From NCBI GenBank assembly GCA_963797095.1, contig CAWCNY010000006.1, forward strand, positions 800,001 through 864,000: a stretch of DNA of 64,000 nt. The letters are read 5' to 3'. A program made the translations under genes and the position numbers. This DNA comes from an uncultured Chloroflexia bacterium. GTDB taxonomy: Bacteria > Chloroflexota > Chloroflexia > QHBQ01 > JADMIH01. Shown one piece after another: positions 1 to 64,000 of this stretch (within the stretch, counting starts at the first letter, position 1; every line of letters begins with the position of its first letter). The notes under the pieces were generated by a model. The model was not told where the DNA came from. It made no database searches and saw nothing but the letters and a program-made list of their open reading frames with translations.

Positions 1-118
1 AACTAATGCAAAGATCCCGCGCGCTCAACTGCGAGACTAAATAGTGCTAACAGTATGGCAGCGCGTACCTGCTCTGTCAATGCCGCCAACGAACAGGCCA
101 ACAACATTTCGCACCCGC

Positions 119-343
119 CTACTAAATCTTGTGCCAAACATACTACCCTGGACCCTTGAAGAACAGAACTTTTGTGCGGTATAACATGTATAACTCCTAC
201 AACATATTGTGGAAAACTAATCCACAAATCCCCCTTCCAAACTAAATGTTGTGGAAAAACCCCTTGACTCCTCATATCTTGTAGCCTAAGATTTGCAATA
301 CAACATCTTGGGTATGAGATATGAGACCTACAAAATATAGTAT
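119..343. promoter_or_regulatory. Array of NrdR boxes upstream of nrdR-nrdJ
   Basis: 16-bp matches to acaCwAtATaTwGtg at 119-134 (ctaCTAaATcTTGtgc), 197-212 (ctaCAAcATaTTGtgg), 239-254 (aaaCTAaATgTTGtgg), 298-313 (ataCAAcATcTTGggt) and 328-343 (ctaCAAaATaTAGtat), plus a weaker one at 269-284. Confidence 0.8.
166..177. promoter_or_regulatory. Possible LexA (SOS) box
   Basis: GAAC-TTTT-GTGC, one mismatch to GAAC-N4-GTTC. Confidence 0.3.
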
Positions 344-370
344 TTACTGGAAAGCCCAGGGTGCATCACT

Positions 371-883
371 ATGAAATGTCCTTATTGCCACTACGAAGAT
401 ACGCAAGTAACCGACAGCCGCATGGCCGAGGATGGCTCTGCCATCAAGCGACGCCGCCAGTGCAAGAACTGCGGTCGCCGATTCACTACGTACGAGCGAA
501 TCGAGCGGATCGGTCTCACAGTAGTCAAAAAGGACGGCAAGCGCGAGGAGTACAGCCGCGACAAGCTCCACAAAAGCATCATGATCGCCTGTACCAAGCG
601 CCCTGTGCCCGCCGACCGGCTCGAGGAAGCGGTCAACGAAATAGAGGCACAGCTTTTCAGACTGGGCACATCCGAAGTGCCCACCGAAGCAGTAGGCGAA
701 CTGGTCATGCAGAAATTGAGAGAACTTGATGAGGTCGCCTATATCCGTTTCGCTTCCGTCTACCGCAACTTCGCAGACCTCGAGGAAATGCGAGAAGCCA
801 TGGAAGGCATGCCAAGCCTCCACCCGGATGACGTAGCGAAAACGGCTAGAAGAGGCGGCAAAAAGGCAAACGGGAGTTCCTAG
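371..883 (+). CDS. nrdR: Transcriptional repressor NrdR
   Basis: MKCPYC...[16 protein letters not shown] zinc ribbon, VVKKDG ATP-cone and [10 protein letters not shown] motif; lies directly upstream of the RNR gene. Confidence 0.98.
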
Positions 884-974
884 TTCCTGGTTCCTGGTTC
901 CAAGTTTCGACCCACCCAACCAGGAACCAGGAACCAGGAACCAGGAACCAGGAACCAGGAACCAGGAACTCCCG
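871..974. repeat. Heptamer tandem repeat (AACCAGG)7 with an inverted upstream partner, forming a long hairpin
   Basis: AACCAGG x7 at 918-966. 871-901 (cgggagttcctagttcctggttcctggttcc) is complementary to 944-974 with one mismatch. Confidence 0.9.
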
Positions 975-990
975 CCCACAGGAGGCACAC

Positions 991-3900
991 GTGCATATTC
1001 CACGACACTACACCAAATCCGATGACGCATTCGAGGGGTTGAGCTTCGTTCCACGCACGTCCAAGATCATCAATCCGGACGGCAAAGCAGTTTTCCTGGC
1101 CGAGAACGTCCAGATACCCGAGACATGGGATCAGGTAGCTCTCGATATCCTGGCACAGAAATACTTCCGCAGGGCAGGCGTGCCCAAGGCGCTGAAGAAG
1201 ATCAAAGAAAAAGGCGTTCCAGAGTGGCTCTGGCGCTCCGTCCCCGACGATGCCGCCCTCTCCGAGCTACCCGATAACGAGCGCTACGGCGGCGAAACCA
1301 ACTCGCGCCAGGTGTTCCACCGCCTCGCGGGCTGCTGGACCTACTGGGGCTGGAAGGGCGGCTATTTCTCCTCCGAAGCCGACGCCCGCAACTACTACAA
1401 CGAGATGCGCTTCATGCTCGCCACGCAGCGAGCCGCCCCCAACTCTCCTCAGTGGTTCAACACCGGCTTGCACTGGGCTTACGGCATCGAAGGCCCACCC
1501 CAGGGCCACCACTACGTGGACGACGCCACGGGCGAGCTAAAGAAATCGACCTCCGCCTACGAGCGACCACAACCCCATGCTTGCGCTCGTGGCAACACAA
1601 AGCTTTTCACCTCCCAGGGCGTTTATCAAATCGGCGAAGTGGTAGAGAACAACCTGATCAATCTTCAAGTCTTTGACGGCGATCGTTTTGTCAAGGTGCT
1701 TGCAGTCAAGAATAATGGGGTTCGGCAGATATTCCGGGCCACTTTGCGAAATGGCAACTTCATCGAATTCACTGACGATCACTTGATCCTTACTGCTGAC
1801 AAGCGCAGCAAGGATGGTGGCTCGTATTCCTGGCAAGAACTAAGGACCATTCTTGGCAACAAGGTTCAGCAGATTAGCTTGCAAACGGTTCCCAGCCGAC
1901 TTGAAGCAGAGCTAGCCCTTGCTGAGGTAAATAGACTGTTTGCTGGCTCTGTTGGACAAGGTAAGTCAAATCTCTCGTCTGAGACGATAGGAACTGTCTT
2001 GGGTCAGGAGCAAGAGCCAGGTGCTGATGACTTGGCGGTCGCCAAAGCTGCTCTGGCAGGTTGGATACTTGGTGATGGCTACTATGGCAAATACAATCGT
2101 AATCAAAAGACTACTCTCTTTGGTGCGATCACCATAAATGACGACGAATATGCTTATGTTACTCGACTATTCACAAGCATATTTGGCGAATACAGGACAG
2201 CTGTTCGCCGAAATGTCCACGACCTCTATCGGACCGTGAAACTCGATTCCAAACGAGTTGACAGCTTTGTGGAAGAGTATGAGCTTAACTCTTCTTCCTA
2301 TACAGCCAATGTCCCACAACTCATCTTCAAAGGCTCTATCGCTGAGAAGCGTGCATTCTTGCGCAGTTTGTTTCAGGCTGATGGTTGTGCACGAATTCGT
2401 AAGGATAAAGGCCGAAACTCAGGTGATGTAATTCTATCAACCATCTCCGAAGAACTAGCTCATGACGTTCTCACCCTTCTCCTTAGTCTGGGCATCTATT
2501 CCACCATCTCCTCTTCTGAAGATGCGAGAGAGAATAGAAAGCGTCTCTATCAAGTCTCTATCTCCTATCATTCGGAGCGTCGCAAGTTTGAAGACTTGAT
2601 TGGTTTTGTTTCTTCAGATAAGATCGCCAAACTTCGCCTATTGAACGAATCGGTTGAAGGCAAGACTACGTCAGCATTATCAGAAGAAACCGTGATGTCC
2701 ATTGACTTCATAGGCGAAGAAGAAGTCTACGACATCCAGACCGAAACAGGTCGCTTCCTTGCCAATGGCGTAGTCGTACACAACTGCTTCATCCAGTCGG
2801 TGGACGATGATCTCGTCAACCCCGGCGGCATCATGGACCTGTGGGTGCGCGAGGCCCGCATCTTCAAGTACGGCTCCGGCACAGGCTCCAACTTCTCCAA
2901 CATGCGCGGCGAGAACGAGCCTCTCTCCGGCGGCGGCAAGTCCTCCGGCCTTCTTTCCTTCCTCAAGATCGGCGACCGCGCGGCGGGCGCAATCAAGTCG
3001 GGAGGCACCACCCGCCGCGCCGCCAAGATGGTCATTGTCGACATCGACCACCCCGACATCGAGCGCTTCATCGACTGGAAAGTGGTCGAGGAGCAGAAGG
3101 TGGCCGCCCTCGTCGCCGGCTCCATCATGTGCCGCAAGCACATCAACGCCACCATGGCCGCCTGGCACGCCCTTCACGAAGCTAAAGAAGCCGACAAGCT
3201 CGCAGCCGAGAAAGCCTACAAGAAATCGATCCGCGAAGCCCGAGCCGCAGGCGTCCCCGACGGCCTGATCGCTCGCGGCCTCGCCCTCGCCGAGCAGGGC
3301 GACAAGACCTTCGACTTCCCAATCTACGACACCGACTGGGAGAGCGAAGCCTACGTGACCGTCTCCGGCCAGAACGCCAACAACTCCGTCCGCATGTCCA
3401 ACGACTTCATCGAAGCCGTCCAGCGCGACCACGATTGGCACCTCACTCGCCGCGTCGACAAGAAGGTCTCCAAGACCCTCCCCGCCCGCGACCTGTGGGC
3501 CCGCATAGGCCGCGCGGCCTGGGCCAGCGCCGACCCCGGTGTCCAGTACGACACCACCATCAACGAGTGGCACACCTGCCCCAACGATGGCCGCATCAAC
3601 GGCTCCAACCCCTGCTCCGAGTACATGTTCCTGGACGACACCGCCTGTATCGCGCCTGATACAAGGATCAGCACGCCCAATGGTTTGCGTACAGTAGCAG
3701 AACTATACGCCGCGCAGGAGCATGGCGAAAATGTATTCGTTACTACCGATCTCTATTCCGAACATGACCATCGCCGTATCACTTCTCATCGTCCGGCATA
3801 TGTTACGCAGGTTGGTGAGCGCGAGGTTTACAGGGTAACCCTCCAAGATGGTCGCTCTGTACGTGCTACCGCCGACCATCGTTTCCTGACCGACAAAGGT

Positions 3901-6900
3901 GAATGGAAGCAAGTTGATGAGTTGGCGGTGGGCCGGGATCGCCTCAGCATACGCGAAAGTGGGAATCCCATAGCCTACACATCTTCTGAAGATGATATCA
4001 AGCGCTGGCAGATGCTGGGCTGGCTCACCGGTGATGGCGTCTTCTCGGAAGGCATAGCTGCACTCGTTTTTGGCCCCGATGAAGGCGAAACCGCCCGCCA
4101 GATGGAAGGCGAGTTCAACCGCCTTGTGGCAGATTCTTATGCTCATGTAGCAACTTCTCCATCCTCAGGTAACGACTTTACTTCTTGGCCTGAATACTCC
4201 TCTACGAATACATCTCAGAGCACAACCGGTGTGCTTGAGCGAGCCTCTATTCGAGCTACCGCGCCCTACAAACTCTGTCACATCGGCGTCCAGAAGAGCG
4301 GTGTGATGCAGATTAGCTCGCAAGCGAAGCCTCTCATACAGCACCTGGAGCAGCACTACGGCTTCAAGCAGGGCACAGCTATCCACAAAGATGTGCCTTC
4401 CTCTATTCACCGAGTGGCTGACGATCTCAAAGTTGCTTACCTTCAGGGTCTTTTCTCCGCAGACGGCACGCTCCGTCCTAACTACACCGAGCATGAGGTG
4501 ATGCTGGCCTCATCCTCGCCTGAGCTATTGCGCTCAGTGCAATTGCTCCTGTCCGATTTCGGTATAGTGAGCAGGATCACCTGGATGCACCCCACGGGCC
4601 GCAAGAATCCACAGGGTCAACTCCACATATACAATCAGCAGGCGCGCAAGTTCCTCACTCTCTTGGGCTTCCCTTGCTCGGTTAGCAAGAACGCCCTCGC
4701 ACAGGAGATACTGAGCCAGCCGTTCCACGGCGCTCTCAAGAACCCACGCCCATCTCGTGTAGTCTCTATCGAGGCTGAGGGCATAACTACAGTGTTCGAT
4801 ATTACCGAGCCTGTCACCCACTCATTCATCGCTGAGGGCATGGTCACGCACAACTGCAACCTCGCGTCCCTCAACCTGATGCACTACCTCAACGGCGACC
4901 CCGATACCATCATCGACGTAGAGGCATACAAGCACGCCTGCCGCCTCTGGACCCTCACCCTCGAAATCTCGGTCGCGATGGCCCAGTACCCATCCGAGAA
5001 GATCGCCGAGCTATCCTACCTCTACCGCACCCTCGGCCTCGGCTACGCCAACCTCGGCGCGCTCCTCATGCGCCTCGGCATCCCCTACGACTCCCCTCGC
5101 GGCTACGCCCTCTGCGGCGCTTTCACCGCCATCATGACAGGCGTCGCCTACGCCACCTCCGCCGAGATCGCCTCCGAGTTGGGTGCCTTCAAGCAATTCG
5201 AGGCCAACCGCGACCCCATGCTCCGCGTGATCCGCAACCACCGTCGCGCCGCCTACAACGCCCCCAACTCCGAGTACGAGGGCCTCACCGTCAAGCCCTC
5301 CGGCATCTCCCCCGCCAACTGCCCTCCCGGCCTCCTAGCCGCCGCCAAAGAAGCGTGGGACGACGCCCTCGAAAAAGGCGAGACCTCAGGCTACCGTAAC
5401 GCCCAGGTCACCGTGATCGCTCCCACAGGCACTATCGGCCTCGTCATGTCCTGCGACACCACAGGCATCGAGCCAGATTTTGCCCTCGTCAAGTTCAAGA
5501 AGCTGGCAGGCGGCGGCTACTTCAAGATCATCAACCAGTCGGTGCCGCCCGCCCTCGCCTACCTCGGCTACTCCGACGAGCAGATCGACGACATCATCAA
5601 GTACGCGGTAGGTCACGGCACCCTCAAAGGCTCGCCCGCCATCACCCACGACAACCTCCGCCTGCTCGGCTTCGACGATGCCGCCCTTGAGCGCATCGAG
5701 TCGGCCCTCCCCTCGGCCTTCGAGCTTGGGTTCGCCTTTAGCCCCTTCGTCCTCGGCGAAGAGTTCTGCAAGGACACCCTCGGCCTCACCGACGACCAGC
5801 TAAACGACCGCGCTGGCATCCTTCCCGCCCTCGGCTTCACCAAAGCCGATATCGCCGCCGCCAACGACTACGTGTGCGGCACCATGACCGTCGAGGGCGC
5901 GCCCCACCTGAAGGACGAGCACCTCAACATCTTCGATTGCGCCAACAAGTGCGGTCGCAAGGGCACGCGCTACCTCTCCCCCTCCTCCCACCTCCACATG
6001 ATGGCCGCCGCCCAGCCCTTCATCACTGGCGCTATCTCCAAGACCATCAACATGCCCCAGGGCGCGACCATCTCCGAGATCGGCGACATCTACATGAAGT
6101 CGTGGCGGCTCATGCTCAAGGCCGTCGCCATCTACCGCGACAACTCCAAGCTGTCTCAACCCCTCAACTCGGCCATCGCCGATGACGAAGAAGAAGAGGA
6201 AGAAGAGGCCGCTATCCCCATCGACAAGCGCATCATGGAGATCGCGGCAGCGGGCGCGCAGGCCGTCCAGACCTCCTACATCGCCCGCCGCCAGAAACTC
6301 CCCAACCGACGCGCCGGTTACACCCAGAAGGCCAACATCGCCGGTCACAACCTCTACATCCGCACAGGCGAGTATGTGGACGGACGCCTCGGCGAGATCT
6401 TCATCGACATGCACAAAGAGGGCGCGGCCTTCCGCTCCGTCATGAACTGCTTCGCCATCGCCGTCTCTCTCGGCCTCCAGTACGGCGTGCCCCTCGAAGA
6501 GTTCGTTGATGCCTTCATCTACACCCGCTTCGAGCCTGCGGGCCGCGTGATCGGCAACGACCACATCAAAATGGTCACCTCCGTTATCGACTACATCTTC
6601 CGCGAGCTAGCCATCTGCTACCTCGACCGCCTCGAACTGGCCCACCTCCCCGAAGGCGAGCAGGGTCGTGGCAACTCGGTCCAGAACCTCGAAGGCCCCA
6701 AAAGGCCCACAGTGAACATCGGCCCCGCAACCAAGGCCACCCCCTCCATGCACCTCGCCTCCCCCGCCCACACCAACGGCAATGGTAACGGCAACGGCCA
6801 CGCCAAGGCCCCCAACGGCAACGGCTCCTCCTCAGCCGCCATCACCCTCACAGCCACAGCCGTAGTGCCCAAAGCCTCCACAGCCACAGCCACCCCCACC

Positions 6901-7044
6901 TCTACCAAAACCTCGGCCATAGCCGAAGCCCGCCTGAAAGGCTACGAAGGCGAATCCTGCCGGGAATGCGGCAACTTCACGTTAGTGCGTAACGGTACCT
7001 GCCTCAAATGCAACACCTGTGGGAGCACTAGCGGATGTAGCTAG
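991..7044 (+). CDS. nrdJ: Vitamin B12-dependent (class II) ribonucleotide reductase precursor with two inteins; about 1213 aa after splicing
   Basis: [30 protein letters not shown] (thiyl radical Cys), CNLASLN, APTGTIG, C-terminal TSCPD-like domain and CxxC..CxxC..GCS tail; AGGAGG RBS at 980-985. Confidence 0.97.
1582..2784 (+). mobile_element. Intein 1 in NrdJ (401 aa) with LAGLIDADG homing endonuclease
   Basis: Starts at C (PQPHA|CARGNTK), has block B TDDH and LAGLIDADG-like motifs LAGWILGDG and [10 protein letters not shown], ends VVVHN|CFIQ. Codon usage is visibly AT-richer than the extein. Confidence 0.95.
3646..4854 (+). mobile_element. Intein 2 in NrdJ (403 aa) with LAGLIDADG homing endonuclease
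   Basis: Starts at C (DDTA|CIAPDTRI), has block B TADH and motifs MLGWLTGDG and [10 protein letters not shown], ends MVTHN|CNLAS. Confidence 0.95.
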
Positions 7045-7075
7045 CTATGTGACATAGCAATCACACCAAGAAACC

Positions 7076-7109
7076 GAGGCGAGCAACAGTTATGACTGTT
7101 GCTCGCCTC
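7076..7109. terminator. Hairpin between the convergent nrdJ and antitoxin genes
   Basis: gaggcgagcaacagt-tatg-actgttgctcgcctc, perfect 15-bp stem. Confidence 0.75.
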
Positions 7110-7151
7110 ACTTTCGACTCTCTAATACGTCTACATCATGACGCTATTTTC

Positions 7152-7529
7152 CTATTTCGAAGTAGATATCGCAGTCACCGAATTTGCTACAACCTCACTA
7201 AGTGGTTCGATAACCATATTGCCAGTCACCGTCAAACTGTATGGAAACGTTTGAGTAACCATTGTTTGAAATGGTGTGCTAGGTTGCATCCATACTGGTT
7301 TGCCTTGGTTTCCCCTACCTAGAGCCTTTTCAATTGCGGCTTCCCGGATGAAGGCAGATAGTTTCATATGCATTTGTTCGGCCCGCCCTGCCACGAGCTC
7401 AAAATCTTCCTGTGCAAACGCCACAGACACTATGCTGCGGCTTTGCTTTACCGGAGTTCTTTCTTCTGCACTAGAAAAATCCCAATTGCTTGGATTTGAA
7501 AGGTCGTCCTGTTGGTTTTTCGCATTCAT
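7152..7529 (-). CDS. Putative RHH/CopG (BrnA-like) antitoxin with C-terminal extension, 125 aa
   Basis: ATG overlaps the toxin stop (ATGA) and has an AAGGAG RBS. WDFSSAE then IVSVAF..EDFELV..RA..MKLSAFIREAA matches an RHH pattern. Confidence 0.7.
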   Translation of the reverse strand: MNAKNQQDDLSNPSNWDFSSAEERTPVKQSRSIVSVAFAQEDFELVAGRAEQMHMKLSAFIREAAIEKALGRGNQGKPVWMQPSTPFQTMVTQTFPYSLTVTGNMVIEPLSEVVANSVTAISTSK

Positions 7530-7858
7530 TCTTTCCTCTCCTTTTTGGTCAGTGCTGTAAGTTCGCTTTCTTTGCAGTACCAGCCTGTCACCGGTCGCCA
7601 TATTGCCTTATCAATTGTCGGTTCGATGGGGATTGTGATACAGGCCCCTCCATTATCTTTTCCGATCAGCAAAAGAGGAGCCCGCCGCCCTTTTCGATTT
7701 GGGACCACAATATGTTTGTTCAGTAATATCTGTGCAACCTGCCGTGGCGTGAGCCTGCGCGACGCAAGTTTGTCCTCATTCTCGTCATCAAAGGCAAATC
7801 CATCGATGAATGATATTGACAGATCCAAACCACTGTAGTATAATAGCCGCAGAAACAC
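7526..7858 (-). CDS. Putative BrnT-like (RelE-fold) toxin; start codon uncertain
   Basis: FAFDDENEDKL...LTPRQVAQIL...LLIGKDNGG..ITIPI...WRPVTGW matches the BrnT-like layout; translationally coupled to the downstream RHH gene. Confidence 0.65.
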   Translation of the reverse strand: MFLRLLYYSGLDLSISFIDGFAFDDENEDKLASRRLTPRQVAQILLNKHIVVPNRKGRRAPLLLIGKDNGGACITIPIEPTIDKAIWRPVTGWYCKESELTALTKKERKE

Positions 7859-7932
7859 TACAAACCACTACACATCCACGATTGTAGTTAGACATTGGTT
7901 CAATAATAACGCATAAGTGAGCAAAATACAAG

Positions 7933-8397
7933 ATGGAAACTGAAAGAAGCCGAGACATCGCAGACGAAACGAGTGGTGGCATTGATCAAGTAGATTGCGA
8001 ATGGCTCATCTTAGCTGATGGTGCCCAAGTCGCAAACAACAAACTTTACCTAATGGGTGGCGGATGGGATGTATTGACTGTGAATGGAGGATTCCCCGCA
8101 CATAAGCATCTGGGCATTGCCTCCAGCTTCCGAATACCTTGGAACGAGACGAATAGAAAGCACAATATTGAAATTACGATCGCGGACGACGATGCAACTG
8201 AATTGGCCAAGCTAGAGGCCCAAGTGGAGGTTGGTCGCCCTCCGGGTGTACCTTTAGGGCACTCACAGAGAGTGCAACTAGCTCTCGAAACTGTCATGGT
8301 GTTGCCTAAGGCGTGCACGTACGTGATTACCGCGTATATCAATGGGAAAGAAGCTCAGCGAACGACTTTCTTCGTTCGAGCCTTAGCAGCACGCTAG
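7933..8397 (+). CDS. DUF6941-like beta-rich protein
   Basis: ILADGAQV.NNKLYLMGGGWD N-terminal motif and a Y.I...ING.E...TTF C-terminus, recalled from DUF6941 family members. Confidence 0.6.
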   Translation: METERSRDIADETSGGIDQVDCEWLILADGAQVANNKLYLMGGGWDVLTVNGGFPAHKHLGIASSFRIPWNETNRKHNIEITIADDDATELAKLEAQVEVGRPPGVPLGHSQRVQLALETVMVLPKACTYVITAYINGKEAQRTTFFVRALAAR

Positions 8398-8443
8398 TTT
8401 TACTTCTATCGTACAATTTCCAAACACAAAGGAGGTGATTACT

Positions 8444-8575
8444 ATGGCGCGCCGTCGCAAAGGTGGAGGCTATCATTCCACCCATAGTGGTAAATTCGTC
8501 ACGACTAAGTGGGCCGAATCCAAGACAGGTAAAGGCCACACGACCTTCGTAACGAACAAAACCGGTAAGAAGTAG
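8444..8575 (+). CDS. Small basic protein, 43 aa (not in the ORF track)
   Basis: Strong RBS AAAGGAGGTGA, then ATG encoding MARRRKGGGYHSTHSGKFVTTKWAESKTGKGHTTFVTNKTGKK*. Confidence 0.7.
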   Translation: MARRRKGGGYHSTHSGKFVTTKWAESKTGKGHTTFVTNKTGKK

Positions 8576-8834
8576 CAGTATTTAGGAGGCTAGAATTCGA
8601 TGCCTAAGTGGCACCGCTCATCAAGGTCGAGAGCATCGTTGCTGTCGACCTTGATGCTTTCTAAGTTTTCGTGTACTAAGAGATTCTACCAGCATGACAA
8701 ATACAACTTCGCGCCTTCGTTCCCATACCCCCGCTTGCAACCGCAGAACGCTCTTCCCTTACACCCACAAATCTGCCATCACACCCCAGCATAGCGCCCA
8801 TGCCCGCCAAACACCACCTACAGGCTGTTAATCT

Positions 8835-9182
8835 ATGCTAGCCCACTTCACCATCGCAGGCGGCATCCTAGTGTGCCCCGCCTGTGATGGTAACATTGAC
8901 ATAGAGTTCGAACTCCTCGACCATCGCCCAACCCTTGATCCTAGCGCCTGGGATCACGTCGTAGAGTGCAGCATAGACGTCCGATCAGGGCGCATCCGCG
9001 TCTACGGCTGCTTCTCAGACCCCGCCACCGCTCCCACCCTTGACCTGCCGTCCGGCACCTATAGCGTGCTCGTCTATTATGGCGGCTTCGATACGATAGA
9101 CCGATATGGACTCACAGGTGACGACCACTACCGACTCACCTTCTGGCCCGGCACGTTCATTGAGCCTCGCGTGCTCAAATAG
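8835..9182 (+). CDS. Hypothetical protein (ComJ/immunity-like beta fold), probably N-terminally truncated
   Basis: WDHVVECSIDVRSGRI..G, LPSGTY.V.V and DHYRLTFWP motifs; no clear RBS. Confidence 0.5.
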   Translation: MLAHFTIAGGILVCPACDGNIDIEFELLDHRPTLDPSAWDHVVECSIDVRSGRIRVYGCFSDPATAPTLDLPSGTYSVLVYYGGFDTIDRYGLTGDDHYRLTFWPGTFIEPRVLK

Positions 9183-9202
9183 TTCAGCTATCTTCCCAGC
9201 AT

Positions 9203-9248
9203 AGTCCGCGAAGGTGGGCCTCGTTTGCGTAGCCCCCGATTTCAATCG
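9203..9248 (+). repeat. REP-like element, copy 1
   Basis: agtccgcgaaggtgggcctcgtttgcgtagcccccgatttcaatcg, near-identical to 10474-10519 and 11144-11176. Confidence 0.85.
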
Positions 9249-9313
9249 ACAGGCAATCTCTGTTATCATATCCCCACCCTCCGCTCGTCACTCACATATC
9301 ACGTATCAATCTC

Positions 9314-10390
9314 ATGACCACTCTCCCCACCACCCCCACCTCCATCACCGCCGCTTACCTCGACGCCCTCCTGCGCGACTACCCCGACGCGCCCTACAGC
9401 CCCGTAACCGCCTTCACTATAGACCGCCTATCCAAAGGCACCTCAGGCGCGGGCCTCTACGTCGTCACCATCGACCGCGACCCCGCCACCGACCCCCTAC
9501 GCTTCATCCTCAAACTATCCGGCGGCCCCAAAGAAGTCTACTTCTACCGCGACCTCGCCCCCCGCCTCCCCATCGACACCCCCGCCGTCCTCGACGCCCG
9601 CATACTCGACGACGGCACCACCTGGCTCCTCATGGAACAGATCACAGGCGTCAAAGACGGCCTCGCCTGGGACCAATCCGACTACCGCGCCGTCCTCACC
9701 GGCATGGCCCGCCTTCACGCCGCATACTGGTCGCGCCCCGACCTCCTGGCCGGCTGCCCCTGGCTCTGGCGGCCCGACCCCACCTCCCTCCAAACCCTCG
9801 TCGCCGCCCGCAAAACCGACCTCCAAGCCATAGTCGCCTCCACCCTCCCCCAACAGCTACCCAGCATCTTCACCCCCGACCGCCTCTCCCTCGCTCTCCA
9901 CCTCCTCGACCACCCCCACAAACTCTTCGACCCCCTGCTCGCCCCCGGCACCACCCTCGTCCACGGCGACTACTGGTTCCACAACGTCCAGATCACCCGC
10001 ACAGGCCGCATCGTCCTCGTAGACTGGCAAGATCCCCAGACCTGGTCCGGCCTCTGGGAGCTAGCCTACTTCCTCAACCTTCTCCTTCCCGTAAGCGCCA
10101 CCGAATACCGCACATCCCTCCCCCTCGACGAAACCCTCATGATAAACTGCTACACCGCCGCCCTCTCCGACCAGGGCGTATCCCTCCCCCAGCCCGACTT
10201 CGACGCCGCCCTCCTGGCCGCCCGCGTCTGGCACCCCATCCAGCACTGGATACGCCAGTACGGCTACGCCGCCGCCAAAGGCCTTCTCCCCACCGGCGAC
10301 CTTCAGGCCCTCAACCCCGGCGCAGCCCAATTCCTCGCCTCCACCTTCTCCCGCTGGGACCACGACGCCCACACCCTCCTGAACACCTAA
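9314..10390 (+). CDS. Aminoglycoside/choline kinase-like phosphotransferase
   Basis: FILK, KEVYFY, LLME, LVHGDYWFHN (Brenner motif) and LVDWQ. Confidence 0.85.
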   Translation: MTTLPTTPTSITAAYLDALLRDYPDAPYSPVTAFTIDRLSKGTSGAGLYVVTIDRDPATDPLRFILKLSGGPKEVYFYRDLAPRLPIDTPAVLDARILDDGTTWLLMEQITGVKDGLAWDQSDYRAVLTGMARLHAAYWSRPDLLAGCPWLWRPDPTSLQTLVAARKTDLQAIVASTLPQQLPSIFTPDRLSLALHLLDHPHKLFDPLLAPGTTLVHGDYWFHNVQITRTGRIVLVDWQDPQTWSGLWELAYFLNLLLPVSATEYRTSLPLDETLMINCYTAALSDQGVSLPQPDFDAALLAARVWHPIQHWIRQYGYAAAKGLLPTGDLQALNPGAAQFLASTFSRWDHDAHTLLNT

Positions 10391-10473
10391 CCCCAACCAA
10401 CCCCACCAACCAACCCACCAACCAACCCCACCGACCACCCGCCAAACAAAACCCACCTAACTCCCCCCAACCC
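10388..10473 (+). repeat. Degenerate C/A-rich simple repeat (CCAA/CCCACCAA units)
   Basis: ccccaaccaaccccaccaaccaacccaccaaccaaccccaccgaccaccc. Confidence 0.6.
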
Positions 10474-10519
10474 AGTCCGCGAAGGCGGACTTCGTTTGCG
10501 TAGCCCCCGATTTCAATCG
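10474..10519 (+). repeat. REP-like element, copy 2
   Basis: agtccgcgaaggcggacttcgtttgcgtagcccccgatttcaatcg, containing the hairpin agtccgc-gaag-gcggact. Confidence 0.85.
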
Positions 10520-10563
10520 GCGGGCGCTCTTGCCCTCTTGCAGCCTTCCAGTATACTTACCCC

Positions 10564-11145
10564 ATGCCCGAAATCTACATATCCACCGACATCGAGACCG
10601 ACGGCCCTATCCCCGGCCCCAACTCCATGCTCAGCTTCGCCTCCGCCGCCTACTTAGCTGACAAAACCCTTGTTAGCACCTTTTCCGCAAACCTCGTCAC
10701 CCTACCCTCCGCTACGGGCGATCCTACTACAATGGCCTGGTGGCAAACCCAACCCGAAGCGTGGCAAGCCTCCCGCGAGAACCCCCAGCCACCCGAACTC
10801 GTCATGCCTCAATACGTCACGTGGCTTAAGGCTCTTCCAGGTAAGCCCGTCTTCGTCGCCTACCCTGTCGCCTTCGATTTCATGTTCGTCTACTGGTACC
10901 TCATCCGCTTCGCCGGAGAAAGCCCCTTCTCCTACTCCGCACTTGACATAAAAACCTACGCCATGGCCCTTCTCAAGAAGTCCTACCGCAACTCCACAAA
11001 AAGGAATATGCCCCACCGCTGGTTCGACCCACTCCCCCACACTCATAAAGCCCTCGATGATGCCATCGAACAAGGTGCGCTCTTCTGCAACATGCTTGCG
11101 GAACGCCTCAGCGCCAACGACAATCTCAACAATCAGCCAGACTAG
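10564..11145 (+). CDS. DEDDh 3'-5' exoribonuclease (Rv2179c-like)
   Basis: [15 protein letters not shown] and HKALDDA exonuclease motifs. Confidence 0.85.
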
Positions 11146-11176
11146 TCCGCGAAGGCGGACTTCGTTTGCGTAGCCC
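11144..11176 (+). repeat. REP-like element, copy 3 (3'-truncated)
   Basis: agtccgcgaaggcggacttcgtttgcgtagccc, which then runs directly into racemase coding sequence. Confidence 0.85.
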
Positions 11177-11796
11177 AGAAACTGATCCCACAGCACCTCA
11201 ACTCCGGCTATCCTCCCCTCATTGTCTACTACCACCGCTCTGCCCCGTTCATCACCGCCCAGAACAACAGGCACATCTTGCCCCTTCAAGCCCACCCCGA
11301 CATTCTCGACAGTGTCATCCACATGGGGCACATCGCAGACTTCTTCGTGATAACATCAAATGCCGCTCATCTTATAAAAGACCAGATCGAACAACGTGCC
11401 GGTCGCCCCGTCCTCTCCATGATCGACCTCACCGTCGCCGAGGTTCAACGCCGTGGCTGGAAGCGCGTGGGCCTGCCCGCTTTCGGCTTCCCTCGCGTTT
11501 ACGTCGAATGCCTCCAACCTCTCGGCATCACCTACGAAACCCTCCCCGACGAACCCGGCGGCCTCCGCGACCAGCTTGATGACGCTATCCACGCCGTCAT
11601 GACCGGGCAAAACAGTCTCCCCGAAACCTGGCTCATGACTAGCATCCTCGATGTCCTGCGTGCCCGAGGCACAGATGGCATCATCCTCGGCTGCACAGAG
11701 ATCCCCATCATGCTCGGCGACCTCGCCGTTGCCCCCGACCTCATCAACCCCCTCGAACTCCTCGCCGAAGCTGCCGTCAAATTCGCTATCGACTAG
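11170..11796 (+). pseudogene. Asp/Glu racemase-family gene lacking its N-terminus
   Basis: VITSNAAH and ILGCTEIP motifs. The frame stays open upstream of 11278 (VAQKLIPQHLNSGYPPLIVYY), but the usual MKxIGxLGGxG start is absent and replaced by REP sequence. Confidence 0.65.
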
Positions 11797-11817
11797 GCAT
11801 CCAAAAAGGATATCCCT

Positions 11818-12270
11818 ATGCAACTCAAACCCCTCTACCGCATCCGCTTCAACTACCCCGAAGATTGGTCCGTAGACCTCACAGGCCCGCGCGGCACCGA
11901 AACCTACCACTTCTTCATCGCCGAAGGCCGGTGTGAGGGCGCTATCAGCGGGCGCTACCGGGGCGCTAACCACCCCCTGCAGCGCACCGACGGCACCTTT
12001 GTTCCCGACTTCCAGGGCGTCATCGAAACCGACGACGGCGCTACCATCCTCTTCAACTCCCACGGCTTTGGCCGCACCTACCCTCCAGGCCGCCGCCAGA
12101 TCGTCGCCTCCACCACCCATATCACCAGCGATGAGCGCTACTCCTGGCTCAACGATGTAGTCTGCGTGGGCGTCGGCGAAGTCCGCGCCCCCTCCCCCGC
12201 CGCCCGTTCCCCACTCCCTGAGCTAGTCATCGACATAGCCGAGCTAATCTGGGAGCCAATAGCCGATTGA
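11818..12270 (+). CDS. DUF3237-like beta-barrel protein
   Basis: IETDDGATI and ERYSWLND.VCVGVG motifs; AAGGA RBS. Confidence 0.7.
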   Translation: MQLKPLYRIRFNYPEDWSVDLTGPRGTETYHFFIAEGRCEGAISGRYRGANHPLQRTDGTFVPDFQGVIETDDGATILFNSHGFGRTYPPGRRQIVASTTHITSDERYSWLNDVVCVGVGEVRAPSPAARSPLPELVIDIAELIWEPIAD

Positions 12271-12373
12271 CCGCGCGAAACGGAATCCCCTCCCCGGCAG
12301 TATATAGCTCAGAACTCTATCACTATCAAGCCCCATCTGCACCCACCAAACCCAACTGTCCAGGAGGCCAGCC

Positions 12374-12670
12374 GTGAACAGCCAACCGGCAAACGATGCC
12401 AACCCCCAGGTCACAATCTACACATCCAGCGATTGCGTTTGGTGCCCGCGCCTCAAAGATTACCTCTCCCAAAACGGAGTAGCCTACACCGAAAAGAACG
12501 TCGAACTGGACGTGGCAGCAGCGTCCGAGGCCCTCAACTTCGCGGGCCGCCGCCAGACCCCCGTAACCGTCATCGGCTCCAACGTAGTGGTGGGCTTCCA
12601 GCGCGCCCAACTCGATGCCCTTCTGGGACTCAAGGAACAAGGGCTTACCGGCTCCGACGCGCCCGCCTGA
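12374..12670 (+). CDS. Glutaredoxin-like (NrdH/YruB-type) protein
   Basis: CVWC active site, cis-Pro TPV and VVGF; AGGAGG RBS. Confidence 0.85.
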   Translation: MNSQPANDANPQVTIYTSSDCVWCPRLKDYLSQNGVAYTEKNVELDVAAASEALNFAGRRQTPVTVIGSNVVVGFQRAQLDALLGLKEQGLTGSDAPA

Positions 12671-12718
12671 CCCATTTCCCCGCTCCCGCAGCCACAGACT
12701 TCCCGCACTCGTCCCAAT

Positions 12719-12747
12719 TTGACAAACCCGTTCCCCGGTGCTATCTT
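12719..12747 (+). promoter_or_regulatory. Sigma70-type promoter of amt
   Basis: TTGACA (12719-12724), 17-bp spacer, TGcTATCTT (-10 at 12742-12747). Confidence 0.6.
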
Positions 12748-12814
12748 ACAGCACATTTCACCATTCCGTCTCTCAACCACCGGCAACCTTCCATCCACAC
12801 AAAGGAGTATGGTT

Positions 12815-14038
12815 ATGGAGAATATCAACGCGGGTGATACGGCATTGGTCCTCATAAGCGCAGCCCTCGTCTGCCTCATGACGCCGGGCCTGGCCTTCTT
12901 TTATGGCGGTCTTGTCCGGCGCAAAAACGTCCTATCGATCATGATGCAGAGCTTCATCTCGATGGGCATTGTAACCATCATCTGGGTCTTCATCGGTTTC
13001 AGCCTCTCCTTCGGCACCGACCACGGCGGCCTCATCGGCGACTTCCAATACGTCGCCCTCCGGCAAGTCGGCTTCGGCCCTAATCCCGCCTATGGCCCCA
13101 CCATCCCCTTCCTGGCGTTCTTCCTCTTCCAGGAAATGTTCGCAATCATAACCCCCGCCCTCATTACCGGCGCTTTCGCCGACCGGGTCAAGTTCAAGAG
13201 CTATCTGATCTTCCTTGTCCTCTGGAGCCTCCTCGTCTACGTCCCCTTCGTCCACTGGGTGTGGGGCGGCGGCTTCCTCGCACAGTGGAAGGTGGTCGAC
13301 TTCGCCGGTGGCATCGTGGTACACCTTAGCGCGGGCATCGCGGCCCTCGCCTCTGTCTTCGTGGTTGGCAAGCGCAAACTCGCCCCCGGCGAGAAGGTGA
13401 TCCCCCACAACATAGCCTTCGTAGCCCTCGGCACCGGCCTTCTCTGGTTTGGCTGGTTCGGCTTCAACGGCGGCAGCGCCCTATCTGCTGGCGGCCTTGC
13501 TGCCACCGCTTTCGTCAACACCGACATCGCCGCCTCCGTAGCCATGATCACCTGGCTCTTCATCTCATGGGTGCGCGACACCAAACCTAGCATGACCGGC
13601 GCTCTCACCGGCGCTGTGGCCGGCCTCGCTACTGTCACTCCCGCCGCCGGCTACGTCGAACCCTGGGCCGCTGGCCTGATCGGCCTCGCCGCTGGTGTCG
13701 TTTGCTATCTCGCCGTGCAATTCAGGATCAAGCGAGACTGGGACGACGCCCTCGACGTGTGGGGTGTGCATGGAGTTGGAGGCGGCCTCGGTGTCATACT
13801 CACCGGTGTATTCGCGGTCAAGGCCATAAACGGCGTCAGCGGCCTGATCGAGGGCAACGTGGGACAGTTCGGCGCGCAGGTGCTGGCCGTCGCCATCACT
13901 GCCACCTACTCGTTCGTCGTCACCTACCTCATCCTGAAGCTGATCAACATCTTCGAGCCGGTGCGTGTCTCCGAAGATGCTGAAGTCGCCGGACTGGACA
14001 CCTTCCTGCACGGAGAAGCCGCTTACGACACGATCTAA
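12815..14038 (+). CDS. amtB: Ammonium transporter
   Basis: MTPGLAFFYGG, DFAGGIVVH, WFGWFGFNGGS and DDALDVWGVHG motifs. Start moved to the ATG after AAGGAG. Confidence 0.95.
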   Translation: MENINAGDTALVLISAALVCLMTPGLAFFYGGLVRRKNVLSIMMQSFISMGIVTIIWVFIGFSLSFGTDHGGLIGDFQYVALRQVGFGPNPAYGPTIPFLAFFLFQEMFAIITPALITGAFADRVKFKSYLIFLVLWSLLVYVPFVHWVWGGGFLAQWKVVDFAGGIVVHLSAGIAALASVFVVGKRKLAPGEKVIPHNIAFVALGTGLLWFGWFGFNGGSALSAGGLAATAFVNTDIAASVAMITWLFISWVRDTKPSMTGALTGAVAGLATVTPAAGYVEPWAAGLIGLAAGVVCYLAVQFRIKRDWDDALDVWGVHGVGGGLGVILTGVFAVKAINGVSGLIEGNVGQFGAQVLAVAITATYSFVVTYLILKLINIFEPVRVSEDAEVAGLDTFLHGEAAYDTI

Positions 14039-14270
14039 TATCTCGTCTTCCCTCGGTTATTCAGATCGAAGCGATGGACCTCGCTCTCCGCAATCGCATA
14101 TGGGGAACGAGATCCTTCGAGCCGCCATGCCCCACACTCGACACCATAGTATCACCAACCCCAAGTACAGCCTGCCCACTGCATAGTGTTACCGTCTCCT
14201 GTATACTGATTGTATTCCAGCGATCTAATACCTGCGCAAAACTACCCGCCCTTACCAGGAGCACTACTGT

Positions 14271-14603
14271 ATGAACACTGTTCTCCAACTTCGCACAGGC
14301 GACACCGTCAGCAACCCCGATACCGAACAACTGCGCGAAGCCCTCTCCAGGCTTAGCCCCGGCAGCACACCAGGCTACGACACATGGCTCTCCGCTAAAA
14401 TAGGCGATAGCGACTGGTACATTACAGCCCATGAGGGCGGCTCCCTCAGCCTCACCATTGTCGATTACTCCACAGGCACCGGCGAGTATAAGATCTATGA
14501 ACTGCCCAACGTCTCCCGCGCCCACATCATTGAAGTGTGGAAAGAGCTTCAGCGTGGTGATATAGACGCCATCATGGGCAGGTCCTGGCAGCGCACCACC
14601 TAG
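14271..14603 (+). CDS. Hypothetical protein
   Basis: AGGAG RBS and host-like codon usage; no motif recognised. Confidence 0.6.
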   Translation: MNTVLQLRTGDTVSNPDTEQLREALSRLSPGSTPGYDTWLSAKIGDSDWYITAHEGGSLSLTIVDYSTGTGEYKIYELPNVSRAHIIEVWKELQRGDIDAIMGRSWQRTT

Positions 14604-14837
14604 CCCCACTCTCCCTGCTCTGTCCCCTCAACAAGTGACGCTCAAAATTGCGACAATAATGTACCCATTTGGGCGTATACACAACGCACAACTCCTGATA
14701 TATTGGTACTAGAGCCTTAGTCAAGCACTACATCATCTACAGGCAAAAAAGCAGTACAGGCTGGTTGCATATGCGGCTGGTCCCTTGCTGCCCTAGTTAA
14801 TATAGCAACCCAGAATCATACGCGGAGGTATAGACCA

Positions 14838-16037
14838 ATGGCTACTGCCTGGTGCCCATTCGCCGACCAGCGCCCCACCACCTGGAAGCGCTTCACCGGC
14901 AATCACGGTCGCAAAGCCGTAGTATTGCACATAGCCGAGGGGAGCTACGAGGGCACCTTGCAGGAGTTCGCCGATAGCAACCCCGCTCAGAAAAGCTCCC
15001 ACTTTGTGATCGCCAAAGATGGCCGCATCGCCCAGCTTGTCTCCATGAACGATAGCGCCTGGGCCAACGGCCTCTGCTGGCAGAACAACCACTGGCGTAC
15101 CCCCGATTGCAGCAAGCTCGACAATCCCACCTGGGCCGACATCATCCCAGGCGTCAATCCCAATATGTACACCATCTCAATCGAGCACGAAGGCTTCCAC
15201 GACCAACCCCTTACCGCAGCTATGAAGGCAGCCAACATCAAACTGCTCCGCTGGATCGCTGGCGAGCTTGGCATCGTCTATACCCTCGGCCACACCCTGA
15301 TCGGTCACCGCGACATCGACCCGCTTCGGAAGTCGTTTTGCCCAGGCTCCGGGTTTGACTTCAACGAAATCGCCCAGGCCGCCAACGCCGGCCCCTCCCC
15401 CGTTGCCTCTATCACCGAAGATACCCCCCTCCTGGCCCCACCCCGCGCCACTATCCAACAAGCCAGGGCCTACATAGCCCACAAAGGCGGCAGCACCGCT
15501 TATACCTCCGGCGACATCGACCTCATCACCCAGCACTACTGGACCCACGGCCCTTCCGTTGGCCTTGACCCTCTCCTCGCTCTCGCCCAGTGCGTCCACG
15601 AGACCAGCGACAACGGCCACCCCATTTCAAGCTGGTGGTCGCAACGGCCCCGGCGCAACCCCGCCGGCCTGGGCGTCAGCGGCCAGTCACGCAACACCGA
15701 TCCAGGCGACTCTCATAACTGGGCGGGCGACCCCCCCGATAACCCGACCGTTTGGCGGGCCGGGCTCTCCTTCGCTTCCTGGGAGGAATCGACCCGCGCT
15801 CAGATCGGGCGTCTGCTCGCCTACGCAATCCCCGCCGGCCAGGGCACCCCCCAGCAGCAAGCCATGATCGATTTCGCTCTCGCCCAGCGTCCTCTGCCCG
15901 CTGCCCTGCGCGGCACGGCCCCCGCTCTCAAGCAGTTGGGAGCAGCCAACAACCCCTCCGGTCAGGGCTGGGCAACCCCAGGCGCCCAGTATGGCGCACA
16001 CATTGCCGCCATCGCCCAGGAGGTCCTCGATCTCTAG
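14838..16037 (+). CDS. N-acetylmuramoyl-L-alanine amidase (Amidase_2) fused to a glucosaminidase/lysozyme-like domain
   Basis: VVLHIAEG, SSHFVI, ISIEHEG, IGHRDI..K.FCPG; C-terminal ALAQCVHET, RNPAGLG and WA...YG motifs. Confidence 0.85.
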   Translation: MATAWCPFADQRPTTWKRFTGNHGRKAVVLHIAEGSYEGTLQEFADSNPAQKSSHFVIAKDGRIAQLVSMNDSAWANGLCWQNNHWRTPDCSKLDNPTWADIIPGVNPNMYTISIEHEGFHDQPLTAAMKAANIKLLRWIAGELGIVYTLGHTLIGHRDIDPLRKSFCPGSGFDFNEIAQAANAGPSPVASITEDTPLLAPPRATIQQARAYIAHKGGSTAYTSGDIDLITQHYWTHGPSVGLDPLLALAQCVHETSDNGHPISSWWSQRPRRNPAGLGVSGQSRNTDPGDSHNWAGDPPDNPTVWRAGLSFASWEESTRAQIGRLLAYAIPAGQGTPQQQAMIDFALAQRPLPAALRGTAPALKQLGAANNPSGQGWATPGAQYGAHIAAIAQEVLDL

Positions 16038-16255
16038 GCCTGCAAACTCCGATCCAAAGCACATACTCTGCTGTATAATATAGAGCAGGCTATCCGGCTG
16101 CATAGTAAAGGTAGTGCATGGGAACCCCCTGGCAGTGGCTACCCTCCGGGCGTTGGCGTATTCCTACTGCTCTTCCTTTCCAGGGATGGCCGCAACTCCA
16201 TATCATCTGGGGTCACAATATAGAGACCAGGAACCTTAATACCAAGAGGAGTGCC

Positions 16256-16726
16256 ATGCCTCGCCTACGCGCCGAATCCTCCGCGCCTATAGACGCACCA
16301 CCTGATCGCGTCTATGCGATCCTCGCAGACTACCGAGACAGCCACCCACGTATCCTCCCCAAAGCCAACTTTCGCGATCTCAAAGTTGAGCAAGGGGGCA
16401 AGGGTGCGGGTACGATAATCAGTTTTGTATCCCGCTCAGGGGGTGTGGAACGCCACTACCGCATGAAGATCATGGAGCCTGAGCCCGGCGTGCTGGTCGA
16501 GCAGGATCTTTCCTCCTCCCTCAGCACCACCTTCACTGTTACCAAACTCGATGGAGGCTCGCGCTCACAGGTGACAATAGCTAGCGAATGGGACGCCAGC
16601 AAAGGCATTACGGGCCTGGTCGAGCGCGTCTTCTACCCACTTGCCATGCGCGGTATCTACAAGAAGGAACTCGCCCAACTCGCCTCCGTCGTCTCGGAGG
16701 GGACAGATAGTGTCGCGGCCGATTAA
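16256..16726 (+). CDS. SRPBCC/polyketide cyclase-like protein
   Basis: IDAPPDRVYAILADY..HPRILP motif; GAGGAG RBS before ATG 16256. Confidence 0.8.
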   Translation: MPRLRAESSAPIDAPPDRVYAILADYRDSHPRILPKANFRDLKVEQGGKGAGTIISFVSRSGGVERHYRMKIMEPEPGVLVEQDLSSSLSTTFTVTKLDGGSRSQVTIASEWDASKGITGLVERVFYPLAMRGIYKKELAQLASVVSEGTDSVAAD

Positions 16727-17651
16727 TTCTCGGTCCCGCCGCTCGCTCCTGGTGATCGCGCTGGTCTTCTTGCTGGTGGTGGGCGCAATCGCTACCCTGG
16801 TTGTCCTCTATTCCTCACCTACTTTGTCCTCCGCCGATGCCAGCGCCACCGCCGAGGCGCAGCAGTTCGCCACCTCCGAAGTCGAGCGCCAGTCTACAGC
16901 CGTGGCGGTTCGCCGCACTTCCACAGCCGCTGCCCGCGCCACCGGCACAGCCGAGGTGGTAGCACGGGCCACACGCGCCGTTCAATCCACAGCTACCGAA
17001 CAAGCGAACGTCCTTGCCACCGGCACAGCCGCTGCCATAGCCAGCGCAATCGCGCCCGGCACCCAAACCGCCGAAGCCACCGACTTCGAGCAGAGGCGTA
17101 CCGAGGCCGAGACCATCACGCGCAGGCTTGATAGCCAGGCCAGGCAGGTATTCGGCCCAACTTCCGGCACGCTCGACCACAAAACGGATGGTACACCCAC
17201 TTGCGCAGAAACGGATCTCGCGTTCCATAACTTCATCGCCTCCGCTCGCATCTTCAATCCCTACTCCGCTGCCCAGCACCCCTGGGATCACGGCATCACC
17301 TTCTCCAACGAGGGCGATGACACGTACTACAGCCTTGTTATGCGCTCCTCTGGGGACTACGCCCTCAAGCTGTCCGGCTCCGCCTTCTATGTCGAGACGA
17401 ACAACAGCACCGATCTGTTGGACCTTTCCCGCCCGGGCGACAATCTCATCAAGCTCTATATCAACAACAATGTGGCCTACCTCTACTTCAATGACTTCTA
17501 TGCCGACACTCTCGATCTTCGCCAGGTTAATCTCGGCCAGACCACCGCGCGCAATCACCGCCCAATGCTATGTGCCAACCTGGACGACGGCTCGGCTCTG
17601 GAAGGTGCAACCACTCGCTACGAGGATTTTACCGTCTGGTCGTTGCCGTAG
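16710..17651 (+). CDS. Membrane-anchored protein with an Ala/Thr-rich stalk and a C-terminal beta-sandwich domain
   Basis: N-terminal TM helix, ATAT-rich linker and beta-rich C-terminus; GTG start overlaps the upstream gene. Confidence 0.65.
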   Translation: MSRPINSRSRRSLLVIALVFLLVVGAIATLVVLYSSPTLSSADASATAEAQQFATSEVERQSTAVAVRRTSTAAARATGTAEVVARATRAVQSTATEQANVLATGTAAAIASAIAPGTQTAEATDFEQRRTEAETITRRLDSQARQVFGPTSGTLDHKTDGTPTCAETDLAFHNFIASARIFNPYSAAQHPWDHGITFSNEGDDTYYSLVMRSSGDYALKLSGSAFYVETNNSTDLLDLSRPGDNLIKLYINNNVAYLYFNDFYADTLDLRQVNLGQTTARNHRPMLCANLDDGSALEGATTRYEDFTVWSLP

Positions 17652-17714
17652 AGAATGGTAGTCGGAACCACAAACTCTAGCTTATCGTTCACCGGCAACC
17701 GGCAACCAACAACA

Positions 17715-18161
17715 ATGGAATCACTTATCTTCATCGGCCTGCAAGCGTCGGGCAAATCCAGCTTCTACCGGGAGCGGTTCTTCAATACGCACATCCGGCT
17801 CAACCTCGATATGCTCCGCACCCGCAATCGCGAGGCCATCCTATTCCAGGCATGCCTTCAGGCTCGCCAGAAGTTTGTGGTGGACAATACCAACCCCACT
17901 GCTGCCGATCGTGCACGCTATATCGAACCTGCGCGTGAAGCAGGTTTCTCTGTAATTGCCTACTATTTCCCGCCCGATCAAGCCGCCTGTCTCGCTCGTA
18001 ACGCCTCTCGCCCTGCCGCTGAGCGCGTGCCGCCCCAGGCGATCTGGGCCACCCTCAAGAAGCTGGAACCGCCCACCTTATCCGAGGGGTTCAGCACATT
18101 GTATGGAGTGCGGGTAGGTGCTGATGGAGAGTTTATCGTTGAGGAATGGCGCGAGGAGTAA
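17715..18161 (+). CDS. AAA_33 family P-loop kinase
   Basis: GLQASGKS Walker A, VVDNTN and EGF motifs. Confidence 0.8.
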   Translation: MESLIFIGLQASGKSSFYRERFFNTHIRLNLDMLRTRNREAILFQACLQARQKFVVDNTNPTAADRARYIEPAREAGFSVIAYYFPPDQAACLARNASRPAAERVPPQAIWATLKKLEPPTLSEGFSTLYGVRVGADGEFIVEEWREE

Positions 18162-18284
18162 CGCAAGCGATCGCATTGCCCGACGAGATGCAGGCGATCT
18201 CTGAACTCGACCGGGCATAAGCAACTCTGCTAATGCTTACCTACTTGCATAACACCTTATTCTGTCCAGGCCCTTGAACACGCA

Positions 18285-18296
18285 GAACAAATGTGC
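18285..18296. promoter_or_regulatory. Possible LexA box upstream of the VOC gene
   Basis: GAAC-AAAT-GTGC, one mismatch, adjacent to a TATCAT -10-like hexamer. Confidence 0.4.
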
Positions 18297-18375
18297 TATC
18301 ATGTTCTTGGCAGTAGACACCCCACCCAGGCCACGATCCCAAATCGGTCACCCCCACCAAAGGAGACAAAACAAC

Positions 18376-18756
18376 ATGCCACTCACGGGAATACAGTCGG
18401 TTTCGATCTATGTAAACGACGTTGATCAGGCGATTGACTTCTATACCAACAAACTTGGCTTTACCAAGAATGACGACGCGCCTATGTTCGAAGGCAGCGA
18501 TCTGCGCTGGGTAACGGTCTCACCTCCAGATTCCGATACCCAGATCGTGCTCGTCAGCGGTTACGCCGATTGGTCACCTGAGCGCGTCGGCAAGTTCTCC
18601 GGCCTGGTATTCAACGTCGACAACATGGTCGATACCTTCAACCAGATGGAGGCCAACGGCGTGGAGATCGTCGAGAAGCCCAGCAAGCAAATGTGGGGCA
18701 TGCAAGGCCAGTTCAAAGACCAGGACGGCAATACTTTTGTGGTTGTAGGACACTAA
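18376..18756 (+). CDS. VOC/glyoxalase/bleomycin-resistance family protein
   Basis: VSIYVNDVDQAIDFYTNKLGF and FKDQDGN motifs. Confidence 0.88.
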   Translation: MPLTGIQSVSIYVNDVDQAIDFYTNKLGFTKNDDAPMFEGSDLRWVTVSPPDSDTQIVLVSGYADWSPERVGKFSGLVFNVDNMVDTFNQMEANGVEIVEKPSKQMWGMQGQFKDQDGNTFVVVGH

Positions 18757-18831
18757 TGGAGTTCAAGGCTTGAAGATCAAGGGTCTCAAACCTTGAACTT
18801 AGAACTTCAAGCCAATAAAGGAGCAAAAACC

Positions 18832-19641
18832 ATGGAAGGTTATGCCCCGGTTGAGAACGGACAGTTGTATTACCAAACAGCAGGCGAAGGCCCGGCAATA
18901 TTGCTCCTCCACGCGGGTGTGGCCGACCACTCTATGTGGGAGCCGCAATTAGAGCCATTCTCGCAGGGCCACCAGGTGATAACATATGACCTGCGTGGCT
19001 ATGGCAAGTCGCGCACAGAGTCGGCTCCGTTCTCTAACCGCCAGGACATCTACGACCTGCTAATGCACCTGGGAGTAGACAAAGCCATCTTGGTGGGCAA
19101 CTCTCGCGGCGGCATCATTGCTCTCGACTTTGCCCTGGAGCACCCTGAGATGGTCACGGCCATCGTATGGGTGTGCGGAGGAGTCAGTGGAGCCGACCAC
19201 GACGCTCCCCAGGCCGAGATCGACTGGTTCAATAATCTCGAAACCCGATGGGAAGCCAAAGATTGGGCTACCCTCTCCGATTTGGAGGCCCACACCTGGG
19301 CCGACGGCGTTGGTCAATCCGAAGATCGCGCGCCCGCCCCTGTTCGCGATAGAGTTCGCCAGATGATATATGACAACTACACCCGCCAGGATGGAGAAGG
19401 AGAACCGCGCCCTCTGGACCCGCCCGCTGTAGGGCGACTTGACCAGATCACCTGCCCCGTGTTCGTCATTATAGGCGACCTCGATACCTCAGGCACTCGC
19501 GCCTCCGCCGACCTTCTCTCAGAAAAGCTGCCCAACGCCGAAACGGTGCATTTCCCCAGCGTGGCGCACATGGTCAGCATGGAGGAACCTGAGGAGTTTA
19601 ATCGCCTGGTGCTCGACTTCCTAAGCCGGCACAGGTTATGA
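18832..19641 (+). CDS. Alpha/beta hydrolase
   Basis: LLHAG, DLRGYGKS, GNSRGG nucleophile elbow and AHM catalytic His. Confidence 0.9.
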   Translation: MEGYAPVENGQLYYQTAGEGPAILLLHAGVADHSMWEPQLEPFSQGHQVITYDLRGYGKSRTESAPFSNRQDIYDLLMHLGVDKAILVGNSRGGIIALDFALEHPEMVTAIVWVCGGVSGADHDAPQAEIDWFNNLETRWEAKDWATLSDLEAHTWADGVGQSEDRAPAPVRDRVRQMIYDNYTRQDGEGEPRPLDPPAVGRLDQITCPVFVIIGDLDTSGTRASADLLSEKLPNAETVHFPSVAHMVSMEEPEEFNRLVLDFLSRHRL

Positions 19642-19691
19642 ACATGAGCAATCCCGAATCCTAGATGCGGGATCGCAACTGCACAATCCGT

Positions 19692-19742
19692 ATCTAAAAC
19701 AGGCAAAATGGCGGCGTCGCCGCCATTTTGCCTGTTTTAGAT
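19692..19742. repeat. Long palindrome (GGCGGC-core family), probable bidirectional terminator
   Basis: 24-bp perfect arms: atctaaaacaggcaaaatggcggc-gtc-gccgccattttgcctgttttagat. Confidence 0.85.
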
Positions 19743-19751
19743 CACTAAGCC

Positions 19752-21136
19752 TCAAGGCAATACCAGATAAAGGGCCTGCATACCTGATCGAAGGTGATCG
19801 TTTACGTGGCAATGGAATAACCAGGTACCTACCGCATCGGGCACCATGTCCATCACCGTCATCATGCCGGGGAGCAACTGCGTCATATCTGTACGCATCC
19901 CTCCCGCCATTCCACCCATACCGCCCACCGTAACCAGGGTGTTGCCATGCCAGTGGGGGCTGTGCACGTCGGCTTCGTTACCCATATCGAAGACATACCA
20001 GCGCACCGTTTCACCCCTGTGCATTACCAGGCCTGGCAGATTACTGAAAATATACCCGTTGATCGAATGCTTCAGATTGTCTTCAAAGAAGGCGTCGTCA
20101 TGAGGGTCAATGGGGCCTTCAGACGCTGCCTTGGCCCTCGCCTGCTCTGCTTGATGCGCTGCTGCCCTATCGGCTGCCTCTTGTTGTGCGTCCTCCTGGT
20201 CTTCGGCCCCGCCTTGACCATGCTCCGCTGCCTCTTCTTGCGCCGATGATTGATTAGCTGGTGGTGCCGCCCCCGGTGGCGCGTCTATCAACGGTCGTCC
20301 TATATACGTGGCCGCATTGCAGCCTAGATACCAGCTCTCATTCTCGTCAATGATGCTGAACATAGCGACGAACTCTCGGTCCACATCAACAGGGCTGCCA
20401 TCGGCTCTTACCATACCGCGCGCAGTGATAATAATAGGGCCGACCAACCCGCTGTTCACATCCTTGATCTCGTTGACGTGCGAATGATACACCCAGAGCA
20501 CCGAGCTACCGTCGCCGGGGCCTGGACCTGCACGTTCCGGAACCTGCCAGGTATAAACATAGGTGCCGCCGGGAGGCACAGCATCGTCATCCTTATCCGA
20601 TCCTGTTGTGCCGTCATTATAAGGAGCGCCCTCTGAGTCCTTCCCATAGAGCACCCCATGCGGATGCATACTGGCGGGATACTCGGTGTTGTTCTTGAAG
20701 TGGATCACTATCGTATCGCCCACCACCGCGCGGATCAATGGACCCAGCATCCCCAGGTGTTCCCATTCGGGCGGGCGCGGTTTGAGCTCTGTGAATGTGT
20801 CGTCGGTATATTCACGATACAGTGATTTGCGATAGACACTGCCGATCTGCCTGTCCGTGGTCTGCACGTAGATACTCGCCTCTGCATCGAACGGCTGCCC
20901 GGTAATGTTGTTACGATTGAGGGGGCATAGTCCCAGACAACTTCATCAGCAGCTATATAGTCCCAGACAACTTCATCAGCAGCTATATAGTAGGTCCTCG
21001 TCACAGGGTTGTCGGCAAATATAGTATGACCTGCCACAGACCTGGCGGCAGACCACACACCAAGCACCAGTAGTGGGATAAGGATCAAAGCAAATATCAG
21101 GCGTATAAACCTGAACGAGGATTGCCGTAGCCGCAT
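19752..21136 (-). pseudogene. Secreted two-domain multicopper oxidase, frameshifted near 20920 (real lesion or assembly error)
   Basis: The signal peptide and YYIAADEVVWDYAP are in one frame; SMHPHG, YHSH, HSPHWHG and FHCHVNDHLRSGM are in another. Adding one base restores YAPS-NRNNITGQPFD. Confidence 0.8.
20927..20991. repeat. Exact 30-bp tandem duplication within the MCO gene
   Basis: atagtcccagacaacttcatcagcagctat x2, giving YIAADEVVWD twice. Confidence 0.9.
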
Positions 21137-21236
21137 TGAATTCGCCCCTTACTGCCCCAATCATGCCTCAAGAGCAAGTCCCATTGAGCCTGTCAAAACC
21201 GCAGGCAACGCTGCCAATCTCCTCTGAAAATAAGAG

Positions 21237-22481
21237 TTAGGCCACTTGTTGAACCTGTTGAATAGGCACAAGCTGCACCTGGTATCCAAGGCTCTCCAAG
21301 CGACGGACTGCCCGCTTCTCTACCATCTGCCGTTCTCGCTCATCAAAGTAGTTGCCTCCCAACTCCTGGTATGATACCCGACGCAAAAGCACATGATACA
21401 CAATCACCAAGATAGAATGAGCTACCGCTACCATCGCTCTCTTGCTCCCTCTTCTACGCACCAACCGCCCGTATTGAGCCGCCAGGTATGTGCCTTTGGT
21501 ACGCACTGCCCCATGTGCTGCCTCTATCAGCACCGCCTTGAGCCACGGACTTCCCTTGCGCGTCTTCCCACTCAACCGTTTACCCCCGCTCTGGTTGTTG
21601 CCCGGACACATGCCCGCCCAAGAAGCCAGGTGGTGCGCAGACGCAAATCGGGTCATGTCCACTCCTATCTCCGCTACCAGCACTTGAGCCGCTCGCTCCG
21701 AGATGCCCGGCACACTGTCCAACATTTCCAACTGCCCCTCCTCAACGAAAGGGCGCGCGCTCTCCTCAATCTCGGTGCTCACTCTCTCTATGGACGCATC
21801 AAGATAGTCAATGTGTCCAAGGTGCTCGGCTATCATGAAGCGGTGGTATCCGCGCACTCTACCGGAAAGAGCCGCCACCAACGCTTCGTGCTTCTCCCTC
21901 AGCCGTCCCTGGGCGAGATCGGCCAAGATATTGGCATCAGTCTGCCCATCAACCAGCGCACCCAACATGGCTCTGGCCGATACACCCATAATATCGGTGG
22001 CAACTCCTGCCAGCTTGATGTTGGCATCCTCCAGTATCTTCTGCAACCGATTGATGGTATTCGCTTTCTCCCTCACCAGCGTAGTGCGGAAGCGGGTCAA
22101 CTCCCGCAGGTCACGTTGTGCGGCATCTGGGATGAAGCTCCCTCGGAGCAACCCGTGCCGAAGCAGATCGGCTATCCACTCCGAGTCCTTGACATCGGTC
22201 TTACGACCAGGCACTGCCTTGATATGCTGGGCGTTGACCACCAACAACTCGAACTGCTCGTAGCCTTCCAACAGGTTGTAGATTGGCTTCCAGTAAACGC
22301 CGGTGGACTCCATCGCCACATGGGTGCACCCAACTTGCGCCAGCCAATCAGCCATGTGCAATATGTCGGCGGTCATGGTACTGAAGGTACGTACCGCCTT
22401 ACCAGAGGGAGTGAGCAAACAAGCCACTATCGTCTTCTTGTGTACATCAAGACCACAGCATCGCTCGTAAATCGCGTTCAT
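21237..22481 (-). CDS. IS110-family DEDD recombinase/transposase, 414 aa
   Basis: GLDVHK, MESTG and KTDVKD (RuvC-like DEDD), SVPGI, and NQSGGK with the conserved Ser; AAGGAGGT RBS. Confidence 0.95.
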   Translation of the reverse strand: MNAIYERCCGLDVHKKTIVACLLTPSGKAVRTFSTMTADILHMADWLAQVGCTHVAMESTGVYWKPIYNLLEGYEQFELLVVNAQHIKAVPGRKTDVKDSEWIADLLRHGLLRGSFIPDAAQRDLRELTRFRTTLVREKANTINRLQKILEDANIKLAGVATDIMGVSARAMLGALVDGQTDANILADLAQGRLREKHEALVAALSGRVRGYHRFMIAEHLGHIDYLDASIERVSTEIEESARPFVEEGQLEMLDSVPGISERAAQVLVAEIGVDMTRFASAHHLASWAGMCPGNNQSGGKRLSGKTRKGSPWLKAVLIEAAHGAVRTKGTYLAAQYGRLVRRRGSKRAMVAVAHSILVIVYHVLLRRVSYQELGGNYFDERERQMVEKRAVRRLESLGYQVQLVPIQQVQQVA

Positions 22482-22506
22482 GGACCACCTTACCTCCTTG
22501 CTTGTA

Positions 22507-22546
22507 ATCTGATCCGATCTGATCCGATCTGATCCGATCTGATCCG
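22507..22546. repeat. Tandem repeat (ATCTGATCCG)4
   Basis: Four exact 10-bp copies between the candidate bridge RNA and the transposase RBS. Confidence 0.9.
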
Positions 22547-22549
22547 CGT

Positions 22550-22770
22550 AACGCTTTACAGTCAGTGCGAAGAGGTCAGCCAACAGGGTGCCCACTATGC
22601 AAAGAATCTCCTCTACGTGCTTCCCAAGAGAGACCCCAGTACAAGGATCCCCAGAATGGGAGCGACAGACAATGGTGCCTGGGGACACCCAGGTCATACT
22701 TAGGTACAGGCTCGTGGCACCAGACTTCGCCCGACCTTTAGCGTTGGCTGCCTCTCGCAGACTGCAGACT
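22550..22770 (-). ncRNA. Candidate IS110 bridge RNA (boundaries approximate)
   Basis: Contains an 8-nt copy of the left target flank (22697-22704) next to a hairpin, and a 10-nt copy of the right-end junction (22605-22614). A TATACT -10-like hexamer lies at 22773-22778. Confidence 0.65.
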
Positions 22771-22851
22771 AAAGTATAACCATTTTCATTCGCTATGGTG
22801 GCCCGTAGGGTCATGATTACTTAGGGGAAGAATTAGCCGGTGTCAACGAAA

Positions 22852-22920
22852 TTTAACAATTGATAATAAGATTTACAAGAAGTTTAACGATTGCGCACCC
22901 AGCCTTAAATGGTTCTTAAC
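22852..22920 (+). promoter_or_regulatory. Pho-box-like direct repeats upstream of the phosphatase gene
   Basis: TTTAAC 22852, TTTACA 22872, TTTAAC 22883, CTTAAA 22904 and CTTAAC 22915; two pairs are at 11-bp spacing. Confidence 0.5.
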
Positions 22921-23108
22921 AGTTCTCATATATACTGCTCGTCAGGGATCCAACATCCCACGAGGCGTGTTGCACCCGCTCCTGAAGAACACGCCCTCAA
23001 TTCTTACCACCTGCTATTGAGGCCATATTTACAGTTCAGGTGGAAAGGCTATCGAGTTTACTCTTTAGTTTCATTTAGTCACAGACTTTAATTCAGGAGG
23101 GAGCTCTT

Positions 23109-24626
23109 ATGTCTCTAAAGGTATGGTTCCGCGTGCTGGTGGCTGTGTTCATACTGCTTGCGGTGGCGAGTAATGCAAGCTTGATGGGAAGTAATAGCGC
23201 ACAGGCCGCTGGAACGTTCGACAAGATCAACCATTTTATCGTCATTTACCAGGAGAACCGCTCGTTCGATTCGCTTTATGGTCAATATCCGGGCGCAAAT
23301 GGGCTGGCCAATGCCGGGGCAGCCGTAAACCAGGTTGACAAAAGTGGCACCCCTTACACAACTTTGCCCCAGCCCCTCAACAGCAACCTCAAACCTGTTG
23401 CTCCCGATCCTCGTATCCCTGCTACTTTGCCTGTCCAACCGTTCGATCTGAGCCTCTATATAGCGCCCAATGACAAGACAGGCGACATGGTGCACCGCTA
23501 CTACCAGGAGCAATACCAGATCGACGGCGGCAAGATGGACAAGTTCGTCGCCTGGACCGATTCGCAAGGCCTGGTGATGGGCTACTACAACGGCACCAAC
23601 ATGCCCGAAGGTTTGCTTGCGCAGCAGTACACGATGGACGACAACTTCTTCCATGCAGCCTTCGGTGGCTCTTTCCTCAATCACATGTTCCTGGTCTGCG
23701 CGTGCGCTCCCTCCTGGCCTGATGCTCCCGCTTCCAAGGTCGCCAAGCTGGACGCCAACGGTGTTATTACCACCGATGGGGCAGTAACACCCGACTTCTA
23801 TGTGGTCAATACATCTTTCACGATCAATTCGCCCCACCCGCCCAACATCACCGATACCACCCAGCTCGTTCCTGAGCAGACCGCCCCCACAATCGGCGAC
23901 CGCCTGAGCGACAAAGGCATCTCCTGGGCATGGTATTCAGGCGGGTGGAACGATGCAATCGCAGGTAATCCCGATCCCTTGTTCCAATTCCATCACCAGC
24001 CGCTTGCCTTCTTTGCTAACTACGCTGACGGCACTTCCGGGCGCGCCGCGCACCTGAAGGATGAGAACGACTTCCTCACGGCTCTGCAAACCAACAGCCT
24101 GCCTGCCGTGTCGTTTGTCAAGCCTATCGGCGAGCAAAACGAGCACCCCGGCTACACCAGCCTGGCCGAGGGCCAGGAACACGTGGCGGACCTCGTCAAC
24201 GCTGTCAAGAACAGCCCGTACTGGGCCGACAGCGCGATCATCATCACTTACGATGAGAATGGCGGTTCCTGGGATCACGTAGCTCCTCCCGTTGTTGACA
24301 AGTGGGGCCCAGGTACGCGCGTGCCCACAATCATAATCTCGCCCTTTGCCAAGAAGGGGTTTGTGGATCACACTCAATACGATACCACCTCGATACTGAG
24401 GACAATCGAGCAGCGTTGGGATCTTGCGCCTGTGGCCTCGCGTGATGCCATCGTAAATGACCTTGCCAACTCGTTTGACTTCGGCACATCCGCTGTGAAC
24501 CCTGGAATGCCTACCACCGGCGAAAGTTCCTTCAACCTGTGGTGGGTCATTGTAGGCGCTGCCTGCCTGATCCTCATAGGCATGGCCATCGTCTTCCGCG
24601 ACCGCGTCCGCTCGCTACTTAGCTAG
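23109..24626 (+). CDS. Secreted AcpA-type acid phosphatase/phosphoesterase with a sortase-like anchor
   Basis: Signal peptide, QENRSFD (Ser nucleophile), GGSFLNH, NEHPG, YDENGG.WDHV and GTRVP; C-terminal MPTTG followed by a TM helix and basic tail. Confidence 0.9.
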   Translation: MSLKVWFRVLVAVFILLAVASNASLMGSNSAQAAGTFDKINHFIVIYQENRSFDSLYGQYPGANGLANAGAAVNQVDKSGTPYTTLPQPLNSNLKPVAPDPRIPATLPVQPFDLSLYIAPNDKTGDMVHRYYQEQYQIDGGKMDKFVAWTDSQGLVMGYYNGTNMPEGLLAQQYTMDDNFFHAAFGGSFLNHMFLVCACAPSWPDAPASKVAKLDANGVITTDGAVTPDFYVVNTSFTINSPHPPNITDTTQLVPEQTAPTIGDRLSDKGISWAWYSGGWNDAIAGNPDPLFQFHHQPLAFFANYADGTSGRAAHLKDENDFLTALQTNSLPAVSFVKPIGEQNEHPGYTSLAEGQEHVADLVNAVKNSPYWADSAIIITYDENGGSWDHVAPPVVDKWGPGTRVPTIIISPFAKKGFVDHTQYDTTSILRTIEQRWDLAPVASRDAIVNDLANSFDFGTSAVNPGMPTTGESSFNLWWVIVGAACLILIGMAIVFRDRVRSLLS

Positions 24627-24703
24627 ACTATGCTGGTTCCCGAAATATGACGTATCACATCCTGGATTGCGCCTCATAAGGCGCGACAACCAAACAGTTG
24701 TTA

Positions 24704-24744
24704 CAGCGTCCGAATGAGCTACCACGCGGCTCATTCGGACGCTG
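24704..24744. terminator. Hairpin downstream of the phosphatase gene
   Basis: cagcgtccgaatgagc-N9-gctcattcggacgctg, 16-bp stem. Confidence 0.6.
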
Positions 24745-24906
24745 CATTATTCGTAGCAGCAAACCCTGACTCTTACCCATCTTGGCGATTTCTCGCACCC
24801 TCGGTCCCTTCGCGGCTTATAATATGCCCATTCAAAGACGAGGCTGGTAAGCCCCTGGCCTGGGCCTCGAAGATCAAAGAATGAACATAAGGTTGTGGAG
24901 GGCAAC

Positions 24907-25335
24907 ATGCGAAAGCTATTCACTAAATTCGCCAAAGAAGCATCTCGCTGGACCGGCCATCCTGTAGCTTTCCTGACTGCGGTCCTGGTGATCGCTGTCT
25001 GGAGTATTACAGGTCCGCTCTTCAACTTCTCCGACACCTGGCAACTCGTCATCAACACCGGCACCACCATTATCACGTTCCTAATGGTCTTCCTGATCCA
25101 GAACACCCAGAACCGCGACACTGCCGCTTTGCAGGTCAAGATAGACGAGTTGATCTACGTTATCGAAAAGGCCAATAACTGTCTGCTCGACCTGGAAGAA
25201 CTTGAAGAAGATGAACTGGACGAAATTCGTTCCACATACGAGAGAGTGGCGCGTGAGGCCCGCGACTCCAGGAGGCAAGAGCAACGCGGCCCTTATGATG
25301 TAGAACCTGACGCTGCAAACACCCCGAATGGATGA
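24907..25335 (+). CDS. Low-affinity iron permease (Fet4-like) family protein
   Basis: FSDTWQLVINTGTTIITFLMVFLIQNTQNRD signature. Confidence 0.9.
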   Translation: MRKLFTKFAKEASRWTGHPVAFLTAVLVIAVWSITGPLFNFSDTWQLVINTGTTIITFLMVFLIQNTQNRDTAALQVKIDELIYVIEKANNCLLDLEELEEDELDEIRSTYERVAREARDSRRQEQRGPYDVEPDAANTPNG

Positions 25336-25520
25336 GCATTCCCCTCCTGAGCAAAACGCCAATCCACATCCTCAAGCAACTTTTCCACAGTACATCCGCA
25401 GCCATCCCACAACCACCCCACATGTTAGATATCTCATGCTATTATGTCCTACATCTGGCGACCGATCATGGAAGCCGCGAGCGATTCGCATCAAGCAGTA
25501 CCGAACTCAGGAGAACAGGC

Positions 25521-26729
25521 ATGATCCAACCGGCTATTTCCTCACCCTCTACACTCCCCTCCATTGGGGACCTGCTGGCGCGCGGCAAGCAAGCCGCGAT
25601 GATGGGCCAGCGCGACCTGGCGCGTGAGCTACTCGCGTATGTGGTCTATTTGGAGCCAGCCAACGCCGACGGCTGGCTCTGGCTCTCCGGCGTGGTCGAT
25701 TCTCCTGAGCAGGTACGCTACTGCCTTGAGCGTACGCTTCGCATCGATCCTCATAATGCACGTGCCCTGCGCGGTATGGAGTGGCTGGACTCTCGCCAGA
25801 AAGAGATCGATGAAGCGCGCGCTGCCGCCGAGCGCGTCAAGCCTTACTGGCAGACCTCCAAGCCCAAGCCGCTCCTGAACCTGATCAAGAAGCGCACTGA
25901 GGCTACCGGAGCCGTCACTGCCACCGGAGAGACTCACGGTGGGCGTAGCGTACCAAGTTGGACAGCTATGTCGCCCACCGCCATGACGCGCACCCGCTCG
26001 GCACGCTCCAATATGCCCACTATGCCGGTCTCAGCTGCCACCCTGGAAAAGATCACTGGCAGCAATTCCACTCTTTCGGCACCTGTCAAAGACCCCACTT
26101 ACAGGGATGAAGTGCTTTCCGCAGATGATGACCTTGCCCCCCGATTTGTGACCAATGCGGCGATCCACAACCTGTGGCATTCCGTCCAAAAGGTGACGGG
26201 CGACCTGGGCTTTGGGTCTATGCTCCAGCAAGCCGGGTTGGTCGAACTGAACGGCTATTTCCCGGAGCCTGACGAGATGCCTGCTATCAACTATACCCGC
26301 TTCAGCGCCTTCACCGAAGCTATGGAGGAGTTCTATGGCCCCGCTGTCGAGCCTATGGAGGTAAAGGTGGGGCGCGAGATGTTCAAAATTGAGCTTGCCA
26401 ATAAGACCAAGCTGGCGAACGCCAAGGGCATCACCTTCAAGTTGATGTCCGCTGAAAAGAAGCTCCAAACCATCCTCATGGAGCTTGCCGATGCCCATGC
26501 GCGGATGGGTATGGAAACCTACTTTGAGGAGCGTGAAGGCGGCTACCTGTTCGTTATCGAGACCTGCCCCTATTGCTACGGCAGACTGACCAATGCACGC
26601 TGCAACGTGACCACAGGCTACTTGCAGGCAGGCATCGAATGGGCCACCGGGCGCACAATCCCCGCCGAAGAGATCACCTGTCGCGGCCTGGACGAGCCTG
26701 AGTGTGCGTACTGGATACCTGCCGCTTGA
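25521..26729 (+). CDS. TPR-domain / V4R-domain protein
   Basis: N-terminal TPR (EPANADGWLWLS..CLERTLRIDPHN), disordered linker and C-terminal V4R (CPYC..C..G...EITC..C); AGGAG RBS. Confidence 0.75.
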   Translation: MIQPAISSPSTLPSIGDLLARGKQAAMMGQRDLARELLAYVVYLEPANADGWLWLSGVVDSPEQVRYCLERTLRIDPHNARALRGMEWLDSRQKEIDEARAAAERVKPYWQTSKPKPLLNLIKKRTEATGAVTATGETHGGRSVPSWTAMSPTAMTRTRSARSNMPTMPVSAATLEKITGSNSTLSAPVKDPTYRDEVLSADDDLAPRFVTNAAIHNLWHSVQKVTGDLGFGSMLQQAGLVELNGYFPEPDEMPAINYTRFSAFTEAMEEFYGPAVEPMEVKVGREMFKIELANKTKLANAKGITFKLMSAEKKLQTILMELADAHARMGMETYFEEREGGYLFVIETCPYCYGRLTNARCNVTTGYLQAGIEWATGRTIPAEEITCRGLDEPECAYWIPAA

Positions 26730-26762
26730 TATTGGATTTAGCTTAAGGTTGAGATTGACTGA

Positions 26763-26782
26763 AGGCGGCCTTAGGGCCGCCT
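26763..26782 (+). terminator. Probable intrinsic terminator
   Basis: aggcggcc-ttag-ggccgcct, followed shortly by a T-rich tract. Confidence 0.45.
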
Positions 26783-26867
26783 ACGTCGATTTTTGAAATT
26801 GGAAAGAGAGACCGCTATGGGCAACCTACGCCGCACCAAACCGTTACACATCTAAAGGGGGCCTGCT

Positions 26868-29121
26868 ATGAGACCACTTCTGAAGATTCGCAACCTGGGA
26901 GTGCTTTTGCTCCTGTTCGTGCTGTTGACTCCGTCGGCCCTGGTACAAGCAGAATCCCCTTGTAGCAGACTCTGCGTCCAACGTCATTGATCCTGGGTCG
27001 TTCATAATTGGCGTGAACTACGAAGGACCGACCGACCGCGCCTGGATGATGTGGGAGCCTGACAAGTTCGATGCGAACCTCATATCGCAGGATTTCGCCC
27101 GCGCCATCTCGGTAGGCATTAACACCGTGCGCATTTTCGTGCAGAAGCCTTTGCGCGACGACATCAACAAAGGCGACTACTCCAAGCTTGATGCTGTCAC
27201 CGGTCTTGCTCGCAAGTACGGCCTGCACCTCATCCTTACATTGACCGATTGGGCCGAGCCGGACCTGTCCAGCGCCGCCGATCTCAACCGCCTTATCGCC
27301 GCTCATCTGGCGGGCGAACCCTCAATCCTAGCCTACGATGTGAAAAACGAGCCTCAATTCACCGATATAGCCGGTGCTATCTACCCTGATAGCAGCGTGG
27401 TGCCTCTCCAGTTACCGGATACCCTATCCAAATACGAAGAAAAGGTATCGCGCTCCTCAATAGGCGAGTACCGCCGCAACTCGAACGGCCTTATTCCATC
27501 GCGCATGACCGACGATCAGGCTTATCTCTTCGCCAACTACTACGAGTTATACCGCGACTTCCTGAGTGACGCTTCCGGCTGGGTCAATAAGCACCCATCG
27601 ACTACCACCCTCGACTATATGGACTCCCCCAATTCCTCCAAATGGAGTACATATCTGGAGGCGTTGGATAGTACACTGGCGGCATGGGTGGGTGTGCAGA
27701 TGGCTCCGTTGCGAGAGGCCGACGCGGGCAGGCCCATTACGGTTGGCTACAGCAACATCGTCTTTGCCAAGCTCCCGTCCAATGTGCGACTCGACTTCCA
27801 GTCGGTGCACCGCTTCACCGGTCACGGCTACTCCGGCCTCAACGCAACTTTCCTGGTTCTTGAGAACCTCAAACATACCTTTGCACCCCAGCCTCTGATG
27901 CTGGAGGAGTTCGGCTATCCCGGCCAGATCAAGAACACCGATGGCAGCCTCACGGGCTACGACCCACGCACTACGGCCAACCTGGAGGCGGCGATCTGGG
28001 CTTATCTGTATACCAACGGATACATGGGTGGCGCCAAGTGGATGTTGAACAACTTTCCACAGGGCTACGATCCCGCTCAAAACAGCTTCGGAATGTTCGA
28101 CAACAACGGTCAGCCGAAGGTCACGGCCACCACACTCCGCGCTCTCTCCCAGGCACTTAGCGAAGGCGACCCCGGCTCGATGTCATTCTCAGGAATTAAG
28201 AGCGACGATGCGAACGCCGTGCAGTACGCGTTTATATCGCGCGCGGTGGCTATAGTGGGAGGCAAACAGTACACGGGGAAGGCTCTCACCTACACGGCGG
28301 ACGCTCCTGCTACTCTTGTGGCGACTACCGATGGCGGAACGATCACTCTATTTTCGTCAACCGCCGCCACCGTCACTCTATCTCTTTCCGCACTGTTCAG
28401 CATACCGGCAAGCGAAATAGGGCGCATCTCGCTTACTTCACAGGATAGCTCCGGCGCGACGTATAGCCCCAACCCGCCCTCGCTCGAAGGTGACACTCTG
28501 GTTCTCTCGGCCATGTATGGGCTACACACCTATCATCTGACTGCCATCCCGGCGGCTTTCGACCCGGCTGGCCCAACGCCCGATCCCGATACGGTCTATT
28601 TCCCGCAAACGCACCACAATCTGGGTGGTGATTTCCTGCGCTACTGGCAAGCGGGTGGTGGCCTTCCCATCTTCGGCTACCCTATATCCGAGCCACTGGT
28701 CGAGTATGGCAAGACGGTTCAATATTTCGAGCGCAACCGCTTTGAACTGCACCAGGAAAACCAACCGCCCTACAACGTCTTGCTGGGCAGGCTTGGGGCT
28801 GATATGACCGCCAACAGGGTCTTTGTGTCGGTCGATCCATTCCAACCCGATCCCGACCATGCTTACTTCCCCGAAACAGGCCATTCGCTCAATTACGCCT
28901 TCCTGGGCTACTGGAACAGACACGGCGGCCTTCCGGTGTTCGGCTACCCTATCTCAGAAGAGATCAAAGAGCGTAGCGCCACCGACGGGCAGGAGTACAC
29001 GGTTCAATATTTCGAGCGTGCCCGGTTTGAATACCACCCTGAGTACAAGGGCACCGACGCTGAAGTGCTGCTCGGCCTGCTGGGGATGGACGTAGTCAAA
29101 GCGCGAGGGTGGCAGCCCTGA
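26868..29121 (+). CDS. Secreted clan GH-A glycoside hydrolase with C-terminal YFPETGH-type repeats; frameshift near 26955-26960 separates the signal peptide
   Basis: GVNY, INTVRIF, YDVKNEP (acid/base) and LEEFG (nucleophile); two YFP.T.H..F..YW..GGL..FGYPISE..QYFER.RFE repeats. The signal peptide from ATG 26868 is out of frame by 1. Confidence 0.8.
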
Positions 29122-29161
29122 TAACTTCCTGGAGTATGCATCTGTCTCGGTCTTGATAAGG

Positions 29162-29800
29162 TTATTCAGCGCCCAGTTTAGGTTCTCTCCCGCTCAGGAG
29201 TTGCCCGATATTGTCGTGGAAGCCGAATATCACGAGCACGCCCCATAGCACCGCCCCAGGCACCAGCCATGATGAAATCGCGCCCGTCAGGCCAAGCGCG
29301 ATCACTGTGCCGACCCCTGCCAATGCGCCTACAATCGCGCCCCAGGCCATATAGCGCGTGACCAGGATCGCAACTCCGCCTGCCAGGAGTGCGGCAAGGG
29401 CCACCCACAGGCTGATTGTCAACATGGCTCCAACTCCTGTCATTATGCCCCTTCCTCCGCCCCACTTGCCCGCCAGCAAGCGCACCCACACCGACCGGTT
29501 GTGTCCAATTATGGCAGCACCGCCCGCAGTGCCCGCTGCTATGCCCGCCCACGCTTCATCAGGCCACCCTATGGAGCGCGCCACCAGCACCGCTACCAAG
29601 CCCTTGAGCAGGTCAAGGATCAGGACAATAGCGCCCGCCGCCGGGCCTGCCGCGCGGAAGGTATTGGTCGCACCCGTCTTACCGCTGCCAACGCTCAAGG
29701 GGTCGCGGCCCAGCAGGCGGCTGATGAGAAGTCCACTAGGGATGGCTCCCACCAGATAAGCGCCCGCCGCGACAGCGAGAAGGAGGAGGAGATCGGCCAC
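29162..29800 (-). CDS. plsY: Glycerol-3-phosphate acyltransferase PlsY
   Basis: YLVGAIPSG, GSGKTGATN, DLLKG, GH..S and GGRG motifs, plus HDNI..L..G.E.K. Confidence 0.85.
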   Translation of the reverse strand: MADLLLLLAVAAGAYLVGAIPSGLLISRLLGRDPLSVGSGKTGATNTFRAAGPAAGAIVLILDLLKGLVAVLVARSIGWPDEAWAGIAAGTAGGAAIIGHNRSVWVRLLAGKWGGGRGIMTGVGAMLTISLWVALAALLAGGVAILVTRYMAWGAIVGALAGVGTVIALGLTGAISSWLVPGAVLWGVLVIFGFHDNIGQLLSGREPKLGAE

Positions 29801-29803
29801 CGG

Positions 29804-30487
29804 TCAGTCGAGGATGGCGAAGGCGCGTACAGCAAATGAAGTGCCACCTACTATGGCAGGTGGCACAGCGAAAAAGCGGAATCCATCGGGCGGCAGCCCA
29901 TCGAGGCCGCGTATATGCTCGACAATAGGGATGTCGGCTGCCAGCAGGAGAGTATGGGCCGGGCGGGTGGTATCACCTCGCGTTCCCTTCGCGGGGTCGC
30001 CCATATTGTCAATATTGGCGCAATCAATACCTACGAGGGCTGCTCCACCTTTAACAAGTGCTTCGCAAGCAGCCGCTCCCAGGAAGGGGCCGGATCGGAA
30101 ATAGTCAGGGCTTTCCCACCTGCTGGACCAATCAGTCCGTATCAGCACGGCCCTGTCCCCGAAGTCCAGGCCATCGAATGTCTCAGGCCCGATCTCACCT
30201 TCTTGCACAGCGGTTACTAACAGGCCGGGGAGGTCGGCCAGCTTCTCAAGAGGCACTCCTGCAAGGTCGGCCCGTTCGGGGTGGCGGTGGAAGGGCGCGT
30301 CAATATATGTGCCCGTATTTCCACCCAACTCGAACACTGCCATCTGGAATGTCGTACCTGGGGCGTAGCTTCCTCGCTCCGCACTCTGCTCATGTGAGAG
30401 AAATACCCCAAAATGTGGCACGGGCAACCCGGGGTAAGCTGGCATACCCTCGTGCAGCTGGTGGCTAAGGTCGACAAACCTGGACAT
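29804..30487 (-). CDS. Cyclase (kynurenine formamidase-like) family protein
   Basis: DLSH, NTGTYIDAPFH, VGID and IVE motifs; AGGAGG RBS. Confidence 0.88.
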   Translation of the reverse strand: MSRFVDLSHQLHEGMPAYPGLPVPHFGVFLSHEQSAERGSYAPGTTFQMAVFELGGNTGTYIDAPFHRHPERADLAGVPLEKLADLPGLLVTAVQEGEIGPETFDGLDFGDRAVLIRTDWSSRWESPDYFRSGPFLGAAACEALVKGGAALVGIDCANIDNMGDPAKGTRGDTTRPAHTLLLAADIPIVEHIRGLDGLPPDGFRFFAVPPAIVGGTSFAVRAFAILD

Positions 30488-30587
30488 CGTTGTCCTCCTG
30501 CGTGATGCGTGATATGTGATACATGACCTGTAATATACTGCATACTTCGTACTGCTTACCTTGTCATTCGTAATCACGTTTCACGTT

Positions 30588-30803
30588 TCACTTTTGTTTG
30601 GCTTCCCCGAACCTTTCCTTTTTCACTTCTCGTTCGACGGCGCTTGCTTTTACCCACAGGTTGTCGTCTTCGTCAAGCCAGGTTTCGTTCATTGCATATC
30701 GAAGCGACTGGTGTGAGTAGCCGGGCAAGACGCGATAATCTCCTGTGATGGGGTCCCTCAACAAACCGTCTAATACTTTTAGTGAAGCTTCTAATTGTAT
30801 CAT
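30588..30803 (-). CDS. Small hypothetical protein
   Basis: AGGAGG RBS and protein-like composition. Confidence 0.55.
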   Translation of the reverse strand: MIQLEASLKVLDGLLRDPITGDYRVLPGYSHQSLRYAMNETWLDEDDNLWVKASAVEREVKKERFGEAKQK

Positions 30804-30935
30804 CGCGCTTTCCTCCTATCTCGACTTCTATAAAAGAGAGCAAGGGCCGCTCTTTTGTGAGAAGCGGTCCTTGCTCCTGCTTAGCTTGTCCAAGCATCTT
30901 TGCCTGTGTGTGCCTTATTATGGCATACTGGCGCT

Positions 30936-31268
30936 ATGCCGTCAATAGTTCGCTGGTCTGAATATATTCTAGGTACGAAGACCCAGGTAGTACGAAGCGG
31001 TCCGATCTACGTACGAACCGAGCGTGGGATCCAAACCTTGATAGGAGAAGCGACCTCCCATGAAGTAGGCGCGCCCGGCGGTCTGAGATTCGCAGCCGTG
31101 CGCCCTCGTATTGTTCACCTGATAGAAGATATGGGTGTGCGTAGCGCGCCAATAACGGGCGGTATAGGAAAAGGCGCTTTGATTATGCTGCTGGGCCTGT
31201 TATGGATGCCTTTGCAGTACTTGCGGATTTCCAGGAGGTTGAATCATGGGCAGAAACGGGAACGATAA
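30936..31268 (+). CDS. Hypothetical membrane protein
   Basis: C-terminal TM helix; overlaps the start of the YtfJ-like gene. Confidence 0.5.
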   Translation: MPSIVRWSEYILGTKTQVVRSGPIYVRTERGIQTLIGEATSHEVGAPGGLRFAAVRPRIVHLIEDMGVRSAPITGGIGKGALIMLLGLLWMPLQYLRISRRLNHGQKRER

Positions 31269-31689
31269 CGGCCATAGCTTGCCCAGGCTGCCGTTCGAAG
31301 ATGAAGAGGACGCTGTTTTCGACCTCACAGACGATATACCGTTTGCTGAGATTGACGATATACCCCTGACTGGTGGTCCTGGTGTCATGAACAGCACCCC
31401 GGAGGTCGAAGCCGCCACAGCGCACGTGTCGGCGGTATTTGGAGAGCCTCTGGTTGTAGGCGACAAAACTATCATCCCGGTTGCCAGCGTTCGCCGTGTC
31501 TTTGGTTTTCGCGGTGGGTGGACATCTGCTGCGCCTGTGGCCGTTATCGAGGTCGGTGAGGACGGGGTCAATATTAGGTCATTGAACACGCCGGTCTTGA
31601 TACCGCTGGCCGGGATTCTACTTGTCGCGTGGAATGTCTACTGGGTGATGCGCATGATCCGCGACGGGCGTGCTAAGCGCTCGGAATAA
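31246..31689 (+). CDS. GerW/YtfJ-like protein with a C-terminal TM helix
   Basis: VFGEP..VGDKTIIPVA.V..FG.GG and PVAVIEV..GV motifs; GGAGG RBS. Confidence 0.7.
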   Translation: MGRNGNDNGHSLPRLPFEDEEDAVFDLTDDIPFAEIDDIPLTGGPGVMNSTPEVEAATAHVSAVFGEPLVVGDKTIIPVASVRRVFGFRGGWTSAAPVAVIEVGEDGVNIRSLNTPVLIPLAGILLVAWNVYWVMRMIRDGRAKRSE

Positions 31690-31727
31690 AAGTATTCCAA
31701 GCAATGAAGTTTGCCGGACATCCTTAG

Positions 31728-33202
31728 CTCGACTTTGTACATTACCAACTCAATAGCAAACCGCGTAGGCCAGTCTCTCCACGTGTGAGCGTGGGACTAA
31801 ACAGACATCAGGGTCTGTGGGGGCTGTCTGAAAAGTGAAGTTGCCCCACAAGTGCCGTCTGACTTGTGCCAGCACGTCCGAGAAGGTAGCCTCCCTCTTT
31901 TGGTACCAGGCAGTGCGCTGCACAGGCACTTTTCCGTCTGGGTGTAGAGCCTTTCCAAACAGAGCCACCAGGCTGAACATGCCAAGCAAGCAGGGTGTGC
32001 TACGCTCAATCGCCAGGTCTGACCATTGTCGCTGGGTTTCCACTCCCAGGTGTGCTCGGCTCTCCTCAAACGTCACCTCGATAGTCCACCGCTTGATGAA
32101 CCGGCTCACCACCTCCACTGCCTGCAAGCTCTGGTCAGTGCACAAGTAGGCTCGCGGTTCTCTGTTGCCTTGAGGGTCACGGGTGAGCACCCACCTGATT
32201 GGCAACACCGCAGAGCCAATCCGATACCATACGCACGTGCCGCTTGCCACTTCAAGTTCTTGCTCCGATCCGTCATACCACCTTACCTTTATCTTCACCC
32301 ACTCCGTGTTGGGGTCTGAGAGTACCTGGCTCAGTTTGGGCAAGGCTGCTCCTTTCACTCTCGGCCTGCCCATTGTGCCCGGTTTGCGAGGTGGCGCAGG
32401 TTCATACAAGGCGCATTCCCAACGCATTGGCGCTACAAGCGTGATCTGGTGCTTGACACAGCACAACCCCAATTCCAAGATCGAATAGGCAGTGTCGCCA
32501 ACCAACGAAACAGATATGTCTGGTAGCCAGCGCCTTACCATCATCACCATCTGCTGGGCTATCTCTCCTACCGTCTTGTGCGCCTTACCCAATTGCTCAC
32601 TTACTTTAGGTGTGGTGGCCAGCACTGAGAAGAAAGGAAGCGCCCATGCCCTGCTTGACCAGGGTACTTGCACTACCAGCATCATTACCACCCAACGCAA
32701 CCCACTTGTACTGACCGACTGCTCTTTGCTCGATTGCACCGAGTTCGGTAATGGCCGCGCTTGGAGATTTTGCGGCCCCATCTTCTTTCCAGCGTCTCGT
32801 CAATAGCAATCTCGACGGTTGCACCTGCCGCAACAAACGTATTGACCAGCAATTGGAGAAGGAGCCGGCTCAACATTAGGCAAGACCAGCTTGCACGGTT
32901 GAGCACCTGATGAAACAGGGTAAAGTCCTCACCATGTTGCAAGCCCATCTGCTTGAGGGCTGCCGTCACGGTCCGACGGCCTCTTGCCAGGATTGTGCCA
33001 ACCACCAGCACGAGCGCTTTGTCCCAGGTTGGACGGGTGAAAGCTGGCCTGAAATGGAGCAGCACCTGTATAATCGGGTTGGGTAGGGACATCGCTTCTC
33101 TCCTTGTCGCAGATGGTGTTGTGGTAGACTTCCATCTTACAACAAAGGGTCTGCGGGTCCCTTTACCCGTTTTCACCTCCTTTCATTTTGTACAAAGTCG
33201 AG
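31728..33202 (-). mobile_element. IS701-like insertion sequence, 1475 bp, with 14-bp perfect TIRs and a 5-bp target duplication
   Basis: TIRs CTCGACTTTGTACA (31728-31741) and TGTACAAAGTCGAG (33189-33202); CTTAG at 31723-31727 and 33203-33207. Confidence 0.9.
31750..33092 (-). pseudogene. DDE transposase (IS701-like), frameshifted near 32745
   Basis: IDETLERRWG in the first frame; VGDTAY and RWTIEVTFEE in the second. One added base restores GHYR-DSVQSS. Confidence 0.85.
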
Positions 33203-33203
33203 C

Positions 33204-34241
33204 TTAGAATAGCTTGGGTTGCTCGGCCTCAACCTCTTCATTGCGCGACGGGTATTGCACTCCAATATGCTCATAAGCCCTGCGGGTAGCCACCCGTCCC
33301 CTGGGAGTGCGCGCCAGGAAGCCCAATTGAAGCAGGTATGGCTCATACACATCGGTGATGGCGTCGCTCTCCTCACTTATGGATGCCGCTATAGTGCCGA
33401 GCCCCACAGGGCCGCCATCGAACTTATCGATTATGGCGTGCAGCACGCGGCGGTCGGTCTCGTCCAGGCCGAGCATGTCGATCTCCAGCCTGCGGAGCGC
33501 CTCGTTAGCCACGTCCTGGGTGATTATGCCTTCGGCCCGTACCTGCGCGTAGTCGCGTACGCGCCTCAACAGGCGGTTTGCCACGCGAGGCGTGCCGCGA
33601 CTGCGACGGGCGATCTCGCTGGCCCCTTCTGACTCTATTACCACTCCCAGGATTGCCGCCGACCGCTTGATGATCTTCTCCATGGCACCCTGTGTGTAGT
33701 ATTCCAGGCGGAATGTGACGCCGAAGCGGTCGCGCAGAGGCGACGATAGCATGGCAAGCCGGGTGGTCGCGCCGATAATTGTGAATTGCGGCAGGTTGAG
33801 CCGCAACGAGCGTGCGCTCGGTCCCTTCCCGATCATCACGTCGAGCGCATAATCTTCCATCGCTGGATAGAGCACTTCCTCAACCGCCCGGTTGAGGCGA
33901 TGGATCTCATCGATGAAAAGGATTTCGTTGGCTTTGAGATTGGTGAGGACGGATGCAAGGTCGCCCGGCCTTTCAATAGCAGGTCCGGAGGTTGTCTTGA
34001 TCGGCACGCCCATCTCGTTAGCGATCACGGAGCTTATTGTGGTCTTACCGAGGCCGGGAGGCCCGTAAAAGAGTAGGTGGTCGAGCACTTCTGAGCGCGC
34101 TTTGGCCGCCTCCAACATGATCTCGATGTGCTCTTTCAACTTTTCCTGGCCGATGTACTCGGCCAAACGCCTGGGGCGTAACGTCTGCTCTATCTCTTCT
34201 TCGTTCTGCTTGGTCTTGGCCGAAACAAGTCGCTCTACCAT
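33204..34241 (-). CDS. ruvB: Holliday junction branch-migration helicase RuvB
   Basis: [35 protein letters not shown] and RTPRGR motifs. Confidence 0.98.
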
Positions 34242-34268
34242 CTCATTGTCCTCACAACTACAAGTTTA

Positions 34269-34280
34269 GAACATATTTGC
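34269..34280. promoter_or_regulatory. Possible LexA box upstream of ruvB
   Basis: GAAC-ATAT-TTGC, one perfect half site, 28 bp from the ruvB start. Confidence 0.4.
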
Positions 34281-34379
34281 TACATTATACCACATAATGA
34301 GCAAGTTGGATCACCTAATATGGGCTGTCTTTAGAAACGGTGTAACAGATAATCGAGATGATAGAGGTAATCTCCAGGA

Positions 34380-34805
34380 CTATCGGCCAGGCAAGGGCAC
34401 AATCCCGAAAAGCTTACGCCTTTGTTTGGGAGCTTCAACAGGATTGTCTGAGGCGGCAACCTGGCGGGCCTTCTCCTCAGCCAATTGAATATAATATTCC
34501 TTCTGGATGGTCAGCTCCTTCTCCCAGGTCGTCAAAGCGACCAAGGCCGCCACCGGGGCGGCCAGCGATTGCCATCTTCCCAGCTTGTTCCACTCTTCTC
34601 TGGCCCATTTGAATAGCTGGTAAAGCTGGATCGGATTGGAATTGGGATATGGCGGGACTGGGTAACCCAGCTTCTTGCCTGCTTTCTTGGCCTGGGCCAT
34701 CGCCTTGCGAGGCGGCAGTGGCAGGCCCTCAGGCTTTTGCAGGAGTTTCAATGCGTCAAGGCGCGATTTGCGCCGAAGCTCGATCACTTTGTTCTTTCTA
34801 GCCAT
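34380..34805 (-). CDS. Hypothetical basic protein
   Basis: GGAGG RBS; one weak hydrophobic segment. Confidence 0.6.
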   Translation of the reverse strand: MARKNKVIELRRKSRLDALKLLQKPEGLPLPPRKAMAQAKKAGKKLGYPVPPYPNSNPIQLYQLFKWAREEWNKLGRWQSLAAPVAALVALTTWEKELTIQKEYYIQLAEEKARQVAASDNPVEAPKQRRKLFGIVPLPGR

Positions 34806-34847
34806 TGTTCCTCCGGGTTAAATAGAGATCCCTCATAGACCTGCCCG

Positions 34848-35858
34848 TCAGGGCCCTTCCGTGAACTCCACATCTTCGTATCCCAGGCCCGTGATAAGAG
34901 TGCGCAAGACCTGCTTGGCATTCTCGGTGGCTTTGTCGAGGATGCCATCTTCCATCGCGGTGTTTAGTATCTCTTGCTGGGCTACACGCCTTATATCAGT
35001 TTCCAGGTTGGGATCGGGCTTGCTGAATATGCCCGTCTGGCGGTCATACACATAGGTCCTGTCGTTATCAAGGGTGCTGACCAGGATCTCGGCATCAGGC
35101 AGGTTGATCGTCACGGTATCGCTTACAACAGTCACATCTCCCGGCTTTAGCTTTGAGAGGTCAACACCTGCCGTCACTTCGCCGTGGGCCACCAGGAGGA
35201 TTTTGTCGCTTGTCAGAAAATCGGGGAGAGGGCCGCTGCTCTTGCCGCTTACCACCTTCTCAAGCTCGTAATGCACCGTTTCCAGCTTACTCAGGGCGCG
35301 CACCTGGTCTATAACGGTCGGGCTGCTGGTGTCGATTGTGACCGTGGGCGTGGTCACCAGACTGGGGAACGAAGGTATCAAGCCGCCAAGCTTCCCCAGG
35401 CCATCCAGCCCTTTCCCGAAGGTGAAGAACCCTAGCGCCGCGCACGACAGCAGCAGCAGAGAAAATGTAGTGGCGACGATTGCGCAGGCTGAAGGCCCTT
35501 TGTGTATGTGTGTTACCTGCTGTTGGGCGGCTGCAGCATCTGCTCCCTGGAGGCTCCGGTCACTGGAGGTTGCAAGCTCTTGCGATTGATGTAGTGTGGG
35601 TTCGGTGACACTCTCGGCGACCGCCGGGTGTCGTCCCGGTTCGGCAGGCACGCGCGTATAAAGGGTGCCGCTGCGCACCACCGGGCGTTCGATGAGCCAC
35701 TCGCCATCGTCGGAGGCGGGGGCGCTGCGGGCCTCCTCTCGTGGGCCACCATCGGGAAGGATGCGCACGGTATCGGGGCCGTCGCCCCAGTTGCCCGGCC
35801 TTGCTTTCTGTCTATCCATACCGTCTGCTTTACCAATATCTTCGTCCATCTCTCTCAA
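34848..35858 (-). CDS. DUF4230-domain membrane protein
   Basis: TM helix, then KLETV..., G.VTAGVDLS, LP.AEIL and GIL.KA..NA motifs. Confidence 0.8.
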   Translation of the reverse strand: MREMDEDIGKADGMDRQKARPGNWGDGPDTVRILPDGGPREEARSAPASDDGEWLIERPVVRSGTLYTRVPAEPGRHPAVAESVTEPTLHQSQELATSSDRSLQGADAAAAQQQVTHIHKGPSACAIVATTFSLLLLSCAALGFFTFGKGLDGLGKLGGLIPSFPSLVTTPTVTIDTSSPTVIDQVRALSKLETVHYELEKVVSGKSSGPLPDFLTSDKILLVAHGEVTAGVDLSKLKPGDVTVVSDTVTINLPDAEILVSTLDNDRTYVYDRQTGIFSKPDPNLETDIRRVAQQEILNTAMEDGILDKATENAKQVLRTLITGLGYEDVEFTEGP

Positions 35859-36054
35859 ACTCCAGTTATGGCACCCGTTCTACTCTCTGATTATACCACC
35901 CCATCTTGCCCATCTTGTGCCTGCTCGTCGTGCAAAGTTTGTAGGCTCGGAAAATGCTATGTTAGAATTAACCCGAACACAGGCACGACCTGCGCCACTA
36001 TCGTCTTCAGGGTGGCAGGCGTGTACTGGTAGAAACGCAAGATGGGAGATATTT

Positions 36055-37374
36055 TTGGCGACAGAGGCGCATGAGCTACAGAAGGTACACACGGACGAAG
36101 GAAGGCGCGAACCGCTAATACCGCGTTTCAGGGTGACGTCGCAGGAGCGTAACCGCCTGATCCTGGTTGGCCTCGCCGCCATCGTGTTGGGCTGGCTTCT
36201 GTACAACTCCTGGGATGCTCTAGGGCCTTTCATTATCGCGCTCGTGCTCGCCTACCTGATGGTTCCGTTGGTGGACCTCCTTTCGCGTTTCGTGTCCCGT
36301 ATCATTTCCATTTTCGCCGTCTATATCGCCTTCATCGCGGTGATCTGGGGCCTCATCGCCTGGATTACCCCTCTCGTTACCCACCAGGTCGGCGACCTTG
36401 TAGACGACATACCGATCTACCAGAAGCAGTTCGATGAGTGGTCTTCGCAGGCGACCCAGTGGTACAACAGCCTCCCGATCTCGCCCGAAGTGCGCCAATC
36501 GATAGAGAATGGCCTGCGCAACTCGATAGACGCTATAGGCTCCGCGATCCAGGGGGCTGCTGTTGGCTTGTTCCGCACCATCTCGCGGGCCATGGGCTTC
36601 ATCGTTGGGCTGTTCATCATACCGTTCTGGCTCTTCTACGTGCTGAAAGACAAGGACCGGGGGATTGCGGCCTTCAACAACATGCTCCCCATATCGTGGC
36701 GCGAGGATGTATGGCGTGTATTCAGGATCATAAACGGCGTCCTCAGTAGCTATATACGTGGGCAACTCTTCCTGGGTCTCGCGGTAGGGGTTGCCTCCAC
36801 TGTCGGCATGATTATCGTGGGCGCGCCTTTCCCGATAATCCTGGGGATCATTTCGGGCGTAACCGAGATCGTACCCGTGATCGGCCCCATCCTGGGCGCG
36901 ATCCCTGGCCTGATCCTGGCCGCGTTCCACCCCGAAGGGTGGGTGATGGTGCTCAAAGTGCTGGCGGTGTACGTGATCGTGCAGCAACTTGAGAACAACT
37001 TGCTCGTTCCAAAGATACAGGGCGATAGCGTCAAGCTGCACCCATCGATGATCATGGTTGCCCTGGTGGTGGGCAGCCAGGTGGGTGGGTTGTTCGGGCT
37101 GATCGTGGCGGTGCCGGTGGCCGCGATCCTGCGAGACATCTACCTCTATCTATACCGGCGGTTCACGGAAGGCTATACTGCATACGAGGCCGAAGCCAGC
37201 GTGCCCTCGCGCCAGGACGAGGGGTCGCCACCGGGCAAGGCCAAACTTCGGCTCGAGCTGGATAGAGAGGAGCGCATCCCAGGCATCCAGAGCGCCGATG
37301 AGATGATCGAGACTTTTGAGGAAACAAATCGGACGGCGACCACAAGTTCCGAATCAACCAAAAACCATAATTAG
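36055..37374 (+). CDS. AI-2E (PerM) family transporter
   Basis: YIRGQL, VPVIGP, QQLENNLLVPKI.G..V.LHP and AVP.AA motifs. Start is approximate. Confidence 0.9.
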   Translation: MATEAHELQKVHTDEGRREPLIPRFRVTSQERNRLILVGLAAIVLGWLLYNSWDALGPFIIALVLAYLMVPLVDLLSRFVSRIISIFAVYIAFIAVIWGLIAWITPLVTHQVGDLVDDIPIYQKQFDEWSSQATQWYNSLPISPEVRQSIENGLRNSIDAIGSAIQGAAVGLFRTISRAMGFIVGLFIIPFWLFYVLKDKDRGIAAFNNMLPISWREDVWRVFRIINGVLSSYIRGQLFLGLAVGVASTVGMIIVGAPFPIILGIISGVTEIVPVIGPILGAIPGLILAAFHPEGWVMVLKVLAVYVIVQQLENNLLVPKIQGDSVKLHPSMIMVALVVGSQVGGLFGLIVAVPVAAILRDIYLYLYRRFTEGYTAYEAEASVPSRQDEGSPPGKAKLRLELDREERIPGIQSADEMIETFEETNRTATTSSESTKNHN

Positions 37375-37430
37375 TGTACTAGCTAACAATCTCTCACTTA
37401 GCATCATCCAAAATCAGAAATCTACCCGAT

Positions 37431-38963
37431 ATGAGCCAGACAAGCAACAAACAATCCCCATCCAGCCCACCTAATGGCAAAGTGCCGCGATCAAATACGC
37501 GGCCCACCTACTCTCCCCCTCCCACCTACAGGGCGCGCCCTCCGGCCCCCACCTACCGGGCGAGGCCGGGCACCGGCCCTCAGCCGGTCCAGCGGTTCGA
37601 TCCGCAAACCGCCCTCCTTCGCGCCCGCTATCGCACCCAGGCGCGCCGCAACCGGATGCGCCTGATAGTGCTCACCATTGTCGGTATTATGGCTGTGAGT
37701 GGGATCGGCATCTATGCCTATGTATCAAATACCGTCGGCGTGCTCACGCAGGCTATCAGCAAGGTCTTCCAGACTCCCGTCCCACACCACGTAGACGCCA
37801 ATGGCAGCCCCGTGGTTGTGGAGTACCCACCGTGGGGAGAGCCGGTCAACATTCTGCTGATCGGCCTCGACTACCGTCCGGGGGATCAAGATACCCGCGC
37901 CGACACTCAAATAGTCGTGCACGTAGACCCCGTGTCGAAGAGCGCCGCTATGGTCGCAATCCCCCGCGACCTGTGGGTGCCTATACCTGGCTTCGGAGAG
38001 GGGAGAATAAACTCGGCGTACCAACTTGGCGAGAGCAACAAGGCGACCATAGAGGGCGGCGGCTCTGTGCTCGCCATGTCCACTATAGAGCAGAACCTGG
38101 GCATCAAAATACAGTATTACGCCAAGGTCGACTTCACCGGGTTCGAGAAGATCATCGATACTATGGGTGGGCTGACCCTCGATGTGCCGCGCCCGCTGGT
38201 GGACAACGATTATCCTCTCGGTAACTACGGAGTGACGCGCCTCTACATACCCGCTGGGCTGCAACACATGGACGGGCGTACTGCCCTCGCGTACGCCCGC
38301 TCAAGACACGCCGACAGCGACCTGGGGCGCAACTCGCGCCAGCAGCAAGTGCTGCTCGCTATCAAAGATCAAGGTCTCAACTTGAACCTGATCCCTAAAC
38401 TGAATGACCTGGCAGGCCAGTTGTCCGATGCGGTGGAGACCAATCTTTCGCTGACCCAGGTCGGCTCCCTCGCCACCCTGGCGAGGGAGATGGACCAGGA
38501 TTCGATCCAGACGGTCACGATCAGCGCCGATATGGTCACCGAAACGATCATACCTTCGACGGGGGCCGACGTCCTTATTCCCAACTGGGACCAGATCCGG
38601 CCTCTGATCTCGCAGGCGTTCGCGGACCCCGCGCTGGCTAAAGAAGCGGCCCGGCTGTCAGTTCAGAACGGCACCTCGGTGGGTGGGATCGGCAAGAAGG
38701 TACGCGACCTGCTGGTAGCCCAGGGCTTCTTCGTGCCCGACCTAAGCTCACGCCCGGGCGAGGAGCAGGGCACTTACCCTGTGTCCACCATCACCGATTA
38801 CACAGGCGGCAAGAAACCGCGCACCATCCAGGCCCTCTGTAGCGCCCTCGATATCGATTGTACTAAGGTCAAGCAGGGCGATCCCGCCGACGCACCTATT
38901 GCGCAGACCGACGGCAAGCCGGTTGACATAATGGTGATCGCCGGGGACGATAAGATAAAGTAG
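37431..38963 (+). CDS. LCP (LytR-CpsA-Psr) family protein with a LytR_C domain
   Basis: NILLIGLD, RADT, IPRD, ALAYARSRH, DLGRNSRQQ and V.NGT motifs. Confidence 0.92.
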   Translation: MSQTSNKQSPSSPPNGKVPRSNTRPTYSPPPTYRARPPAPTYRARPGTGPQPVQRFDPQTALLRARYRTQARRNRMRLIVLTIVGIMAVSGIGIYAYVSNTVGVLTQAISKVFQTPVPHHVDANGSPVVVEYPPWGEPVNILLIGLDYRPGDQDTRADTQIVVHVDPVSKSAAMVAIPRDLWVPIPGFGEGRINSAYQLGESNKATIEGGGSVLAMSTIEQNLGIKIQYYAKVDFTGFEKIIDTMGGLTLDVPRPLVDNDYPLGNYGVTRLYIPAGLQHMDGRTALAYARSRHADSDLGRNSRQQQVLLAIKDQGLNLNLIPKLNDLAGQLSDAVETNLSLTQVGSLATLAREMDQDSIQTVTISADMVTETIIPSTGADVLIPNWDQIRPLISQAFADPALAKEAARLSVQNGTSVGGIGKKVRDLLVAQGFFVPDLSSRPGEEQGTYPVSTITDYTGGKKPRTIQALCSALDIDCTKVKQGDPADAPIAQTDGKPVDIMVIAGDDKIK

Positions 38964-39056
38964 GGCGAGTGGACGATCATGATATAATAGGGTGGGGTAT
39001 GCTGTGTGGCGGGATGGCCGCACAAATCCGGCCCTATTCTTTCTATTTGCTGCGAA

Positions 39057-39989
39057 ATGACACTTCTCATCAATAACGTTGGTGCGCTCGATGGACAGGA
39101 GCGACCGCCTGTGGCTGAGTGGCGCATGATCGTGGGATACGATCTGCCGGGCGACTACCTCATGGCGTTGGACGAGAGTTTGCTCGACTCGGTAATCGCG
39201 GGTGGCGCGCCCGTCGTGCGATTCTACACCTGGCAACCCGCCACTCTTTCATTGGGAGTGAACCAGTCTTTGCGCGAGATCGATCCAGACGAATGTGCAA
39301 GGCGCGGATTTGGGTTGGTGCGCCGTCTCACAGGCGGGCGCGCCGTACTCCACCAGCACGAACTCACCTATTCGGTGATTGCTCGTGAGAACGACCCGCG
39401 AGTGTCAGGTGGGGTGATCGAGTCCTACAGGAAGATAAGCGCCGCATTGGTCGATGGCCTTCGGTCGCTTGGTGTGGATGTGTCGCTGGCCGAGCCGAGC
39501 AAGGCGCTGTTCCGGGCGATGGTGTCCGGTCGGCACTCGAACATCCGGGAACCGGCCGAAAGTGAGGGCGTTGACAGCGAAAGCAGCCACGGCGCTGTAT
39601 GCTTTGACGTGGCCTCAGCTTACGAGGTCACAGCAGGAGGTCGCAAGCTTGTAGGGAGTGCTCAGGCCCGGCGGGGAGGAGCGATACTTCAACACGGCTC
39701 TATACTGCTCGATATAGATTGGGATGCATGGGTGTCAGTTTTCGTCTATGCGACCCCGGCGGGCAAGGATCGTGCTTACTTGAAGTTACCCACCCGTATG
39801 ACTTCCATGCGCCATGAACTAGGCGGGCAGGTCAGCACTGACGAAGTGCAAGCCACTCTAATTCACAGTTTCGAGCATACGATGAACATCAACTTGTCAC
39901 CCACAACAGTGACTGCACACGAAGAATCAGAGGCCATCCGGCTGGCAACCGAGAAGTATGGAGCGGAAAGCTGGACAGGGAAAACGTAA
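39057..39989 (+). CDS. Lipoate-protein ligase / octanoyltransferase (LipM-like)
   Basis: MALDE, RFYTW, RRLTGGRAVLH, CF, RKLVGSAQ and LQHGSI motifs. Confidence 0.9.
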   Translation: MTLLINNVGALDGQERPPVAEWRMIVGYDLPGDYLMALDESLLDSVIAGGAPVVRFYTWQPATLSLGVNQSLREIDPDECARRGFGLVRRLTGGRAVLHQHELTYSVIARENDPRVSGGVIESYRKISAALVDGLRSLGVDVSLAEPSKALFRAMVSGRHSNIREPAESEGVDSESSHGAVCFDVASAYEVTAGGRKLVGSAQARRGGAILQHGSILLDIDWDAWVSVFVYATPAGKDRAYLKLPTRMTSMRHELGGQVSTDEVQATLIHSFEHTMNINLSPTTVTAHEESEAIRLATEKYGAESWTGKT

Positions 39990-40102
39990 TGAGGAGAAAA
40001 GGCAAAGGACCAATCACGCGATAAGTATCAGCCACTCGTCACTCGTCACCTTCCGTCCTTCGTCTATCGTCCCAAATACTTGAGTGAGGTATAACGAACA
40101 AC

Positions 40103-41539
40103 ATGCCAGAGAATAACACAGAATACGATATAGCGATCATCGGAGGTGGGCCGGGCGGCTATGTATCCGCCCTCTATGGCGGGCTGAAAGGCGCTCGCAT
40201 CGCCATCATCGAGAAGGATCGCCGTTTGGGCGGCACCTGCCTCCTGCGCGGCTGCATCCCTTCCAAAGCCATGGTAAAGACGGCGGAACTGATGCTTGAA
40301 ATGCGTCACCCTGAGAAATATGGCCTCAGCCTCAACGGCACCGTGGCTATCGATTGGGAGGGCACCGTCGCCCGCAAAGATAAAGTCGTGGATGGGTTAG
40401 TGAACGGCCTCAATGGTCTGATGAAAGCCCGCAAGGTGGATGTGATCACCGGGCACGGTACTATCATGAACCCTAATACCGTCGTGGTTGAGGGCCGCGA
40501 GGTGCACGCCCGCAACATCATCATTGCCACAGGCTCCGGCACTTTGCTTCCTACAGACTTTCCTGGCGGCAATCTTCCAGGCGTGATTACCTCTGACGAG
40601 ATTTTAGATGCCGATTTGACAATGAAGGCCCTCCCCACGATGCCTGAGAGCATCATTATCGTGGGCGGCGGGATCGTGGGCATGGAGTTTGCTTCTATTT
40701 TCAACGGTTATGGTGCTAAAGTGACCGTTGTGGTCACTTCACCTCGCATCCTGCGCCTGGTGGACGAAGAGATCGCCCGCAGGTTCTCGATGGTAGCCAA
40801 GAACCACGGGATCGAGATTATCACCCGCACAGACGTGGTGAATATCGCTGAGGGCGATGGCGGCAAGGGACTCAAAGTGACCCTCAAGAACGCCGATTCC
40901 GGCGCGGAAGATGTGCGCCCCGTGACTTACCTCCTGTACGCCAAAGGCCGCTACCCTTACACCGACAAGTTGGGCCTCGAAAACATAGGATTACAGACGA
41001 AGCGTGGCAACATCATCGTGGACGAGCGCATGATGACCTCGGTCGAGGGTGTGTACGCCATAGGTGATGTGGTGCCCGGACCTATGCTCGCGCACGTGGC
41101 ATTCTATGAGGGCGAGGTGGCGATAGACAATATCATGGGCCACTACCGGGCCGCTGACTACGGTGCTGTGCCCGATGTGATCTTCACCATACCTGAGATT
41201 GCATCGGTCGGTATGCAGGAGAGTGAGGCCAAAGAGCGCGGCATCCCTGTGAAGGTGACCAAGTTCCCGTTCGCTGCCCTGGGTCGCGCTCAGGCAATTG
41301 GCGAGCCTGATGGTCTTGTGAAGATGGTGTGCGATCCCGGTTCGGGTGTGATCCTGGGCATGCAAGTAATGGGCGCGCACGCCACCGACGTTATTGCTGA
41401 GTGCACGCTGGCTGTGCAGCAAGGGATCACCGCCGAGGAACTGGCGCACACGATCCATGCTCACCCGACCATGCCGGAAGCGGTTCAGGAGACCGCCTTC
41501 TCGCAGCTATTCGGCGCGCCCCTCCACGCCAACCGGTAA
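40103..41539 (+). CDS. lpdA: Dihydrolipoyl dehydrogenase
   Basis: GGGPGGY, GGTCLLRGCIPSK, GGGIVG.E, MLAH and HAHPT..E motifs. Confidence 0.95.
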   Translation: MPENNTEYDIAIIGGGPGGYVSALYGGLKGARIAIIEKDRRLGGTCLLRGCIPSKAMVKTAELMLEMRHPEKYGLSLNGTVAIDWEGTVARKDKVVDGLVNGLNGLMKARKVDVITGHGTIMNPNTVVVEGREVHARNIIIATGSGTLLPTDFPGGNLPGVITSDEILDADLTMKALPTMPESIIIVGGGIVGMEFASIFNGYGAKVTVVVTSPRILRLVDEEIARRFSMVAKNHGIEIITRTDVVNIAEGDGGKGLKVTLKNADSGAEDVRPVTYLLYAKGRYPYTDKLGLENIGLQTKRGNIIVDERMMTSVEGVYAIGDVVPGPMLAHVAFYEGEVAIDNIMGHYRAADYGAVPDVIFTIPEIASVGMQESEAKERGIPVKVTKFPFAALGRAQAIGEPDGLVKMVCDPGSGVILGMQVMGAHATDVIAECTLAVQQGITAEELAHTIHAHPTMPEAVQETAFSQLFGAPLHANR

Positions 41540-41551
41540 ATTAGAGTCGTG

Positions 41552-41588
41552 CGAACAAAATCGGGCGCGCCGCGCCCGATTTTGTTCG
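41552..41588. repeat. Perfect intergenic palindrome
   Basis: cgaacaaaatcgggcgcg-c-cgcgcccgattttgttcg, 18-bp arms. Confidence 0.8.
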
Positions 41589-41599
41589 GGAGATCTGGC

Positions 41600-42754
41600 A
41601 TGAAGTATGAAGCGATCATTGTGGGCGGCGGTATCATGGGGATGTCAACCGCCTACTCCTTGTTAAAGCGAGGTGTGAAACGGCTAGCGCTGCTTGAGAG
41701 GCACGTGGTTGCCCACGACCGCGCGGCGTCTACTGATTGGACGAAGGCCATCCGCTACGAGTACGCCGGCGACGAGCAATATTCGCGGATGGTGGGGCGG
41801 GCGATTACGCTCTGGCGCGACCTCGAAGCCCGCACTAGCTCAGACCTGTATGTGAATTGCGGCGTCACCTGTTGGGGCCGGGGCGAGCTTAACCTCAGCC
41901 ACGCCCGCCATTCCTACCTGACGGTGAGCAAGATTGGCATCCCGATCAGAGAAGTCAGCCCCGACGAGCTATGCCGTATCTACCCGCAGTTCGCCAGGGC
42001 CGATATCAGCTACGCCACCGTCAACCCCGAAGGTGGATTCCTGCGCTCTGCTGAGTGCGTGCGCGCTACCGGGCAAATAGTGCGCGCCCTGGGTGGCGAG
42101 GTGCGCGAGGAGAGTCCGGTCGTTGCGGTGGATATGGGCGATGGTGGAATCACAATCCATCTCGCTGGTGGCGAAGCCATATCATCGGAGCGAGCGGTGC
42201 TGACACCAGGCGCCTGGGGCGCGAAACTACTCCCCCAACTCGGCTTGAATTTGCAACTGACCGCCAATCGCCAGCAGGTAGTCTACATTGAGGGACTTGG
42301 ACAGGAATTCGCTCCTGGCCCTTTCCCGGTCTATCTCAACCTGGATCACGACTTTTACGGTTTCCCTCTGGATGCCAATGGCCTCCTGAAGACATCGCTC
42401 CACATACCCGGCCCCGTAATCGACCCGGAGCAGGTGCAGACCCCCGACCCGCAGTTTGAGGAGATTATCCTCGACTTCCTGCGCACCTACAGCCCCCGCG
42501 CTGCCCAGGGTCGCCTGCGTATGTCGCGTATGTGCATGTACTCCATGACCCCTACCGAGGACTTCATTCTAGGCCGCTTCCCCGGCACGAACAATGTAGT
42601 ATTGGGAGCGGGCTTCTCGGGCCACGGTTTCAAATTCGGCCCACTCATCGGTGAGCTACTGGCCGACCTCTTGCTTGGCAACGAACCTGAGTTTCCGATG
42701 GCACGGTTTGGCATCGATGCCAATATCACCGCGAATAAGCGCCTGGATCCCTGA
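41600..42754 (+). CDS. FAD-dependent oxidoreductase (monomeric sarcosine oxidase/SolA-like)
   Basis: VGGGIMG, CMYSMTP.EDFI and GFSGHGFKFGP motifs. Confidence 0.88.
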   Translation: MKYEAIIVGGGIMGMSTAYSLLKRGVKRLALLERHVVAHDRAASTDWTKAIRYEYAGDEQYSRMVGRAITLWRDLEARTSSDLYVNCGVTCWGRGELNLSHARHSYLTVSKIGIPIREVSPDELCRIYPQFARADISYATVNPEGGFLRSAECVRATGQIVRALGGEVREESPVVAVDMGDGGITIHLAGGEAISSERAVLTPGAWGAKLLPQLGLNLQLTANRQQVVYIEGLGQEFAPGPFPVYLNLDHDFYGFPLDANGLLKTSLHIPGPVIDPEQVQTPDPQFEEIILDFLRTYSPRAAQGRLRMSRMCMYSMTPTEDFILGRFPGTNNVVLGAGFSGHGFKFGPLIGELLADLLLGNEPEFPMARFGIDANITANKRLDP

Positions 42755-42879
42755 TTCTGGCGCTCCTTTTGTGCAACACAAGACCCGATTCTTGCGTATA
42801 ATACAGTAGACGCCCCCCACACGTTGGGACGTTTTCTAAGCGCACCTAAAAATGAGATATGACCGCATAGGAGCATATA

Positions 42880-43608
42880 ATGTTTTTTGACATCAGATAT
42901 CTGCTATTCGTACTTTTGCCCACGATGGCGCTGGCGGCGTTTGCCCAGTGGTGGGTCCGTAGCGCATTTCAGCAGGCTTCGCAAATACCAAACAGACAAA
43001 GATTAACCGGGGCCCAGGCCGCCCGCTCTATCCTCGACCATGCCGGCCTCACATACGTACCCATCCAGCCGACGCAATCGGCGGCCGTGAGGCAAGCTAT
43101 GGGTTCAACTGCCAGCCTTGACGACCACTACGACCCACGCGACAAGACACTCCACCTGTCGGGTGCCGTCTATGGCAGCGCGTCGATTGCCGCAGTTGCG
43201 GTGGCGGCGCACGAGGCAGGCCACGCAGTACAGGACGCGCAGGGCTACGCGCCGATGCGTCTGCGAGCAGCCATAGTGCCTGCCGCCAATATCGGCTCGA
43301 ACCTGGGCATCTTTATAGTGATCATCGGCGTAATCATGGGATCGATACAGCTCGCGTGGCTCGGTATCGGCGCGTTCTCGCTTGGCGTAATATTCGCCCT
43401 CCTCACCCTCCCGGTCGAGTTGAACGCCAGCTCGCGGGCACTGCAACTCCTTACCACCACGGGCATCGTAGACCAGGCCGAGATGCCCCAGGCCAAAGCA
43501 GTTTTGCGTGCGGCAGCTTTCACCTATGTAGCCGGTCTCGCCGCAGCCGTGCTCAACCTTCTCTACTGGGTTATGCTGGTGTCGGGAATGGGCGGACGCC
43601 GCAGGTAA
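42880..43608 (+). CDS. Neutral zinc metallopeptidase (YugP-like)
   Basis: DHYDP, AAHEAGHA.Q, TLPVE.NAS.RA and AAFTYVA motifs. Confidence 0.92.
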   Translation: MFFDIRYLLFVLLPTMALAAFAQWWVRSAFQQASQIPNRQRLTGAQAARSILDHAGLTYVPIQPTQSAAVRQAMGSTASLDDHYDPRDKTLHLSGAVYGSASIAAVAVAAHEAGHAVQDAQGYAPMRLRAAIVPAANIGSNLGIFIVIIGVIMGSIQLAWLGIGAFSLGVIFALLTLPVELNASSRALQLLTTTGIVDQAEMPQAKAVLRAAAFTYVAGLAAAVLNLLYWVMLVSGMGGRRR

Positions 43609-43650
43609 CACAGGTTCGGCATTATGTTTGCAGAACTACACCCTGGTTCT

Positions 43651-43689
43651 AATAGAGAAATTGGCGGCGAAGCCGCCAATTTCTCTATT
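43651..43689. repeat. Long palindrome (GGCGGC-core family)
   Basis: aatagagaaattggcggc-gaa-gccgccaatttctctatt. Confidence 0.85.
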
Positions 43690-43760
43690 TTCGAGTAAAA
43701 TAGCGTAGGCACACATATTGCTCCACACCCGGTATTACCCCTGCAGGAGGGACAAATCGT

Positions 43761-45392
43761 ATGGACACCACATATAACGAGTTTGAAGGCACTGAGCTTG
43801 ATCCTTCAGTCGATTATGACTGGGAGGAAGACGAAGGCAACGATCTTTTGCCCATAATCGGTGCGTCGGCGGCGGTAGCTGCCGTAGCCGGAGGTTTGCT
43901 GGTGCTGGCCGGTCGCAAGCACAACCCTACTCCTCAGGAGCGAGTTGAGAAGGTGGTCGAGGAGGTACAAAAGCGCGGAAAGAAAGGCGCTAAAGCCGTG
44001 GCGCAGGCTGTCGAGGACGCCCAACTGGGAGAGCTTCTTTCCCAGGCAGTAGACAAAGCCCGCGACCTGTCAGGCTCTGCCGCCGAGGCGGTACAGGACG
44101 GCAAACTGGCGGGCCTCCTTGATGATGCCCTCGCGCAGACCCGCAAAGCTGTCAATCGCCTCGATATCGCCGACACTGTAGGAGAAACTGCTGCCGATGT
44201 CCGTAAGGACCTGGGTAAACGCGTCAAGAAGGCACGACACGCCATCTCCCGGATCGACGTGGGCGAGACAGTGAGTGTTACACGCAAGCGGGCCGAAGAC
44301 ATAGCTGGCAACTTACGCGACCTCGATGTGAACCGCGAGAGCGCGGTGAGCCTGCTTGACGCCCTCAAAGAGAAGTTGCTGGAGGCAGTCGAAGCGGTGC
44401 GTGAAGACCTCGCGCCGAAAGCAGTCGATGCCGTCCAGCAGGCCGCCGAAACAGTAAGCACTACCGTTCGTGAGGATCTGCTTCCTGCCGCCCAGGACAC
44501 CGTCGAGCACGTTCGTGACGAGATTCTTCCCGCCGCGAGCGAGCGAGTCTCGCAAGTAGTGGAAGATACCGAGCTGGATAAGAAGGCGCGCCAGCTGGCA
44601 AGCGCGGCCAAATCGGGCGCGGGTTCATTTACCGACCTGCTTCAAAAATTAGCGCTGGCGGTCCTTCACAAAGTGATGGACGAGCTATTGCCGGAGGCGA
44701 AAAAGGCCGGCAAAAAAGCCGCCGGCACTGCCCGCGATGATGTCGCCCCCGCAGTGGCCCAGAAGGTGCGTGAAGATGTGATGCCCAAGATCGGGGACGC
44801 GGCTACCTTCGCCCGTCATCGCGCAGGTGAAATTGCTTCTCAGGCCCCCGATGTGCTTGGCGATCTGCTCAAGCTGGCGCGCGAGCGCGTCGATGATATC
44901 ATAAGCAAGACGGAGCCGGTTGCGTCCGAGGCTGTCGAGCAGGGTAAGGCACGGCTGGCCGACCTTGCCGGAAGCACTAAGAACGGCGCTAGCGGCGCTG
45001 CCGCACGTGCCGGAGATGCCGCCGAGTATGCACGCCATCGAGCCTCTGACGCTGCCACCTTCGCCCGCCACCGCGCCGACGACGTGACGAGCGGCATCAA
45101 GCAAGGCAAAGATAATGTGACTGGTGCGGTGTCCTCGGTTGGGCAAGGAGTCACAGGCGCGGTCGGTACCGCCGTCGGCGCGACCGCTTCGGCCACCCGC
45201 GAGTTGACAGGTATCCTCTTCTGGCTATCGATGCTTGGCGGTCTCGTCCTGCTGGTGTTCGTGCCTGACCGCGAGAAGCAGAAAGAGTTTTGGAATAGCA
45301 CCCTCCAGTTCATGGGCGAGCTAAGAGAGATGTGGCGCGACCTGCAAGGCTCCGATTTCGAGGAGCTTCCCGAAGCAGACAATGGAAAGTAG
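43761..45392 (+). CDS. Ala-rich amphipathic-helix (apolipoprotein/LEA-like) protein with two terminal hydrophobic segments
   Basis: AGGAGG RBS, repeated 11/22-residue helical periodicity and (G/S)DAA(T/E)(F/Y)ARHRA x3. Confidence 0.7.
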   Translation: MDTTYNEFEGTELDPSVDYDWEEDEGNDLLPIIGASAAVAAVAGGLLVLAGRKHNPTPQERVEKVVEEVQKRGKKGAKAVAQAVEDAQLGELLSQAVDKARDLSGSAAEAVQDGKLAGLLDDALAQTRKAVNRLDIADTVGETAADVRKDLGKRVKKARHAISRIDVGETVSVTRKRAEDIAGNLRDLDVNRESAVSLLDALKEKLLEAVEAVREDLAPKAVDAVQQAAETVSTTVREDLLPAAQDTVEHVRDEILPAASERVSQVVEDTELDKKARQLASAAKSGAGSFTDLLQKLALAVLHKVMDELLPEAKKAGKKAAGTARDDVAPAVAQKVREDVMPKIGDAATFARHRAGEIASQAPDVLGDLLKLARERVDDIISKTEPVASEAVEQGKARLADLAGSTKNGASGAAARAGDAAEYARHRASDAATFARHRADDVTSGIKQGKDNVTGAVSSVGQGVTGAVGTAVGATASATRELTGILFWLSMLGGLVLLVFVPDREKQKEFWNSTLQFMGELREMWRDLQGSDFEELPEADNGK

Positions 45393-45405
45393 TTTGAATG
45401 ACAAT

Positions 45406-45459
45406 GGACGAAAGACGATGGACGAAGGCATGAGCACCTTCGTCCATCGTCTTTCGTCC
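45406..45459. repeat. Hairpin built from GACGAAG-type heptamers
   Basis: 23-bp perfect arms ggacgaaagacgatggacgaagg / ccttcgtccatcgtctttcgtcc. Confidence 0.8.
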
Positions 45460-45511
45460 TTCGTCCTATGTTATAATTCCATTGTGCAATATTGAACGAC
45501 CGGAGTAATTG

Positions 45512-46501
45512 ATGTTCAACTGGCTCAAACGTAAAGAGCAACCAAAAACAGAAGAAGAGATCAGAGAAGAGCAGGAGAAAGTCGAGGAAGGGCTAACACG
45601 CACGCGTCGTGGCCTCTTCCGCCAGGTAGTCTCCCTTTTCGAGGTGGACGAGATCACGGAGGACATCTGGGAGGATCTCGAAACCCTCCTCATCCAGGCC
45701 GATCTGGGCGTGGATACCACTGTAGCCCTCGTAGAGAGTCTGAAAGAACAGACGCGCATCGATCGTCTCAAGAAGCCCAGGGATGTATACGAGCTACTGC
45801 AAGATGCTCTGGTAGACATCCTCACCAAGCCCGAGCGCGACCTGCAAGCCCGCCAGTCGGCCAACGGCGCTCAAGCACCCCAGGAACCACGTCCCTATGT
45901 AGTGTTGGTTGTAGGCGTCAACGGCGTCGGCAAGACCACCACCATAGCCAAGCTGACCAAGTATTACCGCGACCGTGGGCGCAACGTCGTGATCGCCGCC
46001 GGAGATACCTTCCGAGCCGCCGCCATCGACCAGCTACAGATCTGGGCCGACCGCGTGGGCGCGCCTCTCATCCGCCACGAGCACGGAGCCGATCCCGGCG
46101 CTGTGGTCTTCGACGCTGTAGAGGCCGCCAAGGCCCGCAACGCCGACATCCTGATCATCGACACCGCGGGTCGCCTCCACACTAAAACAAACCTGATGGA
46201 AGAGCTACGCAAGGTGAAGAAGATCATCTCTACCCGCCTCCCCGGTGCGCCCGATGAGACCCTGCTCGTCCTCGATGCCACCACAGGCCAGAACGGCCTC
46301 CAACAGGCCAAAGTCTTCACCGAGGTGGCCGAGGTGACCGACGTAGCGGTAGCCAAGCTAGACGGCACGGCCAAAGGCGGCATAGTGTTCGCCATAGCCC
46401 GCGAGCTAAAACTACCTATACGCTACGTAGGCACCGGAGAGAAGATCACAGACCTCGCCGAGTTCGACGCACGTGGATTCGTGAAGGCGCTGTTCGCCTG
46501 A
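45512..46501 (+). CDS. ftsY: SRP receptor FtsY
   Basis: GVNGVGKTTT, DTFRAAA, DTAGR and KLDGTAKGG motifs. Confidence 0.97.
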   Translation: MFNWLKRKEQPKTEEEIREEQEKVEEGLTRTRRGLFRQVVSLFEVDEITEDIWEDLETLLIQADLGVDTTVALVESLKEQTRIDRLKKPRDVYELLQDALVDILTKPERDLQARQSANGAQAPQEPRPYVVLVVGVNGVGKTTTIAKLTKYYRDRGRNVVIAAGDTFRAAAIDQLQIWADRVGAPLIRHEHGADPGAVVFDAVEAAKARNADILIIDTAGRLHTKTNLMEELRKVKKIISTRLPGAPDETLLVLDATTGQNGLQQAKVFTEVAEVTDVAVAKLDGTAKGGIVFAIARELKLPIRYVGTGEKITDLAEFDARGFVKALFA

Positions 46502-46553
46502 TCTGATAGTTGGTACTGAAAATCCGACTACCGACTACACGGAGTATCCTTGA

Positions 46554-47927
46554 ATGTTCGAAAACCTGACAGATAGACTAAACGGAGCCTTCGCCCGCCT
46601 GAGCAGCAAAGGCCGCCTCGACGAAGCAGATATAGATGAGGCTATGAAAGAAGTACGTCGTGCCCTCCTTGAGGCCGACGTCAACTTCAAAGTGGTCAAG
46701 CAGTTCGTGGACAGAGTCAAAGAGCGCGCCATGGGCGCAGAAGTGCTCAAGAGCCTCACCCCCGCGCAGATGGTGGTCGGCATCGTCCACGACCAACTTG
46801 TAGAGCTATTAGGCGAAGCCTCCAAGCTCAACATGGCAAAGACCCCGCCCACGATCATCATGATGGTGGGCCTCCAGGGGTCCGGCAAGACCACCACCGC
46901 CGCCAAGTTGGCCCTCCAACTCCGCAAAGCGGGCCAGAACCCTCTACTGGTCGCCGCCGACGTATATCGCCCCGCAGCCGTCCACCAGTTGCAGCAACTG
47001 GGCAAGCAGCTAGGCGTGATCGTCTACTCCGAGCCTGCGGGCGCTAACCCTGTCAACATCGCCGTCAACGGTGTGCGGCAGGCGCAGGCACAAAGCCACA
47101 CCCCCGTTATCATAGACACTGCGGGCCGCCTCCACATCGACGAAGCCATGATGCAAGAGGTCGCCAACATCAAAGCACGTCTCAACCCCACGGAAGTGCT
47201 GCTCGTGGTGGATGCTATGACTGGCCAGGATGCCGTACGCGCCGCGTCTGAGTTCAATGAAAAGGTCGGGATCACCGGCCTCATCATGACCAAGATGGAC
47301 GGCGACACCCGTGGCGGCGCGGCCCTCTCGGTGCGCGAAGTAACGGGCGTGCCGATCAAGTTCATGGGCACAGGCGAGAAGCCCGACGCCCTCGAACCCT
47401 TCTATCCCGATCGCCTGGCCTCCCGCATCCTCGGCATGGGTGACGTGATGACCCTGGTCGAGCGCGCCCAGCAGGAGTTTGACGCCGACCAGGCCAGGGC
47501 GATGGAGAAGAAGCTACGCACCGCCACCTTCAATCTTGAGGATTTCCTCGGCCAGCTACAGTCGATCAAGAAACTGGGGCCACTTGAGCAGGTCCTGGGC
47601 ATGATCCCCGGCGTAGGACAGGCCATGCGCCAGCAGCAAGTCAACGTCAACGAAGACGACCTCAAGCACATTGAGGCCATAATCCGTTCCATGACCCCCC
47701 AGGAGCGCCACAACCCTGAGGTGATCAACAGCAGCCGCCGTCACCGCATCGCCAGAGGAAGCGGCACCACCACCCAGGATGTGAACGCCCTCCTGAAGCA
47801 GTTCAAAGAAATGCAAAAGATGATGAAGATGCTCACAGGGGGCGGCCCGAAGGGACCGGGCGGTATGCCGAAGGGCATGAAGGGAAAGATGCGAATGATG
47901 CGCAACGTGCGTGGCATGATGAAATAA
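46554..47927 (+). CDS. ffh: Signal recognition particle protein Ffh
   Basis: LLEADV, GLQGSGKTT, DTAGR, TKMDGDTRGG, RILGMGD and a Met-rich M domain. Confidence 0.98.
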   Translation: MFENLTDRLNGAFARLSSKGRLDEADIDEAMKEVRRALLEADVNFKVVKQFVDRVKERAMGAEVLKSLTPAQMVVGIVHDQLVELLGEASKLNMAKTPPTIIMMVGLQGSGKTTTAAKLALQLRKAGQNPLLVAADVYRPAAVHQLQQLGKQLGVIVYSEPAGANPVNIAVNGVRQAQAQSHTPVIIDTAGRLHIDEAMMQEVANIKARLNPTEVLLVVDAMTGQDAVRAASEFNEKVGITGLIMTKMDGDTRGGAALSVREVTGVPIKFMGTGEKPDALEPFYPDRLASRILGMGDVMTLVERAQQEFDADQARAMEKKLRTATFNLEDFLGQLQSIKKLGPLEQVLGMIPGVGQAMRQQQVNVNEDDLKHIEAIIRSMTPQERHNPEVINSSRRHRIARGSGTTTQDVNALLKQFKEMQKMMKMLTGGGPKGPGGMPKGMKGKMRMMRNVRGMMK

Positions 47928-48069
47928 CCCCGGCCTCAAAATCGATAACATGGCATGAAACATCCCGAATTTCCGATGAATACTCATGAACATACTATCC
48001 GGTTCTAAGAAGAGCAAAAACATGAAGCATCCCGAATTTTAGATCCAGCTATGCAGGCGTGCAATCTGG

Positions 48070-48121
48070 TTCTAAAAAGAGCGAAAATGGCGGCTAGCCG
48101 CCATTTTCGCTCTTTTTAGAA
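48070..48121. repeat. 52-bp perfect palindrome (GGCGGC-core family)
   Basis: ttctaaaaagagcgaaaatggcggct|agccgccattttcgctctttttagaa. Confidence 0.9.
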
Positions 48122-48476
48122 AGCCCCCCATTTTTATGGGGAGGGGTTGGGGTGGGGCCTTGGATCATCCTGATGCTGCCTTACACACGACCTCAAAATT
48201 CGGGGTGACTCAGGTCTTCATTCTATACCACACCCCACATCCCGCATTAAAACCTCTAATTTCGAGCTTCAAACTAAGAAAACGGTACATCCGAACACCT
48301 CAAGAATGTCCAGATTTGTCTCACCATTGCCATTTAGTATATGAGGGCAAGTCCAACCTACCTCCAAACAGCCTTACAAAAATCGAATCATCGACCGTAC
48401 TAAAGTATGCATTCCCATAACAAACGATACATAGTAGAACAGGAGAAAAACAGAGCACAAAACCTACAACGTCTCA

Positions 48477-49106
48477 TTACGTCATTGGCGCTTCATCTCG
48501 AATACTGGTGAGAGGGTGCTTACGCAACAGGTAAACCATCGCAACCAGCGACAGCAAGTGGACTCCCAGCGTAATCCACGATGCAACCGGAGCGCGGAAC
48601 GAATAGATGCTATCCCAGTCGCCGTAGAAATCGGGGTCAAGACTGAGCAGCGGGTATACCACAAGAGTTTGTACCAATTCAAGCACACCCAACTGGTATA
48701 GCACCAGCCGTAGTGTTGGCCTAATCTTCCACATAAGCGCGGCGGCCAACGAGATAATACCCAAGACATAGCTGACGAAATTGCCCGCAAGCGCCACATA
48801 CCAATCGAGCAGCGGACTATTCGATGCTGGCAGATATACTACATATCCCCAGTAGATGAAATAGTGGAGGCCAAGTACCTGGCTGCCGGTACTCCAGGCG
48901 GCCAGCATATGCCCGAGTTCGTGTAAGAGCACACCTATCGGGATGAGCAGGAAGAATGCTACTCCACCCGCAAGTTGCTGATTGCGCGCTGAAAGCCCGC
49001 CTGTCCAGAACTCGCGCCAGGAAGTAACCAATCGGTATAGAGTGAACGCCCCGGCAAGCAGGTAGATGACGGTAAATCCCGATAATGTGTCGCCTATGCC
49101 GCCCAA
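48477..49106 (-). CDS. Membrane metalloprotease-like protein (M50-like)
   Basis: LLHELGH within a TM segment, ALAG and GD motifs, multiple TM helices. Confidence 0.65.
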   Translation of the reverse strand: MGGIGDTLSGFTVIYLLAGAFTLYRLVTSWREFWTGGLSARNQQLAGGVAFFLLIPIGVLLHELGHMLAAWSTGSQVLGLHYFIYWGYVVYLPASNSPLLDWYVALAGNFVSYVLGIISLAAALMWKIRPTLRLVLYQLGVLELVQTLVVYPLLSLDPDFYGDWDSIYSFRAPVASWITLGVHLLSLVAMVYLLRKHPLTSIRDEAPMT

Positions 49107-49109
49107 GCT

Positions 49110-49463
49110 CTATTTGTCGCTCTCAGGGATTACCACTTCATATACAAGTGTGCTGCTGGCCGATGAGAGCGGACCTGTACGTCTGGCTTCTCCTTCCCCT
49201 GCCGGGTGGCCTCCCGTCTGAGGGACCTGTGGCCGTCCGTGTCCATGAGCCTGCGCGTGTGCCTGGCTCGATGTCCAGTTGTCGAGGGCTTGCTGATTAG
49301 CCCACCGCGTAACCGACATATATTCGTGCTCGCCCTTGAGTAGCTCGAAACCCATGAAGCCGGGTTGGTCGTCCACCAGCCCTGCTCTGTTGCGAAATCG
49401 CTCGGCGATCCTCTCGCCTTCCTCTGCCGACCCCACCGGGATGCGGACCATCACTACTATCAT
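49110..49463 (-). CDS. Antibiotic biosynthesis monooxygenase (IsdG-like heme-degrading) protein
   Basis: RF..R.GLV..QPGF.GFELL, TRW and W..S.AH..AH motifs. Confidence 0.8.
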   Translation of the reverse strand: MIVVMVRIPVGSAEEGERIAERFRNRAGLVDDQPGFMGFELLKGEHEYMSVTRWANQQALDNWTSSQAHAQAHGHGRPQVPQTGGHPAGEGEARRTGPLSSASSTLVYEVVIPESDK

Positions 49464-49594
49464 AATATGCCTCGTCTTTCCTCGTGCTATCAGGAAAATG
49501 CCTATCAAGTGATTATATCACGTAGCGCGATATGTGCTATATTTACATCACTTTTCGGGAGGTTCTCAGGGTATTGTGACGTTGAGGTAGCAGT

Positions 49595-49999
49595 ATGGTC
49601 GAGCATGAGGGCCGACAACTGTCCGTTGAAGACCCGCCAGCCAATCATACACACAAGGGGTCACGAACGGCATGGCGGGTTGCGCGTATAGGCTGCCTGG
49701 GGGTGCTCGTGCTCATGTGCGGCCTGGTCTCGGCCCTGACTATCGCTCTGCAATCCGGCCCCGCAAATATCGCCCTACCTTTCGACAACTACCTGAAAGT
49801 CGGCTCGGACGATTTCGTCCTCTCAGACTATTCGTTCCAGAACGGCACCACTTATTACCTCGATCTGAACGGCGGAGGAGTCCGCAACATCCTTCAAGTG
49901 GAGTACCTGGAAGACAAGCATGAATTGCAATTGGTGCTACACCACTCAGCCAGGGGCGACCGGGACGAAAATAAGCTACTGGAGATGAAGCTGCCTTGA
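49595..49999 (+). CDS. Hypothetical membrane protein
   Basis: GAGGT RBS, one TM helix, then a beta-rich domain. Confidence 0.6.
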   Translation: MVEHEGRQLSVEDPPANHTHKGSRTAWRVARIGCLGVLVLMCGLVSALTIALQSGPANIALPFDNYLKVGSDDFVLSDYSFQNGTTYYLDLNGGGVRNILQVEYLEDKHELQLVLHHSARGDRDENKLLEMKLP

Positions 50000-50139
50000 C
50001 AGAGAAAGGAAGAAAGCAGCAAAAAGCAGCAGGTTAGGTTCACTCGTCACTCGTCTTCCTTCGGCTGTCTATGCAACCCATCCACCTCAACTCACGTATA
50101 TGGAAATGATAGTGAAACCTACAGGTTAGGGGGAGCAAT

Positions 50140-50706
50140 ATGGCTTATCAGAGAGAAACAAAAGTGGGCGTTGGCACTCCGCCCAATCGCGTGAACGGCA
50201 CTCTGCCCGGCGGGCCGCTCACAACTACGCAGGAGCCGGTTGATTACAGTAACGGAGGCTCTCAAGCATCCAAAGTGGCGGGCACGGTCCGCCCACGCAC
50301 CGCACTCGAGCGCATCGGATTCTGGGTGATCGCTATCGCTGCCCTGGTCGTATTGATCGTGTTGGCGGGCGTGATCCTGCCTCCTCTGGTGGGTGGCCTC
50401 ATTTCAGCCACCTACATATCGGCCTTCGTGGCATTCCTCACGCTTATGAATCTAAAAAGACCTTCCGGTTGGGCCAATGCGGTGCTTGGACGCCGCGTCT
50501 TCCCTGTCCTGCCTCCAGGACAGGATAGCGACGTGTGGAGGCTGGCAGGCGTAAACGCTGTGCTTGTGTTCCTCTTCTCGTTCTTCTATCAGGTGATTGC
50601 CGCCACTTTCATCGGCCCATTCCTGGCAGGCATTATAGTCTTCGGCGGCCTGGTAGGCCTGGGCATTTTCTATAACCGCGCCCGCAAAGTGGTCGTCAAG
50701 CCCTAG
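50140..50706 (+). CDS. Hypothetical integral membrane protein
   Basis: GGGAG RBS and four hydrophobic segments. Confidence 0.65.
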   Translation: MAYQRETKVGVGTPPNRVNGTLPGGPLTTTQEPVDYSNGGSQASKVAGTVRPRTALERIGFWVIAIAALVVLIVLAGVILPPLVGGLISATYISAFVAFLTLMNLKRPSGWANAVLGRRVFPVLPPGQDSDVWRLAGVNAVLVFLFSFFYQVIAATFIGPFLAGIIVFGGLVGLGIFYNRARKVVVKP

Positions 50707-50734
50707 TGCATGATCAGGGAAGCAATTCGGGAAA

Positions 50735-50780
50735 GGGGGTGCAGGGGGCTTGTCCCATGCCGGGGTGTGGGGTGTCCCCA
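50735..50780. repeat. G-rich REP-like intergenic element
   Basis: gggggtgcagggggcttgtcccatgccggggtgtggggtgtcccca; single copy in this window, call based on recalled pattern. Confidence 0.35.
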
Positions 50781-50829
50781 CTCTCTCATCCCTATTCCCT
50801 ATCGTCTTCCCTGAAGATGCACTAGGAGA

Positions 50830-50871
50830 TAGTTTGGTAGCCGAATAAGTGTCTATTCGGCTACCAAACTA
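50830..50871. terminator. Hairpin overlapping the recQ stop codon
   Basis: tagtttggtagccgaata-agtgtc-tattcggctaccaaacta, 18-bp stem. Confidence 0.65.
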
Positions 50872-53256
50872 AGAATATCATCGCTGTACTTTTGCAAGTG
50901 ACTCTGCCCTATCCCTTTCACCGCAAGTAACTCTTCTTCGTTTCGAGGCCGGGCGCGGGCAATTCCCCACAACGTCTTGTCGTGCATGATCACGAATGGC
51001 GCGACGTTCAGCCTGTTAGCCGCTACCTTGCGCCAGGCGCGTAGACGCTCGAATAGGTCGGTCTCTTCCTGGGTGGGTGGTGCTTCTTCCACCTGGGCTT
51101 CCTGGATTAATGTGCGCGTATAAGGTCGCGCGTCGCCGCGTTCCCATCGTGGTTCTGGACGGGTTTCGCGTTCTTCCTGTTTGGGTTTAGGCTCCTTCTT
51201 CGGTTTGACCGTTATCGCACCTGCGGGCACCCCATCCTCTGCCTTTGCGGTGGCCCTGAGCAAGATGTATCCCTCCTCGGTCTTGACCGTCTCGATGTAG
51301 TTCTGCTCGACCAGGCTGTCGATAGCGGCCTCAAGTGAGCTTTTGACGGCCCCAGCCATTGTCCCGAAATGGCGCACCCGTCCGGAAGTGACGTTGCTGG
51401 CCGCCGATCCCATGAGCGCCTTCACGATACTCGGTTTGCCCGGCCTAAACGGGAAACTGGTCAGGCATTCCAGGATCGTCTGCCCGACGTTACCCGGTAG
51501 CTCTTGGGCCTCCACCTTTTTCTCCTGCACCGCCCTATTTGATCTGGGCGCGCAGTGGTCGCAACTTGTCCCACAGTTCTCTATCCCTTCGCCCAGGTGG
51601 GCCGCCAGCATCCTGTGCCTGCACCTGTTAGCGGTCGCATATTCGATCATCTGGTCGATCTGACGATTCTGGGCCTCATCCCTGCGAGCCAGCAGGTCGT
51701 TTATAGCTTGCGCCACGTCCCGGGGAGGCAACAGCCGTTCAATAACAGGTTCGCGCCTGCTCCCTTTCATGGTGAGTAGGCCGCGCTCCTGCCACAATAG
51801 CAGATTGCGCTCCAATTCATCAGGTGTGCTCCCCAATTCTAAGCTCACAGGCCCGACATCGACAGCCGATTGCCTTCCTGCCGGCAAATATGCCACTTTC
51901 CGAAAGCGCATGAAATCCGCATCACGCTCCCTGGCCCCGGCTTCTGTCAATCCGATCCACACCTGGCGCGGCGCGTCGAAGTGCCTGGCAATCAACTCCA
52001 CCTTTTCGAGCAAACTGATCGCTACGCGCACGGCGGTGCCGTCCATTTGCTTGCTGAACGTTGATTTCGATTGTCTCTCCAGCTCATCCAGATTGACGTA
52101 ACTTGTCTGGCCTGCGCGTATGTTTCCGGTGACTTTGCGGTAGATTTCGCGCAAGTCCTCCACTTTGAGCGCATCTTGCCGCTTCCAGCGAGTGAGATTT
52201 GCCCGGTCGCCTGCCGTCAGGAAAAGCATACACCTAGACGGCCTGCCATCGCGACCCGCCCGCCCCGACTCCTGCACGTAGCTTTCCAGCGAGTTCGGGC
52301 GGGCTGAAATGCACTATGAAGCGCACGTTGCTCTTGTCGATGCCCATCCCGAACGCGATAGTAGCCACGATCACCCGCACGCGATCCAGCATGAACGCTT
52401 CCTGAGTGGCCGATCGCTCGTCGGGGGACATGCCTGCGTGGTAGTGCGCCGCCTGGATACCGCTTCGTCGCAAAATGCCCGCGATCTGCTCGCACGCGTC
52501 ACGGCTTCTCGCGTACACCACTCCCGATCCGCGCTCCTCCTTGCACACCGCTATCAGCTTGCGCAGCTTGGCCTCTTTATCGGCCAAACTCTCTACCTCA
52601 TAGTACAGATTCGCGCGGAAGTTGCTGGCGGCCACCGGGCGCAGCGGCCTCCCAAGCTGTCGCGCTATCTCGTCGCGTATCTCTGGAGTGGCTGTGGCGG
52701 TGAGGGCCAGCAGAGTGGGGTCGCCTAGCATAGGAATGCACTTGCCGAGAAAAAGGTAGTCGGGCCGAAAATCGTGACCCCACATCGAGACACAATGTGC
52801 TTCGTCAACCACCAGCATCCGCACGTTGGCCCTTCTGAGCGCGTCAATGAATGGCTGTTGTCGCAATCTCTCAGGTGCGCAGTAAATCAGCTTGTACTGA
52901 CCTCTCAGTATCTCATCCATGCGCCCCGCCAGGGCATCGGCCTCAAGCGAAGAGTTAATGAACGTGGTCCGCTCGTACACGCCTGCCGGAAGCGAGTCGT
53001 ACTGGTCCTTCATGAGCGCGATCAGGGGTGAGATCACTATAGTAGTGCCCGGTAGAAGCATCGCAGGCAACTGGTAGCAAAGCGATTTGCCCGCGCCTGT
53101 CGGCATGACCGCGATAGTGTCCACTCCTGCCATCACCTGACGGATGACCGCCTCTTGCTTCTCCTTGAAATCGGCGTAGCCGAACAGCCGCTCAAGCTCA
53201 GAACGCAGATGGTCGGCTGGGTGAGATTGGATTGATGGACGGAAGGCAGTTGACAT
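50853..53256 (-). CDS. recQ: RecQ-family ATP-dependent DNA helicase with Zn-binding, RQC and HRDC domains; apparent one-base frameshift near 52287
   Basis: PTGAGKSLCYQ, DEAHC, TATA and AFGMGIDK, then QESGRAGRDG, CR..C..CDHC and HRDC in the next frame. Removing one C restores FSPPNSLESYVQE. Confidence 0.88.
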
Positions 53257-53278
53257 GATTGAAAATGGCGGTGGAATT

Positions 53279-53307
53279 TGTAAGGGCGGGTTCCAAGCCC
53301 GCCCCTA
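53279..53307. repeat. GTAG-type REP-like hairpin
   Basis: tgtaagggcggg-ttccaag-cccgccccta. Confidence 0.45.
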
Positions 53308-53353
53308 TATCACATGGTCAATTCTACCACAGAGCATCTCTGGTAAATGGGCC

Positions 53354-54817
53354 TTACCCATCCACCATCCCGCCCTCACCCTTCTTTACAACTGCTGCTG
53401 TGGCACTGGCTATGGAGTCGTAACCGAATCGCTTCCTTATATCATCGATACTGCTGTTCAATTTCCTGTCGCGCTCAACGCGCGGCTCTACTATTGGCTG
53501 CTGACCTACATCTACCTTCGTCTCGGTGCGCACATTTGAATCTTCATCAATCTGACCAATACGAAACTGTCCTACCAGGTCGGCGGTGTGCAATAGGTTG
53601 GCGGTCCCGATGCCGATCAACCGCACAACCTCGCTACCGTTCCTCAAGCCGGTTGCTCGATGCGCTATTTCGAGCAGATGGCAGGCGGTCTCGCTTATTA
53701 TGCCCGCCGAGTCGATAGGCATGGGCAGGGTAGTACGCCGCGTGATCAATCTCCCGTACCCTTCGTCACCGCCGCCTTCACTTCTCGACCTCCTCCGCGA
53801 CGGCAATAGCCGCAGCTTGAGGATGACCACCCGTGCGCACATATCTTCGTTGCGCAGTGACCAGGCTAGATGGTCTGACAGAGTAACCAGCATGTTCTTC
53901 AGAGTGACCAGATCGGCTGTATCGTCGGGCATGGTGGTCTCCCGGCTGATCGACTTGGGATCGCCCGGTAGCTCAACCCGTCTGTGATCTATACCCAGCG
54001 CATGGTTCAACAGCGAATCCGCGTTGTCTCCACCCACATAGAACGCCAGCACTGCCCGGTTGGCCCGCGCGAGTTGCCCGACTGTGTGTATGCCCAGGCC
54101 ATCCAACATCGCTTCGGTGCGCTGTCCGACACCCTGCAAAGCCCTCACAGGCAGAGGCGCGAGGGTTGATGCTTCTTCCCCTGGCCTGACGATCACCAGT
54201 CCATCCGGCTTCTGTAGATCCGAGGCCACCTTCGCCACTAGCTTGTTCTGCGCTATACCAACCGAGGCGGTAAGGCCGGTCTCCGCGCGAATGCGCTCCT
54301 TCAGCTGCACCCCTATCTCATGGATCGGCCCGCCCGACAATTCGGCCCCTGTCATATCGAGATAGGCTTCATCGAGGGAAACAGGCTCTATGGTGGGGCT
54401 GAAATCGGACCAGATAGCGCGCAGGCGTTCGGCAACCTCCCTGTAGCGGTCGAACCTGCCCGGCAGCACCACGGCATCGGGGCAAAGCGCCAGCGCCCTC
54501 GCGAGCGGCATCGCCGAGCGTACGGAGAAAGCCCGCGCCTCATATGATGCAGACGCCACTACGCCCCTTACACCCTTGATATACTCCGGCATACGGGGCT
54601 GCCTTCGTAGTTCCTGCGCTAACTCGCGCAGGCGCTCCATTGTCATTGGCGAGTTGACGACAACCACCGGCTTGCCTCGCAACTCCGGGTTGTCGTGCTG
54701 CTCCACAGACGCGAAAAAGGCGTCCATGTCTACATGGAACACCCATCTTCGCGCCCCTTCCGGCCCCTGCGCGTGAGTCCACAACTCGCCCTGCCTGAAC
54801 TCGTTTCCGCCCATCAT
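53354..54817 (-). CDS. dinB: DNA polymerase IV
   Basis: HVDMDAFFASVE, RGVVASASYEAR, SLDEAYLD and AKVASD.QKPDG motifs. Confidence 0.95.
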   Translation of the reverse strand: MMGGNEFRQGELWTHAQGPEGARRWVFHVDMDAFFASVEQHDNPELRGKPVVVVNSPMTMERLRELAQELRRQPRMPEYIKGVRGVVASASYEARAFSVRSAMPLARALALCPDAVVLPGRFDRYREVAERLRAIWSDFSPTIEPVSLDEAYLDMTGAELSGGPIHEIGVQLKERIRAETGLTASVGIAQNKLVAKVASDLQKPDGLVIVRPGEEASTLAPLPVRALQGVGQRTEAMLDGLGIHTVGQLARANRAVLAFYVGGDNADSLLNHALGIDHRRVELPGDPKSISRETTMPDDTADLVTLKNMLVTLSDHLAWSLRNEDMCARVVILKLRLLPSRRRSRSEGGGDEGYGRLITRRTTLPMPIDSAGIISETACHLLEIAHRATGLRNGSEVVRLIGIGTANLLHTADLVGQFRIGQIDEDSNVRTETKVDVGQQPIVEPRVERDRKLNSSIDDIRKRFGYDSIASATAAVVKKGEGGMVDG

Positions 54818-54834
54818 AAGCCGAGCATAGCACA

Positions 54835-54846
54835 GAACGTTTGTTC
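54835..54846. promoter_or_regulatory. LexA (SOS) box upstream of dinB
   Basis: Perfect GAAC-GTTT-GTTC, 18 bp upstream of the dinB start. Confidence 0.8.
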
Positions 54847-54862
54847 AGTCAATCGCTTCCAC

Positions 54863-55996
54863 TTACCTCACTGTGATAATCCCACGATCGGCATTATTCA
54901 TCCTGACGGCTTTGCCATCCACCAGCGCCACAATATCCTCTATACGCACGCCAAAGCGACCTGGAATATAGATTCCCGGCTCGATGCTGAACACCATCCC
55001 ATCCTCCAAGTTGACCGTATTGCCCTGCACAAGATAGGGCGGTTCGTGCCCATCCAGGCCGAGGCCATGCCCAAGCCGATGCGTGAAATACTTACCATAC
55101 CCTGCCTGGCTGATGATGTCGCGGGCAATCGAGTCCAGAGCCTGGCACTCCATACCCACCCTGGCCTGCTGCACGCCCGCTTCCTGCGCTTGCGCCACGG
55201 TCGAATAAACCCTGCCCTCTTCCGAGTCTGGTGCCGGCGCTTGCCCTGCAAAGACGGTGCGTGTGCAATCACACCCGTAGTCCTCAAATGTGCCCCAGAA
55301 GTCAAGCACTATCGCATCGCCGGCCTGAACTATGCGCTGACCGGAGTGGTGGTGAGGAGATGCGCTGTTAGGGCCGGAGCCTACAAGCGGCGTATCGCCC
55401 ACCTTTAATCCCTGCGCTTCCAGCAGCCCTGCAAACTCGCGGGCGATTTCGACCTCGCGCCGCCCGATGAACGGCTTTGTCACCAACTCCGCGAATGCGG
55501 CATCTGAGCGTGTCCCCGCCTGGCTCACAAGGGAGATCTCGTCAGCCGATTTGATCTGTCGCGCACCTGATAGCACTGTCGTCGCGGGTGTGAAGCCTGC
55601 ACGTGGTAATTCTGCTTGCAAGCGCATCAGGAATATGGCCCACAGGCGCTCTGAGACACCAATAGTGCAGTTGGCCCCGCCCGGCTTACTATGAAGTCCC
55701 TCTCCGATAAGGCTAGCAACTAAGTTCGCGGGATTGTCGGTCTCCTCCCAGGTGCGCACTTGTATGCCCGACGGCACCTCAGGCAGTGATGGTGCCTCGA
55801 AGGCTGGTAAAACGAAATATAGGGGCCCGACCTGTGGCACGACGACTATCGCCAGCCTCTCACTCGGTCTCATATGAGCCCCCGTCAGATAAATCATGTC
55901 TGCTGATGGTCCCACCAGCAAATAATCGAGGCCGTTGGCGTGCATCAGCGCACGAACACGAGCCAACCGCGCCTCATAAGCGGTTGTGTTCACCAT
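54863..55996 (-). CDS. Xaa-Pro peptidase (M24 family)
   Basis: SPHH, LDF..Y.CDCTRT, HRLGHGLGLDGHE, SIEPGIY and GVRIED motifs; AAGGAGG RBS. Confidence 0.92.
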   Translation of the reverse strand: MVNTTAYEARLARVRALMHANGLDYLLVGPSADMIYLTGAHMRPSERLAIVVVPQVGPLYFVLPAFEAPSLPEVPSGIQVRTWEETDNPANLVASLIGEGLHSKPGGANCTIGVSERLWAIFLMRLQAELPRAGFTPATTVLSGARQIKSADEISLVSQAGTRSDAAFAELVTKPFIGRREVEIAREFAGLLEAQGLKVGDTPLVGSGPNSASPHHHSGQRIVQAGDAIVLDFWGTFEDYGCDCTRTVFAGQAPAPDSEEGRVYSTVAQAQEAGVQQARVGMECQALDSIARDIISQAGYGKYFTHRLGHGLGLDGHEPPYLVQGNTVNLEDGMVFSIEPGIYIPGRFGVRIEDIVALVDGKAVRMNNADRGIITVR

Positions 55997-56050
55997 CTCC
56001 TCCTTTATCATAACCACGAAACACAAAACACAAGATCAAGAAGCAGCCCC

Positions 56051-56099
56051 TCGTCACTCGTCACTCGTCACTCGTCACTCGTCACTCGTCACTCGTCAC
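56051..56099. repeat. Heptamer tandem repeat (TCGTCAC)7
   Basis: Seven exact copies; shorter arrays of the same unit occur near 40036-40049 and 50041-50055. Confidence 0.9.
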
Positions 56100-56122
56100 C
56101 TATCGTCTTCCGTCCTCACGCT

Positions 56123-57439
56123 TCACGTCCCTGCCGACTCCATTCGCGTCTCGGTCTCGCCACCTTTTTCATAGGCGACTACCAGTTCTCCTTCGTCTTC
56201 GCGGGTTTGCTCGGCGTTTTCGGTCGTTTCTTCGAACTTGCGCTCACTTTCGCGGGCTGCCTTCACGTCCGCCAGGATCACCTGGAGAGTACCTGCAAGC
56301 GGCACTGCCACCAGCGCGCCCGCCAGCCCTGCCAGGGTCGCCCCAAGCAGTATGCTTATTATAACAGTCAGGGGGCTTATGCCAACGGAATTCTTCATCA
56401 CACGCGGGATCAATACGTTGCCTTCCACCGTCTGGAGAACCACGGCGAACACCACCACCAGCAATACCCGTAGCAGAGGATTGATAGGCCCCATACCCAG
56501 GAGACCGGGCAATCCGTCGTTATCGCTCTGAGTGAGGGCCACGAGCACCGCCGGGGCTGTGCCGATATATGGCCCCACAAGTGGGATTGCTTCGGCCAGT
56601 CCAATGAAGAGGGCAAGAGCAGGCCAGAATCTGACGCCAAGCACAAAGTAGCCAACGGCGCTGGCAAGCCCCACGATCAACATCAGTGTGATCTGACCGC
56701 GTACCCAGCCGCCCACTTTGACTTCAATGTCGTCCCACACCCTGCGCACTCGGTTGGCCCGCTTTGCAGGCAACCACGACATCAAGCTTCTCTTGATCAG
56801 TGTGCGCTCGCTCAGCCAGTAGAAGGCGACCACGAAGATCGTTACTACAGCAAAGAAGATCTCGGCGACGGTCACAGCAGTACCTGTTACTGCTTCTACT
56901 TTATCTTGTTCACTCTGCGGCGTATTGCCGACCTGGCCCACGAAACCGTCCGCCACATCCAGAATGATTGTAGCCTGGTCGTGCAAGAAACGGTTATCTA
57001 TATCTTGCACGCTCTCGCGCATCTCGATAACGCTACGGCCAAGCCCGGTCTTGAAATCACCCAATTGAGTGAAAAAGACGGACACCATGATGTAGGCGAT
57101 GATGCCCAGCACGACGAAGAGCGCGCTGTAGACGACCAATATGCCTGCGCTTCGGCTGAATGGGCCTCGCCTCAGCCGGTTGACTAACGGCTCGATAGCC
57201 GTAGCTACTAAGAGTGCGATGAATAGCAGCAACAGTACAGCCAGCGACCGATAGATAGCGAAGGCCAGCACAAGCACCCCAAGCACCGCTGCTGCCCCTA
57301 ATGCCACCCTGCCCATTGGCGTTCCATTTGACTGGAAGCGGATATTTACGTCCTGATGCTCCGTCTTGTTCTCGATCTCAGCTTGCTCGACCTGTAGCGG
57401 CTGCGCTTTGCTGCCTGCTTCCTGGTTCACGGCCATCAA
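56123..57439 (-). CDS. AI-2E (PerM) family transporter
   Basis: WVRGQ, IPLVGPYIG, QTVEGNVLIPRVM..SV.ISP and AVPLA motifs. Confidence 0.9.
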   Translation of the reverse strand: MMAVNQEAGSKAQPLQVEQAEIENKTEHQDVNIRFQSNGTPMGRVALGAAAVLGVLVLAFAIYRSLAVLLLLFIALLVATAIEPLVNRLRRGPFSRSAGILVVYSALFVVLGIIAYIMVSVFFTQLGDFKTGLGRSVIEMRESVQDIDNRFLHDQATIILDVADGFVGQVGNTPQSEQDKVEAVTGTAVTVAEIFFAVVTIFVVAFYWLSERTLIKRSLMSWLPAKRANRVRRVWDDIEVKVGGWVRGQITLMLIVGLASAVGYFVLGVRFWPALALFIGLAEAIPLVGPYIGTAPAVLVALTQSDNDGLPGLLGMGPINPLLRVLLVVVFAVVLQTVEGNVLIPRVMKNSVGISPLTVIISILLGATLAGLAGALVAVPLAGTLQVILADVKAARESERKFEETTENAEQTREDEGELVVAYEKGGETETRMESAGT

Positions 57440-57553
57440 ATCCCCCTAACACGCAGGGTCCAACGAACGGATCGTGGAACCACGCCCGGTTCTTGTTCGA
57501 TCTATGAGCCTTACTCGGTTGAATAAATCCCTCTTGACGCCGCCCCAACGTTC

Positions 57554-58660
57554 CTAGAGAGCTATACTGTTGCGTCCTGCGTTCTTGGCTCTGTACAAAG
57601 CCGCGTCCGCCTTCGCAACCAGTGTTTCGGGATTGCGTGCTTCATCTGGGAACGATGCCATGCCAATCGACACGGTAGGCACTGGCACTACAAGCGGCGG
57701 CCCACCGGGATCGACACCATTCTGCGTGGATTGAGCAACTTTCGTGCCATTGCCTGCACCCACCAGCACAGTCACCGTGGCGAGACTTCGCATGAGACGT
57801 TCGGCGAACACTCTGCCCTGTAGCTTGGCTGTTTCCGGCAGGATGACGGCGAATTCATCACCTCCGATCCTGCATGGAACATCGCCACGCCTGCAAGTAT
57901 CGCGAATAGCGCCCGCGACAGCCTGTATCGCCATGTCACCCGCCGCATGCCCATGCGTGTCATTCACCTCCTTAAGCCTGTCCATGTCGATTATCATCAC
58001 TGTGACAGGTTCATCGGAGCGGAGCGCGCGGCGCAGCTCTTCTCCCAGGCGCTGGCCGAAATACTCTTTGTTGTATATCTGAGTCATAGGGTCGCGGATG
58101 GCCTTCTTCTCAAGGTCGCGCACCGATGCCTGGTGGAAATTCTCCACTGCGGTCAGCATCAGTTCGTCGAAAATAAGGTCGAAGGCAGGCAACGCAGTGA
58201 TCATGTTGGGGTGGGTGGCAGCTGTGCTATCCGCCAGCACCTTGCGCAATATCACCTGCCTGAGCTTGACGAATTCCAGCACAACCTCATGGAACTCATA
58301 TCCCTGAGTATGGCGAAGCTTCCCATGAGAGGCCGCGATATGGCCTGCGCGTATGAGAGGATTGGTGAGGGGAGCAGTTCCTTTGGGCCGTGTCTGCGCT
58401 AACCTTCCGTTTGCATCCAGGCTAGGTAGCCTCGGTACTGTAGGCATGGGCAAGGCAGTACCGGCTGTGTTCCGGTGGATCTCTTTGTCTACCAGCGTTT
58501 CAGCCAGGCTCGAGAGCATAGCCTTCACCCCGCTTACAATCTCGGCGGTGAGTAGTTGCTTATGTATCTCGGTCCTGTCCGAATTACGAAGTTCCTCAAC
58601 CCATTCGCGCGTAATCTCGTCAATATTCATCGCGAGCAGGTCTGCTATTCGATCTAGCAT
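57554..58660 (-). CDS. Diguanylate cyclase with an RsbRD_N-like N-terminal domain
   Basis: DPMTQIYN, IDMD.LK.VND..GH..GD, RRGD I-site and GGDEF; N-terminal HG.LR..QGY...EV..EF..LR. Confidence 0.9.
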   Translation of the reverse strand: MLDRIADLLAMNIDEITREWVEELRNSDRTEIHKQLLTAEIVSGVKAMLSSLAETLVDKEIHRNTAGTALPMPTVPRLPSLDANGRLAQTRPKGTAPLTNPLIRAGHIAASHGKLRHTQGYEFHEVVLEFVKLRQVILRKVLADSTAATHPNMITALPAFDLIFDELMLTAVENFHQASVRDLEKKAIRDPMTQIYNKEYFGQRLGEELRRALRSDEPVTVMIIDMDRLKEVNDTHGHAAGDMAIQAVAGAIRDTCRRGDVPCRIGGDEFAVILPETAKLQGRVFAERLMRSLATVTVLVGAGNGTKVAQSTQNGVDPGGPPLVVPVPTVSIGMASFPDEARNPETLVAKADAALYRAKNAGRNSIAL

Positions 58661-58853
58661 TTACCTACTCCTCTCTAGGGGCCAGGCGTGGGAGGTGGCC
58701 GCCCGTGGAGAACATTTCAAAAAGCATACACCGGCAGGCGGGGCTACGTTTTTCAAATGGACGAGTCCTGCTATATTAAAGACGTTCAGAGAAGCTTGAA
58801 CGATGCAATATTCGTTGTAGTTAAAGCCAAATTTAGGAGAAAAGTACCATCCT

Positions 58854-59837
58854 ATGAACGGTGAAAACCCTGCTCTGACCGCTGTCCCCCTTCCCGACTG
58901 CGTCTCACAAACCACCCGTGGAATCGTGCTGGTGTTATTGTCGGCGGTCTCCTTCGGCTTGATGCCGATCTTCGCCAAGCTCGCTTACGCCGGGATGGAT
59001 TTCCCCCAGGAGCAGCGGGTGAAGACCGTCCTTGCCGTTCGCTTCGCCGTGGCGGCCATCTGCATGTGGACAATCTGGCTTATCGAACGGAAACGCTCTG
59101 CCCGACAATCCGCGCCATCCTCACACATTACCCCGGTGAAGATTCTGCCACTGGTAGCTATGGGTGCGCTTGGTTATGTTGGCCAATCATTTTCATATTT
59201 CACCGCCCTTGGCAGCATCTCCGCCTCGGCTACCGGCCTCCTTCTCTACACCTATCCGATCCTTGTTACCATCCTTGCCTGGCTGCTCCTTCGTGAGCAC
59301 CTCGACAGTCGTAAGCTCATAGCTTTGGGCGTTGCCATGGTCGGCGCGCTGATGGTGTTGGGCAGCTTTTCCTCTCTCATGGGAGGTACCGGGCTTGGCA
59401 CGCTCAACCCCGTTGGCGTGGCCTGGGGTCTAGCAGCCGCAGGTATTTATTCAGTATATATTATCGCAGGTGCGCGCTTCACGCCTGGCATCTCCCCAAT
59501 CTTCGCCAGCGCCGTGATCATAACCTCCGCGGCAGTTGTCTACGCCGTTTGGGGCTTACTGGCAGGTGACTTGCACTTCGATTTCAAATGGGAGTCATGG
59601 GTGTGGACGATCTCAATAGCGCTCATTTGTACCGTCTTCGCAATTATCACATTCTTTGCGGGCCTATCCAGAATCGGGCCATCCAGGGCAGCTATCATAA
59701 GCACTCTCGAACCTGCGGTAACTGTAGCCCTGGCAGGACTTGTCCTGTATGAGAACATTGCGTCTGAACAACTCATCGGCGGCGCACTCATTTTGGCGTC
59801 CGTGGTGCTACTTCAAGTTCGCCGCGCAGAACCTTGA
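58854..59837 (+). CDS. EamA/DMT family transporter
   Basis: About ten TM helices; LLYTYP and STLEP motifs. Confidence 0.9.
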   Translation: MNGENPALTAVPLPDCVSQTTRGIVLVLLSAVSFGLMPIFAKLAYAGMDFPQEQRVKTVLAVRFAVAAICMWTIWLIERKRSARQSAPSSHITPVKILPLVAMGALGYVGQSFSYFTALGSISASATGLLLYTYPILVTILAWLLLREHLDSRKLIALGVAMVGALMVLGSFSSLMGGTGLGTLNPVGVAWGLAAAGIYSVYIIAGARFTPGISPIFASAVIITSAAVVYAVWGLLAGDLHFDFKWESWVWTISIALICTVFAIITFFAGLSRIGPSRAAIISTLEPAVTVALAGLVLYENIASEQLIGGALILASVVLLQVRRAEP

Positions 59838-59885
59838 CAAATATATGAACAAACTATTGACAAAGCCTGAGAACTATGCTATATT
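59830..59885 (+). promoter_or_regulatory. Sigma70 promoter overlapped by CarH/LitR-like TnnACA direct repeats
   Basis: TTGACA 59834, TGAACA 59846 and TTGACA 59857 (-35), then a 17-bp spacer and TGcTATATT (-10 at 59880-59885). Confidence 0.65.
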
Positions 59886-60015
59886 GTCCTCACGGAGATC
59901 GAGGTCGTGATCCTCGCCCTCCACCAAAATCACGACCTTGATCAAACCGCCTTACTACCGGCAAGAGATACGCTAAGCCAAACTATCAACAGTAATTTAC
60001 TGGACGGAATCTCAC

Positions 60016-61443
60016 ATGGCTATAATCACTCTTGACAGTGACACAATCTCCCATACTCCCTTGCCTGCCCCTTCACCTAATGGTGTGGTAATAGCAGGGG
60101 CCGGCCTCGCTGGTCTCTCAGCAGCCAAGTACCTGAGCGACGCAGGCTACCGCGTGACCCTTCTCGAAAAACGGGAAGTGGCCGGGGGCAAGGCCTCTTC
60201 CTGGCAGGACGCCGACGGCGATTGGCTCGAAAGCGGCCTGCATGTCTTCTTCGGGGCCTACCGTAATCTCCTCGCCTTCCTGCGCGAGACCGACCTCCAC
60301 GACAACCTCGTCTGGATGCCCCACGCCCTCACCTTTTCCTCCGAGCATGGCAAACTCTCCCCTCTGGCTTTCCCTCAGTCTCTACCCGCCCCCTGGCATG
60401 GCCTGGTCGCCATAGCGCGCAGCCGGGGCGTGCTCACAGGGTTCGACAAACTACGAACAGGCATGGGCCTGCTCTGGCCTATCCTCTGCAAGCAAAGCTA
60501 CATCGATAGGCAAGATGCCATCTCCTGGGAAGCCTGGCACCACCGCCACGGCCTCAGCAGGCGCTCCCTGGGCGATTTCTTTGACACCATGGCCCTCGCC
60601 CTCAACTTCAACCCCGGCAGCGAGGTGTCGGCCAAGCTCCTCCTCACCGTCCTCAGCCACTTCGGCAAGGAGACCGACGCGTCGCGTGTGGCCTTCCTCA
60701 AGGGCGCGCCTGAGCTACGACTATTCCGTCCCCTTCTCAGCCAACTACAGGAGCGCGGTGTGGATGTGCGCCTCAACTCCAAAGTGCGCTCGATCCTCTA
60801 CAATTCCCACGAAAACACCATCGAGGGCTTTGAGATGGACGATGGCTCGGTCGTAAAAGGCGATGCCTACATATCGGCCATGCCGGTGCATAACCTCTGG
60901 AAGACCCTCCCACCCACCATGCGCTCCCTTGCGCCTTTCTCCGGCCTGCGCCACCTGCACGGCGTGCCCGTCATGACCGTCCAACTCTACTTCGACCGCC
61001 CCGTTACCGGGGTGGACAACCTCATCTTCTCCAGCCGCTCGCACATGTCGGTCTATGCCGAGCTAGGTGCCATCTGCCCCGACTTTCGGGAGAGCCTTGG
61101 CGGTCGCTCCATGGTGGAGCTAGTAATCGCCCCGGCAGCGGAATGGTTCAAGCTGGACGGCGCCTCCCTCACCGAACGCGTTATGAGCGAGTTCACCGCC
61201 CGCCACCCGAAGGCGTGCCAGGCAAAACTCCTCAAGAGCACTGTGGTGCGCATCCCGCAATCAGTCTACAAGGCCCGGCCCGGCACCGACCGCTACCGCC
61301 CCGACCAGGCAACGAGTGTGCCCAACTTCTTTCTCGCGGGCGACTACACCCGCCAGGACTATATGGCAAGCATGGAGGGTGCGGTGCTCAGCGGCAAACA
61401 GGCCGCAAGCCGCATCGCCGCCACCATCCCTGTTCGGGCATGA
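60016..61443 (+). CDS. CrtP/Pds-type phytoene desaturase family protein
   Basis: IAGAGLAGLSAAKYL.DAG, WQDADGDWLESGLHVFFGAY.N, ALNF and FFLAGDYTRQDYMASMEGAVLSG. Confidence 0.85.
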   Translation: MAIITLDSDTISHTPLPAPSPNGVVIAGAGLAGLSAAKYLSDAGYRVTLLEKREVAGGKASSWQDADGDWLESGLHVFFGAYRNLLAFLRETDLHDNLVWMPHALTFSSEHGKLSPLAFPQSLPAPWHGLVAIARSRGVLTGFDKLRTGMGLLWPILCKQSYIDRQDAISWEAWHHRHGLSRRSLGDFFDTMALALNFNPGSEVSAKLLLTVLSHFGKETDASRVAFLKGAPELRLFRPLLSQLQERGVDVRLNSKVRSILYNSHENTIEGFEMDDGSVVKGDAYISAMPVHNLWKTLPPTMRSLAPFSGLRHLHGVPVMTVQLYFDRPVTGVDNLIFSSRSHMSVYAELGAICPDFRESLGGRSMVELVIAPAAEWFKLDGASLTERVMSEFTARHPKACQAKLLKSTVVRIPQSVYKARPGTDRYRPDQATSVPNFFLAGDYTRQDYMASMEGAVLSGKQAASRIAATIPVRA

Positions 61444-62618
61444 ACCTCAACTCACTTATGTTCAAACACAGAAGCACGGGGGTCAAATTGGAGCAGCAGA
61501 ACATCCTCAGTTTCACAGGTGCAAGCGCCGGACACGCAACCTATCGCTGGCCTCGCGTCGCCCCCGTCAACCCGCCCTCCAGCCGGGGCGTATTGCAGCA
61601 GCTCCATGACTACCTCACTCCACCTATCACGTCGGCCATCCCCACGCGCCGCCAGATCAGGAGCGGCGCTTACGACCGAATGCTCGCTCACTGCATCGCC
61701 GAAGCGCAACGCCCCGACCCCCGCATGGCCTGGGCCTATCGCGCCTGCACAGACGTGATCCGTCAGCATTCCAAGAGCTTCTACTTCAGCGCCCGCCTCC
61801 TTCCCAACGGTAAGCGCCAGGGCATCATGGCCCTCTACGCCTTCTGCCGCCTCAGCGACGACCTTGTGGACCGTGCCGATCTCCATCGAAACAATAATAT
61901 CCACACAGCTCGCGCCGAAGCAGCCGCCGCCCTCAACTCCTGGGCCGAGCTAAATCGCCGCTCGACCGTCGCCCACGATAACGCTACAGTGGTCGCCTGG
62001 GCCGACACCCGCCTCCGCTGCTCCATCCCCGGCGAATTGGCCGACGACCTCCTGGCGGGCGTTCGGATGGACCTCACCGTCGACCGCTACGATACCTGGG
62101 ACGACCTGTGGCTTTACTGCTACCGCGTGGCAAGCACCGTCGGCCTTATGAGCATGTACATCACCGGTGCTGACACAATGGACGCCGTCCCATACGCTGT
62201 GCAGTTGGGTGTTGCCCTCCAACTAACCAACATCCTGCGCGATGTGGGCGAGGACCTTCAGGCCGGGCGCGTCTACCTGCCCCAGGAGGATATGGCCCGC
62301 TTCGGCTATACCTCCGAGATGCTTCATGCCGGGTTGGTCAACAGGCAGTTCATCGACCTCATGCGCTTCCAGATCGCCCGCGCCAACGCCCTCTACGACG
62401 CCGCCCTTCCAGGCATCTCCATGTTGCCCAGCGACAGCCGCGTAGCAGTGAGCGCCGCCGCCGCCGTCTATCGCGGCATCCTCGATAAGATCGCCTGCGC
62501 CAACTACGACGTATTCAATCGCCGCGCTCACCTCTCCCTTGGCGAAAAGCTAAAGGCGCTGCCAGGCATCTGGTGGGGTGCCAAACAACAAACACTAAAC
62601 GCAAATAAGCAAGCATAG
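61440..62618 (+). CDS. crtB: Phytoene synthase (start uncertain)
   Basis: HSKSFY, YAFCR.SDDLVD, YCYRVASTVG and QLTNILRDVGED..GRVYLP motifs. Confidence 0.92.
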   Translation: MNLNSLMFKHRSTGVKLEQQNILSFTGASAGHATYRWPRVAPVNPPSSRGVLQQLHDYLTPPITSAIPTRRQIRSGAYDRMLAHCIAEAQRPDPRMAWAYRACTDVIRQHSKSFYFSARLLPNGKRQGIMALYAFCRLSDDLVDRADLHRNNNIHTARAEAAAALNSWAELNRRSTVAHDNATVVAWADTRLRCSIPGELADDLLAGVRMDLTVDRYDTWDDLWLYCYRVASTVGLMSMYITGADTMDAVPYAVQLGVALQLTNILRDVGEDLQAGRVYLPQEDMARFGYTSEMLHAGLVNRQFIDLMRFQIARANALYDAALPGISMLPSDSRVAVSAAAAVYRGILDKIACANYDVFNRRAHLSLGEKLKALPGIWWGAKQQTLNANKQA

Positions 62619-62663
62619 ATCGCACCAGCTACTTACAATAAATACAGACTGGAGACAACAAAG

Positions 62664-63368
62664 ATGGTCGCAACATTACAACAAGCCTCCTGGACAATAA
62701 AAGGCTACGAAAATACAAATACTCACAGAACAAAGGCAGCCGATCTCAGGCATGATCTTCCGCTTGCCTTCGACAATAGGCTGGAAAATAAAGCGGACGA
62801 AGAACTCGTGGGATCCATGGCGCATGGCAGTACGCAGGCCCTCGAAGAGCTTTACAACAGGCACGTGCGCAATTGCTACGGGCTTGCTATGAAGATAGTA
62901 CGCGACCCCCACCTCGCTGAGGAGGTCGTGCAGGATGTATTTGTCAAGCTCTGGAGCAAGCCATCCAGCTTCATCCCCGACCGTGGCAAGTTCGTCGGTT
63001 GGCTCATGACCCTGGTGCACAACCGCTCCGTGGACAAGCTCCGCCGCGCCAACGCTCAATCTACCGTGGCGACGATCACCCTCGACTTCGAGAACCGCCA
63101 TGGCGTGGCCCTCGCCGATGTTCTCCCCGACGAATCACCCTCGCCCGACGACCTTGCCTGGGCGCGGGAGCAGGGTGACGTGATCCGCGACGCCCTGCGC
63201 CGCCTCCCTGAGCCTCAGCGTCAGGCGATCTCGCTGGCCTATTTCGGCGGCCTGACCCAGAAAGAGGTAGCCGAGCGCCTGCAAGAGCCGCTGGGCACCA
63301 TCAAGACCCGCACGCGCACCGGCCTCCAACAACTCCGCCGCCTGCTGGTAGGGGCTGACCTCGAATGA
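62664..63368 (+). CDS. ECF sigma factor (SigK-like)
   Basis: AEEVVQDVF..LW, WL..L.HNR.VD.LR and LAYFGGLTQ.EVA..L..PLGTIKTR motifs. Confidence 0.9.
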   Translation: MVATLQQASWTIKGYENTNTHRTKAADLRHDLPLAFDNRLENKADEELVGSMAHGSTQALEELYNRHVRNCYGLAMKIVRDPHLAEEVVQDVFVKLWSKPSSFIPDRGKFVGWLMTLVHNRSVDKLRRANAQSTVATITLDFENRHGVALADVLPDESPSPDDLAWAREQGDVIRDALRRLPEPQRQAISLAYFGGLTQKEVAERLQEPLGTIKTRTRTGLQQLRRLLVGADLE

Positions 63369-64000
63369 AAGTGGTCGTAATAGGCGGGGGCCTTGCCGGC
63401 CTCACCGCCGCCGCCGACCTTGCTGCCTCCGGCGCGCAGGTGACCCTGCTCGAAAAGCGCCCTGTGCTTGGCGGTAAGGTCTCCTCGTGGGACGCCGATG
63501 GCTGGCCTGTCGAATCGGGCCTGCACATCTTCTTCGGTTGCTACACCGAGCTACTCGCCATGATGCGGCGCGTAGGTGCCTACCCCAATATCCTCTGGAA
63601 GGAGCATAGCATCCATGTCGCCCGCCCCGGCGGTCGCGAATCGCGCTTCCATTTCCCCTCCCTTCCCGCCCCCTTCAACGGCATCCTCGCCTTCACCACC
63701 AACGACCTTCTTTCCTGGCGCGAAAAGTTCACTAATGTGCGCGCCCTCATTCGCCCCTGGCTCCGCTCCCTCGACAAGGTCGCACAATGGGACGACCGCA
63801 CATACGCCCAGTGGCATCGCGCTTATGGCATCGACGAAGGTGTGCTCACCAAGTGGTGGAACCCCATCGCCCTCTCAATGGGCTTCCTGCCCGCCGACGA
63901 GATGTCGGCCCGTCCCATGACCACCGTCTTCCACCACTTCTCGCGCAAAGCCCAGGCATCCCGCGTTGGCTTCCTCGATGGCCCACCCGCCGAGCGCATG
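63365..64000 (+). CDS. Second CrtP/CrtQ-type carotenoid desaturase (possibly zeta-carotene desaturase), runs off the window
   Basis: ATGA overlap with the sigma gene; MKVVVIGGGLAGL..GGKVSSWDADGWPVESGLHIFFGCY..WNPIALSMGF..MSAR. Not in the ORF track because it has no stop in the window. Confidence 0.85.
   Translation, partial: MKVVVIGGGLAGLTAAADLAASGAQVTLLEKRPVLGGKVSSWDADGWPVESGLHIFFGCYTELLAMMRRVGAYPNILWKEHSIHVARPGGRESRFHFPSLPAPFNGILAFTTNDLLSWREKFTNVRALIRPWLRSLDKVAQWDDRTYAQWHRAYGIDEGVLTKWWNPIALSMGFLPADEMSARPMTTVFHHFSRKAQASRVGFLDGPPAERM

Follow-up and report, generated by a model that had tools for sequence, protein, structure and literature searches.

A BrnT-like toxin gene, the gene of a tailed RHH antitoxin and a divergent gene of the DUF6941 family together form, as judged from related loci, a conserved three-gene module, one copy of which lies in the window (the whole stretch of 64,000 nucleotides that we analyzed). 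The antitoxin tail is present only with the third gene, and this points to a three-part toxin-antitoxin system of a new kind. We put at about even the chances that the module is made up of a BrnT-superfamily RNase toxin, a tailed BrnA-like antitoxin and a DUF6941 partner of the tail, similar to the toxin-antitoxin-chaperone (TAC) systems but without SecB, and that the window copy is a horizontally acquired example of it.

The window copy lies in an island with a G+C of 0.43-0.51 over about positions 6900-8850, against 0.60-0.68 in the flanks, in agreement with the AT-richer island of the original prediction, and the module is without a counterpart in 20 relatives of the source genome. On the minus strand, the toxin ORF (7526..7828, about 100 amino acids when started at TTG 7828; open to GTG 7858, its longest form, 7526-7858, encoding 110 amino acids) overlaps by ATGA the ORF of the 125-amino-acid antitoxin (7152-7529), and the two are the coupled pair that had been expected. 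A terminator-like hairpin on the same strand (7075..7110, a 16-bp stem and then a T run), 42 bp past the antitoxin stop, is likely to be the end of the toxin-antitoxin transcript. The DUF6941 gene (7933..8397, 154 amino acids) is encoded on the plus strand.

Among 45 loci selected by toxin, the toxin gene comes first and an RHH antitoxin homologue lies downstream of it in every one, and an intact DUF6941 gene stands head-to-head upstream of the toxin in 35 (34 found by phmmer, and L032 by a Pfam match at E 1e-7). The remaining ten comprise a locus with a 59-amino-acid DUF6941 remnant (L024), one truncated where its contig stops (L037) and eight with no DUF6941; no further gene family is shared by the flanks of more than four of the 45 loci. 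DUF6941 distances follow the toxin-antitoxin distances (Spearman 0.65, reached by 0 of 500 permutations), and between near-identical genomes the toxin-antitoxin cassette comes or goes as one precise indel, about 740 bp long, that adjoins the DUF6941 ribosome-binding site. Comparison of these loci indicates that toxin, antitoxin and DUF6941 are passed on together and lost together. The original prediction had spoken of four genes. A basic ORF of 43 amino acids, with AAGGAGG as its strong Shine-Dalgarno sequence, does follow the DUF6941 gene on the plus strand (8444..8575), but it is an orphan inside the island, without conservation next to DUF6941: just one of 34 loci has a small basic ORF resembling it, and 300 other genomes of the phylum gave one borderline match (E 0.008).

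How closely does the antitoxin tail follow the DUF6941 gene? In the window antitoxin an N-terminal 'WDF' segment is followed by an RHH (about residues 32-69) and a 56-residue C-terminal tail (residues 70-125, encoded by 7155..7322 on the minus strand) that is rich in S, T, G and V with few charged residues. Although its RHH matches are weak (DUF6290 at E 3.4e-4, NikA-like at 5.6e-4 over residues 32-68, RelB_antitoxin at E 0.023), this is the RHH antitoxin with a tail of about 55 amino acids that had been proposed. Tails are 33-60 amino acids long in all 34 measured DUF6941-linked antitoxins, whereas the antitoxins of all eight pairs without DUF6941 extend 6-22 amino acids past the RHH. Across the loci compared, the tail is thus confined to those with DUF6941; the antitoxin beside the DUF6941 remnant in L024 still has a tail of 44 amino acids. 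On a 'quick' tree of toxin plus antitoxin core, whose backbone is weak, the DUF6941-less rows fall at about four to five places. Tail and DUF6941 need five changes on the tree, two of them forced by starred branches (e.g. L041/L042 at 98*), and the independent DUF6941/tail contrasts on supported branches number two, too few for a sign test. Tail distance correlates with DUF6941 at r 0.36, against r 0.29 for the antitoxin's own core, and with the core controlled the partial r is 0.23, reached by 0 of 500 permutations. Since the toxins of all eight tail-less pairs keep the catalytic His, the tail is apparently not needed for neutralization.

The two transcription units share compact, crossed and overlapping promoters, with ACTAC/GTAGT repeats between them. 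A sigma-70 promoter of perfect consensus (TTGACA-17-TATAAT, 12 of 12 consensus positions; 7816..7844, plus strand) is directed toward DUF6941, and its -35 box overlies the toxin start region in the window and in related loci alike. Clustered at 7834..7888, without strand, are four ACTACA/TGTAGT hexamers within 55 bp, compared with 31 in the 64 kb, and these may serve the RHH antitoxin as a shared operator. In 44 distinct linked loci the density of ACTAC/GTAGT is 12.1 per kb, against 1.2 per kb elsewhere in those loci, and 27 of the 44 have the motif at least twice. The promoter/operator architecture is kept across loci at 32-57% protein identity.

To our knowledge, no function has been described for the DUF6941 family (PF22091); the literature searched held no mention of it, and its link to toxin-antitoxin pairs was not found in print there. 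The gene had been recognized as divergent, beta-rich and DUF6941-like, and this is confirmed by a Pfam match at E 6.5e-19 (69 bits against a gathering cut-off of 27, profile positions 2-125 of 125; E 2.0e-18 in a scan of its own genome) and by an all-beta AlphaFold2 model with ten strands and a pLDDT of 90.8. The first 19 or so residues of the window protein are an N-terminal extension not found in homologues. Against PDB sequences, the best match of the DUF6941 profile was a PD-L1 IgV at E 0.09, which we take as chance, and no SecB family was among the Pfam or NCBIfam scan matches. In the ESM Atlas, P0043, a stored homologue of a window protein, met only unnamed clusters, with scores below 0.9.

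Of 301 genomes sampled from the phylum, 127 contain DUF6941, which occurs in many other phyla as well. The toxin model matched at 0 of 30 and 0 of 60 DUF6941 loci sampled from the phylum, toxin-antitoxin pairs were seen at 0 of 80 DUF6941 loci from other phyla, and 41 of the closest 80 subfamily loci are without one. As most DUF6941 genes stand alone, DUF6941 does not appear to be a dedicated toxin-antitoxin component, and as many lineages keep it after loss of the pair (21 changes, at least 10 of them forced, on a 'quick' tree with a weak backbone), it presumably has a function of its own. A general association of DUF6941 with toxin-antitoxin systems was considered and rejected: by Pfam, toxin-antitoxin family proteins were 4 of 148 adjacent small ORFs and 0 of 148 distal controls, and there was no pair in 60 further phylum loci or in the 80 from other phyla. 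A conserved alternative neighbour for DUF6941 genes without a pair was likewise rejected, any neighbour family being common to 7-9 loci at most. In L047, DUF6941 overlaps tmk, a housekeeping context.

Toxin-antitoxin pairs of other families also adjoin DUF6941. In L060, HicA is followed by a HicB-like protein whose DNA-binding part is replaced by a 38-amino-acid S/T tail; in L056 an 83-amino-acid protein with an N-terminal extension precedes YafQ, and in L053, L055 and L062 a protein of 75-80 amino acids with an N-terminal extension precedes ParE/RelE. L073 has a second BrnT-like pair by DUF6941, the antitoxin tail being about 35 amino acids long. In every BrnT-type locus, that of the window included, DUF6941 is divergent from the pair; same-strand operons with DUF6941 are confined to the HicAB, YafQ and ParE examples.

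This arrangement is reminiscent of the TAC systems, which have so far been defined by SecB-like chaperones and are models for coupling antitoxin stability to phage sensing. As in the M. tuberculosis HigB1-HigA1-SecB(TA) system, to go by the available parts of two accounts (PMC5105189, PMC6377645), a type II pair is joined by a third small protein. A C-terminal ChAD extension gives the TAC antitoxin its chaperone dependence, and deletion of ChAD abolishes that dependence, according to part of one of these accounts (PMC5105189). In both kinds of system the extension is poorly conserved and does not occur without the third gene (here, on comparative evidence, tails in 34 of 34 antitoxins with DUF6941 and short ends in eight of eight without), relatives that lack the extension function as simple two-gene pairs, and the third-gene family has been recruited by several toxin-antitoxin families, here BrnTA, HicAB, YafQ and ParE. 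Unlike in TAC, the third protein is the all-beta DUF6941 and not a SecB homologue, its role as a chaperone being that of a candidate; in the main, BrnT-type family of modules DUF6941 and the pair are divergent and have a crossed promoter in common, whereas TAC is one operon; DUF6941-linked extensions can be N-terminal; and most DUF6941 genes adjoin no toxin-antitoxin pair. From the TAC-like module with a non-SecB partner put forward in the original prediction, the association of tailed antitoxin and DUF6941 is retained, with strong comparative support from synteny, tail covariation, the shared promoter and the other toxin-antitoxin families, while the fourth gene and a dedicated role for DUF6941 are not.

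What might explain a tail that comes and goes with a neighbouring gene? In our preferred reading, the BrnA-like antitoxin would comprise an N-terminal toxin-binding segment, the RHH and an S/T/G-rich tail some 33-60 residues long, to which the DUF6941 beta-sandwich would bind. Folding of the antitoxin, or its escape from degradation, would need DUF6941, a chaperone addiction as in SecB-type TAC, and loss or titration of DUF6941 would consequently free the toxin. The RHH antitoxin would bind the ACTAC repeats and repress both promoters. A bolder form of this proposal, which we offer tentatively and with rather more doubt than belief, is that the DUF6941 proteins constitute a new family of chaperones, small, ATP-independent and built as beta-sandwiches, or of 'addiction partners'. 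Different toxin-antitoxin families (BrnTA, HicAB, YafQ-type and ParE/RelE-type) would have recruited it repeatedly via unrelated N- or C-terminal antitoxin extensions, and the result would be a second, SecB-independent class of TAC, in which the BrnT-type members would be a bidirectional genetic switch, with the antitoxin also controlling its partner's promoter.

The crossed promoters and shared ACTAC/GTAGT operator are the best-documented link between the genes, and they could signify regulatory coupling only: DUF6941 would be independent, the cassette would sit on its promoter, the RHH antitoxin would co-regulate it or the cassette would stabilize the locus, and the tail would serve as a degron or in oligomerization or conditional cooperativity, with no binding of DUF6941. 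That DUF6941 outlasts loss of the pair, and is divergent and not co-transcribed, points the same way, but we consider this account unlikely: it leaves unexplained the lack of a tail in all eight pairs without DUF6941 when 34 of 34 linked antitoxins have one, the slightly better agreement of the tail with DUF6941 than with its own core (r 0.36 against 0.29), and the extensions on HicB-, YafQ- and ParE-associated antitoxins in same-strand DUF6941 operons. It seems distinctly improbable that the dependence is reversed, DUF6941 being a sensor or effector for a phage or stress signal that the tailed antitoxin monitors or sequesters, and the toxin-antitoxin pair a guard triggered by a hit on DUF6941. 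Such a guard would fit a tailed pair never seen without DUF6941 when DUF6941 is often without a pair, a module that behaves as a mobile unit missing from 20 relatives of the source genome, and the sensing of phage proteins reported for TAC systems in the available parts of two sources (bioRxiv 10.1101/2024.02.24.581848, PMC11618068). Against it, none of the five island proteins matched a PADLOC-DB family and the only PHROGs matches were two at chance level (E up to 1 in both searches), no defence-island context was seen, and DUF6941 elsewhere has housekeeping contexts, as in its overlap with tmk. A single ancestral insertion of a toxin-antitoxin pair by DUF6941, inherited vertically with no functional link, would agree with the origin of nearly all loci in one phylum, where kin share gene order; we disfavour it as very improbable, for the flanking genes are not conserved, the module is in an AT-richer island missing from the 20 relatives, tail and DUF6941 have been lost together repeatedly, and the promoter/operator architecture has persisted at 32-57% protein identity.

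If the preferred reading is true, chaperone addiction would be a convergent design principle, in which a second, unrelated partner family has left the same genetic signature, an antitoxin extension lost together with its partner. It would also provide the first functional handle on the widespread DUF6941 family, and a compact testable system of three genes in about 1.3 kb with a conserved operator. For annotation it is a warning not to leave the antitoxin tail and the adjacent hypothetical gene out of the system.

The BrnT-like identity proposed for the toxin holds only at the level of its family: PF04365 (BrnT) is matched by 8 of 24 close homologues (best E 4e-4) and 29 of 66 diverse family members (best E 1.7e-10), whereas the window protein itself matches no Pfam family, BrnT included. 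Against PDB sequences, the toxin-family profile A4 matches 7vd7_A at full length (E 0.004), and the close profile A1 matches nothing beyond uS15 at E 1. The catalytic His column is H in 55 of 62 family members and the column after it G in 54 of 62, the position preceding the His being variable; in the window toxin HG has become RR (R34 and R35 of the 110-amino-acid ORF), and the ancestral ATG is CTG. The invariant W of the family aligns with the Arg of the 7vd7_A SAR motif, which we take to be the equivalent of BrnT R72. BrnT toxicity needs K16, H17 and R72, according to the available part of one report (PMC13284704), and in the window toxin the His is an R. With these replacements of HG and ATG the window toxin is probably disarmed, and the local copy may for that reason be a relic retaining antitoxin and DUF6941. 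Toxin-first order and an RHH antitoxin are common to these modules and BrnT/BrnA of Brucella abortus (PF04365; PDB 3U97; Heaton et al. 2012, as relayed in part of PMC13284704), and the module toxin family retains the conserved His of the KHG motif. The differences are the R in place of that His in a window toxin without a Pfam match, the invariant W at the position of the SAR Arg, and the C-terminal antitoxin tail and DUF6941 partner, both of which canonical BrnA lacks. L224, the second brnTA of the source genome, is likewise without tail and DUF6941 partner.

Why should a toxin-antitoxin (TA) pair keep company with a divergent gene of the DUF6941 family? In the window, the pair lies on the minus strand and comprises a toxin ORF of 110 codons (7526-7858) and a 125-aa antitoxin (7152-7529) whose own ATG overlaps the toxin stop as ATGA; 3' of the pair stands a hairpin (7110-7075) whose 16-bp stem is followed by a T run. 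The plus-strand gene (7933-8397, 154 aa) is matched by Pfam to DUF6941 (PF22091; E 6.5e-19, score 69 bits, cut-off 27). Its AlphaFold2 model, from a 42-sequence alignment (pLDDT 90.8, pTM 0.81), has ten strands, lacks a long helix and begins with a low-confidence extension of ~19 residues that is absent from homologues; DUF6941 sequence profiles found nothing significant in the PDB. The antitoxin has weak RHH matches over residues 32-68 (DUF6290, E 3.4e-4; NikA-like, E 5.6e-4; RelB antitoxin, E 0.023), and the toxin ORF has no Pfam match of its own. Searched with a profile, 1.84 billion representatives yielded 668 toxin relatives at E <=1e-3, BrnT_toxin is matched by 29 of 66 diverse family members (best E 1.7e-10), and in the PDB the family profile aligns over its whole length with the toxin 7vd7_A (E 0.004), as well as with 9sdc_C, so that transitive homology predicts membership of the BrnT superfamily. 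Since homologues are 91-99 aa long, the toxin start is placed near TTG 7828.

A pattern scan with the toxin alignment, limited to one genome per species, gave 45 loci, nearly all from Chloroflexota MAGs and one from Solirubrobacteraceae. All 45 have a downstream antitoxin homologue, and 35 have an intact DUF6941 gene head-to-head upstream (34 detected by phmmer, and L032 by Pfam at E 1e-7). In one of the others (L024) DUF6941 is reduced to a 59-aa remnant, another (L037) is truncated by a contig end, and in eight the position is occupied by housekeeping genes. When flanking ORFs were clustered all against all, every other family was confined to four or fewer of the 45 loci. The three genes of the original prediction are thus real, but its fourth, a basic 43-aa ORF (8444-8575) preceded by an AAGGAGG Shine-Dalgarno sequence, is not conserved and is ruled out as a module member. 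By eye it ('SGKFV', 'TTFV') resembles a basic ORF of L019 (55 aa, motif 'KTGTFV') that lies ~90 bp downstream of DUF6941, the sole case in 34 loci.

The antitoxin tail, C-terminal of the RHH, tracks DUF6941. An N-terminal 'ELExPExWDF' segment and the RHH are common to the aligned antitoxins, and the tail measures 33-60 residues in all 34 DUF6941-linked antitoxins measured (L044 left out), 44 residues beside the DUF6941 remnant and 50 at the locus cut by the contig end. The eight pairs without DUF6941 end 6-22 residues past the RHH. They retain the catalytic His of the toxin, so the tail is dispensable for neutralisation. Tails are richer in S/T/G than the core (32% vs 14%) and poorer in charged residues (15% vs 33%). 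On a quick tree of toxin plus antitoxin core, with tail columns excluded and a weak backbone, DUF6941-less rows fall at about 4-5 places; the tree needs five changes, and starred branches, such as the one at 98* that puts L041 beside L042, force two of them, too few for a sign test. DUF6941 distances correlate with toxin-antitoxin distances (Spearman 0.65, reached by 0 of 500 permutations), and tail distances with those of DUF6941 when the core is controlled for (partial r 0.23, 0 of 500), a modest effect that kinship may inflate.

In the reverse direction, we took the best 80 of 237 loci, picked solely by similarity to the window's DUF6941 subfamily. Among these 80, the TA pair is present in 34, an antitoxin without detectable toxin in 5, and neither in 41, four of which have too little upstream sequence for a judgement; no alternative neighbour recurs in the best 80 of 237. 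Every TA-linked row of a DUF6941 tree (129 distinct rows) falls in one subfamily clade, intermixed there with TA-less rows through 21 changes, at least 10 of them forced by well-supported branches. Between genomes whose flanks are 85-94% identical, the TA cassette is a precise ~740-bp indel ending just 5' of the DUF6941 ribosome-binding site, with slightly different end points in three TA-less genomes; the pair has thus often been lost and DUF6941 retained. The genomes compared are L097, with the cassette, and L092, L107 and L114, without it, where DUF6941 stands directly behind an enoyl-CoA-hydratase-like gene. Decayed modules were also seen, with a tailed antitoxin and DUF6941 left and the toxin undetectable (L098, L105, L137), or with a truncated antitoxin and no toxin (L145, L152).

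Sampling 301 genomes of the phylum found DUF6941 in 127, with four unpublished genomes counted in, and in none of 27 genomes from three families within the class to which the window belongs. The toxin model matched 0/30 and 0/60 of the wider DUF6941 loci of the phylum and 0/80 from other phyla; outside the module's subfamily, DUF6941 is common and mostly solitary. At L047:1465-2543 a DUF6941 gene from a different clade overlaps a thymidylate-kinase-like gene at its start, a housekeeping context. Among 30 phylum loci picked by Pfam score, DUF6941 also stands beside other TA families. L060 (836-1884, minus strand) is tricistronic, encoding DUF6941, HicA (E 3.4e-5) and a HicB-like protein (E 1.2e-6) whose match ends at residue 82; a 38-aa tail rich in S/T/V then takes the place of the DNA-binding part. 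L056 (942-1884, minus strand) encodes DUF6941, an 83-aa protein extended at its N-terminus by S/T/V-rich sequence, and YafQ (E 3.2e-31); L053, L055 and L062 (the last at 952-1908, minus strand) encode DUF6941, a protein of 75-80 aa similarly extended at the N-terminus, and ParE/RelE (E 1.3e-8). The extensions of these four loci are S/T/V-rich with an IKxTNVR/IR motif. L052 combines DUF6941, RHH and PIN without an extension, and L073 has a second BrnT-like pair, divergent from DUF6941, with an antitoxin tail of about 35 aa. In a blind tally, TA families were matched by 4 of 148 small ORFs sampled from 178 lying <=330 bp from 83 DUF6941 genes, against 0 of 148 sampled from 315 lying >=600 bp away; the association therefore exists, but most DUF6941 genes lie outside it.

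In most linked loci only 24-45 bp separate the toxin's first conserved codon from that of DUF6941, and a by-eye alignment of 32 such regions shows a layout that recurs. A TTGACA box overlying the DUF6941 ribosome-binding site is the -35 of the toxin operon, whose -10, TACAAT, lies within a ACTACAAT repeat; the opposite strand of the toxin's ATGTCAA start reads TTGACAT, the -35 of DUF6941. Between the two boxes are ACTAC repeats and an ACTAC-N4-5-GTAGT palindrome. ACTAC/GTAGT density is 12.1 per kb in 44 distinct linked regions vs 1.2 per kb elsewhere in those loci; 27 of these regions have two or more copies, 19 have three or more and 14 have the palindrome. In the window, 7834-7888 contains four ACTACA hexamers, vs 31 across the whole 64 kb, and a 12-of-12 consensus promoter, TTGACA-17-TATAAT (7816-7844), is directed at DUF6941. 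The RHH antitoxin would bind these repeats and repress both promoters. Purely regulatory coupling, to which this shared region is congenial and the tails less so, is rather unlikely as the whole account.

How does the module compare with toxin-antitoxin-chaperone (TAC) systems? As PMC5105189 describes them, these are a HigBA, HicAB or MqsRA pair with a SecB homologue in one operon, where a C-terminal ChAD extension confers chaperone dependence on the antitoxin, its deletion makes the antitoxin chaperone-independent, and the ChAD regions of different systems lack similarity. The genetic logic is the same. However, DUF6941 is unrelated to SecB, the module is divergent rather than a single operon, and the chaperone role of DUF6941 is a candidate one. 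The module is outside TAC by definition, and it plausibly works like TAC. The TAC-like reading of the original prediction is well supported as a genetic association; as a mechanism it is a hypothesis, and we give even chances to an addiction of the antitoxin to DUF6941 through its tail. A guard or sensor arrangement, consistent with DUF6941 outlasting the pair and with tails confined to linked antitoxins, is improbable, and synteny by accident is very unlikely. A literature search for 'DUF6941' and 'PF22091' found no paper; supplementary files might mention the family.

The window's own toxin departs from its family. K16, H17 and R72 contribute to BrnT toxicity, and H10A abolishes that of RelS, as reported in PMC13284704. 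In 55 of 62 family members the catalytic His column holds H, and in 54 of 62 the column after it holds G; both are R in the window, where CTG replaces the ATG start of relatives (M-S-M-P...). The ORF is otherwise intact, and from these replacements we read the local toxin as probably disarmed, with antitoxin, DUF6941 and the strong DUF6941 promoter kept. Contig 3 of the same genome carries a second, canonical brnTA (L224; 442978-443232 and downstream), with an 89-aa BrnT that has the His and a 111-aa BrnA-like antitoxin that has its RHH at the C-terminus and no tail; no DUF6941 was found near it.

The island (G+C 43-51%, flanks 60-68%) lies downstream of a class II ribonucleotide reductase ORF (991-7044, 2017 aa). 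A DNA-level search covered 12 relatives from the genus and 8 from the order, 20 in total with the unpublished genome G320 counted in, and matched only the reductase end (6300-7045) and a kinase-like gene (about 9345-10295), on separate contigs. Window 7050-9190 had no match in these 20, which marks the island as acquired by this genome. For a 115-aa ORF at its edge (8835-9182), Pfam, NCBIfam, PADLOC and PHROGs all gave no match. The reductase ORF has, by eye, two intein-like insertions, both with an HNC end, whose reduced G+C (about 0.53-0.57 at 3600-4950) is conspicuous in the composition profile. Probably a small intergenic element, a ~60-nt repeat lies at 9192-9258, about 10466-10525 and 11137-11176; it is also present on contig 4 of this genome, and one relative from the genus (G312) has it many times.

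Follow-up and report, generated by a model that had tools for sequence, protein, structure and literature searches.

An IS110-family insertion sequence with an AG core and a predicted bridge RNA of three-way-junction fold in an uncultured Chloroflexia bacterium

Introduction

Does the minus strand of this locus carry an insertion sequence that chooses its sites through an RNA of its own and, if so, which segments of that RNA correspond to which stretches of DNA? Bridge and seek RNAs are under development as programmable recombinases, and to our knowledge nearly all mechanistic work has been carried out on IS621-like elements with a CT core. The stretch analysed here (hereafter the window; 64,000 nucleotides of contig CAWCNY010000006.1, positions 800,001 to 864,000) was originally predicted to hold an IS110 element whose non-coding end carries guide-like copies of its own target and donor sites. 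Copies of the left target and the right element end, both in sense orientation, are indeed present there, the one in the target loop preceding the one in the donor loop, as in bridge RNAs.

In this work the limits of the element, its protein family and its catalytic residues were established, together with the covariation of the RNA fold and of three guides across relatives. The locus is very probably an IS110 insertion sequence with an AG core and a bridge RNA of three-way-junction fold that guides site choice. By analogy with IS621, ISEc11 and CazIS110-1, this RNA would be made, bound by the recombinase and used to direct recombination. The kind of element is already known, while the arrangement of its guide segments is unusual.

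Element Limits and Core Dinucleotide

On the minus strand, positions 22821-21219 of the window represent an intact IS110-family insertion sequence. The insertion sequence proper (21221..22819, minus strand) measures 1599 bp (1601 bp when one core is counted), starts with TAATCATG and finishes with TTTTCAGAGG. It is bordered by two copies of an AG core, a left one at 22820..22821, assigned from junction comparison and relatives, and a right one at 21219..21220 (both minus strand), with the flank beginning at 21218. The left target (LT), CCTA (22822..22825, minus strand), belongs to the flank and lies outside the element; ACCTA is common to the other copy described below. The left junction reads ...CCTA-AG-TAATCATG. 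The gene is preceded by 338 nt of non-coding sequence, and its stop codon is separated from the right end (RE) by 16 nt, or 18 nt with the core. The ends given in the original prediction, 21217 and 22825, do enclose the element, but also take in two flank bases at the right end and, at the left end, the core and four target bases.

The host genome holds two full copies of the element and one right-end fragment, the latter on contig C1. The second full copy (G000:C6:792420-794032) is located 28 kb away, outside the window, and shows 100% identity along 1613 bp. The three right junctions read ...GAGG-AG and then ATTGG (window copy), CTTTC (other copy) and TTACG (fragment). A variant of about 97.5% identity, represented by one contig in each of two runs of one study, is inserted at another site; it aligns exactly to 21219-22825, after which the sequences are unlike. 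Among relatives with a single ATTTTC[AG]-N4 motif, AG follows this motif in 33 of 39 cases in the genomic set and in 20 of 25 in the metagenomic set, and in the tandem RE-core-LE junctions of relatives L043, L072 and L096 the left-end start stands directly 3' of the core. Such tandems would be an indirect sign of a circular intermediate with abutted ends. No empty site was recovered: the flanking gene was matched in 15 of 41 genomes (the window's own included) at identities of at most 76%, and none of the matches in these 41 genomes extended into the intergenic stretch adjoining the element. One of the 15 genomes is unpublished, and none of the conclusions depends on it. The left limit therefore rests on the AG logic, on the relatives and on their tandem junctions.

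The same junctions bear on the core of the original prediction, AT, which came with an 8-nt left target CCTAAGTA, a hairpin CCTGGG/CCCAGG and the motif caCCAtt as right target guide. AT does flank both ends in the window copy, the only copy for which this holds, and the 10-mer AGAGGAGATT exactly copies the right junction of that copy. Against this, GAGGAG is followed by CT in the other copy and by TT in the fragment, so that the right junctions agree on AG and then continue with A, C or T; the variant at another site ceases to align at 21219; AG is conserved in the relatives counted above; and the three tandem junctions place the left-end start directly after the core. In addition, the hairpin shows little covariation, and the letters after the conserved CACC track a site in the left end rather than the right flank (see below). 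An AT core with these accompanying parts can be given hardly any credence. Recombination centred on the AG dinucleotide common to both junctions is instead the reading suggested by the sequence comparisons, and it forms part of the overall explanation that we hold to be very probable.

Recombinase

The recombinase gene (21237..22481, minus strand) codes for a protein of 414 aa in which the Pfam domains PF01548 (E 2.2e-36) and, at the C-terminus, PF02371 (E 1.1e-21) were detected, and which scores 293 bits against the NCBIfam model NF033542 'IS110 family RNA-guided transposase' (cut-off 140). The protein is only distantly like that of IS621 (8wt6, E 2.6e-13); in this alignment the acidic residues of IS621 are matched by D, E, D and D, and the serine of its 'ESG' by that of QSG. 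These acidic residues and the ESG serine are described as catalytic in the available text on IS621 (PMC11208158). Judged from its sequence, the element encodes a DEDD plus Ser recombinase and the reading frame is intact. Features that characterize the IS110 family were found, namely both Pfam domains with the conserved serine, an NF033542 score above the cut-off, a short core (AG) at both junctions, a conserved RNA fold in the long non-coding end, and covariation of RNA segments with the target flanks on both sides. In terms of genome annotation there is nothing unusual about the element, and current NCBI family models already name its protein an RNA-guided transposase.

Predicted Fold of the Bridge RNA

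The 338-nt left non-coding end is predicted to contain a bridge (seek) RNA of about 210 nt that would fold as a three-way junction. Its predicted core comprises 209 nt (22559..22767) and is enclosed by stem S1, in which 22767-22743 pairs with 22584-22559 and which would close the whole RNA. Within it, the P2 5' strand GGUCG (22732..22736) pairs with UGACC (22696-22692) and would close the target-binding loop, and a long-range helix, formed by its 5' strand GGGUGUCC (22683..22690) and GGGCACCC (22593-22586), would close the donor-binding loop. A conserved spacer, GGUGCC-ACGAGCCUG (22707..22721), lies between the two target guides, and hairpin H3 (22622..22661) sits atop the donor loop, where this element has an insertion of about 30 nt that the relatives are without (all on the minus strand).

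This three-way-junction fold is well reflected in the relatives: 74.6% of cells were paired, compared with 61.9 +/- 0.9 after shuffling and 36-51% when the partner was slid, a covariation score of 0.372 (vs 0.185) was reached by 0 of 500 shuffles, and changes on both sides were seen in 24 of the 25 fold pairs. Duplex energies separated cognate from non-cognate strands both for the long-range helix (-14.9 vs -8.8 kcal/mol; replicated at -16.0 vs -10.3) and for S1 (-23.1 vs -15.0 kcal/mol; replicated at -25.2 vs -17.5). The folding z-score was -4.26 for the 209-nt segment and only -2.33 for the whole left end (276 nt). A search of window positions 20500-23500 returned no Rfam family at E values up to 1.

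The hairpin CCTGGG-tgtc-CCCAGG of the original prediction can be drawn in the window element but did not prove to be part of the fold that is conserved. The partner of its 5' half is 22593-22586, and the hairpin itself was 65.5% paired vs 62.0 +/- 1.6 in shuffled data, with a covariation score that 33 of 500 shuffles reached. A pairing of GGUGCC with GGCACC was also considered and rejected; its level (80.7% paired) equals that of the shuffled data (80.8%), and this complementarity therefore follows from conservation alone.

Two further minus-strand features adjoin the RNA core. Six nt upstream of stem S1 lies TATACT (22773..22778), a putative -10-like box with the alignment consensus TAT-N-N-T; a simple scan of the left-end minus strand for a sigma-70 promoter found nothing. 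Between the RNA core and the ribosome-binding site, the 10-nt tandem repeat GGATCAGATC is present in four copies (22506..22545).

Target Guides

As originally reported, the 8-mer CCTAAGTA occurs exactly twice in the window (22818-22825 and 22697-22704), as does the 10-mer AGAGGAGATT (21216-21225 and 22605-22614), and the local chance figures for a second copy within about 330 nt (about 0.5% and about 0.03%, respectively) are arithmetically correct. For the whole window, the expectation is 0.78 +/- 0.75 for the 8-mer (at least two occurrences in 17 of 100 shuffles) and 0.12 +/- 0.36 for the 10-mer (at least two in 1 of 100). These whole-window shuffles alone leave the 8-mer non-significant, and the comparative evidence is stronger: across 56 genomic and 57 metagenomic relatives both the guide assignments and the three-way-junction fold covary, with 22697-22704 tracking the insertion flank and 22608-22614 tracking the element end. 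Each repeat is to be read differently in part. The 8-mer is an exact copy of the left flank as it was described, but really consists of the LT CCTA, the core AG and the TA of the element, and of the 10-mer, likewise an exact copy of the right junction, just seven of the ten letters (AGAGG + AG) derive from the element. The trailing ATT of AGAGGAGATT fits the flank of the window copy only (CTT in the other copy, TTA in the fragment), and its RNA counterpart falls in a conserved A-N-U-C motif.

The target-binding loop would carry a top-strand guide, GGCGAAGU-CU, first and a bottom-strand guide, CCUA-AG-UA, second. In the right target guide (22722..22731, minus strand) GGCGAAGU is followed by CU, the complement of the AG core. 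The covariation with the right flanks sits here, at 22731-22722, and not at caCCAtt, which had been taken for this guide; in the latter, CACC is a conserved motif and the letters following it copy a subterminal left-end site. The left target guide (22697..22704, minus strand) is composed of CCUA for the LT, AG for the core and UA for the two bases with which the left end begins.

The guides were scored in the 56 genomic and then in the 57 metagenomic RNAs, and compared with the mean obtained when RNAs were paired with the DNA of other elements. The left target guide (10 nt) scored 8.65 vs 6.02 in the genomic and 8.65 vs 6.17 in the metagenomic set, and the right target guide 4.34 out of 8 vs 2.67 +/- 0.15 and 4.13 vs 2.78, respectively. 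For both target guides and for the left donor guide presented below, 0 permutations reached the observed values, counts that overstate the significance because the relatives are not independent. For elements seen in a single copy, the guide itself was used to locate the left junction. When the junction was located with LT plus core alone, the two DNA bases after them equalled the next two RNA bases in 32/36 and 30/34 elements. The left target guide extends 2 nt past the core into the element and therefore matches the product junction.

The second copy is in a near-cognate site, with ACCTA-AG on the left and 6/8 on the right, whereas the window copy is in a 'half-match' site with a good fit on the left only: it shows CCTA-AG on the left and 2/8 in register on the right, where the flank offers the core and three further pairs, one of them a G-T wobble. 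A search of the host genome for a free near-perfect target gave 0 sites with at most one mismatch and 11 with two mismatches (1-31 for 20 shuffled patterns), and the exact 24-nt guide-region pattern had 0 matches in metagenome contigs. The lack of such a free target in the genome, like the count of just two full copies and one fragment, would be in keeping with an inactive relic, in which the matches were fossils of past activity. However, the two copies are identical over their 1613 bp, the reading frame and the catalytic residues are intact, and close variants were found at another site in other samples, and we regard a relic as unlikely.

Another alternative arises from the position of the RNA core, which lies in the 5' leader of the gene and on the same strand. 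The left end might act mainly in cis, as a leader for translation or read-through of the recombinase, with the protein choosing the target and the guide matches being incidental. The ribosome-binding region of a Firmicute subclade shows complementarity to the core together with the left-end tip (8/9 in L060, L064, L071 and L086; 7/9 in L068 and L080), and in the window element the tip sequence GTAATC has its complement in GAUUAC, which lies just 5' of the ribosome-binding site. A purely cis-regulatory leader is nevertheless disfavoured because it does not predict covariation with flanks and ends, while the element-variable letters change with both in two independent sets; moreover, the genome contains a sister element in which the donor guide is retained but the target guides and the left flank differ. 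A leader of this kind is accordingly very unlikely, and a bridge RNA that guides site choice remains the preferred reading. Cis-leader and guide roles are not mutually exclusive.

Donor Loop and Element Ends

The 3' side of the donor-binding loop would carry the left donor guide, AGAGG + AG (22608..22614, minus strand), a sense copy of the right element end plus core that is preceded by a conserved AGCACG. It scored 5.74 out of 6 vs 3.16 +/- 0.17 for the permutations in the genomic set, being perfect in 35/38, and 5.91 vs 3.33 in the metagenomic set, being perfect in 21/23. A canonical right donor guide was not found (6.15 vs 6.06 +/- 0.09). When the search was re-run, the genomic set gave 6.08 vs 6.04, a value reached by 94 of 300 permutations, and the metagenomic set gave a weak excess (6.09 vs 5.89; 4 of 300 permutations) at inconsistent positions; as a control, the right target guide was detected in this re-run (6.63 vs 6.06; 0 of 300 permutations).

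On its 5' side, the donor loop contains a segment, here called segment X, that reads CACC-AUUGU-CU (22667..22677, minus strand). Segment X copies, in the same sense, a subterminal site of the left end, CACC+ATAGC (22792..22800, minus strand), which is its DNA counterpart. Compared with this site, the variable 5 nt of segment X scored 3.89 vs 2.76 +/- 0.09 and 3.93 vs 3.14 +/- 0.08, and 0 of 2000 permutations reached the value of either set. Comparison with the right end and with both flanks, in either sense, gave no signal. Of the two element ends, the right one covaries with the left donor guide; for the left one no canonical right donor guide was detected, and segment X matches it in the same sense.

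The left-end tip carries an imperfect DNA palindrome, TGACCC-TAC-GGGCCA (22799..22813), and a hairpin is found directly 3' of CATG in most relatives. Subterminal inverted repeats are present as TGAAAAT on the left (22782..22788) and ATTTTCA on the right (21225..21231; all minus strand), beyond which the terminal extensions amount to about 37 nt on the left and to 4 nt plus the core on the right.

In the mechanism proposed, segment X would take the place of the canonical right donor guide, and the conserved palindrome between the tip and the left-end site would loop out. Both donor contacts would be on the bottom strand and the top strand would be free, an arrangement that, if true, would fit the transfer of the top strand only that recent preprints propose. 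That this widespread clade has a distinct bridge-RNA design, with the RNA placed upstream of the gene as in the IS110 type, a guide order and 7-bp subterminal repeats reminiscent of IS1111, and a left target guide reaching 2 nt into the element, in which the donor is perhaps recognised in a new way via segment X, is a tentative reading that we consider possible rather than probable. The chances are evenly balanced that segment X is no DNA-pairing guide, and that its likeness to the left-end site reflects a shared protein-binding sequence, mimicry by a read-through transcript from the left-end tip, or descent from a duplication. Segment X shares the sense of the left-end top strand, whereas a canonical right donor guide would need the other polarity; CACC is conserved at either place; and just 7/9 letters agree in the window element. 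On the other hand, the variable 5 nt do covary with the left-end site, the segment is unrelated to the right end and to either flank, and its position in the donor loop mirrors that of the right target guide in the target loop.

Comparison with Known Systems

Searches of the literature text found no AG-core bridge RNA in IS110; such an architecture may be shown already in PMC11208160, in Extended Data Fig. 10c and the supplementary tables. The clade offers a natural AG-core system that is distant from IS621, with guides located through covariation among more than 100 distinct natural variants. The IS621 model leaves two of its features unexplained: the bottom-strand 'handshake' on the left target guide, and the donor-loop segment that copies the subterminal left-end site instead of a right donor guide. 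If functional, both would point to wider design rules and would have a bearing on one- versus both-strand transfer.

As far as IS621 is described in the available text of the two reports, the element resembles it in its DEDD plus Ser recombinase and in encoding the RNA within its left end (Durrant et al. 2024, PMC11208160; Hiraizumi et al. 2024, PMC11208158). Further likenesses are one target loop and one donor loop, a 2-nt core at both junctions, bottom-strand guides that are sense copies of left target plus core and left donor plus core, and a top-strand right target guide that ends with the core complement (PMC11208160, PMC11208158). By the same partial descriptions, the differences are an AG instead of a CT core, a three-way-junction fold with a long closing stem, the lack of a detectable canonical right donor guide, and subterminal inverted repeats of 7 bp here vs 2-3 bp in IS621. 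The 2-nt 'handshake-like' extension belongs to the left target guide here (the first two element bases) and follows the right guides in IS621. In the loop closed by P2 the top-strand guide is 5' and the bottom-strand guide 3', the reverse of IS621, and with this reversed order of guides in the loops the architecture is not of the IS621 type that the original prediction had assumed.

According to the text available for CazIS110-1, its target loop pairs with the LT-RD junction and its donor loop with the LD-RT junction (Sun et al. 2025 preprint, 10.1101/2025.10.25.684509), which agrees with a left target guide that reads into the element, as observed here. CazIS110-1 is said to share the IS621 RNA architecture and is likened to the present element by description only (10.1101/2025.10.25.684509).

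Exceptions and possible further families within 'IS110' were noted by Siddiquee et al. 2024, in the portion of that paper available to us (PMC11187229). As described there, the IS1111 seekRNA elements ISEc11, ISPa11 and ISKpn4 resemble the present element in having the top-strand complement 5' of the bottom-strand match and in their clear subterminal inverted repeats (PMC11187229). They differ in the location of the non-coding region, which is upstream of the gene here and downstream in IS1111, in the length of the inverted repeats (7 bp here vs usually 11-13 bp) and of the extensions (left, about 37 nt here vs 7 bp; right, 4 nt plus the core here vs 3 bp), and in the size of the protein, which comprises 414 aa here and about 340 aa in IS1111 (PMC11187229).

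Element Boundaries and Core Dinucleotide

The original prediction described an IS110 element carrying a candidate bridge RNA, with two guide-like repeats and an AT core. Both repeats are located as described and in the described context, each exactly twice in the window and on the minus strand: CCTAAGTA at 22825-22818 and 22704-22697, and AGAGGAGATT at 21225-21216 and 22614-22605. The prediction was right in kind: the element is real, and so is its candidate bridge RNA. Its core, limits, right-hand guide and fold are revised below.

The host genome (G000) contains a second full copy, 100% identical (G000:C6:792420-794032), and a solitary right-end fragment of 140 bp, 99% identical (L006, G000:C1:492451-492590), which provides a third right junction. 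The two left junctions read ...TTCCCCTA-AG-TAATCATG and ...CTCACCTA-AG-TAATCATG. At the right, all three junctions have ...TTTTCAGAGG-AG, and the next letters are ATTGG, CTTTC or TTACG. Because the letters after AG differ in all three, the shared right sequence stops at AG, as it does in the fragment, and the proposed AT core is peculiar to the window copy. Where exactly one ATTTTC[AG] motif follows a relative's gene, the dinucleotide located four bases past it is AG in 33/39 genomic and 20/25 metagenomic elements (AA, AC or TC in the others). In tandem copies of three relatives (L043, L072, L096) the right end, core and left end are directly abutted, and the left end therefore starts immediately after the core. 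A variant of ~97.5% identity was present in two runs of a single study, on one contig per run; it aligns to 21219-22825, after which the contig continues with unlike sequence. Junctions, relatives and the variant contig thus place the core copies (AG) at 22821-22820 and 21220-21219 and the element proper at 22819-21221, all on the minus strand, shifting the limits originally given. An empty site was sought in the relatives' genomes and in metagenome contigs and none was recovered, so that the left limit is less directly proven than the right one.

Recombinase Gene

In a mechanical ORF list, the recombinase frame (minus strand) has 525 aa (21237-22814) and reaches back to an ATG at 22814. All 80 genomic relatives start aligning at the ATG at 22481, which shows this to be the true start and gives a protein of 414 aa; the extra 111 codons (22482-22814) are the non-coding end read in frame, open only by chance. 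The protein contains Pfam domains PF01548 and PF02371 and matches NCBIfam NF033542, “IS110 family RNA-guided transposase”, with 293 bits (cut-off 140). IS621 (8wt6) is a distant match (E 2.6e-13), in which the acidic residues and the serine of ESG are aligned with D, E, D, D and S of the recombinase; these IS621 residues are described as catalytic in passages of PMC11208158.

Conserved RNA and Predicted Fold

The left ends of the 80 genomic relatives (51-65% protein identity) yielded 56 distinct RNAs, which align over a conserved layout. Hypotheses were derived from this genomic set, and every test was repeated on a second set, of 57 distinct RNAs taken from metagenome contigs. The predicted fold is a three-way junction, on the minus strand, formed by stem S1 (22767-22743 with 22584-22559), helix P2 (GGUCG 22736-22732 with UGACC 22696-22692, 94.6% paired) and a long-range helix (GGGUGUCC 22690-22683 with GGGCACCC 22593-22586). 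In a sequence-only alignment (A1), 74.6% of cells are paired, compared to 61.9 ± 0.9 after shuffling and 36-51% with partners slid; the covariation score is 0.372 vs. 0.185 (reached by 0/500 shuffles), and both-sided changes occur in 24/25 pairs. An alignment-free comparison of cognate with non-cognate duplex energies gave −14.9 vs. −8.8 ± 0.4 kcal/mol for the long-range helix (replicate −16.0 vs. −10.3) and −23.1 vs. −15.0 ± 0.5 kcal/mol for S1 (replicate −25.2 vs. −17.5). The 209-nt RNA segment has a folding z of −4.26.

The local hairpin CCTGGG/CCCAGG of the original prediction found little support as an alternative pairing, and GGUGCC/GGCACC is complementary through conservation alone. A simple scan found no promoter for the RNA; a conserved TAT-N-N-T box lies 6 nt upstream of S1. 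Hairpin H3 (22622-22661, minus strand), which tops the donor loop in the predicted fold, contains an insertion of ~30 nt absent from the aligned relatives. A 10-nt tandem repeat in four copies (22506-22545, minus strand), situated past the RNA core and ahead of the ribosome-binding site, was found in 0/113 aligned relatives' RNAs. Contigs of runs X1 and X3 are shorter by 10 nt in this region and one X4 contig by 5 nt; the copy number therefore varies between samples.

Target and Donor Guides

The left donor guide (AGAGG-AG, 22614-22608, minus strand) covaries with the right end: the six DNA letters after ATTTTC[AG] equal the six RNA letters located two bases past AGCACG in 35/38 genomic and 21/23 metagenomic elements, with means of 5.74 and 5.91 of 6 compared to 3.16 and 3.33 after permutation. 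For the left target guide, the originally suggested check of the internal 8-mer site against the insertion flanks of relatives was borne out, the ten letters before UGAC matching the DNA upstream of the left repeat at 8.65/10 in both sets (permuted 6.02 and 6.17). With the junction located from only the left target and core, 32/36 and 30/34 elements begin with the same two bases that follow the core in the RNA. The 8-mer therefore comprises CCUA for the target, AG for the core and UA for the element.

The right target guide, formerly assigned to caCCAtt, is instead GGCGAAGU-CU (22731-22722, minus strand). The letters directly 5′ of GGUGC finish in CU, the complement of AG, and their complementarity to the right flank, 4.34 and 4.13 of 8, exceeds that in every permutation (means 2.67 and 2.78). 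A position-by-position matrix displayed the same three guide diagonals. In guide order, the top-strand complement comes first and the bottom-strand match second.

A sister element in the same genome (L003, G000:C8:92466-93923; ~66% DNA identity) shares its left donor guide (UAGAGGAG) and donor-loop segment X with the window element and has different target guides (left UCAG-AG-UA, right GCCCCAAC-CU) and the left flank GGTCAG-AG. It exemplifies natural retargeting in which the donor side is retained.

Right Donor Guide and Segment X

The results on the right donor guide and segment X do not agree with the IS621 model. A first search for a segment complementary to the core and left-end tip, as expected of a right donor guide, did not find one (6.15 vs. 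6.06 ± 0.09). Nor did a genomic re-run (6.08 vs. 6.04, reached by 94/300 permutations), in which the same procedure detected the right target guide as positive control (6.63 vs. 6.06, 0/300). The metagenomic set gave a weak excess, reached by 4/300 permutations, at no consistent position.

Segment X (CACC-AUUGU-CU, 22677-22667, minus strand) occupies the 5′ part of the donor loop, mirroring the position of the right target guide, and copies, in the same sense, the DNA immediately outside the left repeat (here CACC-ATAGC, 22800-22792). The match over 9 nt is 6.91 vs. 5.34 ± 0.12 in the genomic and 7.12 vs. 6.10 ± 0.09 in the metagenomic set, and over the variable 5 nt alone 3.89 vs. 2.76 and 3.93 vs. 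3.14, all reached by 0/2000 permutations. X was unrelated to the right end and to both flanks. In most relatives a palindrome directly follows CATG, between the left-end tip and the X-like site (mean fold z −1.4, below −1.5 in 21/51; one mismatch in the window element). We put at even chances that the likeness of X to the left-end site reflects mimicry or a shared protein site.

Complementarity to the core and left-end tip occurs in a Firmicute subclade. There, the 13-15 nt preceding the start codon hold the ribosome-binding region, UGGAGGUCU (UGGGGGUAU in L086), which is complementary at 8/9 in L060, L064, L071 and L086 and 7/9 in L068 and L080. It could serve as the right donor guide there, or could block translation of read-through transcripts.

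Comparison with Known Systems

Protein and general mechanism place the element in the known IS110 RNA-guided family. In the portions of PMC11187229 and PMC11208160 dealing with guide order, IS1111-family seekRNAs have the same order as the window element, while IS621 and ISEc21 have the reverse. The RNA is not of the IS621 type, as guide order, core and repeat length were all tested and each differs. Nor is the element a typical IS1111 member: its RNA is upstream of the gene, and it also differs in protein size, terminal extensions and the length of its repeats. PMC11187229 itself mentions exceptions within “IS110” and the possibility of further families there. In a literature search, covering text only, no paper gave these elements an AG core, and the layout may already stand in figures or supplements. 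The element itself is expected; the clade layout, segment X and the two nucleotides by which the left target guide is extended merit testing by specialists.

Target Sites and Neighbouring Elements

The second copy is a good fit to the guides (left ACCTA-AG, right 6/8), whereas the window copy matches CCTA-AG on the left and, on the right, only the core plus three more pairs, one a wobble. This one-sided fit is the “half-match” pattern that two 2026 preprints describe for IS621. No free copy of the predicted 15-nt target occurs in the host genome within one mismatch; 11 sites have two mismatches, inside the range for shuffled patterns.

The clade is common, with tblastn matches in 3225 plasmid records (best 59.9% identity), and insertion of its elements next to each other may be frequent. 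A left flank resembling the clade right end (TTTTCA-N4-AG) is present in many relatives (L031, L033, L082/L094, L093, L096, L099 and others), and head-to-tail dimers occur at several loci (L040/L043, L072, L096). A third element type starts 5 nt past the right end of the sister element (G000:C8:94081, G000:C5:607724; L004, L005, L007, L013, L014), and this two-element composite is the same on both contigs, C8 and C5.
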